Source: a virus (Duplodnaviria; Caudoviricetes). From it: a stretch of 64,000 nt of DNA. Under the pieces are notes generated by a model. The model was not told the origin of the DNA. It made no database searches and saw only the letters and a list, made by a program, of their open reading frames with translations. Location: positions 64,001 through 128,000 of IMG/VR virus record IMGVR_UViG_3300020577_008610. The stretch is one strand, 5' to 3'. Shown piece by piece: positions 1 through 64,000 of the stretch. Numbering within the stretch: the first letter of the stretch is position 1; the number at the start of each line of letters is the position of its first letter. The position numbers were made by a program, and so were the translations under genes.

Positions 1-32
1 GTTGTTTGGTTGGTGATGCAGTAGATCCACAT
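1..32 (-). CDS. GIY-YIG endonuclease, N-terminus only (runs off window edge)
   Basis: Minus strand reads MWIYCITNQT, typical of a GIY-YIG start; TAATTA motif at 38-43 upstream. Confidence 0.55.
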   Translation of the reverse strand, partial: MWIYCITNQT

Positions 33-78
33 AGCGGTAATTATCCATTCACAGAGTTTGTTGGTTAAGAAAGTGTCG

Positions 79-1923
79 CTAGAGAACGCTGCCTATAAGG
101 TCATTGTCTTTGAAGCGGACTTCGAAGATGGAGCCTGGAGGGCCAATGACCAGACCACGGTTGGTGTTTGCTCCCACATCAAATTGGACTTCGCTGTAGG
201 TCCTGGTTCCAATGGTTCCGATAACATTTCGGATGTTTAGGCTTTGAAGAGACAGGACTCCAGTGTTGTTGTAAATGATGTTCCGGATGTCGTCCAACAC
301 GATTGGTTGGTCAATCTCGAAGAACTTTATATTGAAATACTGCTTCAAACGTGCCAGAACGTTGTTGAGGACAAGAGCCCGGTTGTAGTTTGGATCCACC
401 ACCAGGACAAACTCCACCTGAAGGTTGATCACCTGGGCATCAAGCACGTCGATGGCATCCGAAATCATCCGATAGGTGTTAAGGTACCGAGCAAGGTTCT
501 TCTTTAGTGAATCCGGAGAGACAATCAGCTGTCCGCTCGTGTTTCTGGAAATGATGTACAGGAGTGAAGAAAGGGGATTGCTCGGATTGGACCGAATAGA
601 AGCCCTGAAGACACGACCGAAGTTAGCTGGCATGGTGTATACACGAGCCAGGAGGTCTGGCTTAGTGACGATACGTGCCTGTGCAGCCCTTGCTCCACCC
701 ACTCTGAGCTTGAGATCATCCAGGTTAGGAGCATCCTCTCCTCCCGAAGCAGGTTGATCATTTCTTGCACTAAGACTCTGCCGTACCCTGGCGGAAACGT
801 CTGGGGTTGGAGACCGTGGGAAGCCAATTGCAAGGCTGATGATATTTGAGATGGATCCTGCTCCAATATTGTGAGAGAGTCCTCCGCCATACCTATATTC
901 AACTGTAATTGCAGTGTTGGTGCCAATCACCCCAAGAGTGGTTGTCCGAAGAAGACTTGTCGGGTTCAAGGTGAATCGAGAGAAGGTCTTTTTGCCATAC
1001 AAGGGAAGAGAAAATTCGGAAGGATCTGGGACAATATCATTGTCCAAACTTTCCGCATTTCCTCCTCCGAAGGTGAGAGTAGTCAAACGAGTATCAATGG
1101 ACATCTCCCGAAGGAAGCGGTATGGACAAGGGATGATTTGAAGGTTTTCCTTCACCAAGTCTCCGTCTTCGTTCTGATTGGTCAAGGCTTGGTAGATGGT
1201 ATCCTGAGCCAGATAGCCTACCTCGTAGTAGGTATTGCCTTGGGAATCCCTGACCGAAACTACCTGAGTTACATTTTCTTGGCCGAGAGTGAACTTCTTG
1301 AAGGCTTCGAACGTGCCAACCGTGAAAGACTCCGTGGCCCTGAAACCGGAAATTCCAATCTCTGTTCGCTCCAGGACAAAGTGGGTTACTTGATTGTTGG
1401 CATCTCGCTGAGAGATACGAACATTGGCCAAGAGAGCTCCGGTGCTGTCCACGTCAGCAAAGTCAATGTCCTCTGTTAGTTCGAACTGAATGCCGTTACG
1501 CGCCTGCACTCTGGTCCCAGTATAGAGAATCGGCATAGCCGTCTTGGAAGGCACAGGAGGGCTTACAGAGGTGTCTGCTGGTACTTCCACCGAGAAGGTG
1601 ACATTCACAACCGAAGGAGAAGCTCCGACGATCTCCACTCCAGCCGAACGGATGTGAGCCTGAATGTTCCTTGGCTCCACAGCCGTCTCTGGGTTTAGTT
1701 CGTGAAACTGGTGATCCATGTAGAAAGACTGTACGTCTCCCACGTAGGAAGCAAGGTCCAGGAAAAGACCTCCTAGCCCTGTTTCTGAAAAATCCTTGAT
1801 TCGGTCGGGGAAATGAACCCGAGCATGTTCGTACAGATCGGCCCGGAAGCCATCGAAATCTTTGTTTAGATACTTTCGCTGCTTGACGGTCTTGAGGAGT
1901 TGATTGCGGCTGTCTACGGGCAT
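79..1923 (-). CDS. Baseplate wedge subunit (T4 gp6-like)
   Basis: 614 aa; YLNKDFDGFRADL..FPDRIKDFSETGLGG, YRYGGG, ASGGEDAP and Q-RIVT..D motifs of gp6/baseplate J family. Confidence 0.9.
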   Translation of the reverse strand: MPVDSRNQLLKTVKQRKYLNKDFDGFRADLYEHARVHFPDRIKDFSETGLGGLFLDLASYVGDVQSFYMDHQFHELNPETAVEPRNIQAHIRSAGVEIVGASPSVVNVTFSVEVPADTSVSPPVPSKTAMPILYTGTRVQARNGIQFELTEDIDFADVDSTGALLANVRISQRDANNQVTHFVLERTEIGISGFRATESFTVGTFEAFKKFTLGQENVTQVVSVRDSQGNTYYEVGYLAQDTIYQALTNQNEDGDLVKENLQIIPCPYRFLREMSIDTRLTTLTFGGGNAESLDNDIVPDPSEFSLPLYGKKTFSRFTLNPTSLLRTTTLGVIGTNTAITVEYRYGGGLSHNIGAGSISNIISLAIGFPRSPTPDVSARVRQSLSARNDQPASGGEDAPNLDDLKLRVGGARAAQARIVTKPDLLARVYTMPANFGRVFRASIRSNPSNPLSSLLYIISRNTSGQLIVSPDSLKKNLARYLNTYRMISDAIDVLDAQVINLQVEFVLVVDPNYNRALVLNNVLARLKQYFNIKFFEIDQPIVLDDIRNIIYNNTGVLSLQSLNIRNVIGTIGTRTYSEVQFDVGANTNRGLVIGPPGSIFEVRFKDNDLIGSVL

Positions 1924-1934
1924 TGGCGTTGTCT

Positions 1935-2402
1935 TTAAATAACGAACAAGAGCAATTCTAGAGCTTTTTCAATAATCCCCAGTTGTGGCACGCTGTAAAT
2001 CATTAGGATGACAATCCTGCCTGTGTACCGATTGTCAATAAACTCTGGCCTAGAGTCGAATCCTACCAAGGAGATGAACGGCATCCATTTTGCTACAGCG
2101 GTGTTGATTCGGATCATAGCTTCAGCATCAAAGTCCTCTTTGGAAGAGAACTCAGCTACAAGGGGTCGAAGGTTAGCGCCCAGGTCGTAATGAACTAGTC
2201 TTTCTCCGTGGTTGGTAAGCAAGAGATTACGAAGGTTATCGTGGATCACATCCTGGATATTGGTGTACATAGCCAGGATGCCTTCTCCGGCATCACCCAG
2301 TTGGGCTGGAGTTTTAATTCCGATTGGGGTGATGCTGGCGGGAGTGGTCAGGACGTTTTGGGTCTGGAACTGACGGATACCAACGTTTTTGAAGCTCAGC
2401 AT
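1935..2402 (-). CDS. Baseplate gp25-like protein
   Basis: DNLRNLLLTNHGER...DLGANL motif; start moved to ATG at 2402 after TACTTA motif. Confidence 0.9.
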   Translation of the reverse strand: MLSFKNVGIRQFQTQNVLTTPASITPIGIKTPAQLGDAGEGILAMYTNIQDVIHDNLRNLLLTNHGERLVHYDLGANLRPLVAEFSSKEDFDAEAMIRINTAVAKWMPFISLVGFDSRPEFIDNRYTGRIVILMIYSVPQLGIIEKALELLLFVI

Positions 2403-2641
2403 TTTGGCCTGTCTGCTTACTAAGTATGAAACCAATCAACTCTTGGGCAAAAGAGGAAGACGCTCTTCGCAGGCTGTATGTAGAAGATGAGTGGCTTGGA
2501 CTCATTGTTCACAAAACAACATTCAGCCACTTGAAGGAATTTCTTTGTGCGAAGGGCTTTGGGGCATCAACAGCGAACAATTCCCATGTTTGACTTGTCA
2601 CAAAGCAGTACCCTCTTGGAGTCGTACTTTGCTAACTCTGA

Positions 2642-2983
2642 TTAGGACAAATTGTTCCTAGAAAGAATGGCCCGAAGATCGGCAATCTCTGATCGAAGAG
2701 CATCCAGGCTTCCCTGGATACTTCTTCTGTCGATTTCATCGCTAGCAACCTGAACGATGAACTTTTCGAGGAAGCCAAATAGGGCTTTAGTCCTTTCCTC
2801 TGCCGCTTGTTGAGCCACTTCTTCCTTTATCTTCTCCCTATTTGGTTCTGGGGGAAGTGTTTTAGGATTTGGTCCAGGATCCGGCGGTGCCGAGGGAGGT
2901 TCGAAATTGGCAATGGCCAATTCGGCTGGTTTTAGTGCGTCCAGCATATCGTTCTCTATGAGCTTTCCGTTGCTATCTGGCAT
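2642..2983 (-). CDS. Hypothetical protein
   Basis: 113-aa ORF abutting the upstream gene. Confidence 0.6.
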   Translation of the reverse strand: MPDSNGKLIENDMLDALKPAELAIANFEPPSAPPDPGPNPKTLPPEPNREKIKEEVAQQAAEERTKALFGFLEKFIVQVASDEIDRRSIQGSLDALRSEIADLRAILSRNNLS

Positions 2984-2984
2984 G

Positions 2985-4655
2985 TTAACTCTGATTTTCC
3001 TTGTTCACGAATACCCACTTGGATTTACATGGATCGATTTTACTCTTAAAATCGACAGATTGGCCTTGAATGTTTGCTTTGGCAACACTTGTCTGAACCT
3101 TCAACCCAATCAACCCTGGAATGGGCGAAAATGGGCCTGCAGCATTTGGAGCTGAAATGCCTTGGGATCCCAAGTTTCCAATTTCCGAGGCTACCTTGTC
3201 TCGTAAATCCTGCATTTTAGTGAACACTTCCTCCATGCATTCCTTGAATTTTGAGAATAGGACGATAGGGTCGGCATCATTCGAAGAAGCGGTATTGCAC
3301 CGCAGGAGCACCTTCCCGTCCTCGTGCGTCTGCATTTGGATATCTTTGCCCACCATAACGATGCGTCCCTCTTTGGTCATGACGAACAAGGAAAGATCTT
3401 TGTCATTCACTGTACCTTCTTTGATGAGTCGAATCTGTCCATGTTCTGAAGGGCCGTTGTCATCGTCCTTTTTGGTGGCAATCAGGCGAAGCTGCTCGGA
3501 TTTCAAAACAATGAAAGGCTGCCCGTTCTGCTCATCTTCTGGAAGATCAGCAATCTCTTCCAGGAGGTGATCTCCTGAAGAGGGATAAATGCCATTGTCC
3601 CCGCCAAAAGTGATCTTAAAATTCTTGTCTCCCTTGGTCTTCATGGCGATATAGAGTCTAGAAAGATCTCTCATGAAGTCTGGGTCACCTTCTCTTGGAT
3701 TATCCACCTTCTGGCTCTTGTAAGGGGTTTTGTAGACTTCTTTCTTATTCCTGACGTTCTGGATCACCCTAGGAGATGTCGGATTAAAGTTGTCAGCGGT
3801 TGGATCCGTGTTCTCATCCGCAGGCAACTTTCGAATGGAGCCCACTCCAGCAACAAGATCTATTGTCCCAGCCTTCTCAAGAATGTCCTGCCCGGTCGAA
3901 CCAGTAACAGGAACCACTGGTCCTGTTCGGTCAGCTCCCAAGCGAATCAAGGCATTGTTGGAACCTTGCAGGAGGAAGTCACCTGGACGCTTCTTGACCC
4001 TTGGCACAGTTTCCCAGGAGAACAAAGCGGAGGCGCTGGCATTGGTTACGATGTCGTCGTAGGGGTTGGTGGATCCTGAAGGTCGAAGAGAAAAAGATTC
4101 TGGCGTTCCGGCTCCGTTGGGGAAGGTGGGAGCGGAAGCTGTGAGATTGCTCAGGATATTCGAGGTCATGTTCCTCGGATGGTTGTAAGGATCAAATACC
4201 CGGTCCCCATGGGTGTAGTTCACATCCTCAACCTGCCTTGCCGCCATTGGTCTTGTCAGCCAATAACCAGAAGAATTCCCCGTTCTATAGTAATCCTCGT
4301 ATATGATGAGGACTTGCTCACCTGGCTTCACAGGAAGCTGGAAGTGGCTTGGAAACATCGGGTAAAAAATGTGGAGGCTAGGATGTCCGAGGTCTTGGGA
4401 GTTGGTAATTACTCTGGCAATGATGGAGTTGTACGGCATACCCTCTACCAACTCCGGGTTGGCAACAGCATCCTCAAGAGCATCCATCTGCTCATTCGTG
4501 AGCGAAGTCGGGTCATAGATTACATCCACCACCACGGCTCTTTGGAGGGTCGGGGCTTGTCCTCCAAGAAGTTGGTCCCGGCGTTGTTGTGTATTGTCAT
4601 TCGGACTGACTCCACCTGTCAGTACTCGACCAGCATTGAATCCACGATTGCTCAT
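2985..4655 (-). CDS. Baseplate hub/spike protein (gp5/VgrG-like)
   Basis: OB-fold-like LPVKPGEQVLII..YW, PGDFLLQGSNNALIRLG; baseplate context. Confidence 0.7.
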   Translation of the reverse strand: MSNRGFNAGRVLTGGVSPNDNTQQRRDQLLGGQAPTLQRAVVVDVIYDPTSLTNEQMDALEDAVANPELVEGMPYNSIIARVITNSQDLGHPSLHIFYPMFPSHFQLPVKPGEQVLIIYEDYYRTGNSSGYWLTRPMAARQVEDVNYTHGDRVFDPYNHPRNMTSNILSNLTASAPTFPNGAGTPESFSLRPSGSTNPYDDIVTNASASALFSWETVPRVKKRPGDFLLQGSNNALIRLGADRTGPVVPVTGSTGQDILEKAGTIDLVAGVGSIRKLPADENTDPTADNFNPTSPRVIQNVRNKKEVYKTPYKSQKVDNPREGDPDFMRDLSRLYIAMKTKGDKNFKITFGGDNGIYPSSGDHLLEEIADLPEDEQNGQPFIVLKSEQLRLIATKKDDDNGPSEHGQIRLIKEGTVNDKDLSLFVMTKEGRIVMVGKDIQMQTHEDGKVLLRCNTASSNDADPIVLFSKFKECMEEVFTKMQDLRDKVASEIGNLGSQGISAPNAAGPFSPIPGLIGLKVQTSVAKANIQGQSVDFKSKIDPCKSKWVFVNKENQS

Positions 4656-4719
4656 GAGGCACTCTTCTCTGAATTACATAGAGGATGCTCTAAAATTGAG
4701 GAAGTGCGTGCTCGTGTCG

Positions 4720-5163
4720 TTAATGCTTGTTCTTGTTTTTGCTGATTTGATTATAGATGTCATCTTCAGAGAAGTTGTCTTCCTCAATTTTCGGAGACTT
4801 CTCTTCAGCTGCGGCCACCAGCTCGGCTAACTTCAAGAGTTGGTTTGTTGCCTTCTCCATACGCTCCATATACTTGGCAAGGGTTTGCCCATGAATGGCA
4901 TGCTCAGCTGCCCTGCCATGAACCTGGACGTAGAGGTCAGCAAACACGAGGTAAGCGTTCTTACGATCAATGACAGCATTCTCGTAAATCTGTTTCCAGA
5001 GTTGCTTCTTCTTATCCAGGCTCTTATCAAGGGAATTCAGAAGGTCACCGAATGCCTTCATTTGCTCTTTGGCTTGCCGGTCAAGCTCCTTTGTCGGAAT
5101 TGGCTTGAATTCGGTTTCTGGAAGTGCGTTCACAGCATCCTTGTCGAAAAGATCGTTGCTCAT
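4720..5163 (-). CDS. Coiled-coil hypothetical protein downstream of sigma factor
   Basis: 147-aa helical ORF in tight operon. Confidence 0.7.
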   Translation of the reverse strand: MSNDLFDKDAVNALPETEFKPIPTKELDRQAKEQMKAFGDLLNSLDKSLDKKKQLWKQIYENAVIDRKNAYLVFADLYVQVHGRAAEHAIHGQTLAKYMERMEKATNQLLKLAELVAAAEEKSPKIEEDNFSEDDIYNQISKNKNKH

Positions 5164-5167
5164 CTTG

Positions 5168-5935
5168 TTACTTGGTCATCTCTTCCTTGACTGTCCGGTA
5201 TTGCTTCTTGAGAGAAGAGAGGACAATGGAAAGTTGTTTGCTTGACAATCCAGTTATTTCACGAATGTAGAGCATGACAGCTCTTTTACTAAGCAGGTCG
5301 ATGTCGTCGATGTTTTTCACCAGAATTTCGATGGCATCCAAACAGGACCGCTCATTGTCCGTCTTTGCTTTTCCCTTGAGGGTCTCTACCAACTGTGGTA
5401 AATTCTTGGAAATGTTATCGTTGATGAGAAGGTCTTCAGCCGAAGGTAGGACGTTCTGCTCCTCAATCAAGTGAAGATCATGCTTGGACAATGCCTCTCG
5501 ATTATCAAGAGAGACATAGTTCTGAACCACTTTCACATTTTGCTTTGAACGAACCGTAAGCCAGTGCTTTGCAACTACATTAAAGTAGGAGAAAGCCTTA
5601 GTGCCTCGATCTTTTTTCCACTTGTCAATGGTGCCATAGAGGAACTCTAGGCACTCATTCTTCAGGTCATCCCGGGACTCATAGAGAACGTGGTAGCCGT
5701 AGACGTTAATCAAATTCTCCACCAGCGTTGCGAACGCTGGCAGAATGTCCATAACGTAAATATTGTTCCGAGCCTCGTAGTTGTGAACCACCGTGTTATC
5801 AGGTAAAGTCGTCACTGACTCCTGGTAACGAACAATGGCTTCCTGGGTCTCATCATCGAAGTAGTTTCGAAAACTTTTCTCGCCCGGCTTCCTCCGTGAT
5901 ATTTTTTTCTTTTGTGGTGGCGACGCTGTGGTCAT
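5168..5935 (-). CDS. Phage sigma factor (late, gp55-like)
   Basis: RNYFD..TQEAIVRY; region-2-like IDKWKKDRGTKAFSYFNVVAKHWL. Confidence 0.75.
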   Translation of the reverse strand: MTTASPPQKKKISRRKPGEKSFRNYFDDETQEAIVRYQESVTTLPDNTVVHNYEARNNIYVMDILPAFATLVENLINVYGYHVLYESRDDLKNECLEFLYGTIDKWKKDRGTKAFSYFNVVAKHWLTVRSKQNVKVVQNYVSLDNREALSKHDLHLIEEQNVLPSAEDLLINDNISKNLPQLVETLKGKAKTDNERSCLDAIEILVKNIDDIDLLSKRAVMLYIREITGLSSKQLSIVLSSLKKQYRTVKEEMTK

Positions 5936-6267
5936 TAAGCTTCTTCCCCGGCAACCTCACGAACTTCAATGTACTTTTCTTTGGACCGTTGGGTGAACTT
6001 CGCCACCATCTTCGCAACCGCCAGCTTGGCAGCTTTAACCCCCTCCAGAGCATTCATGGTTGCCTGTTGCACCTGGGGCGAATCAAAGAACATCGGAAGC
6101 GCCAAACAATCTTCGATTGACTTTTCTGCATCCTGCAAAACCTCCGTTGTCTCAGAGAAGTCATTCTCCAAGATCAAAATGATGCTGGCAAACCTCCAGA
6201 GGTAAAATACAGAAACCACTAAGAGTCCTGCCAGCAGCAGACACAAGAGAATCAGAAAGGCAATCAT
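5935..6267 (-). CDS. Small membrane protein
   Basis: N-terminal hydrophobic helix followed by coiled coil. Confidence 0.7.
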   Translation of the reverse strand: MIAFLILLCLLLAGLLVVSVFYLWRFASIILILENDFSETTEVLQDAEKSIEDCLALPMFFDSPQVQQATMNALEGVKAAKLAVAKMVAKFTQRSKEKYIEVREVAGEEA

Positions 6268-6270
6268 TAA

Positions 6271-7449
6271 CTAGCCTCCAAGATGTGACAATAGTAGATT
6301 ATCATATTGGGCACTAATCGTCTCGAAGCTGTAAAGGATTAAAAGCTTTTGCCGAAGATCCATGGCCCACTCCTTGGGAACTGCGTGGCTTTCTACGAAC
6401 TTCAAGAATCTTCTCTTGGCATCGGCTTCTGTAGGATAGGCCCACTGAGCCCCGGGAACAAAGATTTGTCCATCCACCCTGGTTTCATGAACAGGAGCTA
6501 GCTTGTGCTCCACTTTCGAGAACCTTCCGTGCTTCATAAAATCCATGTGCCCGGACCAGCCTGTAGCAAACACAGGAAGCCCTGTGGCTGCTGCCTCCAG
6601 GATAGGCAGACCATAACCCTCGCCGTGCGTCAGGGAGACAAGCGCCTTGACCTTGGGATGGCTGTAGAGGCCCACCACCTCCGAGTTGGTCATGGGACCG
6701 TGCAGAAGGTAGAACTTTGGCCCAGGGCCACGTTGCACTCCAGCAAGGATTTGCAACAGGGTATTTTGGGTGGCTAGCCGATCAATCTTGGTGTTCCTGA
6801 TCATGTTAGTTTTGATGATCACACCAACGTCTGGACGATTGGCAAATGCCTCTGCCATCCACTTCAAAGTGTAAGGCAGGTTCTTCCGGTCGTTCTCGGG
6901 ATTGGTCCCAGTGATCTGGCCAAAAACCAGGAAGTTGAAGTCCGTTGGAATCTGGCTCAGGTCGATGCTGTGCTCCGAAGGATTTTTCACCTCGTCAATG
7001 AAAGACTCGGGAATCACCACAATCTCTGTGTTTACAGGACCGGAGTTCAAGAACGACTGCTTGGTGAACTCAGATGGAACAATAACCAAGTTCATGTTGT
7101 TGACAGCTTCAACCCACTTAGGGTTGCACTTGTCTGTCTCCACACCAGCCGTCATTCCGACGTTGAAGGACCCCAACATGGGATTCCACTCGTTCGGCAG
7201 TTGAAGCTGGATCGTGACATCATAGAAGGGCTTGGTATTCTCTGTTGCCTGGAGGATGCGACCCACAAGGCCATCCTCGGCTTCCACGTCCGTTAACCAC
7301 CCGGTGTGCCCCCAGTGGAGAGCTTCCACGGCGATGTCAAGGTCCAGCTCTTCTTCCTTGGAAAACAGCCACTTGGCCACCTGTCGAGCATGAACACCAT
7401 ACCCGGAGCAGGTCAAAACAGGAGCCCTCAAAAGAACAGTTTTTCCCAT
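6271..7449 (-). CDS. Glycosyltransferase, GT-B/GT4 family
   Basis: SGYG N-terminus; HGEGYGLPILEAAATGLPV motif. Confidence 0.9.
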   Translation of the reverse strand: MGKTVLLRAPVLTCSGYGVHARQVAKWLFSKEEELDLDIAVEALHWGHTGWLTDVEAEDGLVGRILQATENTKPFYDVTIQLQLPNEWNPMLGSFNVGMTAGVETDKCNPKWVEAVNNMNLVIVPSEFTKQSFLNSGPVNTEIVVIPESFIDEVKNPSEHSIDLSQIPTDFNFLVFGQITGTNPENDRKNLPYTLKWMAEAFANRPDVGVIIKTNMIRNTKIDRLATQNTLLQILAGVQRGPGPKFYLLHGPMTNSEVVGLYSHPKVKALVSLTHGEGYGLPILEAAATGLPVFATGWSGHMDFMKHGRFSKVEHKLAPVHETRVDGQIFVPGAQWAYPTEADAKRRFLKFVESHAVPKEWAMDLRQKLLILYSFETISAQYDNLLLSHLGG

Positions 7450-7451
7450 GG

Positions 7452-8879
7452 TTACTTCCCCTTGCCCTTCACTCCCAGCTTGGCCAGGATCGTGGGGTGG
7501 ATTTTCTTGAACGGATGATCAGCGGGCAGGTTGATGGAAGGCTTTGACTTTTCCACCTGGGCTGCCACTCTCTGTGGTTGAACCTGGACGTTCAGTGGTG
7601 TAATGCTCCACCGCTTCCGAGTTGCCTTCTCTGCTTCCCACTTCTGGATGGTCTCCGAGAGAGTCCTGGACCACTCCTCAATCATTTTCTCGAAACTGAA
7701 TTCGTGAGCCACATACTCCGTAGTCTTGGCCTTCATGGCAGCCTTTTCCTCGGCCGTCATCTTGTAAATTTTCATCAGACCATTGGCCACATCTTCCTGC
7801 GACGCAAAATCCTCGTAGATGTACGGAACCATCTGGCTTCCAACCAGCTTCCTGGTCACAGGCTCAATAGCAGCTCCCAGCTCCGTTCCATCTCGGTAGT
7901 CAACCACCTGACGGGTCAGACCACCTGTCTTCAGAGCCACCACAGGCTTGCCACACTGAAGGGAGATGAGGGTAGAAAGCCCAAATCCCTCATTCTTGGC
8001 AATGTTGATGCAACAATCCGTTACGTTGTGCAGGACGTTCATGTGCCCGAAATCAAGCTTTTGAACAGAGAACAGAACGTTGTTCTGTAGCCCCAAGAGC
8101 TCCTGAACCATGAGTAGGTTTGGACCTTCAGGATCTCCAGGATCTGTGTGCATCACAAGACATGCCTTCCGGTGTCCCTCTTTCTTTTCCAGCTTGTCCA
8201 GGAAGAGCTTCCATGCCTCCATGACATCAGAAGGAAGCTTGCGGGTCGCATTTCGGTTAACCCACAGAGCCATGAACCAATCAGCCCGGGGACCAAAGTT
8301 GGCCTTCCGTAGCTGGGCAATCTCGTTCTCCGGACCAGCAAAGTACATCTGCTTTGGGAAGGAGTGAGGAATGTAGTTGGTCTTCTCTGGAAAGTGAGGC
8401 TTGACCATCTCGTATGTCTTGTAGGACAAACAGTTGATCAGCTCCGTGGATTCATACCAAACCCGATTGAACATGGGGTAGGGATCATTGTCCCAGACGT
8501 GCCAGTATGCAATCGGACAAAGCTGGTGAATCTCATCCTCAACCTCCCAGAGCCAGACGAACTGCCTTGGATCGGTGAAAATGATGATGGCATCCGGACG
8601 CTCAGTCATCAGGATGTTCCGGACTTGATCACGGGTTCCAAAGCCATCCACAGGCTTGATGATAAAGTCAGGATTTACCTGGACAGTAGAGTAGTCCGGA
8701 TGCTTGATTGCTCCACCAAGGCATAGAAACTTGAACTTTCCTGTGGCAATGAGGCCCTCAATGAGCATCCTTGCTTGTACGCCCACTCCTGAAGGGGCAA
8801 GTGGGTGATCAGACAGGAACAGAATCTTCTTCTTCTCAAGCGGGGCGGTTACCGGTTCAGTTTGCTTGATGAGTGGCAT
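7452..8879 (-). CDS. Glycosyltransferase, GT4 family
   Basis: SDHPLAPSGVG; NRNATRK; NEGFGLSTLISLQCGKPVV. Confidence 0.9.
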   Translation of the reverse strand: MPLIKQTEPVTAPLEKKKILFLSDHPLAPSGVGVQARMLIEGLIATGKFKFLCLGGAIKHPDYSTVQVNPDFIIKPVDGFGTRDQVRNILMTERPDAIIIFTDPRQFVWLWEVEDEIHQLCPIAYWHVWDNDPYPMFNRVWYESTELINCLSYKTYEMVKPHFPEKTNYIPHSFPKQMYFAGPENEIAQLRKANFGPRADWFMALWVNRNATRKLPSDVMEAWKLFLDKLEKKEGHRKACLVMHTDPGDPEGPNLLMVQELLGLQNNVLFSVQKLDFGHMNVLHNVTDCCINIAKNEGFGLSTLISLQCGKPVVALKTGGLTRQVVDYRDGTELGAAIEPVTRKLVGSQMVPYIYEDFASQEDVANGLMKIYKMTAEEKAAMKAKTTEYVAHEFSFEKMIEEWSRTLSETIQKWEAEKATRKRWSITPLNVQVQPQRVAAQVEKSKPSINLPADHPFKKIHPTILAKLGVKGKGK

Positions 8880-9002
8880 TTCTTACCTTTTGCTCATTGA
8901 TTGTTGAGCATCGTTTAAATTTGTATTGCCTGTTTTAGGCAATACGCTCAGTCTACTGCAATTAACCAGAGAGACTCTAATAGGTGGCCCATAGTTACCA
9001 TC

Positions 9003-9266
9003 ATGAAAATCACAACTGCTCAACTACGTCAATTAATCAAAGAAGCCGTCTACAAAGGTCTACGTGAAGGCGCGTACGAACCACCCAACTGGGATGATTA
9101 TTTTTCTTCCGATAGAGAAAGTGGCCATGAAGGTATGATGGATGTCATTTTGAGCAAATTGGAAGAAGGCGAACCACTAAGCAAAGATGAGCTTGAAGCT
9201 CTCAAAAGCGAACTTAGTGGTGACAGGCACATGGCAGGTCTAAAGCACTCTTCCGGCGAATTCTAA
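9003..9266 (+). CDS. Small late protein, probable head-internal protein
   Basis: MKITTAQLRQLIKE N-terminus; TAGTTA motif at 8992-8997. Confidence 0.65.
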   Translation: MKITTAQLRQLIKEAVYKGLREGAYEPPNWDDYFSSDRESGHEGMMDVILSKLEEGEPLSKDELEALKSELSGDRHMAGLKHSSGEF

Positions 9267-10099
9267 ATCCCATATTTGATTCTAATAGACTCGGGCAAGT
9301 ATTCCGTGTTATAGCGAAGAGCCAATGGAATAGTCCATTCGTAACCCAACGAAATCTCCAGGTTCACGTTATTGCCCTTCTCATCCCAGCCCAACCACTT
9401 GTTTTCATACCAGTCCTCGTTGGGCGGACTATCACCAACAATCCTAGAAAAGGCCAAGGCTGTCAGGTGTTTCCAGTACATGTTCTGCGGAGACAGACAG
9501 AACCCGAGATTGTGGACCCTGGCAGGAAGCCTGTGAATGCCCTCAGAAGCCCCATTGAAGCCTGTTTCGCCCATGGGAGACCCTAAGATACGGTGAAACA
9601 CCACAGACGTTCTGTTGGGCCTCTCGGGCACGTAGAACTCGGGGGTCTTCCATAACTCAACCTGCCGGGTTGTAGCCTGGGTGCCAGAGTAAAGATGCCA
9701 GGAAGTGAAAGCTTTCTCAGCTTCCTCCGCACTGAACACATGGTCAGGCTCAATGAAGACCACGGTATATGGCTTGCACCTCTTTAGGATCAGGTTGTTG
9801 ACAATGTGGGTGAGTTGGCCTTTTGGAGTTGGCCAGTAGTCATCAATGATTTCGACCTTGGATTCGTTCAATTCCCGAATCTTCTCTCGGGTCTTGTCGA
9901 ACTCCTCCGGCCAGGAGACCCACTGCCCTTTGTAGGTCACTCCTCGGGTATTGCCCCATGGCTTCTCGGCCTTCACGACGAACACCTTGTCCACATAAGG
10001 GAGGATGGATCGGATGGACTCCTGGATGAAATCCTCGCCATAGAGGATTCGATAGACCGCTACAGTGCCTAGATCGCAGTTTGGATGAGTGGTGGACAT
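9263..10099 (-). CDS. Glycosyltransferase-like protein (GT-A)
   Basis: EDFIQESIRSILPYVDKVFVV; EPD variant of DxD motif. Confidence 0.65.
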   Translation of the reverse strand: MSTTHPNCDLGTVAVYRILYGEDFIQESIRSILPYVDKVFVVKAEKPWGNTRGVTYKGQWVSWPEEFDKTREKIRELNESKVEIIDDYWPTPKGQLTHIVNNLILKRCKPYTVVFIEPDHVFSAEEAEKAFTSWHLYSGTQATTRQVELWKTPEFYVPERPNRTSVVFHRILGSPMGETGFNGASEGIHRLPARVHNLGFCLSPQNMYWKHLTALAFSRIVGDSPPNEDWYENKWLGWDEKGNNVNLEISLGYEWTIPLALRYNTEYLPESIRIKYGI

Positions 10100-10986
10100 G
10101 CTTCTCTGGACCCGCTGTTGAGAATGTTGGAAATTAGGTTGAAATTGAGTGTCTGAAGATTGGAGGCAAGTGTTTTATTGCGAGTGTGGTTTACCCGCTC
10201 AAAGGGTTCAAATACCACCACAGGAACAATCCCTATGCGGGAGTAGTTCATCAGGTGTTCGGTATCCTCACCCCAGAATTGCTTAAACCGCTCGTCATAG
10301 CCATTCTTGACCATCACATGCCGGTCACCGAAGTAGAGCCCATTGCCCAGTCGATAGTCATTCTTCAGGTTTAGGACGCCGCCGTTAGGGAATTGCTGGA
10401 ACTTCCCGATGATGTTGTTGAAGTTGGTGTAGGACAGCCTTACGTCTACGTCCAGAACGAACATGTGGTCATAGGTGGCATTTTGGAGACAGAGGTTCCG
10501 GGCGTAAGCCATGTGGAACTTCTCCAGCGGCTCCTTGTGGACTCGAATTCCTGGGGGGAGATCTGCATCCCCAAAAAGGACCACACTGATTTCCATGTTC
10601 TCATGTAGCCACTTCTGGTAGTGTTTGATCGTCTCCCGGAAGATTGAGATGTATGGCTCATCCGCTGTGCATATGAACCCAAAGGTCACCCCTGGAATGT
10701 ACTTGGCTGTCTCCTTGGGGAAGGCAAGCTTCAGCCGAGCTGCTTCTTTTAGGACAAACAAGTGAAAGGAGTGGTCGTCATATGCTAGAGCCTCGATGAG
10801 CCGTGCTCCTTCAATCTCAATTTCCTGTGGAAGACGTCCGTGCCAAACTCCCAGCATGGAATGCAGCGGTGCTTCCAGGAAGTGCTTCTCGAAATCTGTG
10901 ACATTTGTGAAAAAGTAGTGGGGACCAGCACAATAAGGCATGGTACCCTCGAACTTGTGCCGAGCACATTCCATGGAAAGAGTCAT
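10069..10986 (-). CDS. Glycosyltransferase, GT2/GT7-like
   Basis: AYARNLCL..A; LDVDV; GYDERFKQFWGEDTE. Confidence 0.75.
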   Translation of the reverse strand: MTLSMECARHKFEGTMPYCAGPHYFFTNVTDFEKHFLEAPLHSMLGVWHGRLPQEIEIEGARLIEALAYDDHSFHLFVLKEAARLKLAFPKETAKYIPGVTFGFICTADEPYISIFRETIKHYQKWLHENMEISVVLFGDADLPPGIRVHKEPLEKFHMAYARNLCLQNATYDHMFVLDVDVRLSYTNFNNIIGKFQQFPNGGVLNLKNDYRLGNGLYFGDRHVMVKNGYDERFKQFWGEDTEHLMNYSRIGIVPVVVFEPFERVNHTRNKTLASNLQTLNFNLISNILNSGSREACPPLIQTAI

Positions 10987-11011
10987 TCGCTAAGTCTAGC
11001 GAACGGAATGC

Positions 11012-11815
11012 CTATTGCACTTCCACGTCCAAAATTTTGACTTGATCGTTGCTGAAGACGGCAACTTCTGGAATTCCCTCCACCAAGTCCTCACCGTAGA
11101 AGACAACGGCATCGTAGACGTTGGAAGAGGCTTGCCTTGCTTCTTCCTTGTCCTTGGTGACCAGAACCCTGAAAGCGGTGACAGAGACGGTATAGACCTT
11201 GGGACGGTACTTGGAAGAATCGAGACCAACATCATCCAGTAGGTCATACATCCACGACGGGGAGCCGGTGTTGCCCCCGAAGATATTCGTGAAGTCATCC
11301 AGGCCGTTATCTCCTCGTTCGCCCTTTTTGGCACCTGGGATGAAGTCGGCAATATCTGAAATGGTGTTCGGATCCACCTTCAGGAATTGCTGGAACCCTT
11401 GAGAATCAAACGTTCCTTCTCCTGGTGGGGGGTTGTCATTCCAAAATCCATGAGCCCGTGCAAAAGTCTCCCAGGCATCTGGGCCTTCCTTGTAGATGGC
11501 CTCCAGGAACTCTCCGGCTGGCTTGTTCATACTCTTCAGGTCTTGAATGACTTCAGGGGGAAGACCCATGTTCCTGTTGGCGTTGGCATACTTCCAGGCC
11601 GCTCGTTTGGAAGGAGTGAAAAAGAGCCCTTTCCCGTAGTAGGCATTGACCAGTTCATCTCGGCTTTTCCCAATGTCAAAAGCCTTGAAAGAAGCCGTGG
11701 TGCCGTGATAAAGGGTAACAGGCTGGCCCGAAGTAAGACCTTCTAGGCCGTAGTAGGAGAGGTTCAGGTCGGGGGACTCTTTGAGTAACCACTTCCAGTG
11801 ACGTTGTAGTCTCAT
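11012..11815 (-). CDS. ADP-ribosyltransferase-fold protein (ART-PolyVal-like)
   Basis: LYHGT..FKAFD; YGKGLFFTPS..AA.KYA; C-terminal YDAVV and EVAVFS..QVK; TACTTA upstream. Confidence 0.65.
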   Translation of the reverse strand: MRLQRHWKWLLKESPDLNLSYYGLEGLTSGQPVTLYHGTTASFKAFDIGKSRDELVNAYYGKGLFFTPSKRAAWKYANANRNMGLPPEVIQDLKSMNKPAGEFLEAIYKEGPDAWETFARAHGFWNDNPPPGEGTFDSQGFQQFLKVDPNTISDIADFIPGAKKGERGDNGLDDFTNIFGGNTGSPSWMYDLLDDVGLDSSKYRPKVYTVSVTAFRVLVTKDKEEARQASSNVYDAVVFYGEDLVEGIPEVAVFSNDQVKILDVEVQ

Positions 11816-11837
11816 GGAAGTAAGTATTCAAGGCGGG

Positions 11838-14800
11838 TTACGGCTTCGCAGGAGCCTCAGAAAAGCCACCGAAAGCGAGAGCGGAGGAATGGCCCTTGCC
11901 CACCCCGAACACGAATACCCCAGGCTGCTCAGGGATCATTCTCCAGGGGTCAATCACCACAGACCCAGCAGGAAACTTATAATCCCGGAATACAGCGTGG
12001 TGGGTGCCAATAAAGAAACACTTGGCAGGCCCATTAGCATACGGATTCACCGTCTTGTCCTCGGCCTTGTCCACCCAAGGATCATACATCTCAGCCTCGA
12101 TGCCCCTCTCGGCCAGGATGTTCTTCAGGAGGATCGCAGGAGAGCCAACCTCAAGGTTGGTCTGCTCCTTGAATGCCTTCCCGAGAATAACCACAGGAAG
12201 AGTTCTGTACTCCTTGACTGTGAAGTCTTCTGCGGAGTAAATGCCAACCTTTCGGTACTTCTCAACCAGATTGGCCAGGAAGTCCGTCTGCTTTTCTCTT
12301 GCCATCATGATGGCCTCATGGAAGTCAAAGGTCATCCCTAGCTTCCTGGAGAGCCAAGAGAGGGCGATGTTGTCCCGAGGGTGGCAGTTGTTTGATATAC
12401 CTGATGTAGTCAGATAGTTGTGAGTTCCTTCAACATTAAGGTTGTACACAGTACCCTTGTAGTCTTCCAGTTCTACCTTGACAACTTGGTGGTAAGATAC
12501 ACCATCAATTACCGGGATTTCTCGCTGGATAAACTGTGCAATCGCTGGTTTATGGTTTTGTTCACCAAGCAAGGTGCAAAGCTTTTGAACATATTGGTCA
12601 TTTTCAACTCTGACCTTCCATTGAGGTTTTCGATTGCACCCATCATTGCTGTTTTTCTTTTCAACAGTAATTGTTGGCACAATGCCAAACTTCCTGAGAA
12701 TGAAGTAAAGGTTAGAAGCCAAGACCTCAGAAGTGGTTGTGTAGCTCAAACCCTTGCCATTCTTCATGTTGCATCCATCCCCTGCCCACATGCTTTGTAC
12801 CAATGGAGTCAACACTTCTGGTTTGGCAAAAAGCAGCCATGGCGGGATTGTCTTCTTTGAAGAACCTCTCCCAAAGTCGTTCAAGAGCTTGCGTTTCAGG
12901 TCAGCAGAACTAATCCGAATATCCAAGCCATTTCGCTTGTTGTGCTTCTTTGCTGAAACGCGCTTGCTAGGATACAAACGCTTCAATGATTTAGTGAGAT
13001 CGGTATGCAATTCAGTTTCATTGGAATGGAAACTGAAAGCAACACGAGGCTCATTAGCGATAGAACCTTCTGCAAGATAGTAACCAGCTACCTTCAAGTA
13101 ATCCTCTGTGGCATGCTTGGGCATTGCAAAGTCTTGGTTGTGTGCCTCAAATGGGAAAAGAATGTGATGCCTGTTCGGTTCCAGTTCCCAGCCCTTGACT
13201 TCTTTTACTGTTGTCACCTTAGTTTTATCTTCCAGTTCGGCCACCAAGAACGTGTGGTCCAAGGTAAACTTCATGGCAGGCAAACCTTTTACATGCACAT
13301 TCACAAGTTGTGAGTGATAAGGTCGCCTATACGTTTCAAGCACCTTGTGAAACTGCCCATCCGAAGACAACACCATGTCACCCTTCTGGATATCTTTGGT
13401 CTGTCTCACTCCTAACTCCGTGAAAACATTACAGTTTTCAAGGGTGCATCCCCCACCGTCTCCCATGCCTGCATTCAGGTACTTCGTAGAGATGAGACGT
13501 TCCTTCCCCAGCTTCAGAGCCGAAGTCACCTCATCCACATCTGCTCCGGTGTGGTGACAGATTTCCATGAGGTTGTTGACAAAGGCAATCTTGGTGGAGA
13601 TGAAGGTGTTACCCTGCCATGAGCATTTGCCATTTCTTCGCGTCAAAAACACATGATTCTTAGGCAGGACGGCACAATAGATCATGCCCTCGTATTCTGG
13701 CACTTCCTCATACTTCAATCCAACCTTGGATGAACGCTGAAATAGGGATGTTCTGCCTGTGAGCTCGTAGATAAGGTTGCAAGGCTTGTTTGAAAGCTCA
13801 CTCTCGTAGGCCCGATATGAGGGGAAGTGGCCTGCCTTGATAATCAGCTCGCCAATGTCCGCTGCCATCTGCTCTGACGAGGTGGCGTAATAACGATCAA
13901 ACTCCCCGGTGGGTTCGCCATTGAATCTAGTTCTTGCTTGCTTACTGCCATCAGCTTGGTTGTAAACATCCAAGAACAGCCTGATCTCCGGACGACCAAG
14001 CTTCTTGAGCCATGATGGCACGTACTTATCAAATGACTTACCAAACTGGCACAGGTATTCCCCGAGTTCGGCATGGTAGAAAGTGACACCTGACTCTTGC
14101 TGGCAGATTCCATTGCTGCTTCCAAGAGCAGCTTGCAGCGCGGCGACGGTCTGAACGATGGAATTGTACTTTTCCAAATTTTTGGAACGGTTCTGAGAAA
14201 TGATAATTTGGTAGGAGTTCTCAGAAACCTTGGTTGTGCATCCTTCTGCCAAATACCAAGCCATGAACTCAGTCATAAGCTCTATCGGAACTTCTCCAAA
14301 CCCCAGGTTAACGGTTTCTGGGGACTTTAGGTCCCAGTTTGTGTGCCTGAGAAAAGCAAATGATTTCCTCTTGATAACTTCATTTGCTTTCTCCAGCTTC
14401 CACTCGTAAGAGTAGCTCTTGCCATTGGCTGGCTTAGAGCTGAGTGTACCGATAAACATGTTGTGTCCTGGAGTGACAAACACATCATCCTTTCGACTTT
14501 GGAATCGAATCATAGGCCCCTGGTGGTAACGGCCAACGATTTTGTCTGGCTTTACCCATTCGGGCACGAGGGTGTCTGGGTTCAGACTGAGTATTTCGTC
14601 CTTCTCGGCAACATTCGGAAACAGCTTCCACCCACCCGAAGTCAAAACTTCTGTGTCTTCCGAGTAGCAGTTATAAGCAACCTTCACAAGTTCAGCACTC
14701 TTGATGGAGCATCGATAGAACGGAGCATTGTGGATGGTCTTGTAGAAGGCTTCAGCGAGGTCAGCCGTCTTCTCGTCACTCATTCCAAAGAGGACAAACT

Positions 14801-15308
14801 CCGGGTGAGTAAAGTCGTACCTTGTGGTGCCCATAGCAATGAAGAAAGGGTTGTAGCAAAGCTTGAAATGCTTACCCAAGTGAGGAATCACCTTGGAATC
14901 CATGGTTCCTGGGAGCACCGTGGAAATGACCACCACGGGCTTGTCCTTGCCGTTCTTCTCAATGGCTTCATTGAGCTGCTTGCAAGCTTCAATCAGGTAA
15001 GTGTAATCAAAATCCACACGATCTTCTGGGATTCGAGTCACGCCCTCGTATCGTGGGTTGTGTGGCGTCTGAACGGCCACAAAGATCAGGTCCGCAAAGT
15101 CCACCATCTCCTGAACGGAAACCACCCGAATCTTGGTGTTCTGCAATAGCTCAGGCGTCCCTTCCTCTCGGTAGGGTATTTGCTTTGTCCTGATGTACTC
15201 AGCAACAGCAGGGTTTGGGTCATAACCCACAACCTCGTGTCCAGCCGCTTCAGAAGCCAGGGCACATGGTAGCCCCAATTTTCCGAGCCCACAGTATCCT
15301 ACACGCAT
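11838..15308 (-). CDS. ugd: UDP-glucose/GDP-mannose 6-dehydrogenase family protein with two inteins
   Basis: MRVGYCGLGKLG Rossmann motif, AVQTP, ISTVLPGT, AELVKVAYN|TF, GGG|CHPRD; predicted spliced length 448 aa. Confidence 0.9.
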   Translation of the reverse strand: MRVGYCGLGKLGLPCALASEAAGHEVVGYDPNPAVAEYIRTKQIPYREEGTPELLQNTKIRVVSVQEMVDFADLIFVAVQTPHNPRYEGVTRIPEDRVDFDYTYLIEACKQLNEAIEKNGKDKPVVVISTVLPGTMDSKVIPHLGKHFKLCYNPFFIAMGTTRYDFTHPEFVLFGMSDEKTADLAEAFYKTIHNAPFYRCSIKSAELVKVAYNCYSEDTEVLTSGGWKLFPNVAEKDEILSLNPDTLVPEWVKPDKIVGRYHQGPMIRFQSRKDDVFVTPGHNMFIGTLSSKPANGKSYSYEWKLEKANEVIKRKSFAFLRHTNWDLKSPETVNLGFGEVPIELMTEFMAWYLAEGCTTKVSENSYQIIISQNRSKNLEKYNSIVQTVAALQAALGSSNGICQQESGVTFYHAELGEYLCQFGKSFDKYVPSWLKKLGRPEIRLFLDVYNQADGSKQARTRFNGEPTGEFDRYYATSSEQMAADIGELIIKAGHFPSYRAYESELSNKPCNLIYELTGRTSLFQRSSKVGLKYEEVPEYEGMIYCAVLPKNHVFLTRRNGKCSWQGNTFISTKIAFVNNLMEICHHTGADVDEVTSALKLGKERLISTKYLNAGMGDGGGCTLENCNVFTELGVRQTKDIQKGDMVLSSDGQFHKVLETYRRPYHSQLVNVHVKGLPAMKFTLDHTFLVAELEDKTKVTTVKEVKGWELEPNRHHILFPFEAHNQDFAMPKHATEDYLKVAGYYLAEGSIANEPRVAFSFHSNETELHTDLTKSLKRLYPSKRVSAKKHNKRNGLDIRISSADLKRKLLNDFGRGSSKKTIPPWLLFAKPEVLTPLVQSMWAGDGCNMKNGKGLSYTTTSEVLASNLYFILRKFGIVPTITVEKKNSNDGCNRKPQWKVRVENDQYVQKLCTLLGEQNHKPAIAQFIQREIPVIDGVSYHQVVKVELEDYKGTVYNLNVEGTHNYLTTSGISNNCHPRDNIALSWLSRKLGMTFDFHEAIMMAREKQTDFLANLVEKYRKVGIYSAEDFTVKEYRTLPVVILGKAFKEQTNLEVGSPAILLKNILAERGIEAEMYDPWVDKAEDKTVNPYANGPAKCFFIGTHHAVFRDYKFPAGSVVIDPWRMIPEQPGVFVFGVGKGHSSALAFGGFSEAPAKP
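12387..13448 (-). mobile_element. Intein 2 in dehydrogenase (354 aa, LAGLIDADG-type endonuclease)
   Basis: Starts CTLEN, FTLDHTF, GYYLAEG and WAGDG, VYNLNVEGTHNY, ends SNN followed by Cys. Confidence 0.9.
13608..14669 (-). mobile_element. Intein 1 in dehydrogenase (354 aa, LAGLIDADG-type endonuclease)
   Basis: Starts CYSEDTEVLT, block B VTPGHNM, AWYLAEG and NQADG, ends SWQGN followed by Thr. Confidence 0.9.
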
Positions 15309-15309
15309 T

Positions 15310-16092
15310 TTAGCCTTCTTTCCACTTCCACTTGAAACCACCCGCACTAGGACGGCCCCCATTGCAACACCTAGAAATTGACTGATACGCAATTCCCACG
15401 GCAGCTTGTGCTTCTTTCAAGCTGTCAAATTCTGCAACCAGAATACCTGTTACTCGATCCAATTGTACAACAGCTTTTTCATGTTGTTGGATGACAGCGG
15501 CCATCTTGTAACGAGTCTCAACAGACCACTTGTGACCATAAGCAGGATGATTTGAACCTTTTTTCCCAAAATTGGGATGCTTTTCACCAGAGTTCAACTC
15601 ACTCAGTTTCTTCTTGGTAGCTTCAGATAGCACTTTCCCCTTATGGGCTTCGCTGATTTTCTGCCGTACATTCTCCGACAGGTGCTTCCCAAAGTTGACA
15701 TGCTGGTCCCCTTTGCCAAACCATGTCCTGCTCATTTTGGCCATAGCTTCAGGTGAGTGCTTTTGTCCTCGAAAAGTTTGCTCAACACTGCACATGATGT
15801 TGTAACAGTACTCTTTTCCAGCATGTTCATCCAAGAGTTTCTGTTCAGCAGCATCTAGTTCAATGGCAGGCAGGAGTGTCACAATGCTCATTTCAAAGGC
15901 ATCTGAACCGTGTTTGTTGAAAGCATGCTGAAGACGTGGATTGTCATGAGTGCCTTTGGTTAGGTGTTCACAGTGATCTCGAAAGCGCCTACGAAGGTTG
16001 TCAGACTGGCCATAGTAGCACTTGCCATCAAGAACATTCCGTATGCAGTATAGACCACACAACCGTTTCCCTTTTGGAGCTTCAAACTTCAT
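15310..16092 (-). CDS. GIY-YIG homing endonuclease with NUMOD3/NUMOD1 repeats
   Basis: GLYCIRN...YYGQS..L..RF..H; HSPEAMAKMS, LSENVRQKISEAHKG; AGGFKW. Confidence 0.9.
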   Translation of the reverse strand: MKFEAPKGKRLCGLYCIRNVLDGKCYYGQSDNLRRRFRDHCEHLTKGTHDNPRLQHAFNKHGSDAFEMSIVTLLPAIELDAAEQKLLDEHAGKEYCYNIMCSVEQTFRGQKHSPEAMAKMSRTWFGKGDQHVNFGKHLSENVRQKISEAHKGKVLSEATKKKLSELNSGEKHPNFGKKGSNHPAYGHKWSVETRYKMAAVIQQHEKAVVQLDRVTGILVAEFDSLKEAQAAVGIAYQSISRCCNGGRPSAGGFKWKWKEG

Positions 16093-16161
16093 ATAGCCAA
16101 GTATGAGCCAAGCTTACCCAATTACACATATCCACTTCATGAGTATGAACACAGGGGAGGT

Positions 16162-16770
16162 TTAGAGGATCAAAAGGCAACTCACTCCTGGGGTGTCGTA
16201 CACGGTAAAAAGATTGAGCCGAAGAAACGTTTTGTATTCGAATTCCTTGAAGAACTCGATCCACTGTTCCTTGGTTTTGCAGTTGATGTGAGTGGGGTCT
16301 TGACGAGATACTTCCAGAGCAAAGGTCTTGCCACCATCCGTTGAGGACGGAATTCGGACCAACAGAACCCTGGGATTCATCTTGGTTAGTACCTTGGCAA
16401 TCTCTTGGTCCGTCATGTGCTCGAAAACATCCAGAGCAATCAAGAGGTCAGGCCGGCTGAAAACTATATCATCAATCGACTTGTGAACAAGAAGGCCATT
16501 CTTTTGGGCTATCTCTCTGGCCCAGTCAGAGATTTCCACGCCGATTGTATTCTTCAGACCAACCTCTCGGAGACCTTCAATTAGGAAACCAACAGCGCAC
16601 CCGAAGTCAATGATCAAGCTATCACGATCAACCAGGCTGATAGTTCGAAAAAGGCCAGCCAGCTCATAGGCTATCTTCTTGTAGCGGTCGGCTCTCTCCA
16701 GGTAGTCGGCATAGTTGGAAGATTGGTAATACTCTGCTGTATAGATGTTTGGGTCAACTGGTTCCGTCAT
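16162..16770 (-). CDS. Class I SAM-dependent methyltransferase
   Basis: IIDFGCAVGF; GVEISDWA; LDVFEHM; DPTHIN. Confidence 0.9.
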   Translation of the reverse strand: MTEPVDPNIYTAEYYQSSNYADYLERADRYKKIAYELAGLFRTISLVDRDSLIIDFGCAVGFLIEGLREVGLKNTIGVEISDWAREIAQKNGLLVHKSIDDIVFSRPDLLIALDVFEHMTDQEIAKVLTKMNPRVLLVRIPSSTDGGKTFALEVSRQDPTHINCKTKEQWIEFFKEFEYKTFLRLNLFTVYDTPGVSCLLIL

Positions 16771-17126
16771 GGCTTGCCCTCTAGCACACTAACTTGACCA
16801 AAAAACTCCGATTTGGCCATCTTGTCCCCATATCGGCTCATGATCCCTTTTCGGGAACTGAACTCCTTTGAGACAGTCTTCAGGCCAGCCTTTCGAAGCC
16901 GTTGCTCCAGGGCTACAGACTCCACACTGGCATAGATCGAACCGGAGTGATGGTAGTGCCGATACCCCACTGAGCAGGTTCCTGGCTGGTTGCAGGATGA
17001 TTGATAATAGGCTGACGTGAGCAACAAGTGGTGCTGGTTGTACGACGAGCCAGAGTGAACGGTCAGAGCACCAGACAGGTTCGAATGGTTCTGGCCGTAT
17101 GAAAGGAAGTAAACTGAGCATGTCAT
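16767..17126 (-). CDS. Small protein with LRKAGLK motif and gp23-like C-terminal segment
   Basis: EFSSRKGIMSRYGDKMAKSEFFG resembles the C-terminus of T4-like major capsid proteins; overlaps upstream ORF in another frame. Confidence 0.45.
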   Translation of the reverse strand: MTCSVYFLSYGQNHSNLSGALTVHSGSSYNQHHLLLTSAYYQSSCNQPGTCSVGYRHYHHSGSIYASVESVALEQRLRKAGLKTVSKEFSSRKGIMSRYGDKMAKSEFFGQVSVLEGKP

Positions 17127-17319
17127 GACGCTTTATTGACTCCAAGTCTCTCAGGAATTCAACGTCAATGTCTTCTGAGATGCTCTGTGCCAATTCTTCA
17201 GTTAGCCTACTCTCCGGAGACGTGACCTTCAATCCGGCCTTACGTAGTCGTTGGTAGAGATGCTTTGACGTTTTCCAGGCTTCTTGAGCCTGTTTCCAAT
17301 GCGTTGGTGTCCAAGTCAT
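16789..17319 (-). CDS. Small protein with LRKAGLK motif and gp23-like segment (3' extent uncertain)
   Basis: ATGA overlap with the GIY-YIG stop; LTEELAQSISEDIDVEFLRDL resembles the gp23 ...EIDREIL.DL helix. Confidence 0.45.
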   Translation of the reverse strand: MTWTPTHWKQAQEAWKTSKHLYQRLRKAGLKVTSPESRLTEELAQSISEDIDVEFLRDLESIKRHDMLSLLPFIRPEPFEPVWCSDRSLWLVVQPAPLVAHVSLLSIILQPARNLLSGVSALPSLRFDLCQCGVCSPGATASKGWPEDCLKGVQFPKRDHEPIWGQDGQIGVFWSS

Positions 17320-17966
17320 GGCAACAATCGCCAACCCTTTGTTTGAGAGATTTTGCCTCGAATCAAAGCTCCCAACCCTTGAGGCAAAAGTCCGTGCGTC
17401 TTGGAAAAAGCATTAAGGTTGGTGATTGGTCCGAAAACTTCTCCGGTAGGGGATAAAAGTTTCACATCAAATGTCTTGGCTTGAGCTTTGCTGATGTTCA
17501 ACTTCCACTCGTCCGTGAACGGAGTACGCTCCTTGCCTTTCCTGGTCTCTCCAATCTTTCGTTTGTGGTCTTCGGTGAATTTCTTACCCTTCTTCACCTC
17601 AGACCACATTCGAAGTTGTTCCGGAGTAAGCTTGGCTCCCTTGCGGTTAGGTGGCTTGCTGGCTTCAGCCTTGATATTGTAACACGTCTTGCAGCCATCC
17701 CAGAACAAGTCAACCCACTCCTGTTCAATCCGATCAAGATCGGGTGCGGCACATGGTTGCATCATGAACATCACAAATGCTTCCGAACCGTACTTATTGA
17801 AGGCTCGCTGCAAGTGAATGTTGTCGTGTTTCCCTCTCTGGAGAAGCGACAAATGCTCATTGAATCGACGCTTCAACCCATTTGCTTGACCGATGTAGAA
17901 ATGGCCGTTCGACATGTTCTCAATCACGTAAACACCAATCAAGGCTTCATATTCAAGGAGTTTCAT
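17316..17966 (-). CDS. GIY-YIG homing endonuclease
   Basis: GVYVIEN...FYIGQA..L..RF.EH; NUMOD3-like FTEDHKRKIGETRKG. Confidence 0.9.
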   Translation of the reverse strand: MKLLEYEALIGVYVIENMSNGHFYIGQANGLKRRFNEHLSLLQRGKHDNIHLQRAFNKYGSEAFVMFMMQPCAAPDLDRIEQEWVDLFWDGCKTCYNIKAEASKPPNRKGAKLTPEQLRMWSEVKKGKKFTEDHKRKIGETRKGKERTPFTDEWKLNISKAQAKTFDVKLLSPTGEVFGPITNLNAFSKTHGLLPQGLGALIRGKISQTKGWRLLP

Positions 17967-19036
17967 GCGAAATTCTTGTCAGGCATTTCCGTGGTAACAT
18001 AATGCAAAATCTCATTGGAATTTTTGTAATAACAATGCCAACACTGGCCTTGGATGTCAATGTCATAAGGATTGCCTCCCGCCTTGAAATTGGCATTCAT
18101 AGAATGCCAGGCTTCTTTGATCTTGTCCGAGTCGCATAGCTTCCAAGTGTCGTGATAGTTCCGGTGCTTTAGAACATGGGAGGTGCACATGTACACACCG
18201 TTCCACACCCAGTAGGGTCTCACCATTCCAACCCAACAGCCGCCTTGGTAGGCATGGAAGGTCTCTCCAATCTCCTTGATGAAGAACTTGGAGTTGGTGT
18301 CAACAGCCTTCACGATGTCACCCCAGTCCTTCTTGATGGTGATGGAGTTCTCGGTGAGGCAGTCAGAGGCGATTCGAACGAACTTGATCTCCGGGTTCAA
18401 TTCCACCAGTTTTGCGATCTTCTGGATGGACTCCACAGTGGTGCCTTCGTAGATGATGTAACTGAATCCCATCTTGGAGACGGGAAATCCCGTGAAGTCG
18501 TAATCCTCAGGGTTCTTACCTTCGTCCAGCTTGATGAGAGAAATTCGAATCCAAGAGAGCTTTGCAGCATTCTCTGGCTTGATGTGCCTGGAAAGCTTCT
18601 CGGAGTTGGTGATAACCCCAATCTCGTAGCCCAAAGAGTGTGCCAACTCAATGATGTGGTTGGCATTTTTGTCCCCATCTTTATAGAGCAGAGGGTTGCC
18701 ACCTCCAGTGATCTCCAAAGACTTGGCTCCCAGTTCTCGGAACTCTCGAAGACCCTTCTCGATGAGAGCAAAAGGGATCTTCTTGTCCACCGACCTCCAG
18801 GATACCGAGCAGAATGGGCAGTTGGAATCGCAAGCTTCTGTGGGAGCAAGCTGGATGGTGATTGGCTTGAAGGTTTTGTCAGCCTGGATGGAATGCAACA
18901 CGTCAGCATGTTGAAGGAGTTTTCCTCCCCAGGTAGAATACGCTTGCGTCTGCTGCTCGTAACTCAGGTTCTCCTTCACAGGAGCCCCAACAGGCTGCTG
19001 CCCTGGCTGAATCACGTTTAACTTTGTTTTACCCAT
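17963..19036 (-). CDS. Radical SAM protein with C-terminal Cys cluster
   Basis: CDSNCPFC (CxxxCxxC); ITGGGNP; CWVG...C...CWHC. Confidence 0.9.
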   Translation of the reverse strand: MGKTKLNVIQPGQQPVGAPVKENLSYEQQTQAYSTWGGKLLQHADVLHSIQADKTFKPITIQLAPTEACDSNCPFCSVSWRSVDKKIPFALIEKGLREFRELGAKSLEITGGGNPLLYKDGDKNANHIIELAHSLGYEIGVITNSEKLSRHIKPENAAKLSWIRISLIKLDEGKNPEDYDFTGFPVSKMGFSYIIYEGTTVESIQKIAKLVELNPEIKFVRIASDCLTENSITIKKDWGDIVKAVDTNSKFFIKEIGETFHAYQGGCWVGMVRPYWVWNGVYMCTSHVLKHRNYHDTWKLCDSDKIKEAWHSMNANFKAGGNPYDIDIQGQCWHCYYKNSNEILHYVTTEMPDKNFA

Positions 19037-19421
19037 GTTGTTTCACCTCACGAATCTGCTGTTCCTCATCGAAGACGGTGGACCCACCCATCAAAAGTCC
19101 AAAGTGGTTTTCGTACCCGGCATTAGAGAAAACTTCATCCCCAGAAGCTTTACTCTCCAGTTCTCGAAACACAGCATCCGAAGACCCAAGAGACGGGTTG
19201 ATAAAAACCTGAATATTCATCCCCTTTCGGATGTACCGCCGCAGGGCATAGAACTCCGAGGAGCTTTTGTGGTCATCGTTATCCACCCACAACAGAACCT
19301 CTACTGGATCAAACTTCTGACCCGTCTTGGCTCTCCAGGCTTCATAACCAACAACGCTGTCCAGAAATTTAAACAGGGTAGCAGGATCTTTTGGGAAATA
19401 CAAGCAAATGGTGATAGACAT
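19029..19421 (-). CDS. Truncated glycosyltransferase-like protein
   Basis: VEVLLWVDNDD and ASGDE echo LEIVFYMDKDD and ATGEI of the adjacent GT2. Confidence 0.5.
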   Translation of the reverse strand: MSITICLYFPKDPATLFKFLDSVVGYEAWRAKTGQKFDPVEVLLWVDNDDHKSSSEFYALRRYIRKGMNIQVFINPSLGSSDAVFRELESKASGDEVFSNAGYENHFGLLMGGSTVFDEEQQIREVKQHG

Positions 19422-19423
19422 AG

Positions 19424-20134
19424 TTATCCGATCTTGGTGTAAGTTCGAATGAACTCCAGGAGTTTCCGAGCATCTTCCTGACGCTTAGGGAACATGTCAT
19501 TATACATCTGGGTCACATTGTCCCGATGGCCACGAGCCACAGTATCAGAGTAGGTCTGATCTCTTGGCTGCTTTCCGACAGCCCAGTGCATGTGCTCTGT
19601 ATAGATACGCGGCTCATAAACTCTCCGACCAATCATCGTGCTTACATCAGTGAGCCAAGTGTCATTGTAGTCACAGGAAAAGTACGGAGGTACGAAGTAG
19701 CCAACGGTATTCACCCAGTTCCGGTGAAGGAAACCGTGGGTACCCAGCTTTTCATTTTGGATGCCGTCCATCCCGTGAACAAATACGATTTTGTCCGGCT
19801 GGGCATTGATGTGCTGCCTTACCAGAGTGTCCCACCCCTGGGAGCGGAAAATAATGTCATCGCCGCAATGCAGGTAGATTTCACCTGTGGCAATCTTCTG
19901 GCATTCATTCCACATCTGGGAAAGGACAATTCTTTCTCCGCAGATGCCAAGGTGCTGTGGAGAGTCCATTCGCTCGAACTGCTCCAAGGAGTGAATGTCA
20001 TCCTTGTCCATGTAGAAGACAATTTCCAGATTTTCCTTGTCGTCGGCTGTGTTCCAAGCAGACTCCCAGAGACGCTGCATTGCGTGTGGTCTTCCCCTGG
20101 TGGGTGTGAGAAGGCTGATCTTTGTATTGCTCAT
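19424..20134 (-). CDS. Glycosyltransferase family 2
   Basis: ISLLTPTRGR; CGDDIIF; YNDTW. Confidence 0.85.
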   Translation of the reverse strand: MSNTKISLLTPTRGRPHAMQRLWESAWNTADDKENLEIVFYMDKDDIHSLEQFERMDSPQHLGICGERIVLSQMWNECQKIATGEIYLHCGDDIIFRSQGWDTLVRQHINAQPDKIVFVHGMDGIQNEKLGTHGFLHRNWVNTVGYFVPPYFSCDYNDTWLTDVSTMIGRRVYEPRIYTEHMHWAVGKQPRDQTYSDTVARGHRDNVTQMYNDMFPKRQEDARKLLEFIRTYTKIG

Positions 20135-20490
20135 AGTCGAATAGACCTCATTTGCCCATTCTCATGGATTCCCATGAAATTGGAATGCTCCCGGACCCAA
20201 GACTCTCCAGAAGCGTCCTCGTAGGTGACCAGGAACCTTGTTGGATCTTCACAGTCACGAGATACACGAACAACAGTATACACGGTGCCCTTGAAATGCC
20301 TCCACTTGGTTCCAGGAACAGGATCGAGGGGTTTGGGATCCAGGTTCTTGTTGTTTGATACGTTTCTGCCTCTGAGAACATCTCGGAGTTCTTGTACCTG
20401 TTTGGCCATGACTAGATACGAAGTCTTCATCCAGGACTCAATTCCATAGCCTTCAAAAGACTTCACCAATTCTTCAAGGTCAACATCCAT
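20131..20490 (-). CDS. DUF1653-like domain protein
   Basis: PGTKWRHFKGTVYTV...VTY...WVR..F motif. Confidence 0.8.
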   Translation of the reverse strand: MDVDLEELVKSFEGYGIESWMKTSYLVMAKQVQELRDVLRGRNVSNNKNLDPKPLDPVPGTKWRHFKGTVYTVVRVSRDCEDPTRFLVTYEDASGESWVREHSNFMGIHENGQMRSIRL

Positions 20491-20526
20491 TGTTTGCTAT
20501 TCTCCATTCCTTGTGGGACATTTCTC

Positions 20527-21297
20527 CTATTGAGATTCGTCATTTACTCCCGTCCATCTTCTGTAAAGGTAGAGTTTTTCAGCCAAAACAGTGGTGTTTC
20601 TGAGAGCAAGTGTCACTCTTAGGTTAAAGTCAGAGTCCTCCGAGTTGGTGATCCGGAGACCCATTCCTGGAGGGTTGAACCGGAACCCAACGTTCCAGAG
20701 AGCCTTGAGGAACATCGCAGAAGTTCCAGCTGTTTCAAACTCTGCCGTGAAGAAATGGTTAATGCCCTCGGTCTGGAATCCGTACTGAACCATCTGGGAA
20801 ATGGTATCAGCTTCAATACCCTTGAGATCTCCTTCCACGTATTCATTCTTTCGTGCCTGCACCTCTTCCTCGGAGTGGCAGTGGTAGAAGCCACACAGGT
20901 TGTGAACGCTCTCTGTGGCCCTCATGGCCTGAAATTGCCTCTCGATTCGCTGAGGCAATGCAATGTCATCAGCATCCTGACAGGTAATGACGAGGCCATT
21001 GCATTGCTCAATTGCGGCATTCAAGCAAAACCACTTCCCCTTGTTGGAAGGAAGGTTGATGTAGCGAACCCTAGGGTCCTTGCGACACATTCTTTGGGCT
21101 ACCTCATCTGTCTCATCCGTTGAGCCATCATTCACGATGACGATCTCCAGGTTTCGGTAGGTCTGTCCGATAATGCTCTCCACGCTCTCTTGGAGAAACT
21201 TCCCATGATTAAAACAAGGGATGACTACAGTAATCGTAGGGAGTTCAGTAATCGATTCGTCCTGGCTGGGCTGCTCTGTTGCTGCTTCTGTTGACAT
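20527..21297 (-). CDS. Glycosyltransferase family 2
   Basis: VVIPCFN; IVNDGSTD; QDADD; SEDSDF. Confidence 0.92.
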   Translation of the reverse strand: MSTEAATEQPSQDESITELPTITVVIPCFNHGKFLQESVESIIGQTYRNLEIVIVNDGSTDETDEVAQRMCRKDPRVRYINLPSNKGKWFCLNAAIEQCNGLVITCQDADDIALPQRIERQFQAMRATESVHNLCGFYHCHSEEEVQARKNEYVEGDLKGIEADTISQMVQYGFQTEGINHFFTAEFETAGTSAMFLKALWNVGFRFNPPGMGLRITNSEDSDFNLRVTLALRNTTVLAEKLYLYRRWTGVNDESQ

Positions 21298-21581
21298 GTT
21301 TTGAGTCCTGCTTTTCTCAGTTGTTTGCTCAAAGAGAAAGATAGTCTCCCATGAACGGGATGAATATATCTTTCTGAACCTGAAGTGGGTTCTACCACAT
21401 TTTATGCTCTTCTAGGCTTGCAGCTAGTTTTCAATCCAGTGGACTTCGAAATAGCTTTGAGGCCAGCTCTCCAAAGCTGCCTGGCAAAGTTCTACTTTGC
21501 CATGGCTTTCTCTGGAAGGTACTTTGGCGACTCACTGCCTGGTGGATGAGTGGTAATGAACCATTTGAAACTTTTACCCAT
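21294..21581 (-). pseudogene. Interrupted ORF (TAG and TAA in one frame) or tandem micro-ORFs with two LRKAGLK-like motifs
   Basis: MGKSFK...AMAK*NFARQLWRAGLK...RRA*NVVE...SKQLRKAGLKT read in a single frame. Confidence 0.4.
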
Positions 21582-22602
21582 GCGTTTTTACCCAATCTTG
21601 GATGAGAGCAGGGTGGGACCTGTGGATAGTAACGTGAGGAGTTGCCGTTCCCGACCATCTGAAGTGAAAGATGTGCCCTCCGGTCTTATTCTCCAGGTCC
21701 ACGGCCTTTTGACGGATCATCTCATCGGTTACCTTGGCCCAAGGGACTTCAAAGAATGGATTCCAGTCAGGGTCCTTGTTCTTAGCACTGTCCGGACCGT
21801 ACATGGCTTTCCAAAAGGTTGTCCAGAAGGAACGGTACTGCTTGATCTTTCGCTCCACGGAAAACCAGGAATAATGATGAACTCCTGGGAGCTCTGTGAC
21901 AGCTTGATTGAACCACTTTTCGTAAGTAGCAATCAACTTGGAAGGATTTTTCATCACTATGTGTCGAAGACTGTCAATCTCTGGGGGCATGAAGCCCATC
22001 ACAGGGAGAATTTGGCCTGTACTCTTGGAGATGTAGTCGCAGGTATCTGTTCCCGGCGAGGCATAGTCCAGGCCGTTAAATTTCCTCCTGAGCTGGACAG
22101 GGATGCCGTGAGTGATGTCTGGAAGGTTTCGAGAAAGACGAGCTTTCCAGGGGTTGATATCAGCTCGAACCTTCCCTTTGCTTCCCCAGTATTCAATAAC
22201 AGGCAAGGCCACAATGGAGCATTGCCGAAGGTAATTCAGCTTCTCAATCAAAGGCCGAATCTTCGGAGCATCCAACTCGTGGACAATCTCATCCGTATCG
22301 AACTGCCATAGAAACTGCCCCTTGCAGTGAGACCTAGCCAGGGCCTTCGTCTGCCCATCGAAGATACCGTGATTAGGGGCCTTCCAGTCGAACTGATCGG
22401 TATGGAGGGCCCTAACCCTAGGGTCCTCCTTGGAGAGAGCTTGTAGAGCCTCCAGGGTGCCTTCGTTGGGGTCTCCAGAATCCAGAACAACTACCTCGTC
22501 AGCAAATTGAAGCATGCTCTTGATGGACTCCAGGAAAGGGTAGTCCATAGTCAGGGCATTGCGAGTGGTCGTGTAAGCAGAAATGGTAACTGCGGGAGGC
22601 AT
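21574..22602 (-). CDS. Glycosyltransferase family 2-like
   Basis: YPFLESIKSMLQFADEVVVLDSG; QFDTDE; HHYSW. Confidence 0.85.
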   Translation of the reverse strand: MPPAVTISAYTTTRNALTMDYPFLESIKSMLQFADEVVVLDSGDPNEGTLEALQALSKEDPRVRALHTDQFDWKAPNHGIFDGQTKALARSHCKGQFLWQFDTDEIVHELDAPKIRPLIEKLNYLRQCSIVALPVIEYWGSKGKVRADINPWKARLSRNLPDITHGIPVQLRRKFNGLDYASPGTDTCDYISKSTGQILPVMGFMPPEIDSLRHIVMKNPSKLIATYEKWFNQAVTELPGVHHYSWFSVERKIKQYRSFWTTFWKAMYGPDSAKNKDPDWNPFFEVPWAKVTDEMIRQKAVDLENKTGGHIFHFRWSGTATPHVTIHRSHPALIQDWVKTHG

Positions 22603-22605
22603 GGG

Positions 22606-22944
22606 TTACTCTTCCTCGACAACTTCATCACAACTTTGGAAGTTGGGGTGAGGAAGCCGGCACTCTGAACACACCTTCACAGCTCTCATTTTTCCCTTTA
22701 CGGTTTTGAGAGTGGAAGTCCCAGCTGCTTTCGGTTGAAATTCTGGAAGTTCTGCCGCAAGATCTCCTTGGTAACGTTCGATAAGAAATACGGCAGTCAA
22801 AACAGGTCGAAGAGTCTTTGAAAGCTCTTTTGTCAGCTTCCCATCGGACTTTTTTTGCTTCCGAAGGTCATCCAAGTTGTCGGCGGCATCTCGAAGAGTT
22901 GCGATGACTCCTTTCAATATCACTTCCAGTTCTTCTCGTTTCAT
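22606..22944 (-). CDS. Hypothetical protein with C-terminal CxxC..H..C
   Basis: 112-aa ORF with GGAGA RBS. Confidence 0.65.
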   Translation of the reverse strand: MKREELEVILKGVIATLRDAADNLDDLRKQKKSDGKLTKELSKTLRPVLTAVFLIERYQGDLAAELPEFQPKAAGTSTLKTVKGKMRAVKVCSECRLPHPNFQSCDEVVEEE

Positions 22945-22959
22945 GTGTTCTCCAAATGC

Positions 22960-22987
22960 ATAAGGGGAGCCTTCTGGCTCCCCTTAT
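22960..22987. terminator. Intergenic hairpin, probable terminator or processing site
   Basis: ATAAGGGGAGCC-TTCT-GGCTCCCCTTAT, perfect 12-bp stem. Confidence 0.7.
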
Positions 22988-23018
22988 TATATCACTTGGA
23001 GTTTCGAAACGCTACGGA

Positions 23019-24092
23019 TTACCACTCTCCGTTGGTGATGACGTTCTTGGGAGTGGGAGTTGGACCCTTGAGATTGACCGTGTGGTTGGTGATCTTTTCG
23101 TTTAGGGGAGAGTCGTCCTGCTGACCGGTGAACCCATGATCCTTGTCCTTCTGGGAAACAGGCTTCACGTTGGCCAGAGTACCGGAACCCTTGACGGCAT
23201 CATGGCCGTTCTCGTAGGTGAAGTAGGCTCCCTTGTACTCCGAAGCAGCGATGGGGCTCTCGGGGCACTTCTCTCCGGTAATTTGTTTCCAGAGTTCAGC
23301 GTTGACAATGTGGATGAACACACGTTCAGCCTTGGCTTGATCCCACACTTCGATCCCATGAGGATCCTCGTAGACCTTCTGCTCCATCCGGCCACCCTGA
23401 GCCAGGCCCATCTCGGTCGACTTGTTGAAGGAGCGAGAAGACGACCTGGTTGCGATCGGAGCACCAAAAGGTTCGGCGGAAGTGTTGTAAGGCTCAAATG
23501 CGGCTATACTGGCAGCGTAGATCTCCGGATCACCTCGATAGGTGTATTGAGGTACCTTAATGGCCCCAGGTTTCGGAGGAATCACGAGAACCTGGATGCC
23601 TCCCACGTCTTCCTTACCGGTGACCTGGGCTTCCACGGTGTAACTCTTGCCCATCTGCATGGCCACGAACTGACGAATCTGTCCGCCACCGATGTTGAAC
23701 CCATCCAGCCAGGGCTGGGGATCAGGAGCGACCATGTAGTCTTGCTCAGGATCTTTGCCATCCACGCCGGTTGGGGGTTGAAGCTCCTGGGACCACTTGC
23801 CACCGGAAACAGCATTTACCTTGCCGGTTGCCACCTTCACGGCAGAGGTTGGGCCGGAGAAGCCAAGCCACATTGCTTCACGCTCGAACATGGGGATGAA
23901 GACACCACCGTGGTCCTTCCAGGCAGCAGGCACCTTATCCTTGTAGTCTTCGATCCGCTTCATGGCGAAGTGCCCACGAGACGGAGGAAGGGAGTGAGAC
24001 TTCCCATCCTCTGGCAGCCGAATGGTCCGGTGCAGGGTGATGGTGAAGCCGTTGTCGAACACGATGGAACCGTTCTGAATCTTGATCGTCAT
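23019..24092 (-). CDS. Conserved uncharacterised protein (family recalled from bacteria and fungi)
   Basis: RTIRLPEDG...LPP..G.F; GGVFIPMFEREAMW; QPWLDG; IRQFVAM..G.SYTVEAQVTG. Confidence 0.75.
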   Translation of the reverse strand: MTIKIQNGSIVFDNGFTITLHRTIRLPEDGKSHSLPPSRGHFAMKRIEDYKDKVPAAWKDHGGVFIPMFEREAMWLGFSGPTSAVKVATGKVNAVSGGKWSQELQPPTGVDGKDPEQDYMVAPDPQPWLDGFNIGGGQIRQFVAMQMGKSYTVEAQVTGKEDVGGIQVLVIPPKPGAIKVPQYTYRGDPEIYAASIAAFEPYNTSAEPFGAPIATRSSSRSFNKSTEMGLAQGGRMEQKVYEDPHGIEVWDQAKAERVFIHIVNAELWKQITGEKCPESPIAASEYKGAYFTYENGHDAVKGSGTLANVKPVSQKDKDHGFTGQQDDSPLNEKITNHTVNLKGPTPTPKNVITNGEW

Positions 24093-24104
24093 TTCTTGTT
24101 TTCC

Positions 24105-24971
24105 TTACGGACAGAGAGGGGTTGCTCTGAAATCACAGAACCGGCATGAGTTCCGGTTCTTTAGCCAGTAACGTTTGGCTATCAGGTTTACTGACAACGA
24201 AACGAGGTCCAGAGCATCTTTCCTCGTCTTGTCGCCTACAGACACCTCCACAAGCTCACAACGCTCTTTCTTGGCTGTACGCTTGAGGAGGACAAATCCA
24301 CACCGAATGTCCTCCAGCGGTATGCCCATTTTGACACTGAAATAGTGCTTGTAAAGGGTTAGCTGCATTCTTTTGAATTTGTCTTGCTTCTTCTTTTTGT
24401 CCCAACCCCAAGAGGTGGTTTTCCAATCAAGAATCCAGTAGATATAACCGGATGCAGGTTTCTTGCTGCCCTTCCGAGCCTGCTTGGGCACCTTAACCAC
24501 ACAGTCAACGAACCCTTTGAACCACTTGTTGGTTAGGCCTTCAATCGGCTCAAACAGCGGCAGTTCGGCTGCAACGACTTCCCATCCTGGGAAAGTCTCA
24601 TTCATCCAAATGGGAACCCTTCGAAGGATATGGTCGATGGGATTCATCCACTCCTCCATCAGAACTCCAGGATCCGGCTTAAAGTTGGGCAGCTTATCGA
24701 AGTCCTTGAGGATTTCGTTGTAGCAATCGTCAATCCGCTCTTCCCAGTCAAAGTCAGCAGTTTTACCCTTAAGCAGCCAATCCTGGAGAGCTGAGTGCAT
24801 TCCGTGACCGTAGATAGTATGCTCCGTATCAGGTTCGGTATGCCCATCCACGTACTTCAGTTTGTGCTTGTGACCGCAGTCATTGCATGTGCTGACTTCC
24901 GAGAAGGAAACGTGGTATTTCCCGGTCGGAAGTATTGTTGGGTCCTTGAAAAGAGGAAGGTGGACGGACAT
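24105..24971 (-). CDS. PD-(D/E)XK nuclease, Cas4/RecB-like
   Basis: SFS..C; GFVDC; ILDWKT; QLTLY; C-terminal CRFC...CP Fe-S ligands. Confidence 0.85.
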   Translation of the reverse strand: MSVHLPLFKDPTILPTGKYHVSFSEVSTCNDCGHKHKLKYVDGHTEPDTEHTIYGHGMHSALQDWLLKGKTADFDWEERIDDCYNEILKDFDKLPNFKPDPGVLMEEWMNPIDHILRRVPIWMNETFPGWEVVAAELPLFEPIEGLTNKWFKGFVDCVVKVPKQARKGSKKPASGYIYWILDWKTTSWGWDKKKKQDKFKRMQLTLYKHYFSVKMGIPLEDIRCGFVLLKRTAKKERCELVEVSVGDKTRKDALDLVSLSVNLIAKRYWLKNRNSCRFCDFRATPLCP

Positions 24972-25019
24972 GGGTTTAGCATAACATGCTTCTGGCCCGA
25001 TGTTGACCTATTTACCAAC

Positions 25020-25385
25020 ATGGACAAGACACCCGAAAATCTGAAACTCCTACAGGAGTTCACAGCCTATGTGATTGAGCAGCTCCAAATCCAGAGCAAT
25101 GCCAAGATCATTTTCCTTTTCGGACATGACCCCAATTACCCTTCTGCGGGCGGTTATCTCCCAGGCAAAAAGACCGTGGTGTGTGCTGTGAAGAACCGGG
25201 CCATTGCAGATGTCATGAGAACTCTAGCCCACGAACTGACCCACCATCGTCAATATGAGCTGGGGATGATTGGCCCTGGAGATATGGACAACCAGAAGCT
25301 TGAGGACCAAGCCAACGTTTACGCTGGCCGTCTGGTCAGGTGGTTCGGGCGGGAGCACAAGGAAATCTACGGGGACCTGGGCTAG
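25020..25385 (+). CDS. Small HExxH metallopeptidase-like protein
   Basis: RTLAHELTHHRQ...LEDQAN; TATTTA at 25009-25014. Confidence 0.75.
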   Translation: MDKTPENLKLLQEFTAYVIEQLQIQSNAKIIFLFGHDPNYPSAGGYLPGKKTVVCAVKNRAIADVMRTLAHELTHHRQYELGMIGPGDMDNQKLEDQANVYAGRLVRWFGREHKEIYGDLG

Positions 25386-25394
25386 AACCTTCGG

Positions 25395-26321
25395 CTAAAT
25401 GCTGAGTTGCGCCCAGAAGAAGTCACCCCTGGAGCGGAGATAGGCTTCGCAATCCTCTGCTGAGGAAGCAAACCACTCGTCGTTCTTCTGGAGCACATTG
25501 TCGTTGACCATCACCTTCAGGCCCATCAGACGGGCCTCCAAGGTGACTCGGGGACAGGTGTCCTTGTCGAGCGGCATGAAGATGAACCCCTCGTACTGGC
25601 TGAGCCGCTGGAGGAAATCCTTGTACGGCAGGTTCGGGATGGGCTCGGACTTGAACTTCTTCAGATTGCACCACTTCTGGGTCTCGTCCACTCCCTTGAT
25701 CCAGGAGCCCGAGCCGAGGGTGGCCCAAACAGCCTTCCGCTCCCTTGGCTCCTGATTACGGTAGGAAGCCAGAAGGTCCAGGGTTTCGTCATCGAAGACA
25801 GAAGACAGGACGATATGGCCAGGGTGGTCAACCAGTTCAGGAACGTGACGGAGCCAGTGTCCTTTTTGCCCATAGGACATCCAGAAGATCCTCTCGGCTT
25901 TTCGGAAAAGCCGGACAACCATCAGGCCGTGCTTGTCCTTGGCGCAATTGCAAGACTCTCCTGTTGCTTGCTGGTGTCGGTTGGTGGATCTCCAGGCACA
26001 GAACTTGAAGTCGTACTCCACGATAGAGTAGCGAACCCCACTTTCAGGGAGGTACTGGATCATGGTCTCGTTCATGGCGGCAAAGTTGCCGAAGATCCAG
26101 TATTTGTCCTTGTTGGCGTCCAGAAGCTTCCGGGTAACCGAGACTGAGTGCAAGCGGAAGACCTTGTGGGGGCTCTTCTTGATGATGGCTTCAGAAGTCA
26201 GTTCGGCTCCTCCTGCAACCTCGCGAACAAAATAATCGTTGACAAAGACAACTTTTGCTGTCTTGGGAATGGCGTACTCCACCGGCATTCCAGTAAACAA
26301 ACTTCGACCTACTCCACTCAT
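25395..26321 (-). CDS. Glycosyltransferase-like protein (GT-B)
   Basis: GGAEL N-terminus; DTCPRVTLEARLMG. Confidence 0.7.
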   Translation of the reverse strand: MSGVGRSLFTGMPVEYAIPKTAKVVFVNDYFVREVAGGAELTSEAIIKKSPHKVFRLHSVSVTRKLLDANKDKYWIFGNFAAMNETMIQYLPESGVRYSIVEYDFKFCAWRSTNRHQQATGESCNCAKDKHGLMVVRLFRKAERIFWMSYGQKGHWLRHVPELVDHPGHIVLSSVFDDETLDLLASYRNQEPRERKAVWATLGSGSWIKGVDETQKWCNLKKFKSEPIPNLPYKDFLQRLSQYEGFIFMPLDKDTCPRVTLEARLMGLKVMVNDNVLQKNDEWFASSAEDCEAYLRSRGDFFWAQLSI

Positions 26322-28192
26322 GACTTTTTCTTTACCTTTTTGGTTTTCGAAATTTCCTCCACATCATGAAGAAGAACAATGGTCATGTCTTCGGTAGCCG
26401 ATTCTCCATATGGCTTCTTGTTCCTCCAGAGAATGTCCAAGAGTCCAAGCTCTCGGGCATGGTCAATCTCGCTCGTCAGGAAGACGCTGGCACAAGCATC
26501 AGGGAAAGGACGAAACTCTCCGGGTTTCCCATGAACATGATTGACCGAGATTACTGGCAATTCAACTCCAGGCTCTTGCCGTTTCTCATAAGGGAGAACT
26601 TTATACCGATTGCACTTCACTCCAATAATATCTCCCGGCTTCACTGAACGCATCCAAGCCAAGGTTTTCTCTCGGTCCATCACCAATTCGTTGCGTTCCA
26701 GCAGATCCATTTGTTCTTCAGAGAGCCGACTAAGCAGAGACATCATGGACTTGTTGTAATCGTAACCAGTAGAGCCCATGTAAAGGTGCTCGCGAGAATG
26801 CTGCTTTACCGGGACCTTAGATTTGATGAGTTCAACCCGTACCTTTTGGCCATTGTAGTCGATGATGTCGCCGTCTTTCAAACCCTTTTTCTTGCTTTCG
26901 TCTTTTAGCTCTTCGGTCATGTTCAATGTCTCCAATGGTTGAGTCGGAGGTTTTACTTTCATCATAGGCTCTGGGGAAGTGGTTTGCACACCAATCTTTA
27001 CCATCCAAAAGTTTCCTTTTCTGGTTCTTCTCTTCAAGAAGCCCAAAGAAAGAAGCTTCTTTGCCAACAGTTGTGACTTGTAAGTTGCAAATCGAACCAA
27101 GCCCTGGGACTTCAGAAATTCCTCTCGACAGGCTGAAACTTCTTGAAGTGTCATTGGTATTTCCAGCTCGGAGGTCTTTTTCAGTGTGTCAAAGAATTTC
27201 TTGTCGAAGGCTTCCAAGGTATCCAGCTCATAGTGGACTTTATGGCCATTTTTGGCCAACCAACCGAGGTATAACTCGTTGACTTTCTCGAAGGAGTTAT
27301 TGTAGGCAGGGTACCTCGAAACCGAGTTCACAATTCCCTCCAGTTCCAATTCGAAAGAGGTTGGGTCCTCAAAGCAACCCAGGTACTTCAAAGCCAAAGT
27401 CATCAGCTTCGCCTTGGTTGCCACCCCTCGGGCTCTGTCAGAGGAGAGCAATCGGTGCATTGTCGCATTCCGGACACCACAAGGGATCAACATCCCCATG
27501 GCCATCTTGTCCCGAATCATTGAAACGCTCATGGATTGCCAGAGCTTCGTCAGCTCTGAGGTTTCTTTGGGTACAACAGCAACCGGCCCGGGAGTTTTCT
27601 GTTCCTTAGCCTTGGTCTTTGCTGCCACGGCAATCTGAAGTTTCTTTCCCAGGAAATCAGGAACATCCTGGATGGTTGTGGTCTTCAGATCACAAGTAAA
27701 CTCGTACTTCTTCCCGCTTTTGTGGGTGCTGGGAGCAATCACCACAATACCACCAGAGCCTCGGATGTCCATCTTCTCGTCAACCAACTGACAGGAATTC
27801 TTTACAGGCACACTGGACCAATAAAGGGCGTGGTCTCCACCACCTCCACTCCGCTGAGTAACCGTGGTGCTGTGCCTCGCAAGCCTCTGGAGGAAGGGAT
27901 GAGACACAAGATCGCCATCAGCAACCACAAGGAACTTTCCTACGACAGAACTTTTTCTACCAGTACTCAGAGCCAAATTAACAGGCTTCTTTCCACCAAG
28001 CCAGGACATCACCCTCTTCGGATCCGTGGAAGCGATCATTTGCCACTTAGCCATCAGGGGATGTTTCCCAGGACTAGGACAGTTGCCGCCCTTTCTGCAA
28101 GTGCACTTTCCATCTAGGATGCCATGACAAGGAAGCAAAGGGATGTCAAGGGCACAGAAGTAATTAACGATTTCCTGCAAAGAGTTGCTCAT
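26318..28192 (-). CDS. Bifunctional primase/polymerase (Prim-Pol) domain protein
   Basis: CTC..C.SPGKHP; DGD; SGGGGDH; DIRGSGGIVVIAPS.H.SG..Y; start at MSNSL. Confidence 0.85.
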   Translation of the reverse strand: MSNSLQEIVNYFCALDIPLLPCHGILDGKCTCRKGGNCPSPGKHPLMAKWQMIASTDPKRVMSWLGGKKPVNLALSTGRKSSVVGKFLVVADGDLVSHPFLQRLARHSTTVTQRSGGGGDHALYWSSVPVKNSCQLVDEKMDIRGSGGIVVIAPSTHKSGKKYEFTCDLKTTTIQDVPDFLGKKLQIAVAAKTKAKEQKTPGPVAVVPKETSELTKLWQSMSVSMIRDKMAMGMLIPCGVRNATMHRLLSSDRARGVATKAKLMTLALKYLGCFEDPTSFELELEGIVNSVSRYPAYNNSFEKVNELYLGWLAKNGHKVHYELDTLEAFDKKFFDTLKKTSELEIPMTLQEVSACREEFLKSQGLVRFATYKSQLLAKKLLSLGFLKRRTRKGNFWMVKIGVQTTSPEPMMKVKPPTQPLETLNMTEELKDESKKKGLKDGDIIDYNGQKVRVELIKSKVPVKQHSREHLYMGSTGYDYNKSMMSLLSRLSEEQMDLLERNELVMDREKTLAWMRSVKPGDIIGVKCNRYKVLPYEKRQEPGVELPVISVNHVHGKPGEFRPFPDACASVFLTSEIDHARELGLLDILWRNKKPYGESATEDMTIVLLHDVEEISKTKKVKKKS

Positions 28193-28235
28193 GGAGAACC
28201 TACGAGTACCATATTTCAATCCTCTGTTTAACTTT

Positions 28236-28274
28236 TCTCTTCCCTCCCTCCCTCCCTCTTGGTTATCCTCCACG
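28236..28274 (+). repeat. Dispersed motif copy 1 (pyrimidine tract + TCTTGGTTATCCTCCACG)
   Basis: 18-nt core identical to the copies at 46.5 kb and 56.7 kb. Confidence 0.85.
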
Positions 28275-28275
28275 A

Positions 28276-28497
28276 TTATGGAGAAATAGAAAAAATGACA
28301 ACATCAGTAGCTCCACCTGGTGGAGTGTTGTCGGAATACACGTAGTTTCCTCCCAATCTTCCCCTGTAGCGGATGGTTGGTTGGGATGTGGTTGTTTGAA
28401 TGCTAATGCTGTTCACCAAATTGGCTTGCACAGCCACTTGTGCTGTGCTAAAGTAAGGAGATAAATCAAATAATTGATTTCCAGTAAAATCTGCCAT
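28276..28497 (-). CDS. Small putative virion protein
   Basis: AGAGAGG RBS; follows structural genes. Confidence 0.55.
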   Translation of the reverse strand: MADFTGNQLFDLSPYFSTAQVAVQANLVNSISIQTTTSQPTIRYRGRLGGNYVYSDNTPPGGATDVVIFSISP

Positions 28498-28508
28498 GGG
28501 GTCCTCTC

Positions 28509-29498
28509 TTAAACTGCCGGTGTGCTTCCATCCCAACGCACAACGTAGTCTCTCATACAAATCCAGTCTTTAGAGCCTGAGCTGGTTGTTGATAGGGTGT
28601 CCCCCGTGCTACGGACTACGTTCTTGGCCCTTAGGAGGCTTGAGAAGCCCTTGAACCCTGTTGTGCCACCTGCTGCGCTTTGGCGCGCCCAAAACACCGG
28701 CAGAACGTCGTCCTTGGCGTTGGAGGGGTTAGTGCCGAGAGTATTGGTGGCTGTTATCGTGGCAGCATTATACCAGCTTAAGGAAGGTATTCCTATTCCA
28801 GTAAATGACTCTCCGGTTACTCCTTTTGCCAACCAGCATTTAGGAGTATGCGGCAATGATGCAGTAGAAACTTGATTCATGGCATTGTTATTGCCTGCTG
28901 CATCTTGAACTAAAACATTGGAGCTGCCGGCATAGAAAACGTATGGATCGTTGTCGGTGTTGGGGAAAGACCCAGAAATCATTGGATCCATGAGAATCAT
29001 GGTGGTGGGATTCCCGCCTCCGATTGGATATGCTCCGGCCCAAAAACCATATGGAGCCTCATTGTCTGCAACGCAATGCCAACGATAGGTGTTATCCGTG
29101 GCAAATAAGGTTTGTCCTGCCGCTCCATCTGCAAAAATCCATCGGCGTTCGACATTTCCTGTATCATTGGGCATTACAGTAGCTGAACCACCATTGGTCG
29201 AAGCGCTAGAATGGGTGTAGGTAATTCTCCACACTAGATTTGTTGTGGTTCGTTGGAATCCTAATTCTCTTCTCACTCCTCCATAGGAACCAGTAGCTCC
29301 AAGTGGTTGTTTGACCACGAAGTACGCATTGGCATTAGCTAATACGGCTCCGCTAGTAATCAAATCGCCTGCTTGCAAAGTTGTTCCATTTGAGGAGGAC
29401 ACCACCACCCAACCTGCAGCAACGAGAAGTTGCTTGAAGTTGTACATGGCTTCTGCTCCTGTAGCGGGTGTTAAACTTGCACTTGTTATGATGGTCAT
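28509..29498 (-). CDS. Putative tail/virion structural protein
   Basis: LLVAAGWVV N-terminus; G/T/N/A-rich beta composition. Confidence 0.65.
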   Translation of the reverse strand: MTIITSASLTPATGAEAMYNFKQLLVAAGWVVVSSSNGTTLQAGDLITSGAVLANANAYFVVKQPLGATGSYGGVRRELGFQRTTTNLVWRITYTHSSASTNGGSATVMPNDTGNVERRWIFADGAAGQTLFATDNTYRWHCVADNEAPYGFWAGAYPIGGGNPTTMILMDPMISGSFPNTDNDPYVFYAGSSNVLVQDAAGNNNAMNQVSTASLPHTPKCWLAKGVTGESFTGIGIPSLSWYNAATITATNTLGTNPSNAKDDVLPVFWARQSAAGGTTGFKGFSSLLRAKNVVRSTGDTLSTTSSGSKDWICMRDYVVRWDGSTPAV

Positions 29499-29505
29499 TT
29501 CATTC

Positions 29506-31107
29506 CTACACTGTAGTCAATAGCTCAGCTGAACCCAAAATAGCAGTAGCACTGTTTTGGGCTACGTAAAGCTGGATTTCGTAAATTTGCTGACTGCTAG
29601 TCACGAAGTTGACTGCGCCAGTCAGGTTAGTAGAAATCTTCCTTTCTGGTGTGGTCGAAGTGCTTGTTATGGCAATGTTGCCAGGACCACCAATCTCCAC
29701 ATAAGCTCCGGAGGTTACGTTATACAGGAGGAGAGAAGCAGTTGTGGCTGTTGTCGATAGAATTGCAGCCAAGTAAACCGCCGAAGAGCTTGGAGTAAAG
29801 CAAAATTCGGATGGCACCCAAATGTTTTGACCGCAAACTTGCGGGTTGCTTGAGGTGTTGTTAGTGGTATTGTATGATGCCATAAACAAACGTCCATATG
29901 TTCCTGCAGAACCAGTGATCGTTACGGCTCCGTTGGAGCTGCTGTTAATTACGACCCCAGGTCCAGCTCGAAGGTAGGACGTTCCATCTGTAAGCTTTGT
30001 GAGAGATCCAGAAATTCCTTTGTTGAACTCAAAAGGACAATAGGAAATGCCTGAAAGACTCCCTGTCATCAAAATTTGAGTTCCTGAGAGAAATACAGGA
30101 TCTCCCGCAATGACAACTGTGTTTACTTTGTCTCCAAATTGAAGAGTGCTTGCATCAGGAAAGAAGGTAAGTGCATTGCTCCAGTTCCCTCCGATGCCGT
30201 CCCAGAATGAAATAAAAGTACCAACAGTCCCGTTGTCATTGACATTGCCAAGAAAGACGCCACTTTGAGCTATTAGAGACCTGCTGGCAATTAAGGTGCC
30301 AGAAACGTAAAGGTCTCCTCCGAAGAGACTTGCTTTGGAAAGAGTATACAGATTGTCAAGGTTGGAGCTAGTCTGAGGAGAACCGCTTACGAAGAAGAAG
30401 ATGTCACTTCCAAGCTGATTGGGATACCTTCCAGAAGAGTCAAATGAAACAGAAGAGGTTGTATACGCTCTCGTTCCGCTAACCGTAAATAAGGAAGGCG
30501 AGGATGAGGATCCTGATATCGTTACTGCACCATTAGCCGTTGTGCCAATTGTGATTCCGGGGCCAGCTACAAATGCTGGATTCCCATCCGCTAAAGCAGT
30601 ATGGGATCCGGAAATGCCAACAGATACTAGCAAGTCCCCATCAATTTCAGTCGAAGAGCTAAGAATGATCCCATAGCCTGTGTCTGTCGGAGCAAAGAAG
30701 AAATTGTTAGCACGGAACAGGAATGTTTCAAAAGGGTTCCCGACAACAGGGTTGTCATCTTCGATGAAGAAAAATTGCTTGAAAGTCGCATCAACACGAC
30801 TTAGATAGTGAATGGGGCCAATGACATCAAAGGAACCCTGAACTCTTAGAGTTCCGGAAACATGAGCGTCTCCACCGAAGCCAACAATGCCATGCGAGCC
30901 AGAATCTAAACTGCCGCTTGAGCCAGAAATGAACAGAAAGACATCTGTTCCAATAGAGCTGGTTGAGAATAAGCTGGTATTCAATCCTCCAGAAAGATTA
31001 GATGCGACAGAGAAGGGGTAAACAAGCAAACTTGCATTTGTTCCAGTGGAACCTGAAGCAATAAGCTTGTTTGTCCTGGTTTGGCTAGCTCGAAAATCTA
31101 ATGCCAC
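29506..31107 (-). CDS. Tail fibre-like protein with SGS repeats
   Basis: Repeated FFFVSGS, FGGD.YVSG and GISGS..L.DG...AGPG...NGAVTI units. Confidence 0.7.
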   Translation of the reverse strand: MALDFRASQTRTNKLIASGSTGTNASLLVYPFSVASNLSGGLNTSLFSTSSIGTDVFLFISGSSGSLDSGSHGIVGFGGDAHVSGTLRVQGSFDVIGPIHYLSRVDATFKQFFFIEDDNPVVGNPFETFLFRANNFFFAPTDTGYGIILSSSTEIDGDLLVSVGISGSHTALADGNPAFVAGPGITIGTTANGAVTISGSSSSPSLFTVSGTRAYTTSSVSFDSSGRYPNQLGSDIFFFVSGSPQTSSNLDNLYTLSKASLFGGDLYVSGTLIASRSLIAQSGVFLGNVNDNGTVGTFISFWDGIGGNWSNALTFFPDASTLQFGDKVNTVVIAGDPVFLSGTQILMTGSLSGISYCPFEFNKGISGSLTKLTDGTSYLRAGPGVVINSSSNGAVTITGSAGTYGRLFMASYNTTNNTSSNPQVCGQNIWVPSEFCFTPSSSAVYLAAILSTTATTASLLLYNVTSGAYVEIGGPGNIAITSTSTTPERKISTNLTGAVNFVTSSQQIYEIQLYVAQNSATAILGSAELLTTV

Positions 31108-31139
31108 AGTTGAGTACCTCAGGAGTAAGTAGGCAATGG

Positions 31140-31934
31140 TTACGGACCAGGAACGCCTGTGTCTGGATTGGCCTGGAAATAAGAACCAGAGGTGTCACTC
31201 AGGACAATAAACTGAATCAGCCCATCGTAAGCAATTGATAGGTCATTCACAGCATAACTAGAGGATACCGCAGAGATGTTTTGGCCGATGTCCAAGGTCA
31301 CATCCAAGCTAGTTCCGATTGGATTGTAGTTGAGAAACTTGGGATTATCGGGAAGTGTAGCCCAAGACATCGTAACCGAAGAAGCTCCTCCAGCGCTTAT
31401 CTGTCCAGCAGCACACCAAGCGAAGGTGCCAGAAAGATCCGTAGCACGGTTCACATACACAGGATAAGACCCAGCCGTATAAACGCCGCGATAGGTTATC
31501 TTCCCAGTGAACGGAGCCGAGAAGTTGGCTCTAAAGCCTGTGGTTCCCAGGTTGGTCACCCACCAAGCAACAGAAGGGGTTTCCTCCCCATTCGTACCCG
31601 TGAACTGACTCTGAGATGTCTCAAAGCCAAGGTAAGGAATACCGGAGAATGGAGTGGGAAAGGTGATGTCCTGGTAAAGCGACGACGAGAAGGAGCCAAC
31701 TGTTACCTCCAGGTACTCCACAATGGAAGGGTTGGAAGATGAGGAGGCTGATTCTTGGTTTTGGTTGACGAGAAAGAAATCTCGGTCTCGGATAATCTTC
31801 TGAAAATCAAAAGAGCGAGTGGTATCGGTGAGAGGGTCAATAAAAGACCGAATGTCCGGTCTCCTGGACATTCCGTACCCGTAGACTTTACGGTACTTTG
31901 ACCGGTTTTTTGCAAACTTGTCGTCGATACTCAC
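31140..31934 (-). CDS. Putative virion protein with lectin-like beta domain
   Basis: ITFPTPFSGIP...TTGFRA motif; TACTTA upstream. Confidence 0.6.
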   Translation of the reverse strand: MSIDDKFAKNRSKYRKVYGYGMSRRPDIRSFIDPLTDTTRSFDFQKIIRDRDFFLVNQNQESASSSSNPSIVEYLEVTVGSFSSSLYQDITFPTPFSGIPYLGFETSQSQFTGTNGEETPSVAWWVTNLGTTGFRANFSAPFTGKITYRGVYTAGSYPVYVNRATDLSGTFAWCAAGQISAGGASSVTMSWATLPDNPKFLNYNPIGTSLDVTLDIGQNISAVSSSYAVNDLSIAYDGLIQFIVLSDTSGSYFQANPDTGVPGP

Positions 31935-31990
31935 AACTTGTAAGTATCCACTCGCTTCGGAGTGGAACGAAGCAAGATAGACCCATTAGC

Positions 31991-32575
31991 CTACAGGATG
32001 CTTGCAGCAATAGTGGCCAACCTACTGCTCAGGACGTATTGACCTTCTTTGAACTCCACCAAACCTTTCTTCAAAAGGTCAATGGCCAACTTCTCAGCAG
32101 AAGCATGAACAGCTTGGTGTATTTGCCTGGACTCGGTAATTGTCGTTCCAGAACACAAATACAGATTGCTGGGATGATTGTTGAGTTTGTCTTCATCAAT
32201 ATGATGAATAATCTCATGTGACTCTAGGAACCGTCCCAATTCTTTCTCCATCACCAAGATGTGTTCCATGATGTATTTGCCGTTTTTTCTGGGTTTGGTA
32301 CGTGGATGTTCCTCATCTACAATAATTTGCTTATAGCCACTTTGGTATCTCCACCCTTGTTTGCGAATGGCTTTACTGATGGCTTTCCGATGTGACGGGC
32401 TGTAGGTCTTGCCTGTGAGCTGTTTGGTCGTTGAACAAGACTTGCACGGATGCTCTGCTTTTTTGTAGTTTGAAAGGAAATGCACCTCTCGTTCGATGTT
32501 GCAGTATTCACATCGAACGAGAGCGATCTTGTCTTTTGCCAGAGTGGTTTTGCCGGGTTTGGACGCAATCAACAT
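31991..32575 (-). CDS. HNH homing endonuclease ending in a duplicated PhoH C-terminus
   Basis: EHILVME...HHIDEDKLNNHPSNL; ends SRLATIAASIL. Confidence 0.88.
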   Translation of the reverse strand: MLIASKPGKTTLAKDKIALVRCEYCNIEREVHFLSNYKKAEHPCKSCSTTKQLTGKTYSPSHRKAISKAIRKQGWRYQSGYKQIIVDEEHPRTKPRKNGKYIMEHILVMEKELGRFLESHEIIHHIDEDKLNNHPSNLYLCSGTTITESRQIHQAVHASAEKLAIDLLKKGLVEFKEGQYVLSSRLATIAASIL

Positions 32576-32621
32576 ACCATTAGATATGCGTTGCCAAGTT
32601 GGATTTTTTGGAAAAGCGACA

Positions 32622-34985
32622 CTAGAGAATGGAAGCCGCAATAGTGGCCAACTTGCTTCGTTCACCTTTGGTTAAGGTGACGTGGCCAGAGAGGTCATAG
32701 GTTTTGAACTTCTCAATTGCCACGGTCAGGCCGTTAGACACTGAATCCACATACATATTGTCAATCTGCTCAATGTCCCCAGTCAGGACGATTTTGGTTC
32801 CATCACCCACACGAGTGATGATGGTCTTCAACTCATGAGCATTGAGGTTCTGCGCCTCATCAATGATCATGAAGGCATTGGCGATAGACCTACCACGGAT
32901 GTAGGTCATGGCTTCAACCTCGATGGTGCCATTCTCGAAGAGCATCTGGAGAGTCTCTTCGCCCCTCTTGCTCTTCTTGCCGTCAGCCGAAAGCAGGAAC
33001 CGGAGGTTGTCCTTGATCGGGGCAACCCATGGCTCCATCTTTTCCTCCAGAGTGTTATGGGTTACCACGAAATAGTCAGTAATATAAAGATGTTCCGGAT
33101 TGTCAACGAGAATGCACTGCATTTCAACTTTTTTTCCGGTTCTTTCAATCCCAACAATTCTTCGTCGGCGTTCCAGTTTGCGAAACTGGTAACGTTCACG
33201 CTTACGAGTTAGGCAGAACGGCTGGAACTGATCCTCCCAGAAGGATATGGAAATTGTGTATGCTCCTTTTAGTGCTGAGAACTTTGTATTGGCAGCTCCT
33301 CCGAGCGAGAAAACCAATTCCTTAAACCCATCTGCAAGGGCTTTAGAACAGGTTGTCAGGCTAACATCGGAACCATCTGCTGACACATAGCCATCTGTAT
33401 CCATTAGTCCTTGCAAGAGCGCAACCCTGTCTTGAATTGAGGCTGTCAGGTATTCAGCCGGGATGAATTTTGTGTACGAATTAGCCCCGGCAAGTCCGAG
33501 AGATTCTATTCCAGCTCGAACAATGTTGGAAACCCTTTTCTTTCGTCCAACATTGTCTGACATCACAAAAGACCAAGTTAAGCCCGACTTGTGACGCAAC
33601 ATTGCTCCACTCGGAAGAGAACGTTGAATCCTCTCTACGATTTCACTATCAGTAGAAGACAATTCAGTAGCATATCGCTGGGTTACACATCCATCACCAA
33701 GAATGGCGCCAAGGACATAAGGATCAATTGGAAGTTTGTGAACTGTCTGATACTCCACTGGTTTCACGTATTGCACAAAATGGTGCAGGTGTTCCTTTCC
33801 CGTAAGGAGATCAACTTCAATTTCCTTGGTTGACCGGGTTTTGGGAATTTCTTCGTGTGGCTTGTATGTGTTCCACGGATGGTCCTCGCAGCACTCAACT
33901 TCAGCTCCATCCTCAAAGATAAGCTTCAAAACCTCCTTTTGCCCTTTCGGAAAGACCTCCAGAACAGACGTTGGCTTACCATCCCGAGCAATCACCTGAT
34001 TACCCTTCTGGATTGCTCCCATTGTGGTCCACCCCGTCGGCGTTAATACCTTGGAGTAAAGTGGTTGAGGTCCCGGAAGAAATCCAATGTCTTTGCCCAA
34101 GGGCTGAATTGGACGGCACACGATGAGGCTCTTGTACCGCTTCTGGTCAATTACCTGATGGAGGCCAGCTGCAATGGCCAAGAGAGTCTTGCCGGTACCA
34201 GCAGAACCAACAATGGTCGCCAGGGAGATAGAAGGATCCATCAGAAGGTCGATGGCAAATTTCTGCTCCTTGTTTCTTCCTTCGATCTTTGAAGGTGCAA
34301 ACTCGGTGATTCCTTTGACCTTGCCACCCTTGTATCGCATGATGGCTGAAGACTCAGCTCCCTCCCTCTTTACAAGCAAGAACTGATTCTCGTAAAGGGC
34401 ACTCTTAACTTCTTCTGGAAGCTCTAAAACTCCTTCTCGATAAAACCTCTCTAGGTCATAGTCTCCAACCAAAGTAGTCTCGCCTGTGTACAAGCCAGAA
34501 ATAGACTCAGCCACATGTAGCTTTTTATAGTCATCAGCTAGAATGCCCAAAGCATGAGCCTTGAGTCGAAGTAAGATGTCCCTGGACACCAAGACCATCT
34601 CTGCGTCCGGGTTCTTTCGCTTGAAAGCCATACAGACCGCAAGAATCTGGTTGTCTCCAGATTTGCCTTCCAACTCCGATGGGATCAGTTCCTTCAGGTC
34701 TGAAAATCCAAGGGAGTTGAACGACAGAATCCGAAGCGACCCCTGACCTTCTCCAAGCGGAATAGGTTCATCAAATGCCTTGTGATCTTTTGTTATTTCC
34801 GTTAGCTTCCGAGAGGTCTCTCGGGCATGCCTACCCACTTCATCCTGACGGTCTTTGTGTCTGTCCAACTCCTCCAGGACAATCATAGGCAGAACCACGT
34901 CGTGCTCCTTGAAGGAGAACATGGCATTCGAGTCAGAGAGAAGAACGTTGGTGTCGAGGACAAAAGTTTTCTTGTTGTTGTTCAT
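32622..34985 (-). CDS. phoH: PIN-PhoH family protein containing an intein
   Basis: VLDTNVLL PIN domain; GSAGTGKT; IRGRS; IIDEAQN; TGDIEQID. Confidence 0.92.
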   Translation of the reverse strand: MNNNKKTFVLDTNVLLSDSNAMFSFKEHDVVLPMIVLEELDRHKDRQDEVGRHARETSRKLTEITKDHKAFDEPIPLGEGQGSLRILSFNSLGFSDLKELIPSELEGKSGDNQILAVCMAFKRKNPDAEMVLVSRDILLRLKAHALGILADDYKKLHVAESISGLYTGETTLVGDYDLERFYREGVLELPEEVKSALYENQFLLVKREGAESSAIMRYKGGKVKGITEFAPSKIEGRNKEQKFAIDLLMDPSISLATIVGSAGTGKTLLAIAAGLHQVIDQKRYKSLIVCRPIQPLGKDIGFLPGPQPLYSKVLTPTGWTTMGAIQKGNQVIARDGKPTSVLEVFPKGQKEVLKLIFEDGAEVECCEDHPWNTYKPHEEIPKTRSTKEIEVDLLTGKEHLHHFVQYVKPVEYQTVHKLPIDPYVLGAILGDGCVTQRYATELSSTDSEIVERIQRSLPSGAMLRHKSGLTWSFVMSDNVGRKKRVSNIVRAGIESLGLAGANSYTKFIPAEYLTASIQDRVALLQGLMDTDGYVSADGSDVSLTTCSKALADGFKELVFSLGGAANTKFSALKGAYTISISFWEDQFQPFCLTRKRERYQFRKLERRRRIVGIERTGKKVEMQCILVDNPEHLYITDYFVVTHNTLEEKMEPWVAPIKDNLRFLLSADGKKSKRGEETLQMLFENGTIEVEAMTYIRGRSIANAFMIIDEAQNLNAHELKTIITRVGDGTKIVLTGDIEQIDNMYVDSVSNGLTVAIEKFKTYDLSGHVTLTKGERSKLATIAASIL
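33054..34070 (-). mobile_element. Class 3 intein (339 aa) with LAGLIDADG endonuclease
   Basis: Begins PQP; W in DHPW, C in MQCI, T in VTHN|T; LGAILGDG and GLMDTDG. Confidence 0.9.
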
Positions 34986-35057
34986 CGCATGTTATTTCTA
35001 AGCTGTGGCACTTGCAAGAACATTGGATTATACGTGAATGCCTTTTTTGCATCTAAC

Positions 35058-35402
35058 TTACAAGACGTTCTTTGAACCCTTCACTTGCTTCCCAGCAGCC
35101 TTCGTTGGGACAGTCTTCGGAGTCTCAACAACAGGAGGCGCAGCTGCCGGCTCTTCTGTTTCCTTAGCCACAGAAGACTCTACCGCCTGAGATTCGGAAA
35201 CTGAATCAGAAGCTTTTTCTTCAGCAATAATGACTGGTTCCGGAGTTTTTTCAGGCTCAGAAATGGCAACGACGGCAGGTGCTTGAGGTTGTACTTTCGG
35301 AGTGAAAGGAACAGCCAGCATGCCGTCGTAGCCAAGTGTGCGATGCGGGACGGATGGGTCCAATCCCTTTGAGATTGCGTCAGCAGCGATATGCAGCTTC
35401 AT
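35058..35402 (-). CDS. Low-complexity late protein
   Basis: A/E/P/K-rich; TACTTA just upstream. Confidence 0.55.
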   Translation of the reverse strand: MKLHIAADAISKGLDPSVPHRTLGYDGMLAVPFTPKVQPQAPAVVAISEPEKTPEPVIIAEEKASDSVSESQAVESSVAKETEEPAAAPPVVETPKTVPTKAAGKQVKGSKNVL

Positions 35403-35428
35403 ACCCATAAGTATGAGCTGAAACAAAA

Positions 35429-35707
35429 TTACCCTGCTGGGGTTTCGGCCTTAGGTGCCTTCTTGGACTTGGTGGCATTCTTGGTCTTGCGAGTCTCTAC
35501 CGTTCCCTTGTCAGAAACCAAGGTCTCCTTCAGAATCAGGAAGGCCTGCTTCCGAAGCGAACGAAGTCCCTTGCGGACTCGAACTCCGGCTGAAACGTTG
35601 TGTTTGAGAGCATTTTTCTCAAGATCCTTTTGTAGCTCAGCTACATTTTGACAAAGCTCAGTCCACAGCGCCAATACCTTTGAATCACTTGTCGTTCCGT
35701 CACTCAT
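35429..35707 (-). CDS. Histone H1-like (Hc1-type) nucleoprotein
   Basis: NVSAGVRVRKGLRSLRK core plus Lys/Ala tail. Confidence 0.7.
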   Translation of the reverse strand: MSDGTTSDSKVLALWTELCQNVAELQKDLEKNALKHNVSAGVRVRKGLRSLRKQAFLILKETLVSDKGTVETRKTKNATKSKKAPKAETPAG

Positions 35708-35797
35708 TGAGTTTACTCCTATATGCGATACGAGAACTTTGTACCGTATCAAGTAGTCTATTTTGGTTTTGGCAGGATTGTATCGGCAAATCGGAGA

Positions 35798-36334
35798 TTA
35801 TCTGTGGCTAATGGCTTCCCAGATAGCTTTTCCGATAGCGGCAAAGGCCCCGCCAACGATAAGCCAGACAGCTTTGCCCAACCAGTCACTCCAGGCGGAC
35901 TTGACCTTGATGACCGATTCCAGCTTTTCCAGGTCATCCCCAGCGATCTTCTTGAGCTTGGAGGTAGTTTCCACCTTCTTGCTCAAGTCATCGTCAGTTG
36001 AACTTAACTTTTTCAGAGAGTCGTTGAACTCCTTCATGTTTTTCTCATCGGCTGCAAGGTGTGCAGTATGAGACTTGACCATTTGCTTTATGTCCGTTTC
36101 AACCAATTTCACACGGGCATACAAGCCATCGTCTGGATTATAGAGTCCATCATGGATCTTATCAACCTTTTCGCTTGTTTCCTGCTGCTTTTCTTGGATG
36201 TGTTCAACGATAACCATCATCTTGTCGAACCCACCATTCAAAACAGGAGAAGTGTTGATTTTCTGTGCAATGCTTTCAACCATAAGCTGAAGCTGTTTAT
36301 TGTCAGATTTAGTGTCAGACATGGACTCCCCCAC
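35798..36334 (-). CDS. Coiled-coil protein with C-terminal membrane anchor
   Basis: DGLYARVK; C-terminal hydrophobic helix. Confidence 0.7.
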   Translation of the reverse strand: MGESMSDTKSDNKQLQLMVESIAQKINTSPVLNGGFDKMMVIVEHIQEKQQETSEKVDKIHDGLYNPDDGLYARVKLVETDIKQMVKSHTAHLAADEKNMKEFNDSLKKLSSTDDDLSKKVETTSKLKKIAGDDLEKLESVIKVKSAWSDWLGKAVWLIVGGAFAAIGKAIWEAISHR

Positions 36335-36427
36335 CTAAGGATTTCCGATACGACCTAAGGCCAACCGGCTTCCAATAAGTATGAAATCGCCGAGCCATTT
36401 TAACGAGTTTGAAGAATACAATGAGTC

Positions 36428-37822
36428 ATGGCCTACAGTTCCTTCCGTGAAAAATCCGTCTTTTTGGCCGAAATGCAACAAGCCAATGAGAAAATGAAGA
36501 CCTTGCTCGGACGAATCAAGGTTGCTCTGAGTGAACAGGGGTATCCCCTTCGGAAAGACACCTACCACTTTCTTACTCGGGTCCTGGAGCCGTCCAACCG
36601 AGCAGAGCGGACCCTGTTCATGCTTTTGTTCCAGTCGGCCTACAGAAGCGAACTGCTATCTGCTGGGAGCTCCTACCTTGCCGTTCGGTTTGCTAACGAA
36701 TTCATCCAAGAATTGGTGAAACATCCGGAGCTTATCTCCAGGAATGAAGTTGAACTGATGACCGAGTATGAGGAGCTCGTTGCCGACCTAAACCGCCAGA
36801 TTACCTCAATTTCTTTGCCGGTGACGGAAGAGTGGATGCAGCAAGAGATCGAACGCATCTGTGAGGATCCCATTTTGGCCGAAGCTGTTTGGCAAGCCAT
36901 CTCTGTTTCGGGCCTTGAAGGCAAGATCCATGTGGAAGATGGCACACTCCCCAACTACGTGGTGGAACAAAAGTCAGGATATTACTTCAGTGTCCTGAAA
37001 CCATTCAAGTTCATGCTGCCAAAAAACGGCTGCTGGGAAGCTCAGAACGTCAAGGTCATGCTGGTTGATGGCATCCTGGAACGGGTAAGCGAACTGGACA
37101 AGATCCTGAACGGAGCCATGCAGACCAAGATTCCGACTTTGCTGGTAGCTCATGGGTTTTCCGAGGAAGTGGTTGCTACGATCAAAGCCAACGTAGACTA
37201 CGGCAAATTTAACATCATGCCCGTCAGGCTTACCTCCGACCTGGAGTCCCTGAACGTTTTGAACGATATTGCCGTGGTCTGTGGAGCTGATGTGGTTTCT
37301 ACCCTAAAGGGACAGATGGTGGTATTTACCGAGTTCGACTCACTTCCCATCGTTGAGAGAATTCGACTCACTTCCCAAGAGCTGACTATCGAAAATGCCA
37401 AAACAAGGAGGGCCGTTTCTAACCACCTCCGAATGCTCCTGGAGAAAAGGCAAAATCAATCGGAGATATCCGATATCTCCGATCTGATTGACCGTAGAAT
37501 CCAAGGGCTCATCTCGGCCGCTGTTACCCTTCGGCTTCCCAACATGCCCGCTTCCAAAAGGGATAATGCCAAGGTCAAGATCGACGTTGCCCTTCGAAGC
37601 GCAAAGACCCTCCTGAATCTCGGAAAGGCAAACCTTCAGGATGTCAAAGGTTCCCCAGCACCCCATGGGAGCCTCCAGGGAGCCTTCTGGAAGGCTTTGA
37701 AGGAGGTGCAAAGGGAGATTAACACCATGCCCACTCTGAGCGCCTATACCGGTATTTACTTCGCCGGAAAGACCATCCTATCCATGATGACAACAGGGGG
37801 GTTGGTGGAAATTGTTACTTAG
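36428..37822 (+). CDS. Divergent GroEL/cpn60-like chaperonin
   Basis: Apical-domain matches (PTLLVAHGFSEEVVATI, LNDIAVVCGADVVS, RRIQGL); GDGTTT replaced by SAGSSY. Confidence 0.75.
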   Translation: MAYSSFREKSVFLAEMQQANEKMKTLLGRIKVALSEQGYPLRKDTYHFLTRVLEPSNRAERTLFMLLFQSAYRSELLSAGSSYLAVRFANEFIQELVKHPELISRNEVELMTEYEELVADLNRQITSISLPVTEEWMQQEIERICEDPILAEAVWQAISVSGLEGKIHVEDGTLPNYVVEQKSGYYFSVLKPFKFMLPKNGCWEAQNVKVMLVDGILERVSELDKILNGAMQTKIPTLLVAHGFSEEVVATIKANVDYGKFNIMPVRLTSDLESLNVLNDIAVVCGADVVSTLKGQMVVFTEFDSLPIVERIRLTSQELTIENAKTRRAVSNHLRMLLEKRQNQSEISDISDLIDRRIQGLISAAVTLRLPNMPASKRDNAKVKIDVALRSAKTLLNLGKANLQDVKGSPAPHGSLQGAFWKALKEVQREINTMPTLSAYTGIYFAGKTILSMMTTGGLVEIVT

Positions 37823-38679
37823 GTTTTTAGAGCTGTGGTAATTCCCTGAATCAACTTGGTCAATAGCTCATCTGGAATATTGTCTCCCATGTAAGGTTTT
37901 AGATTGGCAACAAGTGAGTTGTGGATCTTTTGGCCCAAACCGCCACCAGGAGCGGTAGCAGCACCTCCCGAGGCTGCTTGAGTCTGCCCCTGAGTTGATG
38001 CAGGAGTACCAGCCCGACCGGAAGCTGGTGCTTCTCCGGATGCTTGAGCAGCCATCTGATCAATCTGCGCTTGTGGCAGAACAGCCGGAATCTTGCCGAC
38101 CTTGGTCAGCTTGTCCAGCTGATTCCAGGTGAGCTGAGTGAGTTCCTGGGCTGCCTGAGCATTGTTGATATAGGGGATGTCCGAGCTAGAGAACAGCCGC
38201 TTCAGGAACCCGCCCTGCTTGTTGATGGCAAGGGCCTGCTGGAAAGCCGGTGCCATGTTGGCTCCAACAGGTTGATCCGGGTTGTTCTTGGCATTGGACA
38301 TCATCCGAGATTTGAGCAGAACAGGGAGATCTTGTCGCAAGAATTCCGAAAGACCCTGGAAGAAACCCATGGCTTTCCCAAGCATCGCACTGGTTTTCTT
38401 GGGATCGTTGCCGGCCTTGCCGGAAATGAGATTGGTCAGCTCAGCTTCAGCAGCATCCAGACCAGCTTTAATGCTGTTCAAAGGAGGAATGAACTCACCG
38501 AGGGCTGATTCCACTCCAGTCATGGCATCCACAATCTGGGAAATAGTAGCGGTATCCAATTTTTCAGCGATCAAGTAGTGGGCTTCAAGGAGCTGCTTGG
38601 CCTCATAGTAAGCAACAGCTTGTTCCTGGGCCTTTTTCTTGGCATATTCTTCCTTGAGTGTCAAACTCTTCTCGGTCAT
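37819..38679 (-). CDS. Putative virion/head-internal protein
   Basis: LKE/LLE motifs near N-terminus; A/Q/G-rich tail; TATTTA upstream. Confidence 0.6.
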   Translation of the reverse strand: MTEKSLTLKEEYAKKKAQEQAVAYYEAKQLLEAHYLIAEKLDTATISQIVDAMTGVESALGEFIPPLNSIKAGLDAAEAELTNLISGKAGNDPKKTSAMLGKAMGFFQGLSEFLRQDLPVLLKSRMMSNAKNNPDQPVGANMAPAFQQALAINKQGGFLKRLFSSSDIPYINNAQAAQELTQLTWNQLDKLTKVGKIPAVLPQAQIDQMAAQASGEAPASGRAGTPASTQGQTQAASGGAATAPGGGLGQKIHNSLVANLKPYMGDNIPDELLTKLIQGITTALKT

Positions 38680-38738
38680 GGTGCATTCCTGCCTGGGTTT
38701 GTGTTACTATGATAAATAGGTCTAGGAAGGGGAACTGT

Positions 38739-39440
38739 ATGGAAATCAAGGTCCGGCCAGCTCTTACGGTCGAAGAGTTGGAAAAACTCAAGCAAGAACG
38801 TGAGGCTGTGGACAACGCGGCCAAGAAAAAGGAAATGTCTCGAATTCTCAGAGGCAACCTTCAAGCTAAAGGTGACGCAGCGAAAACCAAGATCGACCGA
38901 TTTCATCTTCCTGTCCTGCATATAAACGACCCTACTCAGTGGGCTTCTCAACCTAATCAGAACCGGCCCAGGTTTACAGATGAGGCTGCCTACAAAACCT
39001 GCCTTGGAAATTGTTGTGGAATAGAAGGCCTAAAGGCAGGTTGCTGTCAGATAGATCCTGATGACATGGAACGCGTCCTGGGTCCTCTTGACGAAGAGTG
39101 GATTGAGAATATTGTTGTTTGGTTGCGGCGGAAAGGAATTGCTGCTTCCAGAGCTGACATAGTAATCGACTGGGAAGAGGGTAAAATCATCGGCGAGAGG
39201 TTCTTCAACGGAGAGAGAAAAGCCGTCTTCCTGGCCAAAGAAAGCTACCCCATTTTGCGTTTCCAAGTCTTTGGGCCAAGATTTGCTTGCAAATTTCTGA
39301 ATCCAACGAATGGGAAATGCACTATCTATGAAAAGAGGCCCAGTATGTGCCAAGGCTATCTCTGTCAGTACGTGAAGGCCAATTTTTTAATCCGAACTGA
39401 CCCCGTGAACCACCCAAATACGTACACCAAATTTCGATGA
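38739..39440 (+). CDS. YkgJ-like cysteine cluster (Zn/Fe-chelating) protein
   Basis: C..CC...CC and CKFL...GKCTIYEKRPSMC..Y.C. Confidence 0.8.
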   Translation: MEIKVRPALTVEELEKLKQEREAVDNAAKKKEMSRILRGNLQAKGDAAKTKIDRFHLPVLHINDPTQWASQPNQNRPRFTDEAAYKTCLGNCCGIEGLKAGCCQIDPDDMERVLGPLDEEWIENIVVWLRRKGIAASRADIVIDWEEGKIIGERFFNGERKAVFLAKESYPILRFQVFGPRFACKFLNPTNGKCTIYEKRPSMCQGYLCQYVKANFLIRTDPVNHPNTYTKFR

Positions 39441-39469
39441 GGTTGGAATAGAAAGAGCTGAGGAATGTC

Positions 39470-39994
39470 ATGAACGAGAAGGCAGAAGAAATCCCCGTGT
39501 TATGGAAGAGCGCCGACGGCAAGCGTTTTGCCCAGGAGCATGTCTTCAACTGGGTTGCCTCCACGAAACTAGACCGTGAGAACGACTACCAGGTCATCGT
39601 GGGCACGGACTCACACAGGCACAGTGATCAGTTCAGGTTTATTACTGTGATTTGCGTATACCGGGTGGGCAAGGGAGGCAATTACTACTACCTGGAGAAC
39701 TACGAGCCTCGGGAAAACTACGTCCAGGCAACACGTGGCAAGCGGGTGAAGGGCAACCAGAAGCTCCGAATGTTCAACGAAGTTGTTCGGTCTGTTGAAA
39801 TGGCCACTAACCTGTTTGATACAACAGGAGTGCTTCCGGTAGTCCACATCGACGCTTCTCCTTCTCACCGGAAGGAATTTACATCAGAATTTAGTGATCA
39901 GCTCAAAGGTTACGTTGCCTCTAATGGATTTGAGTGCGTCCTGAAGCCAAATTCATTTGTAGCTAATGCTATAGCTGATAAGCACAGCAAATAG
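39470..39994 (+). CDS. RNase H-like YkuK family protein
   Basis: VIVGTDS; RVGKGG.Y; E...S; VHID; A.AIADKHSK. Confidence 0.85.
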   Translation: MNEKAEEIPVLWKSADGKRFAQEHVFNWVASTKLDRENDYQVIVGTDSHRHSDQFRFITVICVYRVGKGGNYYYLENYEPRENYVQATRGKRVKGNQKLRMFNEVVRSVEMATNLFDTTGVLPVVHIDASPSHRKEFTSEFSDQLKGYVASNGFECVLKPNSFVANAIADKHSK

Positions 39995-40076
39995 CTGCGC
40001 AACCGAGCAATTCCATCAATCCAATCCCAGGGTCATATAGACACAATCGAAGAACCTGAAAGAAGGAATTCTTCGA

Positions 40077-40382
40077 ATGTCAACAGATATTGACCGTACT
40101 AAGCTTGAAACTGCTATTGAGCGTGAGGTCTACAAGTTTGTGTGTCAACTCAAAGAACACATGTACGACCACACGATGATCTACCTGAACCGAACTCAAT
40201 CTGATGTTGACCGAACGGTTGCAGACCGGATCCTACAGATTGCCAAGAACGCAGTCGAAGATGGGTTCATGACCAAGGTGGACTTTTTCAAGAAGGCCAT
40301 TGATGAGCCTTTGAATCAGTTCACGGAGACCGATTCAAGCCCTTTACCACCTGGAGAGTTAGGGAAGAAAGGGAGAAAGTAA
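40077..40382 (+). CDS. Hypothetical protein
   Basis: 101-aa ORF with AAGGA RBS. Confidence 0.65.
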   Translation: MSTDIDRTKLETAIEREVYKFVCQLKEHMYDHTMIYLNRTQSDVDRTVADRILQIAKNAVEDGFMTKVDFFKKAIDEPLNQFTETDSSPLPPGELGKKGRK

Positions 40383-40408
40383 CCAAAGCTCTCAAGGCCA
40401 AGGAGACC

Positions 40409-40492
40409 ATGAAGAAAGCCAGCAAGGTGGCTCTTTCTGGTCTTGTCATGGTTTTGATGCTGGTTGCCTCTCTTGTGTTGGCAAGGAGTTGA
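40409..40492 (+). CDS. 27-aa single-helix membrane peptide
   Basis: AAGGAG RBS; MKKASKVALSGLVMVLMLVASLVLARS. Confidence 0.5.
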   Translation: MKKASKVALSGLVMVLMLVASLVLARS

Positions 40493-40493
40493 T

Positions 40494-40967
40494 ATGGGTG
40501 GCGTAGCTTACATCAAGCACTTAATTGAGTGCAACTGCCTTCTTCCGCAGTTTAAGCACTCGGACCCTCCGAAGTGGCATCACTTCGTGGCTTTCTCGGA
40601 AATTGATGATAAAGGGGATGTTATCCCTTCTTTTGTGCAGTGCAACAACTGCGGGATTATCCACAAGGTAATAGAGGCTTGTGTTTCTTCAACCCTAAAG
40701 AGGGACAACCTCCCAAGTCTGGTGACCAGGGAAGAGCTATTAGATGCTCTCCCAGAAAAACTCCGGAAAGATCTGGACAAGTACAAATCAGACCTTCCGA
40801 CTATCCAGGAAATCACCTGGATTCGTGAGCACCAAGCCTGGGGACGTTCTGTTGTCCTTGCTAAGGACGAAGTGGATGGGATCCTGGTCGGGAAAGCTCT
40901 ATTGCTCTTAGGAGAGACCCTCTGGAAGATACAAAGCTTTCAAGACGGAGGAGATGATAATGAGTGA
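40494..40967 (+). CDS. Hypothetical Cys-containing protein
   Basis: CNC...CNNCG; AAGGAG RBS. Confidence 0.7.
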   Translation: MGGVAYIKHLIECNCLLPQFKHSDPPKWHHFVAFSEIDDKGDVIPSFVQCNNCGIIHKVIEACVSSTLKRDNLPSLVTREELLDALPEKLRKDLDKYKSDLPTIQEITWIREHQAWGRSVVLAKDEVDGILVGKALLLLGETLWKIQSFQDGGDDNE

Positions 40968-41286
40968 GACCAAAGAGAAAGATGCCGAGGGGAATGACGT
41001 TCCTTATGTTCATCCGAACATTGAAGTGGAGCTTTCAAGAGAAAAAAGACAAGTCTGCAGGGACATTGTTTCTGAAATTAGAAACTTTGGAGTCAACCAA
41101 CGCCAAATCCTCTTTATTGTTCAACTCCTGGCCATGGAGCTGGAAAACGGTGAAGCGATGAGAGCTATCGTCAAAGCCGTTGGAGCTGTCCGAAAGGATA
41201 TTCCTGCCGGAAGTAAGCTCATTGTGGCACCCGAGCAGACATCGGTCAAAAAGATGGCGAAGACCGGTCTAGTGGTAAAGCCTTGA
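40960..41286 (+). CDS. Hypothetical protein
   Basis: GGAGGAG RBS; overlaps previous stop. Confidence 0.7.
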   Translation: MSETKEKDAEGNDVPYVHPNIEVELSREKRQVCRDIVSEIRNFGVNQRQILFIVQLLAMELENGEAMRAIVKAVGAVRKDIPAGSKLIVAPEQTSVKKMAKTGLVVKP

Positions 41287-41956
41287 TCCCTCTTTGAGCC
41301 CTCCAGTGCATTGCCAGGGTTCGATAGGTGAACCCATCGAGCAAGCCTGTTTTCCACGGCATCAAAGTCTTCGGGTAAGCTTCCTGGAAGGCTTTGCAGG
41401 CCAAGATACTCTCCTTGCTCCATACTCCCGCTGGAACCACCCCCAAAACATGTTGGGCAAACAGGATACGTAACCTCTCTGTGAGCCTCTTGTAAAGATT
41501 CAAAGCAACTTCCTTCTCATCCAGGAATGGCAGCACCCAACTCTTCTCTCCCCGCCAGAATTTTCCATTTTTCGGGAGCCGCAGAGTCATCCAAACCTCA
41601 AAGAACTCCTGAACCGTGGAGAATGCCCAGCAAAATCGGAAACCGTCACGGCACCAAAATGGCACTTCTCCAGGATGGGCCTCTTTCCATACTCTGACCG
41701 ACTCCTCCGTCATCGGCACCCTGGCCACTTTACCTCCTTTTTGGTGAAGAAGTAAAATCAAAGCCGTTAGCTCCGTCGTTTGCCTGTCCGTCAATCCAAG
41801 ACGGTAGAGAGCTTCGAAGCAGAGCAGTTGAAACGCAAGAGTTTGTTGCAGTGTGGTCATCCCAAACTTCTTGATGCCAAAATCAAGAAGCGCATTTGGC
41901 TCCACTCCCCTGGATGGATTCAGCCACAATGGAATTGGGGCAAATGGACGATGCAT
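41246..41956 (-). CDS. Hypothetical protein
   Basis: 236-aa ORF. Confidence 0.5.
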   Translation of the reverse strand: MHRPFAPIPLWLNPSRGVEPNALLDFGIKKFGMTTLQQTLAFQLLCFEALYRLGLTDRQTTELTALILLLHQKGGKVARVPMTEESVRVWKEAHPGEVPFWCRDGFRFCWAFSTVQEFFEVWMTLRLPKNGKFWRGEKSWVLPFLDEKEVALNLYKRLTERLRILFAQHVLGVVPAGVWSKESILACKAFQEAYPKTLMPWKTGLLDGFTYRTLAMHWRAQRGIKALPLDRSSPSF

Positions 41957-42064
41957 GGCTTAAACCCCCTGTGTGGGGCCTCAGCCCCTTATCATGACAT
42001 GTATAACATGCGTGCGTGTGTCAGAGGGTAATTAGCTGTAATCCCAGCCGCAACATCAGAAGGT

Positions 42065-42349
42065 CTACCCCTTTTTGATGCAAATGAGCCGAACCGGCCG
42101 CTCGTGTTCTGGCACCATCCACATCAATTCACCGTAAGGAGAACGCTCTCCATCCCGAGCAATCCTCCAAAGATCCAAGTGCCGCTCGTAGTCAAGTTTC
42201 TGACTCCGAAGAGAACCATCTTCATTGAGGAACTGAATGAAGTGCATGTCCACCTCCAGGTAAAACCCTTCCGGTGTTCTCCGAAAGGTCTTTTGAACTG
42301 AGGTTGTCATCTTGCCAAGAGTGCGAGGAAGTTTGGGCTGTGTGCTCAT
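42065..42349 (-). CDS. Hypothetical protein
   Basis: AGGAGG RBS before MSTQP. Confidence 0.55.
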   Translation of the reverse strand: MSTQPKLPRTLGKMTTSVQKTFRRTPEGFYLEVDMHFIQFLNEDGSLRSQKLDYERHLDLWRIARDGERSPYGELMWMVPEHERPVRLICIKKG

Positions 42350-42365
42350 CCTCCTATTTCTGCTC

Positions 42366-42725
42366 CTAAATCCCCAGATTGTCCACTTTTGCTTCCTGAA
42401 CACTCGTCCATGGAAACCACAAAGGAGCGGAATCAGCCACAAGCAAAATACGGTAAATCAGGTAACAACCACCTCGCTTCACCATCACTTCATCAGCCCT
42501 GAAAGTATCCAGGGTAGAAGCATCCATCCACTCCAAAACCATCCCAAATAAGTCCTTTCCTCCATCCTCTGGGGCCACCAATGTCATCAGGTCCAAACTG
42601 GCCCATCCAGAAGGCCAATAAACTTGCTCCGATCTCCGATGCCCCTCAGCCTCCCAACGGTTGCTTATCGTGGTCCAGACAGTCTTCAGCTTCACCAAAG
42701 TGCCGACGGGGAAAGGATGCTCCAT
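42366..42725 (-). CDS. Small SH3-like beta-barrel protein
   Basis: FPVGTLVKL...GMVL...YRILL...LWF. Confidence 0.55.
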   Translation of the reverse strand: MEHPFPVGTLVKLKTVWTTISNRWEAEGHRRSEQVYWPSGWASLDLMTLVAPEDGGKDLFGMVLEWMDASTLDTFRADEVMVKRGGCYLIYRILLVADSAPLWFPWTSVQEAKVDNLGI

Positions 42726-42755
42726 TCTCTATCTTTCTTATGTTATACTGGGTCT

Positions 42756-43034
42756 ATGACAGACTCACTTTACTTCAGACCAGGAGCTATTCTCATTCTA
42801 AATGCTGGGATCCCAATGTGGGACCAGATGCCAACCACTTGGGAAAATGCCTGGAAATGGAAGGTCACCAACAAGAAAACCTTCGTTCAACTCTGGGAAC
42901 AAATCGATACACATCCCGTCACCTTTTGGGAAATCCTGAAGGAGGGAGAAGTCTGTTTCTGCTCTGAAGCTTTGTTGAGGCAATACATTGACAAACCAGA
43001 GACACAACAGACTCTTTCCTCTCACAATACCTAA
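42756..43034 (+). CDS. Small SH3-like beta-barrel protein
   Basis: FRPGAILIL...WEILKEGEVCF; TATACT 6 nt upstream. Confidence 0.55.
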   Translation: MTDSLYFRPGAILILNAGIPMWDQMPTTWENAWKWKVTNKKTFVQLWEQIDTHPVTFWEILKEGEVCFCSEALLRQYIDKPETQQTLSSHNT

Positions 43035-43054
43035 CGAAAGGTCTCTCTACCGTC

Positions 43055-43591
43055 ATGGCGCCCAAAAAACCAAAGACAGCCTTCTCTTCTGCCAACCCCA
43101 AAGAAGTCCTGAGCCGCTTAGGCCTGGATCCCGAACGCTTCAAGCGAGAGAATACTCCAGAGGTCATGATCCCTAAGATGGCCATCGTTGGCTTGCTCGA
43201 TACCATTAAGCAGTTTGCCGAAATTGGCAAGCAAACCGTTAGCTCCTCCATTCAGGGCCTCAATCCAGCCCAGATGAGACTCTTTCTTGATGCCACCCGA
43301 GGCACCCTGGACATGATTGACCAGTCTTTGCTTGCTTATGAAGCTTCCCTCCGTCAAGCAAAAGCCAAAGACGTCGTGGATACCATCGCTAAGTCCGTTC
43401 GCTTTGACACAGGCACCACAGAGAATGAAGAGGGCGGCGATGAAGAAAATGAGACAGTCAACGATGATGACTCATACCAAGATTACTTGCCAAAAGAAGA
43501 AGAAGAAGAAGATGAATTCGAAGAAACGGACGACCCCTCCGCTGAAGTTGATGATGCCTTTTTTTCATCAAAAAAACGCTCCATCAATTAA
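43055..43591 (+). CDS. Hypothetical protein with long acidic C-terminus
   Basis: D/E-rich final 60 aa. Confidence 0.75.
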   Translation: MAPKKPKTAFSSANPKEVLSRLGLDPERFKRENTPEVMIPKMAIVGLLDTIKQFAEIGKQTVSSSIQGLNPAQMRLFLDATRGTLDMIDQSLLAYEASLRQAKAKDVVDTIAKSVRFDTGTTENEEGGDEENETVNDDDSYQDYLPKEEEEEDEFEETDDPSAEVDDAFFSSKKRSIN

Positions 43592-43597
43592 TGTAAC

Positions 43598-44176
43598 ATG
43601 TCAACATCCAACAAGCTTCACAAGTGTAATTCTTGTGGCATAGAAGATCCAACAGCCTTCCACAATGGCTGCAAATCCAAGTGTCGCCAATGCAAGAAAA
43701 CAGCACGGCAAACTCGGTACATTCTGGAACTCGAAGAAATTCAAGGCTTTATTGGCCAAACCAAAGTCTGTGCCACCTGTGGCCAAGAGAAAGACACAAC
43801 CCACTTTGTTCCCCAGAACTCCGACTGCAAACCCTGCATATCCCAAAAGAACAAAGTCCGGAGATGCCAGAACTACGCCTTTTACATATGGAAAAATGCC
43901 AGATACAGAGCCTCCAAAAAAGGCCTGGAATTCACCATCACACAAGCAGACATCCACATCCCAGATACTTGCCCCGTCCTCGGTATCCCCCTGTCTACCT
44001 CCACCTCCGGTAGACAACCCAACTCACCCTCCTTGGACCGTATCGACAATTCCAAAGGCTATACACCCTCCAACATCCAAGTCATCTCCTGGAGAGCTAA
44101 CCGCATAAAAGCCGATGCCTCCGCAGACGAATTGAGACGTGTGCTGGCCTATATGGAAGGCAGACTCCTTCCATAA
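43598..44176 (+). CDS. Zn-finger HNH-type endonuclease
   Basis: CxxC pairs; CPVLG; SPSLDRIDNSKGY..NIQVISWRAN..K. Confidence 0.85.
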   Translation: MSTSNKLHKCNSCGIEDPTAFHNGCKSKCRQCKKTARQTRYILELEEIQGFIGQTKVCATCGQEKDTTHFVPQNSDCKPCISQKNKVRRCQNYAFYIWKNARYRASKKGLEFTITQADIHIPDTCPVLGIPLSTSTSGRQPNSPSLDRIDNSKGYTPSNIQVISWRANRIKADASADELRRVLAYMEGRLLP

Positions 44177-45226
44177 CTGCCTCCCTCCCTTCCAGAAATT
44201 TTTCCGGAAAATTTTCCACCAAAAATTTCAAAAATGTGCTTGTTTTCGTGCGGGGGTCTGACCTGCATTTCTCGTGCCGGAGGGGCTACACATGATGGCC
44301 TAGCCCCTCCCACCTGGCTACCCCCCCTACCCCCAACTGCTAGTTTGCAAACCCCCTCAATAGGCTACTCTCCTTCAATAAGGAATTCAATGAGCAACAT
44401 CTGCCCAGTATGCAAGCCTGATAAGCAAGAAGCTGCAGGTCCGAGTCACTTCCGTCTTGCTCATGGGTCTACTATAAACATCCCTTCGAATAAGTCAATA
44501 ACAACCTCCTAGAAACAGAGGAAAACCTCCTGGAGAAATGACATTATCATAGACATTTCTTTGCTCTGGTACTGCTATCCAAGTTTAGCCCAAAATGGAG
44601 GGAGGAAACCTGTCGTAACCTCCTAGAGAATCCACATTCGACCCCCACATGAAACCGACGAAAACCTTGCCAGTGGCCATGGAGTCTTCATTCCGCTCGG
44701 CCAACACCTTCCGGATGACCTGAAAAGTCACACCGACACCAAGCACTCCTTCTGAGTAAAGCATTTGTTCGGTACTGCACTTTTCAGGAATCCCAGGATA
44801 ACCGCTTCTGTCGTCATCTTCATCCCCACCATAGCTGACTCTATTTTTGAGTCAACCCTCGCCCTCCTTCTCAGTTTTGCTCTGACGATTCCACAGGCAG
44901 GATTGTCCCATTTTGTCCACGCCCAATAATTGAATGAATTCAACGAGTTAGCGTGGCATGGCGCGTGCATAGGGATTTGACCCTCTGGGGTTATTTGGGC
45001 ACAAAATCCTCTCTCTGGAGCAATCAGAGGCATTCGGCAAAGATTACCCTGGTGTTTTCTCAGCTAAAAAGGAGGGTTAGTTCCGCTGGTCCTCTGGAAG
45101 ATTTCTCAAATTGGGCATAAGAATTGCCTCTGGCAAGCTGTAAGAGGCAATTTGGGAAATGGGACATTTTAGGACATTCGCAAGGGGACGTGGAAGATAT
45201 TTGAGTTGAGGGAGGGTGAATAGTCA
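44177..45226. other. Gene-poor region at C-to-G skew switch; candidate replication origin
   Basis: Compositional flip, AT-rich palindrome, hairpin, AACCTCCT(A/G)GA x3. Confidence 0.5.
44471..44498 (-). promoter_or_regulatory. Sigma70-type promoter
   Basis: TTGACT-N16-TATAGT, ATG 6 nt downstream. Confidence 0.7.
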
Positions 45227-45682
45227 ATGGACAAGGGCAGATTTGGTGATTATGCGTTGGTGACAGGGGAACCAACTCTTCTCAAGAGAAGGACCAAGAG
45301 GCAGAGACTTCGGATGTGGGAGGGAGGGAGGGAAGTCAGGATGAAGAAGCCGAGACTTAGAGATTCCAGGCCCATGGACACCAGAAAGATGAAAGAGGAA
45401 AAGGTTCCTCGAAAGGGCAAGCTTTATTGCGTTGGGAAGTTGCATAAGGAAACAAGCCAAGAAGATTTTGGTCCAATTCCCCTTTTGTCAACTCGGGAGC
45501 ATGACACAACGCTAGCGGGGCATCCTGCGAAGGCCAGAGAATGGATTGCTGAGATTTGGGGTGGGGAGACAGTTTTGTTTTTGGGGACTGAAGAGAAGGG
45601 GCGATACTGGTTGGTGGGGTACCAAGACATGTTTGGCTGCCTGGAGGTTGGGAAGGTAATTTTCTTGAACCCGATGAAGTAA
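45227..45682 (+). CDS. SH3-like family protein
   Basis: RKGKLY...GGETVLFLG...WLVGYQDMFGCL. Confidence 0.6.
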   Translation: MDKGRFGDYALVTGEPTLLKRRTKRQRLRMWEGGREVRMKKPRLRDSRPMDTRKMKEEKVPRKGKLYCVGKLHKETSQEDFGPIPLLSTREHDTTLAGHPAKAREWIAEIWGGETVLFLGTEEKGRYWLVGYQDMFGCLEVGKVIFLNPMK

Positions 45683-46026
45683 TGGTTATGACAATGGGGA
45701 TGTTTAACACGACCTGCGTTCCTTACTGGCCCAAAAGCGACTATAAACCTGGGAAACTCTACCGGATCAAGGATTACCCGTGGCATCTTTTCACAGTTTG
45801 GTCAGCATATGAGGGAGGCAATTCTGCTTACCCTAAGAGGTTGTTTGATGTGGATGCTAACACCGAAGAGTGCTTTCTTTACATCAAGTTCGTCCCGGAG
45901 GAAGAGGAACAAGGCCTTGAGGCTCTCCACCTTGTAATTTTCAGGGATACTGTTGGTGTGATTGATGGAAGAATGGAGTTGGAGGAGCTTATTTCTCCGG
46001 AGGATGGTTCTCATGAGCCGCCATGA
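45682..46026 (+). CDS. SH3-like family protein
   Basis: KPGKLYRI...FLYI...LVIFRDTVGVI. Confidence 0.65.
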   Translation: MVMTMGMFNTTCVPYWPKSDYKPGKLYRIKDYPWHLFTVWSAYEGGNSAYPKRLFDVDANTEECFLYIKFVPEEEEQGLEALHLVIFRDTVGVIDGRMELEELISPEDGSHEPP

Positions 46027-46456
46027 TGATTTCTTCTATCGACAGAAACCAGACCTTTCTACTGCTGAGAAGGAGAAGCCCAAGATTCCAGCCAACATTC
46101 GAAAGGGGATGTTGGTTTGCGTTAAAGTCAGCAACAGCTCTTCCGTTGATCTGTCTCAGGTGGACGTGGACGGGACGGAGCTTCACCGGTTTCATTTTTT
46201 GTCCCCTCAGGAGTCTTGGGAGCAAGCATTCATGGTGGTTCGAGTTGGGAAGTTTCGGACCTTCATGGATGTCTTGTGGGGCGATGAGATATGGAGAATC
46301 TTACCAAGGGAGAACCTTGCCATCATCCCGGTGACCGTAAGTAGCAGAGCGAGAAAGGAGTCCCTACCAGATGAAAAGGCCGGTAATCCCTATGGTTTCT
46401 CTGACGAAGAGATGGAGACCTGGGTTAAGAATGGTAGACTGGGGGATATAGGATAG
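46013..46456 (+). CDS. SH3-like family protein
   Basis: RKGMLVCV...FMVV...DVLWGDEIWRI. Confidence 0.6.
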   Translation: MSRHDDFFYRQKPDLSTAEKEKPKIPANIRKGMLVCVKVSNSSSVDLSQVDVDGTELHRFHFLSPQESWEQAFMVVRVGKFRTFMDVLWGDEIWRILPRENLAIIPVTVSSRARKESLPDEKAGNPYGFSDEEMETWVKNGRLGDIG

Positions 46457-46468
46457 GTCCTTTCCTAA

Positions 46469-46515
46469 CTCTCTTTTCCTCCCTCCTCTTGGTTATCCTC
46501 CACGCTTTTGGGATA
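46469..46515 (+). repeat. Dispersed motif copy 2
   Basis: Pyrimidine tract + TCTTGGTTATCCTCCACGCTTTTGGGATA. Confidence 0.85.
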
Positions 46516-46559
46516 TTCGACAGAGCAGGAAGAATGTGTTATTCTTGAAGGAGGTATTC

Positions 46560-46976
46560 ATGGCGAAGTGGATCATGAAGGGAGACTTGGTGAAATTTCA
46601 GGTTATTTCTCAGTACCCGAGGCCCTCAGTCTTATTAGCTTTATGGGCTCCGAAACATCGGTTTGACTGGCGGAGTATGTATTCGAAACCTCGGATTGCC
46701 CTGGAGTGTAACAAAATCTACACTGGGCTGGTTGTGGACACCTACTTGGTTAGCAGGAGTCGGCACGTTGAGAACTCCTTCAAGCCCACTGCTAAGATGC
46801 AGCCGGGAAAGGATCAGCGGTACCTTCAGGAGATCAGCAAAGAGCGTGTCTACCACGTTCTGTCAGAAGACATGATCTTGTTCGTCCGGGCCAGTGACCT
46901 TGGCTTTTCCAATGCAAATGGCTTCCGGTGGGAAATGAGGGTTATTCAAAAAGGGAAAGCCCATGAAAGGAGGTAG
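46560..46976 (+). CDS. SH3-like family protein
   Basis: GGAGGT RBS; KGDLVKF...GLVV...YHVLSEDMILFV. Confidence 0.6.
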   Translation: MAKWIMKGDLVKFQVISQYPRPSVLLALWAPKHRFDWRSMYSKPRIALECNKIYTGLVVDTYLVSRSRHVENSFKPTAKMQPGKDQRYLQEISKERVYHVLSEDMILFVRASDLGFSNANGFRWEMRVIQKGKAHERR

Positions 46977-47151
46977 TTTTGTCACACTCACAGAGCCAAT
47001 CATTTACCGGAAATAGTTCCTTGTGTAGCTCTAGCAGAGTCGGTGGCGCTGTGGCAACCCTGGAGGGTCTGCTTGTTCTCTTGCTGGATGAAGCGACTAG
47101 TGTGTCCAGGTTAGATTTTCACATGGTGTTTGATAGGATGCAGGGAAGGAC

Positions 47152-47448
47152 ATGCCTCACTTAAAACAAGGGAAGCTGTATCGGTTCAAGTGTTGCGGGT
47201 GTTTATTCAAAGAGGCAGAGGGTGAAAAGGTTATTGGGATGGTTAACAAGGAAGATGTGCTGATGTTCATTGAACAAAGCACAGAAGTGCCTTACGTTTA
47301 CAAGGTGCTTTCTGGAGACCAAGCGGGCTGGCTGTGTGCTTATCTGGATTGCTTTGAGGAGCTAACCGATGCCGAAGAAGTTGGAAAAGGGGAAGCTATA
47401 CCGAACCAAGCAGATTCAAGTTCTCATGAAAACCCATTACAAAAGTAA
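47152..47448 (+). CDS. SH3-like family protein
   Basis: KQGKLYRF...VLMFI...YKVLSGDQAGWL. Confidence 0.7.
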   Translation: MPHLKQGKLYRFKCCGCLFKEAEGEKVIGMVNKEDVLMFIEQSTEVPYVYKVLSGDQAGWLCAYLDCFEELTDAEEVGKGEAIPNQADSSSHENPLQK

Positions 47449-47611
47449 CGGCAAACTCGCTACAATTCCGCCTCAATCTATTGTGTGTTTCCTTGGACAC
47501 CACGCTTCCAACCACTGGATTATCCAGGTGGTTTACGGCGAACTGATTGGCTGGTTATTTTTGGAGAAAAATTCGTTGGACGCTTTGTTCACGAAACCAA
47601 AGGGATTATAG
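47369..47611 (+). CDS. SH3-like family protein
   Basis: EKGKLYRT...IPPQSIVCFLG...QVVYGELIGWL. Confidence 0.7.
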   Translation: MPKKLEKGKLYRTKQIQVLMKTHYKSNGKLATIPPQSIVCFLGHHASNHWIIQVVYGELIGWLFLEKNSLDALFTKPKGL

Positions 47612-47615
47612 CATC

Positions 47616-47936
47616 ATGAAGAAGTTGGAGCCGGGTAAATTCTACCTGACCCGAGAGGGGCACAATCTTTGGAAAACGGATAGGAGTGGTGCAAATCGCG
47701 TCAGGAACCAGGTACTGACAATCTTGCTGCCTGGGACAATGGTTTTGTTTACCAGGTTCGGAAAATTCCGTTACATTCAAGTTGTATTCGAAGATGTTGT
47801 CGGCTATATCTGGTGCAACACCAACATATCGATGCACGATCACCTGGAGCCAGTAACAGAGGAGAACCTGGAAGAGCTCCAAGAGGCCATGAAGGCAGAC
47901 AGCGGATGGAGGCCACGCCATCATATCCGATCTTGA
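47616..47936 (+). CDS. SH3-like family protein
   Basis: EPGKFYLT...LPGTMVLF...QVVFEDVVGYI. Confidence 0.7.
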   Translation: MKKLEPGKFYLTREGHNLWKTDRSGANRVRNQVLTILLPGTMVLFTRFGKFRYIQVVFEDVVGYIWCNTNISMHDHLEPVTEENLEELQEAMKADSGWRPRHHIRS

Positions 47937-47964
47937 TAAAATCCATCCCTGGGAGCCGGGGACG

Positions 47965-48153
47965 ATGGTAAAGACCTGCGGGAATGACATCCCTTTGTTC
48001 AAGACCTCCCGAGCTGGCTCTTTTGCTTTTCTGCAAATCCCTCCTGGAGAGTTGGTGATGTATGTTGATTGTGAGGCCAACCGTATGTGTAAGGTGATTT
48101 ACGGTGAGAACATCGGGTGGACCTATTCCGATGCTGTGACAACCCCTCGTTGA
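47965..48153 (+). CDS. SH3-like family protein (true start probably upstream)
   Basis: (WEPGT)MVKT...IPPGELVMYV...KVIYGENIGWT. Confidence 0.65.
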   Translation: MVKTCGNDIPLFKTSRAGSFAFLQIPPGELVMYVDCEANRMCKVIYGENIGWTYSDAVTTPR

Positions 48154-48167
48154 CTTGAGAAGTTTTC

Positions 48168-48575
48168 GTGTTTAACCACATTCCCATGTCTGACAGGCTA
48201 AGTCGTGGAGTCTTGCGAAATGGCAAGAAACAGATTATCAGGGCCAACCGGAGAAACAGGTTGGCCAACAAGTTGAAGCGAGGAAAACTTTACACTTTCC
48301 TTGCGGCGAGCGCAACCCAGGCCATTTACGCTACGCCCAATATAATGGGGAAGGTGATTGGCTGCCTTCCAGACAAGGCCACGGTGATGTGCGTTGACCC
48401 TACACCCTTCCTTTATAAGAACCGGAAGACTTACCTGGATTGCTTTGACAACTGCTGGATGATGTTCTACATTGGCTATGGGGAGCTTTTCGGGTATGTG
48501 GCTTGCCACTACAGCGAAGCAGCAGAAGAAGAGGAATTTCAGGCACACAGGTTCTTCAAGCGAGTCTATGCTTAA
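48168..48575 (+). CDS. SH3-like family protein
   Basis: KRGKLYTF...LPDKATVMCV...IGYGELFGYV. Confidence 0.7.
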   Translation: MFNHIPMSDRLSRGVLRNGKKQIIRANRRNRLANKLKRGKLYTFLAASATQAIYATPNIMGKVIGCLPDKATVMCVDPTPFLYKNRKTYLDCFDNCWMMFYIGYGELFGYVACHYSEAAEEEEFQAHRFFKRVYA

Positions 48576-48578
48576 GGC

Positions 48579-49025
48579 ATGACCGTTGTTATGCCTCAAA
48601 GATTCCGGAAGGGTGAAGTCTTCTGCTACGTCAGCTCTTTTGACTCTTCCTTGCCCGTGTGTGCCAAGGATGAGACAGGAAGGTTCATCCGCCTTCACGA
48701 GAACCCTGTGAACTGGCTGGCTCAAGGCCATGAGCTGTTTCACAAGGTACCCGGCAAGAAGCCCTGCTTTGGGTTTGTGTGCGAGTACGACCCGATGTGC
48801 CTCGTGGTTCATGCCGGTTCCGAGTGGAATGAATTTGAGCAACATGCCTTCTTTGGCATCCTCTTTGTGGACTCACATCCTCACATGATCCGAATTGAAG
48901 ACAATGACCCACATCTTTGGAAGGTCATTGACCCTGAGCAAGAACTGATCCAAAACTGCAAGGGAGACATCACGACGCCATCAAAAGCTCTCCATGACTC
49001 CATGGCACAACTTCACCCCGCTTAA
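48579..49025 (+). CDS. Hypothetical protein, possibly SH3-like
   Basis: FRKGEVFCY N-terminal motif. Confidence 0.55.
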   Translation: MTVVMPQRFRKGEVFCYVSSFDSSLPVCAKDETGRFIRLHENPVNWLAQGHELFHKVPGKKPCFGFVCEYDPMCLVVHAGSEWNEFEQHAFFGILFVDSHPHMIRIEDNDPHLWKVIDPEQELIQNCKGDITTPSKALHDSMAQLHPA

Positions 49026-49094
49026 GGCTCTACCTTCAGGGCTCTACCTTCAGGGCTCTACCTTCAGGGCTCTACCTTCAGGGCTCTACCTTCA
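49026..49094. repeat. Tandem repeat, 5 x 14 bp (GGCTCTACCTTCAG)
   Basis: Four perfect units plus 13 nt of a fifth. Confidence 0.97.
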
Positions 49095-49413
49095 CCAGTT
49101 TGCCATAAATGTGGCGGATTTGAACGTAGCCATTTACGTGCCCCTTGTTGTTCGAAATCTGGTATCTCTTGTCCTTCGGGGCTCCTTTGGAACCTCCCGT
49201 AACGGCACTCAGGAGGTGCAAGAATTGCCTTCCTTCCACCGTGCATAGCACAACATCACCTGGGGCCAAAGAAGCTTCTGGAGGGCTTCCCAGGGGCTCC
49301 ACGGTGCAGAGCTGACCAGACTTAATTCTTGGCTGCATCGAATTTCCGTGAGGTCTGAACCTCACGGTCTCCCCAGCCTTTAACCTCTCAATATAGTGAC
49401 TTGCCCATCCCAT
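49078..49413 (-). CDS. S24/S26 peptidase-like protein
   Basis: GNSMQPRIKSGQ; PGDVVLC; FLHL. Confidence 0.7.
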   Translation of the reverse strand: MGWASHYIERLKAGETVRFRPHGNSMQPRIKSGQLCTVEPLGSPPEASLAPGDVVLCTVEGRQFLHLLSAVTGGSKGAPKDKRYQISNNKGHVNGYVQIRHIYGKLVKVEP

Positions 49414-49572
49414 TAGTTTGTACCTGTGTGTTTATGGAGTGCTTGTTATCAGGAACATTCTCGTTTGCAACCCCTTGAAATCACCTGAGATTCTGCGATA
49501 ACCTGGGTCGAGTTTGGTGGTCAATGAACCCAATCTATTCACTGAGTGTGGCAATTGAGTTGACAGGCTTTT

Positions 49573-49785
49573 CTATTTCACTCTTCGAGTGAAAGGTTGT
49601 TGCAGGATTTGCTCACTGTAGCGCTTTGTCAAGTAGGATTGAAGCTCCAGAGTGTCCGTGATGAGCCGTGGTTCTCCTCGAAGGTACTTCGGGCATCCGC
49701 ACTGGGGGCAGTGGCCCCCAACGCAGTGACAATAGAACCGGTTGCAGTATGAGCATTCCCAAATGCCGCCGCAGAGGTGAAACAT
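49573..49785 (-). CDS. Small Cys-rich zinc-finger protein
   Basis: CSYC..YCHC..HCPQCGC. Confidence 0.5.
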   Translation of the reverse strand: MFHLCGGIWECSYCNRFYCHCVGGHCPQCGCPKYLRGEPRLITDTLELQSYLTKRYSEQILQQPFTRRVK

Positions 49786-49814
49786 GATAGGGATCCTAGC
49801 GGCTTACAAAGTAG

Positions 49815-49893
49815 TAGTTCTGGCGGGAATCGAACCCAATAACTTGCTTGTCGATGGAAGATGTAAATCATTGCCCTTCAAGGCCACAGTCTA
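49815..49893 (-). pseudogene. Degenerate tRNA-like sequence
   Basis: T-arm GGGTTCGATTCCC on minus strand; poor D and anticodon arms. Confidence 0.4.
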
Positions 49894-50142
49894 TGGCAAT
49901 TTTTCTTTTGGAGGCACGAACTCACTTGACACAAAGAACTCTCGGATGGCAGGCCACATTGGATGGAATTCGATGAAGCCTGCTTCATGGAGCTGTTCCA
50001 GGACGGGGATCACCACATCCTCCGAGGCCTTCATGTGTTCTGCCAGAGTGGCCACAGGCATGAATGGCCAGTCCGGATGCTGTTTAATGAAATCCCGGAT
50101 GGCACGATAGATTAGGTCTCTTCCACCTCTGATAATAGGCAT
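49891..50142 (-). CDS. Winged-helix DNA-binding protein
   Basis: VATLAEHMKASEDVVIPVLEQLHEAGFIE. Confidence 0.65.
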   Translation of the reverse strand: MPIIRGGRDLIYRAIRDFIKQHPDWPFMPVATLAEHMKASEDVVIPVLEQLHEAGFIEFHPMWPAIREFFVSSEFVPPKEKLP

Positions 50143-50230
50143 GTCTAACTTAAGAATCTCTAGGGCGAGACTCCATGTCTAGGACATGGTGCTATCTCCG
50201 TTTTAAGTCTAGTTATACCCCGGAGCAACG

Positions 50231-50896
50231 ATGAAGAAAACCCTTCAGAAAATATTCAACCTGTGGGAAGCAAGCGCCGAGAAAGGCTCGGACAAGCAAA
50301 GCGGCAAGAGTTGGCAAGACGGCAAGCCGGAAGGCAAGAAGCTTGCCGCCCAGGAAGTCCCGGATGAGAAAGTTGCAAGCTACAACAAGCCAAAGCCGGT
50401 TCAATTGCACAATGGTAATGATGGCTGGAACCAAGGTGGTGGCCCTTCTGGCTGGAATGCTCTGGAAAAGAAAGCCAAGTTTACTCCAGGGAATGATAAG
50501 AACAAGAACGCCCATTCTCTCCAGCAAGAGCAAGACAAGCTTCACCAGTTAGAAGAGGAGTTAGCTGCCCTAGGAGTCCAGGAAGAAGGTTTGATTACTC
50601 CCGATATGGGAACGTCGGTCCTTGGAAGGTCCCTTTTTACTGGAGCTGCCTTACAGCCACCTAATGGATATGGTCCCAACTTTGACCCTGCCGGCCCGGC
50701 TCCCGAAGAGCTTCCTCAGGGTTATGAGAAGAATACTGTTCCTGATCCCATTGCTCCAGAAGAGGGCTCAGGTTTTCAGCACCAGGATGTTGCTGGCACA
50801 ATCATTGCTCCAAAGCAATGGATCCCTCGGGAATCAGTTGCTAAGAGACTTGCTGAGGCTCTCAATCAGCAACGTCGAGCAAAACTACGAAGATAG
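50231..50896 (+). CDS. Low-complexity late protein, possibly virion-internal
   Basis: TAGTTA upstream; LWE/LEE/LAE motifs. Confidence 0.65.
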   Translation: MKKTLQKIFNLWEASAEKGSDKQSGKSWQDGKPEGKKLAAQEVPDEKVASYNKPKPVQLHNGNDGWNQGGGPSGWNALEKKAKFTPGNDKNKNAHSLQQEQDKLHQLEEELAALGVQEEGLITPDMGTSVLGRSLFTGAALQPPNGYGPNFDPAGPAPEELPQGYEKNTVPDPIAPEEGSGFQHQDVAGTIIAPKQWIPRESVAKRLAEALNQQRRAKLRR

Positions 50897-51396
50897 TTGA
50901 TGGCCCGCTCAAGACGCTCCAAATCCTCTTTGAAGCATCCTAGTCCAGTATTGCATCCTCGGCATAGCAATCCCCTAACAACGTTAGTCGAATGACAATG
51001 GTCTACGGCCAACTCTTCAAGAGGATACTCCATCCGACAGATGGCACATCTTTGCTCTTGACCAACATACAACCCCTGGCGCCCTCGTAGAGATAAGCGG
51101 TATTTGTGCCTCAGCAGATATGCCTTATTGCATACTTTGCATAGGCTGGCGTGTCCATCCGGCGACACTACTTGCTTGGCAAATTCTTCGATTGGCTTGG
51201 AGTTTTTACATCCAGAGCAGAATTTTGCAGAAACCAGAAGGTAGTTTTGCTCTGCAACTCTTTTGGCTGTTCGTGCTTGATGTGTTGCAGATTTGCAGGA
51301 TTTACAGTGGGCCACATACCCATTCACTTCTGAACGCCGATGAAACTCTGTTGTTGGCTTCTCGGTTTGGCACTTTCGACAGAACTTGGTTTCCAT
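50866..51396 (-). CDS. Endonuclease VII-like homing endonuclease
   Basis: CAIC...LAVDHCH..VRGLLCRGCNTGLG; N-terminal Zn ribbons. Confidence 0.9.
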   Translation of the reverse strand: METKFCRKCQTEKPTTEFHRRSEVNGYVAHCKSCKSATHQARTAKRVAEQNYLLVSAKFCSGCKNSKPIEEFAKQVVSPDGHASLCKVCNKAYLLRHKYRLSLRGRQGLYVGQEQRCAICRMEYPLEELAVDHCHSTNVVRGLLCRGCNTGLGCFKEDLERLERAINYLRSFARRC

Positions 51397-51616
51397 ATGA
51401 GTAAGTATGGGACCAACTTGAAACTATCGGCAATTCATTCCCTGTGAGGGAGTCCACTGTCGGCTTGCCGAGCATATCTCCAGGATGGAGCAGGCTCGAA
51501 GGGCCAAGTTTCGTCGGCCTTAGAGACTTGCAAGGTCTGGTTCGCAGAGTTCTTTTAGCCGTTCCGTGTATCCAGGAGGGTGTCCAGAGCATCCTGGACG
51601 CTTACCTTCTGTTTCT

Positions 51617-52087
51617 TCATGGATTCCCCAGGGTCATCTCAAGCAGTTCCTTTTCCCCAATACAGGCTGTCCCGTAGCTTTGGGCTTTCTCTGCTTTAGT
51701 GCTATAGCTATTTGGGCTTCTCATCACGAGGTAGGTGAGATTCTTGGTTACTCGGGGAGAATAAGTACCGCCGTGAAGCTCAACAAGAGCTTTATAGAAC
51801 TCACGAGTGTGTTTTAGAGCACCCGTGAAGCAAAAGCTCTTTCCCGAGAGCTTCTCTGATATTTCAGCCGCGATGTACTGTCGTTTGTCCACCACCCATG
51901 TCATTTCTCCGTGAATTATATGGAGGGTCCATTCAGACCCTCCGCCTACACAGAGTACAGCGGTGCCTGCCGGGATTGAGACCGATTGGTTTATGTGATA
52001 CCCGCTTTCTACTTTGTCAATGTTTACGGCATAGGCCGTATGCCTGTTCTTTGCTAGCAGAATCTTGCCCTTCATGCTCATCACCAA
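51617..52087 (-). CDS. SH3-like domain fused to a BRCT domain
   Basis: IPAGTAVLCV...IIHGEMTWV then LSGKSFCFTGAL..R...VTKNLTYLV...K.EKA. Confidence 0.8.
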   Translation of the reverse strand: MVMSMKGKILLAKNRHTAYAVNIDKVESGYHINQSVSIPAGTAVLCVGGGSEWTLHIIHGEMTWVVDKRQYIAAEISEKLSGKSFCFTGALKHTREFYKALVELHGGTYSPRVTKNLTYLVMRSPNSYSTKAEKAQSYGTACIGEKELLEMTLGNP

Positions 52088-52363
52088 TACGGTTTCGCCC
52101 TTCGTGGTTTTCCCAACCCGGAGCCTAACATATGTGTATTTTGTGTCAATGGTCCAATGTTAGTATGCCAAAATCGCACTTAACCTGTCGAACTTAGCTT
52201 ATAAACTATGGACAAATCATGTTGTCGCTTATGAGCGACGGATGACTTCATGATCTAAAGATCATACGTTTTGCACAATACAAATCGTTCGAAAGCTGTT
52301 GACAGCTCACGTGACATGATTTAATCACTAGTTCCATAAACAAATCCTGTTTGGGAGAATTTC

Positions 52364-53686
52364 ATGGAAACCAAGCTCGTTGGAAATAAGCCGTATCGTG
52401 AAGACACCAGCCTCTACGAGTTACAGCGAAAGTATACTCGTGGGAAAATCGAAGCACCGAAGTGGCAACGTGGGATTGACAAGTGGTCTCCTACGAAACG
52501 AGAACTTTACATCAAAAGCATTATCTTGAATGCTCAAAGCGATGATTTGACCGACCATTACATGCCCGGTCAGATTTTGCTTTACACCATGAAGGGCGTC
52601 AAGAACAGCAAGCTTTTTCTGAACGACGGTCTCCAAAGGATTTCGAATGCGGTTCGGGCTTATGAACGCCTGAGAAGCCAGTTTGGAGAAGACCTGGCTC
52701 AGGAGCTTCTGGAGAAAATCAAAGTGGTTACGACCACCTATGACTTGACGGACGATGAAGCCATCGACCAGTTCTGCAAAGTGAACCAAGGGACGCCTCT
52801 TACTGATGCTCAATTGAGCAATACCGTACTTGCCCAACACAACGAATACTTGGATTGGGTTCCTGCGATTGAGCAAATGCAAGAGTTGATCCGCAACGTG
52901 TGTGAAGCATCACACTTGTGCAAGGTCAGGGAAAATGGCAAGCTTTTGAAAGCCTACAATGATGATGACTTCCGTCGAGAAGTCATGTGTATGGCGTATC
53001 GCTGGCTTTCTGGCACTACCGAACGGAATCCAATCCAATTCCATCCCACGCATCTCCGTGGAGACTCCAAGATGTCCAGAGGACATCTTGTAGAAGAAGT
53101 CATGAAAAGGGTCATGGATAGCATGACTCCCCAAGAAGCGACAACAAAAATGCGGGAACTTCAAAAGGTTCTGGAGAACCGTATGCCAGTTTGGCGTAGT
53201 GAACTGACTAGGGTTACCGGTCCAACCCAAGGCCTTAATCCGGCAGTGAACAAGCTGCTGATCTTGAGCACTATTCAGTTCGAAAATGCAAAGGTGCCGG
53301 TTGGCATGCAAAATGAGTGGTGCAAGGCATTAATTCGCCATGTCAAACAGCACAGTGCCTTGCGGGTCAAAAATAACAAAGGCGAGGAAAACAATACCAA
53401 CATGCGTTCTCGGGATTTGGCTGACCTGCATCGAGCAGAGATTTCAGTCAAACAGTATGAGTTTCTCATGCCGTGTGATCCCAACGCGCCCGCACCTGAG
53501 TTGAAGGGGCGCTTGAAGAAGAAGAGTACCTCGGTTAGAGGGTATGATTCCTCTCACAAAACCCCTATCAGCATGAGCAACCATGATGATGGAGATGTGT
53601 TCGCCGAACCTTCTTCTGAAAATCGAGTTCGAGGTAACAAGCCGGTCAAAAAAGAACGAAAACCCTCGGTCCCAAGAGTTTCTTGA
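52364..53686 (+). CDS. DUF262 (ParB-like)/GmrSD-like protein with HNH-like C-terminus
   Basis: PKWQRG..W...YIKSI; DGLQR; F..VNQGTPL; DSSHKTP...ENRVRG. Confidence 0.75.
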   Translation: METKLVGNKPYREDTSLYELQRKYTRGKIEAPKWQRGIDKWSPTKRELYIKSIILNAQSDDLTDHYMPGQILLYTMKGVKNSKLFLNDGLQRISNAVRAYERLRSQFGEDLAQELLEKIKVVTTTYDLTDDEAIDQFCKVNQGTPLTDAQLSNTVLAQHNEYLDWVPAIEQMQELIRNVCEASHLCKVRENGKLLKAYNDDDFRREVMCMAYRWLSGTTERNPIQFHPTHLRGDSKMSRGHLVEEVMKRVMDSMTPQEATTKMRELQKVLENRMPVWRSELTRVTGPTQGLNPAVNKLLILSTIQFENAKVPVGMQNEWCKALIRHVKQHSALRVKNNKGEENNTNMRSRDLADLHRAEISVKQYEFLMPCDPNAPAPELKGRLKKKSTSVRGYDSSHKTPISMSNHDDGDVFAEPSSENRVRGNKPVKKERKPSVPRVS

Positions 53687-53774
53687 CATCTCAGGTTTCC
53701 GGATTATCTTCCGGAACATAAGCACTCAAGAGCTATATTGCTCTGCTTTTGAACCGCAAGAAGTAAAGGGTCAA

Positions 53775-54041
53775 ATGGGAACCGTAGAGAAAACAGAAGA
53801 CAAGTCTTTCGAACTTAACATCAAATACTGTCATCTTCCAGGATTCGTGGTCAACACCATGTGTCCGAAGTGCCAGAAACCCACACAAAGCGATTTGGGA
53901 GAGGATTTCCTTTCCTATCCAACGGTTGGAGAGCCTGCAACCGTGTACTTTGTCTGTGATGAGCCGTGCTTCATGGAGTGGCAAGAGCATGTCATCCTCC
54001 GGGTTTCTCTGGAGATGGCTCCAAATTCTTCTTCGAAGTAA
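53775..54041 (+). CDS. Small Cys-motif protein
   Basis: CPKC...YP...C..C. Confidence 0.6.
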   Translation: MGTVEKTEDKSFELNIKYCHLPGFVVNTMCPKCQKPTQSDLGEDFLSYPTVGEPATVYFVCDEPCFMEWQEHVILRVSLEMAPNSSSK

Positions 54042-54069
54042 TTGACGGGTCTGTTTTCATGTTTATCCT
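54042..54069 (+). promoter_or_regulatory. Sigma70-type promoter
   Basis: TTGACG-N16-TATCCT, ATG 7 nt downstream. Confidence 0.65.
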
Positions 54070-54076
54070 ATCAGGC

Positions 54077-54610
54077 ATGAAGACGCTCACCGAAACCGAA
54101 CTCCAGGCTCTCCTGGCTGACTACAACGGCTTCGTCTCCATCACCACGGCAACCTCTGCCAAGCTCAACAAGAAGAACCGTGAGACGAAGGCTCTCTGCC
54201 CCTTTGTCAACGTGGTTCATACGGCTATCCGTATGGGTCTCGTGGGGGCTTCGTACGAGAACGCCGTGAACAACCGGCGTGAGGCTGAGGACCACCCCCA
54301 GGCCGGTGAGTTCAAGGCTGAGAGCCTGTGGAACGGTGCTGGGGAGCATATCTCGAAGTCCTTGTGCCGCCACCGTGGGACCGGCAAGGTCTATATGGTA
54401 TTCTACCCCCGGAAGGACTCTGTGATTTCGGATACCTGGACTGCGGATGGGCAGGAAGTTGACGTGGCTTCTCTGGCCCCTTACCTTCCTCCCGTCTCGG
54501 AGGGCAGCAAGCGTCAGGAGTGTGAGACTCCGGTTCCGTGGCGTACCATCGGCCTGGACAGCATCGTTTCCGTCACCCTCCGTGGTGAGACCTTCGTGGT
54601 GGCCCGGTAA
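54077..54610 (+). CDS. Phage hypothetical protein
   Basis: YENAVNNRR; biased codon use; own promoter. Confidence 0.75.
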   Translation: MKTLTETELQALLADYNGFVSITTATSAKLNKKNRETKALCPFVNVVHTAIRMGLVGASYENAVNNRREAEDHPQAGEFKAESLWNGAGEHISKSLCRHRGTGKVYMVFYPRKDSVISDTWTADGQEVDVASLAPYLPPVSEGSKRQECETPVPWRTIGLDSIVSVTLRGETFVVAR

Positions 54611-54780
54611 GGGCCTCAGAAAGTAGGACTGAAGATGTGGACTCCCAAGGTTCGTCTGTTCATCCACAACGCCCGGATGTGGTGGGGTGGTCTCAGTGAG
54701 GTGTGGGGACGTGGATATTCCTGGGAATACCGGGAATATCGGTTCCGAGAGGCTTTCGGAATCCTCCCTCCGGAAGACCG

Positions 54781-55101
54781 ATGAGGGTCCTTCGTCTGGA
54801 CATTGGTGAACTTCCCGAACCAGGGAAGTTTTACCTCTGCAAGAACCACGAACTCAAGGTCTATAAGGACTTGCATGTCCTGGAGGAAGAACACGGGGAG
54901 GAAGATGAGCCTCCGGTTTGTGGTGTCATTCCCAAGGGACAGCTCTTCCTGTATGCCAAGGTGGCTCGCGAACAGAGAATCCCAGGCCAAATCAAGAAGG
55001 TCTGGTTCTATGTGGCCTTCGGGGAAATGTCCGGAATCATCTACAACGGACAGATTCCTTTTCATCAGCTTCTGCTGAAAGTACAGGAAGATGAGGGATG
55101 A
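54781..55101 (+). CDS. SH3-like family protein
   Basis: EPGKFYLC...IPKGQLFLY...YVAFGEMSGII. Confidence 0.7.
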   Translation: MRVLRLDIGELPEPGKFYLCKNHELKVYKDLHVLEEEHGEEDEPPVCGVIPKGQLFLYAKVAREQRIPGQIKKVWFYVAFGEMSGIIYNGQIPFHQLLLKVQEDEG

Positions 55102-55179
55102 GCAAAAACCACATAATCCGCAAGGGTCTTGACGGATAGTCTAATGGTGTCCATTCTCTTTCTCAGAACGGAGCTGCGC

Positions 55180-55401
55180 ATGAAGACCACGCTGGCCATT
55201 GCAAATGTCCCTGTTTGCCGCCACTATACCAACAAAACCGTCCTCATGACGGTTGTTCGTGCCACCAAGACCCTGCTCATCCTAGAGGATGAGACTGGGA
55301 TGCAGATTCGTATTAGTCGTGATTACGGAGCAGACCATCCTGTCAAGTGCTGCTACTCGGTTACTCCCAAGGCTCTTCAGGCGATTCTCGCCCAAATTTG
55401 A
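55180..55401 (+). CDS. Hypothetical protein
   Basis: TTGACG promoter and GGAG RBS upstream. Confidence 0.55.
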   Translation: MKTTLAIANVPVCRHYTNKTVLMTVVRATKTLLILEDETGMQIRISRDYGADHPVKCCYSVTPKALQAILAQI

Positions 55402-55461
55402 AAAAAGTCTTGACGGACAAATGGCTCTGGTTTTCTTCAGAAATAGAAGGAGAGAAAAGTA

Positions 55462-55785
55462 ATGGAAATTATTATTCTGAATTCTGATGTCCTTGCCTTG
55501 CTCTGTAAGGCTAAGGGCAAGTGGGGCATGATGATTTCATTCGAAGAATATCCGATGGAGGAGCTTCTTCAGGCTGCTCCATACCTTGCTCGGAAGGAGT
55601 TCCGAGTAATGTCCGTGTGTGGGCGTGGGTTCATCTTCACGGACACCAGTGAAGAGTTGTACGCCCTCTACAACCAGACTGTGGGGGATGATGGCCCCAC
55701 GTTTGAGAACCCCTACAATGGCCCTGCCAGGGTCTACGCTATTACCTGCAACCCAGAAGGGGAGCTCCTGACAGAAAACACGTGA
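55462..55785 (+). CDS. Hypothetical protein
   Basis: AAGGAG RBS. Confidence 0.7.
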   Translation: MEIIILNSDVLALLCKAKGKWGMMISFEEYPMEELLQAAPYLARKEFRVMSVCGRGFIFTDTSEELYALYNQTVGDDGPTFENPYNGPARVYAITCNPEGELLTENT

Positions 55786-55788
55786 ACC

Positions 55789-55947
55789 ATGACCAAGGAC
55801 CTAAAGGCAGGCCAACGAGTCAAGAAGTGGTTTAACTCCGACCACTTCCAAGAAGGTCTTTGCATGTCCGGCAACAAGTTCGCCAAAATCCTGTGGGATG
55901 ACGGGGTTGTGGATGATGAACTTGCCCAGGACTTGGAGCCTATCTGA
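55789..55947 (+). CDS. 52-aa SH3/Tudor-like protein
   Basis: LKAGQRVK...AKILWDDG...DLEP. Confidence 0.55.
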   Translation: MTKDLKAGQRVKKWFNSDHFQEGLCMSGNKFAKILWDDGVVDDELAQDLEPI

Positions 55948-56016
55948 ACAAAATCTGAAAACCCCCCTTGATCCTGCCGGAGCTGACTTTATCTTGTTCT
56001 CTGCAAGGAGCAACGA

Positions 56017-56469
56017 ATGAAGTTTTTTACCGTTACTGCCATCAAGCGCTTCCCCTTGGCAGGCTGGACCACGGTCCAGGAAGGTCAGACGCTCAGCGTA
56101 GCCAAATGGAACGAACTCTTCGTTCTGGCAACTCCCAGGGGATCTTTTGCCATCCTCACTGCCGAGCAGTGCCAGGAACGGGTGAAGACCGTCCGTGATA
56201 GTAACGGCAAGCCAGTCCCTGCGCAGGGTACTCCTGCCATCACCGGCAAGGAAGTGCAGTTCACCTGGAGGGTGGAAGCCGGTCACACCTGTCCCGATGG
56301 TTGCTGCGGGGAAGATGCTCCCCGGTTCGAAAAGACATGTGGCAGCAAGGAAGAAGCCATAGAACTGGCGAAGAAGCTGGAGAATGGCGATTTCAAGGGT
56401 GCTCTGGCTTTCGTCCGGGTGATGGGACCGGCCTTTTACCAGAAACACTGGAACCGTCCTGCAATGTGA
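56017..56469 (+). CDS. Hypothetical protein
   Basis: Promoter, AAGGAG RBS and downstream terminator. Confidence 0.7.
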   Translation: MKFFTVTAIKRFPLAGWTTVQEGQTLSVAKWNELFVLATPRGSFAILTAEQCQERVKTVRDSNGKPVPAQGTPAITGKEVQFTWRVEAGHTCPDGCCGEDAPRFEKTCGSKEEAIELAKKLENGDFKGALAFVRVMGPAFYQKHWNRPAM

Positions 56470-56491
56470 TAGTAGCAAGGGGCATAAGAGG

Positions 56492-56523
56492 GGCTCTAGG
56501 AGACAATCCTAGAGCCTCTTTTT
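56492..56523 (+). terminator. Rho-independent terminator
   Basis: GGCTCTAGGA-GACAA-TCCTAGAGCC then T tract. Confidence 0.85.
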
Positions 56524-56686
56524 CATTGGGTGGCCCGAAGGCCATCCCAAGGGGTTTGGGGGCTCAGAAGGGCGTACAGAGCGATTATGAAGGTGCCTTA
56601 TGCATTTCCCCACAAGTTGTCGGTTTCTGAGAAATGGCTGTATGGTAGTGTGACGTACCAGCTTAAGGTTTTTCACCTTGGGCTAT

Positions 56687-56735
56687 TATCTCAAAAGCGT
56701 GGAGGATAACCAAGAAGGAGAGAGGGGAGGGGGGA
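56687..56735 (-). repeat. Dispersed motif copy 3 (inverted)
   Basis: Reverse complement reads pyrimidine tract + TCTTGGTTATCCTCCACGCTTTTGAGATA. Confidence 0.85.
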
Positions 56736-56803
56736 TAAATAGGGAGAGAAGGTGGTCCAGAAGTTGGCAGAGATCTTTGAGTTGGTGAGGAAACCTAGAA
56801 CAC

Positions 56804-57025
56804 ATGAAAATTCAATTTGTCCAGGTTGGAAACGGTTGGGAAATCCGGGAGATGTATGGAAGGTTCACCTACCAGATTCGGGGACAGATTCGACTTGTGA
56901 CAATGGATGGAAGTGTGTGGTGGAAGGTGGAGTTTTACACAGGAGAGAGTTGGTATGCGGATATCCAGGACATTCTGCTGTTGTTTGACCTTTCGGAGAT
57001 GTACCTTTCAGCCCCATCTGGATGA
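56804..57025 (+). CDS. Hypothetical protein
   Basis: GAGG RBS, 73 aa. Confidence 0.5.
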   Translation: MKIQFVQVGNGWEIREMYGRFTYQIRGQIRLVTMDGSVWWKVEFYTGESWYADIQDILLLFDLSEMYLSAPSG

Positions 57026-57108
57026 TAACGGTCCTGCGAATTCAAAGGGAAGTCTATTCTTTTGGCCTACCCATTGATTCTTTCCCTGGAGCTGTTACTA
57101 TTGGCAAC

Positions 57109-57300
57109 ATGAACACCGAGACGAACAATATGGTTGCTGATCTCTCCATTTCTCTTGCCGGAGAACTTCTCGATCCGGAGGAAATGATGAGGGATGATGA
57201 AGTCCTGGCTTCGGACTCCGAATTCGGCACTTGGCTGGACAGCCGCCAGGAGGAAGCCCTGGCCCACCAGATGGCAGCAGAGGATGACCTCTGCTTCTAA
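57109..57300 (+). CDS. Small highly acidic protein
   Basis: 63 aa, 17 D/E vs 2 R; own promoter and terminator. Confidence 0.65.
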   Translation: MNTETNNMVADLSISLAGELLDPEEMMRDDEVLASDSEFGTWLDSRQEEALAHQMAAEDDLCF

Positions 57301-57313
57301 CAACGACCTGAAG

Positions 57314-57357
57314 GCTCACCAGAGAGAAGCGAGGTCTCTGGTGAGCTTTCTTCTTTC
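57314..57357 (+). terminator. Rho-independent terminator
   Basis: GCTCACCAGAGA...TCTCTGGTGAGC then T-rich tract. Confidence 0.8.
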
Positions 57358-57775
57358 TGGTGTGCACCCTATCCCTTTCAATTGAGTTGTGGTATACTTA
57401 GAAACGGAACTCCCGGTTGTGCCACAACCAAAAGACAAAGCCAAGGCTTTTGTCGCCTTGGCTACCGGGATAAGGTTCGTGAGTGACCGAGAGCAGGAAT
57501 ACTCACGTGAGGTACAGACGGACGCCAAGAGCAGAAAGTCCATGGCCGTGAGAGATGTTTGATGGTTTCTCATCTCTTTTCGGTTGGGGTTCCGGAACCC
57601 AAAGACCATCTCTCGCCCTGGGGGTAAAGGGTAGTCCAGATAAGTGAGCCCAAGCTTCCTGGAACTTGCAACTTGTGGTCTCGGTGTGGTTCAGAGGTTG
57701 CATGTGTGTTTCTTGATTGAAGGTTCTGGAATACCTCTTGAATCGCTTGGTTGGGATCCGTCAATTCCCAACACC

Positions 57776-57847
57776 CTCTCTGTAGTTGAACGGATACAAC
57801 GCGGCTCTCCTAAAGCTGAGATTCGGGTTCGATTCCCGACAGGGAGA
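57776..57847 (+). tRNA. tRNA-Arg(CCT)
   Basis: Acceptor CTCTCTG/CAGGGAG; anticodon arm CGGCT-CTCCTAA-AGCTG; T-arm TCGGGTTCGATTCCCGA; CCA not encoded. Confidence 0.88.
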
Positions 57848-57928
57848 CTACATTTCAGATGACTGAAAGACGAACTTTCTCCTAAGAAGTCAGTTTTTCT
57901 GCTATCCTAAGCCAAGGAAATAATTTCA

Positions 57929-58798
57929 ATGACACACAGGATTGCTTGGTTAACCGACATTCACCTTGACTGGCTCACGGAGTTCGTCCATGAGCCTGGA
58001 GGCGGGATGACGAGCACAGGAAGAGTGCTATCTGAGTCACAGGTAGCAAGCTTCTGCCGCAAGGTAATGGCCCAGAAGCCTGATTCTGTCGTCATCACAG
58101 GGGACATCTCAACGGCTGAGGGACTCGAAGTCCACCTGATGTGGCTTGAAAAGTACCTTCCCGGCATCCCGGTCTATTTCGTCCTAGGGAATCATGATTA
58201 CTACAACGGTTCTATCAATGTCGTTCGGGCCTCCATTGCAAAGTACGATGGCACAAAAACTAGGACTCAGTGGCTCAATGTTTCGGGGATTGTGAAGCTT
58301 ACCGAGAAGACGGCTTTGGTTGGTCATGATGGCTGGTACGATGGCGGCTATTCTGATTGGTTCAAGAGTAAGCTCGTCATGACCGAGTACATTCTCACGT
58401 CTGATTTTCGGTTTCAACCACCGGCACTTCAACATCGAAGGCTTGTTGAGCTGGCTACACAGTGTGGGCATCACATCGACCGGTATGTGCAAGAGGCAGC
58501 CTCCAACGGCTTTCAGCATGTTTTGTTCGCAACCCACGTTCCACCTTTCCGAGAAAACTCCAGGGCTCCTGACCATAGCCTTAGCAACAAAGACTGGCTT
58601 CCAAACATGGCCTCCAAGATCGCAGGCGATGCCCTTCTGAAGGTTGCTGAGACTTATCCTGGAGTTAAGTTCACCTGTCTCTCAGGACATACCCACACCC
58701 GATGGGAACAGGACTATAGACACAACTTGACGTGCATGACCGGACAGGCACAATATGGCTCTCCGGAGGTTTCTATCCGGGTTTTGGAGGTTGAATAG
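57929..58798 (+). CDS. Calcineurin-like metallophosphoesterase (Icc/CpdA-like)
   Basis: TDIH; TGDIS; LGNHD; THVPP; SGHTH. Confidence 0.92.
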   Translation: MTHRIAWLTDIHLDWLTEFVHEPGGGMTSTGRVLSESQVASFCRKVMAQKPDSVVITGDISTAEGLEVHLMWLEKYLPGIPVYFVLGNHDYYNGSINVVRASIAKYDGTKTRTQWLNVSGIVKLTEKTALVGHDGWYDGGYSDWFKSKLVMTEYILTSDFRFQPPALQHRRLVELATQCGHHIDRYVQEAASNGFQHVLFATHVPPFRENSRAPDHSLSNKDWLPNMASKIAGDALLKVAETYPGVKFTCLSGHTHTRWEQDYRHNLTCMTGQAQYGSPEVSIRVLEVE

Positions 58799-58827
58799 TA
58801 TAGTTAGATGGGACCGGAGGTGGTCCT

Positions 58828-59472
58828 ATGTTGATTTACTATGATGGCAACTCTAACAAATCTGGGATATACGAGATTCGGAATAGGCATACGAATCGGT
58901 CGTATATTGGCCAAACGAACAACTTCAAGAAGCGTGTGGCTCATCACAGGTGTTCGTTGTTGAGGAATTCGGGGTGCAATGCCTACTTCCTGAATGACTT
59001 CAAAAAGTGCCATCAAGAGCTTGGACATACTAGCTTTTTGGAGTTCCATGTAATTGAAACCATGGAAGGGTCAACCAAGGAAGATAGAAACAAACGAGAA
59101 GACTTCTGGATCAAGAAAGCAAGGAAGATTTATGGCCGTAAAAACGTCTACAACTTCATTACCAGCAACCAAACCCAATGCTACTCTCGGACTCCCGAGG
59201 ATACCTTCAAACGGCTCTCAAACCGACCCAAGCGGTTTGGGCAGAAGAATCCAATGTATGGCAAGCTTGGACTTGCCAACCCTATGGGAAAAGTGTATCA
59301 AGTACAGCTCCAGGCTCCGGATGGCCAGATTCATGGGCCAATAGAGGGCTTACGGGTGTTTTGTCGAAAACATGGCTTAGTTGCAACCAAACTATGTGCT
59401 GTCATCAAAGGCAGAAGAAAGAGTCACCTCGGATGGAAGTTGGTAGGGAACAGGACTATACACCCAACTTGA
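58828..59472 (+). CDS. GIY-YIG homing endonuclease
   Basis: SGIYEIRN...YIGQT..F.KR..H; KNPMYGK. Confidence 0.9.
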   Translation: MLIYYDGNSNKSGIYEIRNRHTNRSYIGQTNNFKKRVAHHRCSLLRNSGCNAYFLNDFKKCHQELGHTSFLEFHVIETMEGSTKEDRNKREDFWIKKARKIYGRKNVYNFITSNQTQCYSRTPEDTFKRLSNRPKRFGQKNPMYGKLGLANPMGKVYQVQLQAPDGQIHGPIEGLRVFCRKHGLVATKLCAVIKGRRKSHLGWKLVGNRTIHPT

Positions 59473-59540
59473 CTTGTTTCACCGGCCATGCCAAGTACGG
59501 AGAACCCATCTCATCCCTTCGCATTATTGAAGTGAATTAG
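59446..59540 (+). pseudogene. Orphan duplicate of the phosphoesterase 3' end
   Basis: EQDYTPNLTCFTGHAKYGEPISSLRIIEVN vs EQDYRHNLTCMTGQAQYGSPEVSIRVLEVE. Confidence 0.85.
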
Positions 59541-59586
59541 TCGCTGACCAGAATTCGGTAGAATCCTCTTTCAGGAGCTGTTATAC

Positions 59587-59658
59587 TATTTCATAGCTAG
59601 CAAAGATAACTTCCTGTCTCCAAAGTGAAACGGTTTGGGTTCAATTCCTCGTAAAATT
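59587..59658 (+). pseudogene. Degenerate tRNA-Trp(CCA)-like sequence
   Basis: TAGCT at the D-arm start, CTCCAAA loop, GGTTCAATTCC T-loop; stems poorly paired. Confidence 0.45.
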
Positions 59659-59709
59659 GGAATCTTTCTCACAGTTCAGTTTCAAACACAAACAAGAGCA
59701 AAACAAGCA

Positions 59710-59943
59710 ATGACCACTCTAAAAGAAGCAGTCGATTCATTTCAAGCCAAGTACAGCCAACATCCCATCTGGAAGAGCATCTGGTCGGTAGGAGCGGATG
59801 AGGCCTATGGGGTCATCCACGTTTACACAGCAAATGCCAAAATTTGGGTGGACTTGCCTAGCAAGCATGAGGGATTTTCTGTTAAGATGAATGTGGTTCG
59901 TAAGCCACGACCAGCAGCATCGAAGTACCAAGCCGGAACCTAA
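59710..59943 (+). CDS. Hypothetical protein
   Basis: 77-aa ORF with TAATG coupling to the next gene. Confidence 0.6.
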   Translation: MTTLKEAVDSFQAKYSQHPIWKSIWSVGADEAYGVIHVYTANAKIWVDLPSKHEGFSVKMNVVRKPRPAASKYQAGT

Positions 59944-60167
59944 TGTCCTGGAATTACCGCGTAATTCGCTTCTGTGATTTAACCACAGGAGATTGTACCT
60001 ATGCTGTTCATGAGGTTTACTACGACAAATGTGGTAAGCCCACCTCTTGCTCTGAGTCTCCCAGTGCTCCATTGGGAGAGACTCCACAGGAGCTGAAGAG
60101 ATGCCTTAAGCTTATGGCATTTGCCTTCAAGAAGCCCATCCTAGATTTCGAGGACTTCTCTCCATAA
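59943..60167 (+). CDS. Conserved phage protein (WNYRV type)
   Basis: MSWNYRVIR...HEVYYD..G. Confidence 0.75.
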   Translation: MSWNYRVIRFCDLTTGDCTYAVHEVYYDKCGKPTSCSESPSAPLGETPQELKRCLKLMAFAFKKPILDFEDFSP

Positions 60168-60315
60168 TTCCTTCAATTTCTACTCTTCATTGGGCTATCA
60201 TTCACTGGCCGTTCGACAACGATGACAGTTCAAATGGGGAACCCAAGTCTTGGGTTGTTTGGCGGCTTGACTTCTTCAGGAGTCAAAGAAAGCTACCTGG
60301 AGCGGAACAAGGAAC

Positions 60316-60660
60316 TTGCCGATGCCCTTCTACAAAGTTATCCCGGATTCAGGTGCAACGGCCTTGAAGCCAATCCTGGTTGACCGCAAAGAAACCACAG
60401 GAGGCAAGAAATATCACTCAAACTTCGAGCTGGAAGGGCAGAACAAAGCCAAGTTCCAAATTGCTCGCATTCACAGCATTCCTCAAGGAACCATGGGTCT
60501 TTACCTGGGAACTGACTTCTCTTACAGGATTGGCCATCCGGAAGACAAAATCCCGATGATTGAATTGCTTGTTGGGGAAGAGCGGTTGTATTTCTATGCT
60601 GCCCATGTTAGGCTTGTCACACCCGAAGAAATTGAATCCTTGAAGGAAGAACCGAAATGA
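60316..60660 (+). CDS. SH3-like family protein
   Basis: IPQGTMGLYLG...IELLVGEERLYF. Confidence 0.6.
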   Translation: MPMPFYKVIPDSGATALKPILVDRKETTGGKKYHSNFELEGQNKAKFQIARIHSIPQGTMGLYLGTDFSYRIGHPEDKIPMIELLVGEERLYFYAAHVRLVTPEEIESLKEEPK

Positions 60661-61268
60661 ATTTGGATAAAGCTCTAGAGCAGATGGTCATTATTGACCT
60701 TGAAGCCACATGTGATAAGCCAATGCCGTTCTGGCAGAGCGAAATCATTCAGGTTGGAGTTTGCCTTTTGAATCTTCAATCACTGAAAATCACGAAGTCA
60801 CGTCAAATTCTGGTGAAGCCAGAAAGAACTCCTATCACAGGTTTCTGCACTACCCTTACCGGCATCACTCCGGAACTGGTGGCACGAGAAGGGGTCACTC
60901 TGGCTGAGGCCATGAGAATCCTGGAGAAAGAGTACAAGCTGGATGAGAGAACCTGGGCTACCTGGGGCGATTATGAGCTGAAGATGTTGGAGACAGACTG
61001 CGAAGCAAAGAGAATTACCTCCCCAGGTCGCATCCAAAATCACATTAACCTGAAACGACTTCTAGCCGTGGAACTCGGTCTTCTATGGGAGGATGATTTG
61101 GATGCTGCTCTAGCTCGATTCAGACTGAACTTTGAAGATCTTCACCCCCAAGAGATAGATGCTGTTGACATCGCCCAAATCTACCAGAAGCACCTGACAA
61201 AAGTCAGGGCTTGCGAACCATCCTGTGGAGAACCCGGTTTGTGGCCTCTCAAAGGTTGGGACCTGTGA
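60657..61268 (+). CDS. DEDDh 3'-5' exonuclease
   Basis: IIDLEATC; EIIQVG; FCTTLTGIT; WGDYE; H...DA. Confidence 0.85.
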   Translation: MNLDKALEQMVIIDLEATCDKPMPFWQSEIIQVGVCLLNLQSLKITKSRQILVKPERTPITGFCTTLTGITPELVAREGVTLAEAMRILEKEYKLDERTWATWGDYELKMLETDCEAKRITSPGRIQNHINLKRLLAVELGLLWEDDLDAALARFRLNFEDLHPQEIDAVDIAQIYQKHLTKVRACEPSCGEPGLWPLKGWDL

Positions 61269-61323
61269 TGGAAGATGTCTTTGATTGGCCTTGGAGTCAA
61301 TCAAGGCTGGTTATGCTCTTTCC

Positions 61324-61731
61324 ATGTCAACTGCCTCAATTAAGCATGAAAGCGGCAACTCCATGAGCAATACCTTCGTTGAGATGGCCTCGAAATACAA
61401 GAAGGACCTTCAGTCCCACCTGCGGGCACAAGTTGAGGAGTTCGCCAAGGAAAATCCAAAGTATTGTGGGATTCAGTGGGATCAGTACACTCCGTCTTTC
61501 AACGACGGTGAACCCTGCTATGCCACCATGTCTGACCTTCGACTTCTTCTCGTTGACGAGGAAGAGGGAGATGGTTACATTGATGCCTACGAGTTCGATA
61601 GTTTCACTCCCGAAGGCCAAATCAACGAGTTAATTTCTGACAGCATTGGCCTGATGACTTGGCTGTTCGAGGATGACAAGACCATCACAATCACAGCCTC
61701 CACTGTGACCACAGAGGATTACAGAGAATGA
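61324..61731 (+). CDS. YTPxFNDG-motif protein, paralogue A
   Basis: IQWDQYTPSFNDGEPCY. Confidence 0.75.
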   Translation: MSTASIKHESGNSMSNTFVEMASKYKKDLQSHLRAQVEEFAKENPKYCGIQWDQYTPSFNDGEPCYATMSDLRLLLVDEEEGDGYIDAYEFDSFTPEGQINELISDSIGLMTWLFEDDKTITITASTVTTEDYRE

Positions 61732-62216
61732 AGCAGAGCATCCAAGATAAGCTCAACGAAATCAACGAAGCCCGTCAGAACTACAAGGCCCTCATGCAAA
61801 AGCATGGGGCTGCTCTGGTTCAGGAGATGGCCAACGACATCTTCGATGCCTTCCCGGTCGTTCGAGCCATTCAGTGGACACAGTACACTCCGTATTTCAA
61901 TGACGGAGATCCCTGCTACTTCAGTGTCAACGAAGCCCGGATCGCACTGAACGAAGACTTCATGGAGAGTCTGCAAGCCTCAGAAAAGCAGTGCCTCTAC
62001 GAATGCCGTGATGATTTCATGGAGTTTTCCTATCGTCTTGACGACCACCCGGACTCTCCGACCGCCAAGGTGTTGAAGAAGATCAAGAAAGCCCTGGGAG
62101 AATTCCAGGGTGTCCTGAACGACCTCTCGGAAGCCATGGAGGAAGCCTTCGGGGACCACCAGCAAATCACCATCACTCGGGATGGGGTTGAATCCGAAGA
62201 GTATAGCCACGACTAA
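61728..62216 (+). CDS. YTPxFNDG-motif protein, paralogue B
   Basis: IQWTQYTPYFNDGDPCYF; FGDH.QITIT..EEYSHD. Confidence 0.8.
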   Translation: MKQSIQDKLNEINEARQNYKALMQKHGAALVQEMANDIFDAFPVVRAIQWTQYTPYFNDGDPCYFSVNEARIALNEDFMESLQASEKQCLYECRDDFMEFSYRLDDHPDSPTAKVLKKIKKALGEFQGVLNDLSEAMEEAFGDHQQITITRDGVESEEYSHD

Positions 62217-62253
62217 GGGTCAACAGAACTTTAGAGCAAGAGGAGAGCCGCAG

Positions 62254-62877
62254 ATGAAGCCGTTGCAGCATGCCAAGATCAGTGCCAAGAAGCATGGCGG
62301 TAAGTGGGAGGACTACATCGACATCCATGAGTTCTTCGACCAGACCAAGGCACACATCCCGGACATGAGGCACCGTGCCATCCTGCATAACTCCCTGGGC
62401 ATCTACATTGCCCAGCAAGTGTTCGGTGAGGTTCGGACCAACAGTGCTGGTCGGGAATACTCCGTTCGGGACATTGGGGAAGACCACGTTTTGGAGGACT
62501 TGGGAACCATTCCTTCCATGGCTTCCATCATCGAATGCATTGATACCAAACATTTGAAATGGCTCGGCGGCTTACCCAAGAACAAGCGAACCTTGGTTAG
62601 CAAGATACCCCGCAAGAAGTCCGATGAGCCACCAGAGGAGATCATCCACGAAGGGGCCTGTACGGCCTGCGGACTGGAAGATGGCCGCCACACCCAGGAG
62701 TGCCCCGAGAAGGGCAAGGAAAGGACGCTGGAGGTCAAGGAAGGGTTGGTTGATGGGAAGTGTGAAGACTGTCCAGATTTGAAGAGAGTTGAAGAGGCTC
62801 CACACTCTGGACTCTCGGGCAGGGACATGGTAGTAGATGGAGCGGCTTCTTTCCGAAGCGCATTGATGAGGGACTAA
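62254..62877 (+). CDS. DUF6915-like His-rich protein
   Basis: P.QHA.ISAKKHGG..EDY..IH.FFD.TK...DMRHRAILH...IGEDHV.EDLG.IP. Confidence 0.75.
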   Translation: MKPLQHAKISAKKHGGKWEDYIDIHEFFDQTKAHIPDMRHRAILHNSLGIYIAQQVFGEVRTNSAGREYSVRDIGEDHVLEDLGTIPSMASIIECIDTKHLKWLGGLPKNKRTLVSKIPRKKSDEPPEEIIHEGACTACGLEDGRHTQECPEKGKERTLEVKEGLVDGKCEDCPDLKRVEEAPHSGLSGRDMVVDGAASFRSALMRD

Positions 62878-62898
62878 CGCCCCAAAAGGACTAAGATA

Positions 62899-63246
62899 AT
62901 GGCACACCGGATTCACATTCCAACCGTAGGAGACAAATTGGTTCTTGCAGAACCATGGACCTTTACCCTGCATTATGAGTACCGAAACAAGAAGTTGTTC
63001 CAGATGGCAATTCCGGTCAAAGACCGGGAAGGCGGCGGATACGGCAAGTTGGGTAATTCTTTGCAACTAACATTCCCGACAGGCTGGGAACTGAAGGTTA
63101 CTCGGGTATACATCCGGCAAGGACGGCCGGGATATGATTCCATTAGCTTTATGTGCCCCTACAATGGGAAGAATGTAAGGTTTTGGGTCAAACTACAAGA
63201 TGTCAACAAGATGATCGTGGTGGAGGAGAGTGAGCATGACGATTGA
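62899..63246 (+). CDS. Phage hypothetical protein
   Basis: IP..GD.L.LA..W.F.L..EYRN; RVYIRQG...YDS..F. Confidence 0.7.
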   Translation: MAHRIHIPTVGDKLVLAEPWTFTLHYEYRNKKLFQMAIPVKDREGGGYGKLGNSLQLTFPTGWELKVTRVYIRQGRPGYDSISFMCPYNGKNVRFWVKLQDVNKMIVVEESEHDD

Positions 63247-63628
63247 ACTCACCGAAGAAGAGAAGGCTATGACTCTGGAGGAGTTTGAGGATCAGCAAGA
63301 GAAGATAGACCGTCCGCCGGATATCCAGGATGAGAATAGAAATTGGGTCTGTGGTGAGTGCAAGGATCGGCACCTGGATTCTTGTAAGATTTACCAGCAT
63401 TTCCGAAGATGGTATGAAAAGCTGACTCAGGAGAACGAGAAGGCTCAAAATCAGCCACGCCCTGAGTGGATGTGTTCGGGATGTGACGAACCCAAGGAAG
63501 GGCCTCATCGATTCTCCTGTTATGCGAGTGAAACCAAAGCAAATCAACTGACGGTTTCGGCAACTCAGAAAGAGGATGGGACGTTTATGACCCATCTTTC
63601 AGGGACAGACCTATCTTTAAAAGGGTGA
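63236..63628 (+). CDS. Protein with two C..C/H.C zinc-finger-like units
   Basis: WVCGEC..H..C and WMCSGC..H..C. Confidence 0.6.
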   Translation: MTIELTEEEKAMTLEEFEDQQEKIDRPPDIQDENRNWVCGECKDRHLDSCKIYQHFRRWYEKLTQENEKAQNQPRPEWMCSGCDEPKEGPHRFSCYASETKANQLTVSATQKEDGTFMTHLSGTDLSLKG

Positions 63629-64000
63629 GCTATACCACCCTTCAAACCAAACTGGCAAAGCTAAAGAATGGGGACCGACTTCCCCTAGACATGCTACGAG
63701 AGCTTGCTGACTGTAACCCTCATTGGTCTTTTTATAAAGGGAAACAGCAATTCAAGCTGGCGGATCATATTTCCCTTGTCTCTGAGTTCAGATTTCGGAG
63801 GTGGACCGAGAGCACCCAGAAGACAGATGGCTCGTGGAACTTCCATGAGGCCAAGGGGAACCTGACGTTCAAGGATGGCACCAAAGCTACCGTTCACTTC
63901 GACCAATCCAGCTTTTACAAGATGGACGTTTTGGGTTCCAGATACAGGAGCACTTATTTCAGTCTTTTGAAGCCTGGAAAGTTGGCTATTGTGGCCGAAG
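63625..64000 (+). CDS. Hypothetical protein (partial, runs off window)
   Basis: GTGA overlap; frame open to the window end. Confidence 0.55.
   Translation, partial: MSYTTLQTKLAKLKNGDRLPLDMLRELADCNPHWSFYKGKQQFKLADHISLVSEFRFRRWTESTQKTDGSWNFHEAKGNLTFKDGTKATVHFDQSSFYKMDVLGSRYRSTYFSLLKPGKLAIVAE

What the first reader, a model, noticed from the sequence alone, without database searches (positions are those of the whole stretch)
45227..49025. Tandem array of about ten divergent single-domain SH3-like genes, with further copies across the early region
Seen: most ORFs in 45.2-48.6 kb share a three-part signature, x(K/P)GK(L/F)Y ... (I/L)PxGxxVhhh ... hxVh(Y/F)G(E/D)xxG(W/Y)h (e.g. QVVYGELIGWL, KVIYGENIGWT, KVLSGDQAGWL, IGYGELFGYV, QVVFEDVVGYI), with very different loops and no obvious DNA identity. 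Related ORFs lie at 42366, 42756, 51617 (fused to BRCT), 54781 and 60316. Known: this pattern resembles SH3b-type beta barrels. Inference: an old, diversified paralogue expansion of about 14 small binding modules with a fixed scaffold and variable loops, perhaps a repertoire of host-takeover or anti-defence binders. No signal peptides are visible, which argues against ordinary cell-wall-binding SH3b. This is my best candidate for an undescribed system.
Basis: partly seen in the sequence, partly recalled or inferred. Interest (0 to 1): 0.8.

Follow-up and report, generated by a model that had tools for sequence, protein, structure and literature searches.

The report
Phage array of small SH3b-like genes
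An uncultured T4-like jumbo phage carries a tandem cluster of small, old, diverged genes that all encode one bacterial-SH3-type barrel with no signal peptide or enzyme domain; they are probably binding modules for host takeover or counter-defence, but nothing here tests their function.

Summary
The window is bases 64001-128000 of a 189-kb IMG/VR phage record with a gp23-type capsid.

- **Members in the flagged stretch:** seven of the ten + strand ORFs in 45.2-49.0 kb belong to one family. They start at 45227/45341, 45682, 47152, 47369, 47616, 47965 and 48168.
- **Other members:** 54781-55101 in the window, and genome positions 128139 and 165553 outside it.
- **Probable members:** the N-domain of the BRCT protein (51617-52087, - strand) and the C-terminal domain of the ORF that crosses the window end.
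- **Not linked:** ORFs 45962, 46536, 48579, 42366 and 42756. ORF 60316 is only possible.
- **Fold:** an AlphaFold2 model (pLDDT 88) best matches the SH3b domains of NlpC/P60 peptidases and endolysins (Z 9.2 and 8.2). The family profile hits bacterial multi-SH3_3 proteins (E 2e-24). No member reaches Pfam's SH3_3 cut-off, and none matches a PHROG.
- **Real genes:** dN/dS is 0.11-0.50. There are no hydrophobic segments.
- **Old duplications:** the gene order is conserved in a distant 318-kb phage contig, while copy content differs between relatives.

Function is untested. This scan has noted similar SH3-like mini-protein arrays in other phages, from unrelated sequence families, so this is a new variant of a recurring kind.

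The parts
45227..45682 (+). Family member c1. The ORF opens at 45227; the real start is probably an internal Met near 45314-45341, because orthologues are 101-107 aa.
   Evidence: Profile E 8.2e-5 with a profile that excluded it and 1.5e-14 after iteration. dN/dS 0.27-0.36. Orthologue gene lengths.
45682..46026 (+). Family member c2, with an acidic C-terminal tail. Its start overlaps the c1 stop by 1 nt.
   Evidence: Profile E 2.1e-4 and 3.1e-15 after iteration. dN/dS 0.27-0.50.
45962..46456 (+). Array ORF c3. A real conserved gene, but not shown to be a family member.
   Evidence: hhalign probability 1.2%. Iterated search finds only its own orthologues. dN/dS 0.32.
46536..46976 (+). Array ORF c4 (probable start 46560). 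A real conserved gene, but not shown to be a family member.
   Evidence: hhalign probability 2.5%. Iterated search finds only its own orthologues. dN/dS 0.30-0.41. The atlas feature search was uninformative.
46967..47161 (+). Remnant of the N-terminal half-domain that is fused to c5 in related phages. In the window a 52-nt deletion cuts it off.
   Evidence: DNA alignment with L006, L007 and L010. BLASTP to the two-domain orthologues. The relatives' protein gives two profile hits.
47152..47448 (+). Family member c5 (98 aa, acidic tail). Overlaps c6 by 80 nt.
   Evidence: E 2e-23. dN/dS 0.32-0.43.
47369..47611 (+). Family member c6 (80 aa). This is the protein that was modelled.
   Evidence: AF2 pLDDT 88.3, pTM 0.75, six strands and a short helix. 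SH3b matches at Z 9.2 and 8.2. Atlas TM 0.64-0.74 to SH3_3 proteins. dN/dS 0.11-0.21.
47616..47936 (+). Family member c7 (106 aa).
   Evidence: E 2e-25. dN/dS 0.17-0.23.
47893..48153 (+). Family member c8. Its only ATG is at 47965, but the conserved first-strand motif (WEPGT) lies upstream in the same frame.
   Evidence: (E 6e-21). Mostly synonymous differences upstream of the ATG, and an ATG in L010 where the window has ATA. dN/dS 0.12-0.15.
48168..48575 (+). Family member c9, with a basic N-terminal tail and a long loop insert. The insert includes a 6-residue piece that appears to be copied from c5.
   Evidence: E 4e-21. dN/dS 0.15-0.19. An 18-of-19-nt match between 48430-48448 and 47339-47357 lies exactly at an indel relative to orthologues.
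48579..49025 (+). Array ORF c10 (148 aa). A conserved gene in every related locus, but membership and fold are unresolved.
   Evidence: hhalign against the family 0.4%. AF2 pLDDT 69. Best structural Z is 3.7, and the list holds mostly small SH3-like barrels, all at noise level. dN/dS 0.19-0.27.
51617..52087 (-). Fusion protein: a probable family-type SH3b-like N-domain (about residues 1-75) followed by a BRCT domain.
   Evidence: Pfam BRCT E 1.1e-14. N-domain hhalign against the family 88.8%, E 2.5e-6. dN/dS 0.15-0.29. The same fusion is present in L006, L007, L010 and L012.
54781..55101 (+). Dispersed family member (106 aa) with an acidic loop insert.
   Evidence: Profile E 3.4e-3 at the second iteration. 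After it was added to the family alignments, E 7e-23 (built-in) and 6e-17. Eight orthologue clusters were found.
60316..60660 (+). Possible, unproven divergent member.
   Evidence: hhalign 5.9%, E 0.0064, 52 columns in the right register. Not recovered by the HMM search.
63625..64000 (+). ORF that runs off the window end (frame open from 63532 to 64230). Its C-terminal domain, which starts near 63964, is a probable member. The next gene, 64139-64522 just outside the window, is a firm member.
   Evidence: hhalign 67%, E 5e-5. The neighbour scores E 7.5e-8 with the five-member profile.

Best explanation
Shown:
- The cluster is a lineage-specific multigene family of stand-alone proteins of about 60-130 residues. 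Each is a single bacterial-type SH3 (SH3b, SH3_3-like) beta-barrel.
- None carries a signal peptide, a membrane segment or an enzyme domain.
- The family arose by old tandem duplications in the non-structural, accessory part of a clade of uncultured T4-like jumbo phages.
- Each paralogue is kept under purifying selection. Relatives gain, lose, truncate and fuse copies.

Inferred:
- The conserved strands form a fixed scaffold.
- The length-variable loops and the charged tails give each copy its own target.
- The proteins therefore act in the host cytoplasm as small binding modules, as inhibitors or adaptors, during host takeover or counter-defence.
- The same module is also used as a targeting domain fused to BRCT.
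- New loop variants may arise partly by copying short pieces between paralogues.
For: Family reality: searches give profile E-values far below every reversed or shuffled decoy.

Fold and homology:
- The c6 model has pLDDT 88.3.
- Best matches are 2evr_A (Z 9.2, rmsd 2.1 over 68 residues) and 4krt_B (Z 8.2), and the rest of the list is SH3 or SH3-like domains.
- Atlas neighbours are nearly all SH3_3 or SH3b-named proteins, TM 0.64-0.74.
- The exhaustive profile search returns 416 hits, led by proteins with 3-11 SH3_3 repeats.
- SH3_3 is the only Pfam family hit by more than one member. The only PDB sequence hits are SH3_3 domains.

Cytoplasmic and non-enzymatic: no Pfam or PHROG domain, no hydrophobic segment, and pI from 4.6 to 9.9.

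Real genes: dN/dS 0.11-0.50.

Old duplication with flux:
- Each paralogue has its own orthologue clade.
- The order c5 to c9 is conserved in the 318-kb contig L012.
- In fetched loci of 10-20 kb, the profile recovers 7, 9, 11 and 9 member ORFs in L006, L007, L010 and L012.
- A 52-nt deletion truncates c5 in the window.

Scaffold against loops: family-wide entropy is 0.1-1.6 bits at G8, Y11, L19, V54, E58 and G61, against 3.3-3.9 bits in the loops. All large insertions fall in four loop positions.

Module reuse: the BRCT fusion.

Context: neighbours include EndoVII, a GmrSD_N-like protein and an S24-like protein. In L012 a Lar restriction-alleviation gene sits next to the BRCT fusion.

Precedent: the phage counter-defence protein Nip is predicted to hold two SH3-like domains and forms a complex with the defence protein SpbK (PMC11984713).
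Against: No binding partner, expression time or phenotype is known, and the host is unidentified. The context is circumstantial: accessory regions of large phages hold genes of many functions. The closest homologues, SH3_3 domains, usually bind peptidoglycan rather than cytoplasmic proteins. Only one member was modelled with confidence. Three interleaved ORFs (45962, 46536, 48579) could not be tied to the family, so the array is not homogeneous. The loop-copying idea rests on a single event.
Confidence: 0.5

Rival explanations
1. [quoted passage not shown] On this reading they tune mRNA stability or translation during infection.
For: [quoted passage not shown] This phage is T4-like by capsid. 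Some members are strongly basic, with pI 9.6-9.9 and an R/K-rich N-tail in c9. GoF begins with a KWYQFK-type motif that aligns with the family's first strand.
Against: hhalign of the family against GoF gives 8.6% over 26 columns, and against MotB.1 0.5%. The structural neighbours are SH3b domains, and no Hfq or Sm protein appears in the listed rows. Several members are acidic, pI 4.6-5.5. The wild-type function of GoF itself is unknown.
Confidence: 0.15
2. They are classical cell-wall-binding SH3b modules. On this reading they are auxiliary lysis or entry factors that bind host peptidoglycan, acting alone or with an endolysin or a virion hydrolase.
For: The nearest sequence and structural relatives are SH3_3 domains of endolysins, NlpC/P60 peptidases and autolysins. 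Stand-alone SH3 proteins have been proposed as lysis-module parts in T1-like phages (PMC13164509).
Against: No signal peptide or membrane anchor. No lysis gene was recognised beside the array, and a Phage_lysozyme search of the record found nothing, although the record is only a fragment. Seven to eleven diverged copies, plus a fusion to BRCT, an intracellular domain, fit poorly with one polymer as target.
Confidence: 0.12
3. They are structural or assembly accessories, such as decoration proteins, packaged proteins or chaperones, rather than host-directed effectors.
For: SH3-like barrels occur in tail and head accessory proteins; one of the BFVD neighbours is annotated as a tail protein. In the fragment L014 a small array sits beside a gp19-like tail-tube gene.
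Against: In the window the array lies in the + strand block of small accessory genes, away from the - strand block at 79-35426. Which genes in that block are structural was not tested here. Copy content varies between close relatives, which is unusual for structural parts.
Confidence: 0.06
4. The copies are decaying or selfish duplicates with no maintained function.
For: There is evidence of truncation (the 52-nt deletion in c5), a missing canonical start for c8 and loss of copies between relatives.
Against: dN/dS is 0.11-0.50 for every ORF across three relatives. Orthologue clades persist into a phage whose c10-type protein is only 44% identical.
Confidence: 0.03

Closest known systems
Bacterial SH3 domain, Pfam SH3_3 (PF08239, SH3 clan), as in the phiSM101 endolysin (PDB 4krt) and cyanobacterial NlpC/P60 endopeptidases (PDB 2evr, 2hbw)
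   Same: Same barrel: Z 9.2 and 8.2, rmsd about 2 A over 63-68 residues. Motifs are shared and in register: hG-x-hP-x-G-x-hV followed by W/h-x-kV-x-y-G-x-x-GWh. The family profile hits multi-SH3_3 proteins at E down to 2e-24.
   Different: No member reaches the Pfam cut-off (best E 0.005), and the SH3_3 model finds nothing in the whole record. The proteins stand alone, with no signal peptide and no hydrolase domain. They have their own N-terminal L-x-x-G-K-(L/F/W)-Y strand. They are tandemly expanded in a phage accessory region.
[quoted passage not shown]
   Same: Small early or accessory proteins of T4-type phages. They have an SH3-topology N-terminal barrel, variable C-terminal parts and very dissimilar sequences, and their function is unknown.
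   Different: No demonstrable sequence relation: hhalign 8.6% and 0.5%. The T4 set is three dispersed genes, not a tandem array of seven or more. The T4 proteins' neighbours are FeoA and Hfq-like folds, whereas here they are SH3b domains.
Stand-alone SH3 protein (DUF7244) of the Drexlerviridae lysis module (PMC13164509)
   Same: A stand-alone SH3-clan protein in a phage, found by structure-based annotation, with untested function.
   Different: It is a single-copy gene, always beside the holin, endolysin and spanin genes. Here there are many copies, no lysis genes nearby and no Pfam hit to that family.
Nip, the phi3T counter-defence protein against SpbK (PMC11984713)
   Same: A phage protein predicted to be built on SH3-like domains that neutralises a defence protein by binding it. 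This is the mechanism proposed here.
   Different: Nip is a 279-residue protein with two SH3-like domains and an HU-like dimerisation domain. It comes from temperate Bacillus phages, and no sequence relation was tested or is claimed.
Arrays of SH3-like mini-proteins noted by this scan in other large phages (e1-124077, e1-5382638, e1-316931, e1-263792)
   Same: Tandem, diverged, small SH3-like paralogues in accessory regions, with copy content that differs between relatives and unknown function.
   Different: These are AI notes that I did not check. A word-based sequence look-up found no shared sequence with this family. Those notes name eukaryotic-type SH3 or KOW domains as closest, whereas here the closest are clearly SH3_3-type.

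Membership tests
Pfam SH3_3 (PF08239) | Score at or above the curated gathering cut-off (27 bits) | tested here: not met
   No hit for the ten array ORFs at E up to 1. 4 of 37 family sequences hit below the cut-off, best E 0.0053. The model finds nothing in the 189-kb record at E up to 1.
Pfam SH3_3 (PF08239) | SH3b beta-barrel fold | tested here: met
   c6 model pLDDT 88.3. 2evr_A Z 9.2, 4krt_B Z 8.2. Atlas neighbours are SH3_3 proteins at TM 0.64-0.74. Only one member was modelled with confidence.
Pfam SH3_3 (PF08239) | Detectable sequence homology to accepted members | tested here: met
   The seven-member profile hits proteins that Pfam scores as 3-9 SH3_3 repeats, at E 2e-24 to 1e-10. The full-length scores sum several weak repeats. 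The PDB sequence hits are both SH3_3 domains but weak, E 0.7-0.9.
Pfam SH3_3 (PF08239) | Usual setting: secreted or wall-associated, joined to a hydrolase or in repeats | tested here: not met
   Single domain, with no hydrophobic leader and no catalytic domain.
Pfam SH3_3 (PF08239) | Binds peptidoglycan | not testable with these tools
   Needs binding assays with host sacculi, and the host is unknown.
T4 GoF/MotB.1/Frd.2 LSm-like family | Profile-level sequence relation to GoF or MotB.1 | tested here: inconclusive
   hhalign of the family against the single T4 sequences gives GoF 8.6% (26 columns at the N-terminus) and MotB.1 0.5%. Frd.2 and deep alignments of the T4 families were not tested.
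T4 GoF/MotB.1/Frd.2 LSm-like family | N-terminal five-stranded bent sheet with a variable C-terminal part, in a T4-type phage | tested here: met
   Barrel followed by variable acidic or basic tails. gp23-type capsid. This is a resemblance in kind, not proof of membership.
DUF7244 stand-alone SH3 of T1-like lysis modules | Pfam match and position next to the holin-endolysin-spanin cassette | tested here: not met
   No Pfam match. The neighbours are nucleases, BRCT and small ORFs, with no recognised lysis gene. The record is a fragment, so the lysis genes may lie elsewhere.
Sm/LSm (Hfq-like) | Sm motifs and ring oligomers | not tested
   No oligomer prediction was run. No Hfq or Sm chain is among the listed structural rows, which does not exclude the family.

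The most novel reading that the evidence does not exclude
The array is a phage-borne repertoire of target-specific binders on one SH3b scaffold. Each paralogue would neutralise a different host protein or defence system. New specificities would be made by duplication, loop indels and short templated transfers between paralogues, as in the c5-to-c9 'YLDCF' graft. Fusion to effector domains such as BRCT would add further functions.
Probability: 0.2. Interest if true: 0.8.

Novelty: new variant of a known kind. Interest (0 to 1): 0.5.

Why it matters
Most genes of large phages are small ORFs of unknown function. This work gives a fold, a family definition and a copy map to at least ten such ORFs in one phage. 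It also covers at least 32 clusters (at 50% identity) of short proteins, under 200 residues, among the 150 listed hits in public metagenomes; their genomic origin was checked for only a few.

It shows that the bacterial wall-binding SH3 domain has been taken over as a stand-alone cytoplasmic module and expanded. If the copies are target-specific inhibitors, they would be a compact source of new counter-defence or host-takeover proteins, and a natural small binding scaffold.

The recurrence of SH3-like mini-protein arrays in unrelated large phages, noted elsewhere in this scan, suggests a general strategy that deserves one proper experimental study.

Tried and rejected
- **DNA search of the array against deposited phages:** no match. 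tblastn of c7 against the same collection: no match.
- **Related loci in viral contigs:** The single-protein query found nothing.
- **PHROGs:** no family at E up to 0.01 for the ten ORFs, and no PHROG is shared by more than one of 37 members at E up to 1.
- **Nearest deposited capsid relatives:** the family profile found nothing in Microcystis phage Mel-JY01, Flavobacterium phage immuto, or the huge phages LR756508 and LR756511. The tool itself warns that an empty answer without a positive control shows little.
- **ORFs 45962, 46536 and 48579:** HMM iteration, hhalign and atlas feature searches gave no link. Only four close homologues of 48579 exist in the large protein collection.
- **Model of 48579:** mediocre (pLDDT 69), and its structural matches (Z at most 3.7) are at noise level, so its fold stays open.
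- **Foldseek for c6:** no match at E up to 0.001 against PDB or BFVD, although the top rows are SH3 domains.
- **T4 GoF and MotB.1:** no convincing profile relation.
- **Promoter and terminator scan:** counts are at the shuffle level. The motif MTAHTTA, suggested in another note, is not enriched and not placed before the array genes.
it holds no mention of SH3 or paralogues, so I do not use it as support.
- **Complex prediction:** not run, because no specific binding pair is claimed.

Full report
**Setting.** The window is bases 64001-128000 of a single 189,179-base IMG/VR virus record, which CheckV rates 48% complete. The record has a gp23-type major capsid gene. Its nearest deposited relatives are only distant: Microcystis phage Mel-JY01 (33% identity), Flavobacterium immuto phages (46%) and two huge uncultured phages (48% and 38%). 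It is therefore an uncultured T4-like large phage of unknown host. Most large ORFs in window 79-35426 are on the - strand. From about 36 kb on, the window holds many small ORFs on both strands, together with EndoVII, a GmrSD_N-like protein, an S24-like protein and a BRCT protein.

- Pairwise BLASTP links c5 to c9 directly, at E 3e-6 to 5e-4.
- A profile of those five, run on all six-frame ORFs of the whole record, picked up genome 128139-128522 at 7.5e-8. That ORF lies 139 nt past the window end.
- With reversed and shuffled decoys added, 54781-55101 reached 3.4e-3.
- An exhaustive profile search and a word-indexed search of public proteins then supplied outside relatives. From these I built a 37-sequence alignment, A3, that contains neither c1 nor c2.
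- That profile recovered c1 (8e-5), c2 (2e-4) and genome 165553-165918 (3e-4), against a best decoy of 0.14.
- After iteration with ORFs from related loci, the nine strongest own-genome members score at or below 1.5e-14 and no decoy is included.

**What does not belong.** c3, c4, c10, 42366 and the ORFs around 42756 are not recovered by HMM, by iterated searches started from their own orthologue groups, or by hhalign, where probabilities are at most 2.5%. Window 60316 aligns in the right register but only at 5.9%.

The N-domain of the BRCT protein (51617-52087, - strand) was aligned with four orthologues and matches the family at 88.8%, E 2.5e-6. The C-terminal domain of the ORF that crosses the window end scores 67%, genome 174831 scores 27%, and genome 165553 scores 93%.

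The record therefore holds ten firm members, two probable and two possible.

**Are they genes?** Every one of the ten ORFs, and the BRCT fusion, has orthologues at 60-95% identity in syntenic loci from other metagenomes: L006, L007, L010 and L011. Pairwise dN/dS is 0.11-0.50 throughout. They are real protein-coding genes under purifying selection, and this includes the three non-members.

**Fold and homology.**
- Pfam and PHROGs give nothing for the ten ORFs.
- The c6 model built with A3 is confident, with pLDDT 88.3 and pTM 0.75. It has six strands and a short C-terminal helix.
- An exhaustive structural alignment against 48,161 PDB representatives puts SH3b domains first. These are the N-terminal domain of a Nostoc NlpC/P60 endopeptidase (2evr_A, Z 9.2, rmsd 2.1 A, 68 residues) and the SH3_3 domain of the phiSM101 endolysin (4krt_B, Z 8.2, rmsd 1.9 A). 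NlpC1, lysostaphin and other SH3 or SH3-like domains follow.
- Foldseek E-values are not significant, with a best of 0.07, although its top rows are the same proteins at TM 0.69-0.70.
- The nearest ESM Atlas shapes are nearly all SH3_3 or SH3b-named proteins, at TM 0.64-0.74 and rmsd 2.0-2.5 A.
- Independently of structure, the seven-member profile finds 416 proteins at E up to 1e-3 among 1.84 billion representatives. The best are long bacterial proteins matched in 4-11 stretches, which Pfam scores as multi-repeat SH3_3 proteins, some carrying M23 or glucosaminidase domains.
- In the other direction, SH3_3 is the only Pfam family hit by more than one of the 37 members (4 members, best E 0.005), always below the cut-off. 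The Pfam model finds nothing in the whole record.
- The only PDB sequence hits, at E 0.7-0.9, are two SH3_3 domains, aligned across the shared motifs.

The family is thus a remote, uncatalogued branch of the bacterial SH3 superfamily. It has the SH3b fold but fails Pfam's own membership threshold.

**Anatomy.** Aligned to the family model, G8, Y11, L19, V54, E58 and G61 (c6 numbering) and the alternating hydrophobic strand positions are conserved family-wide, at 0.1-1.6 bits of entropy. The loop positions are near-random between paralogues (3.3-3.9 bits) and moderately conserved within each orthologue clade (about 1.0-1.7 bits). All large insertions fall at four loop positions.

No member has a hydrophobic stretch: the highest 19-residue Kyte-Doolittle mean is 1.34. 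pI ranges from 4.6 to 9.9. Several members carry acidic C-terminal tails, and c9 carries a basic N-terminal tail. The proteins are therefore soluble, cytoplasmic and heterogeneous in charge.

**Age and dynamics.** In a tree of 88 domains, each window paralogue sits in its own clade together with orthologues from other contigs. The 318-kb contig L012 has a c10-type protein that is only 44% identical, yet it carries c5-, c6-, c7-, c8- and c9-type genes in the same order at its positions 2-1968. It also carries a 54781-type gene and the BRCT fusion. The duplications therefore predate the split of these phages.

Content still changes between relatives:
- In fetched loci of 10-20 kb, the profile recovers 7, 9, 11 and 9 member ORFs in L006, L007, L010 and L012.
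- L010 has a member between c4 and c5 that the window lacks.
- c5 is a two-domain protein in the relatives. In the window a 52-nt deletion cuts it down to the single barrel and leaves the remnant ORF 46967-47161.

An AT-rich fragment from another T4-like phage, L014, which lies beside a gp19-like gene, has two significant tandem members and a cut third frame at the contig end. The four nearest deposited capsid relatives gave no match. Among the 150 best representatives, 32 are proteins under 200 residues. That is at least 32 clusters at 50% identity. None of those for which a source name or Pfam annotation was returned carries one.

**A small mechanistic clue.** At the DNA level the paralogues share almost nothing, with one striking exception. 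A 19-nt stretch in c9 (48430-48448) matches c5 (47339-47357) at 18 of 19 positions. In c9 it encodes the residues YLDCF, which form an insertion absent from every orthologue, including one that is 98% identical. In c5 the same residues are conserved among orthologues. By my estimate, about 0.002 such matches are expected by chance in 4.2 kb. This looks like a short templated transfer from c5 into a variable loop of c9. It is a single event, so I treat it as a lead on how loops diversify, not as a rule.

**Function.** Nothing here tests function. The most likely reading, at about 0.5, is that these are cytoplasmic binding modules used in host takeover or counter-defence. The reasons are:
- a binding fold with no catalytic domain;
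- many diverged copies, each kept by selection;
- variable loops on a fixed scaffold;
- reuse of the module as a fusion partner of BRCT;
- an accessory neighbourhood with nucleases, and, in L012, a Lar restriction-alleviation gene;
- the precedent of Nip, a phage counter-defence protein predicted to contain two SH3-like domains, which binds its target defence protein (PMC11984713).

The rivals are as follows.
[quoted passage not shown] These are the best published analogue in kind, but show no demonstrable homology.
- Classical wall-binding SH3b accessories, as proposed for T1-like phages (PMC13164509). Against this, there is no export signal, there are many copies, there is a BRCT fusion, and no lysis gene lies nearby.
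- Structural accessories.
- Decaying duplicates, which the dN/dS values argue against.

**Novelty.** The fold and superfamily are known, and stand-alone SH3-like phage proteins are in the literature. What is new is this particular family. It has no Pfam or PHROG entry, and the source annotations returned for relatives give only 'hypothetical protein' or nothing. Its clear SH3_3 ancestry, its tandem expansion to ten or more copies, and its BRCT fusion are also new.

Earlier notes of this scan describe similar arrays of SH3-like mini-proteins in other large phages. A sequence look-up found no shared sequence with them. The theme therefore recurs, and this is a further, independent instance. I rate it a new variant of a known kind, of moderate interest.

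Noticed in passing
window 48430-48448 and 47339-47357: The loop of c9 carries a 6-residue insertion (TYLDCF) that is absent from all orthologues. Its DNA matches c5 at 18 of 19 positions, and in c5 the same residues are conserved. This looks like a short templated transfer between paralogues.
   Followed up: partly
window 47893-47965: c8's only ATG (47965) lies after its conserved first-strand motif. The 30 nt upstream differ from L010 mostly at synonymous positions in the c8 frame. L010 has ATG where the window, L006 and L007 have ATA (47923). The start codon, or start mechanism, of c8 in this phage is unexplained.
   Followed up: partly
window 46930-47200: A 52-nt deletion and a 1-nt insertion, relative to L006, L007 and L010, remove the link between an N-terminal half-domain and the c5 barrel. 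They leave a 65-codon remnant frame at 46967-47161.
   Followed up: yes
window 49012-49109: A tandem repeat of a 14-nt unit (GGCTCTACCTTCAG, about five to six copies) sits directly after the c10 stop, where the + strand array meets the - strand S24-like gene 49078-49413.
   Followed up: no
window 47369-47448; L006, L007, L010, L012: Neighbouring array genes overlap: c5 and c6 by 80 nt in the window. Open frames of neighbours overlap by 46-122 nt in L012, and these are upper bounds because real starts may lie later. An overlap of similar size is seen in all related loci.
   Followed up: no
window 32622-34985 (- strand): A PIN-PhoH fusion protein is interrupted by a LAGLIDADG/Hom_end segment, which looks like an intein or homing-endonuclease insertion.
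   Followed up: no
window 26318-28273 (- strand): A 651-residue protein with a Prim-Pol domain lies among the - strand genes. Its nearest deposited relatives match only over part of its length, at 24-33% identity.
   Followed up: no
L012 4549-5243: In the distant 318-kb phage, the SH3b-like-BRCT fusion gene lies directly next to a Lar-type restriction-alleviation gene, with a CYTH-domain gene about 1.1 kb away.
   Followed up: no
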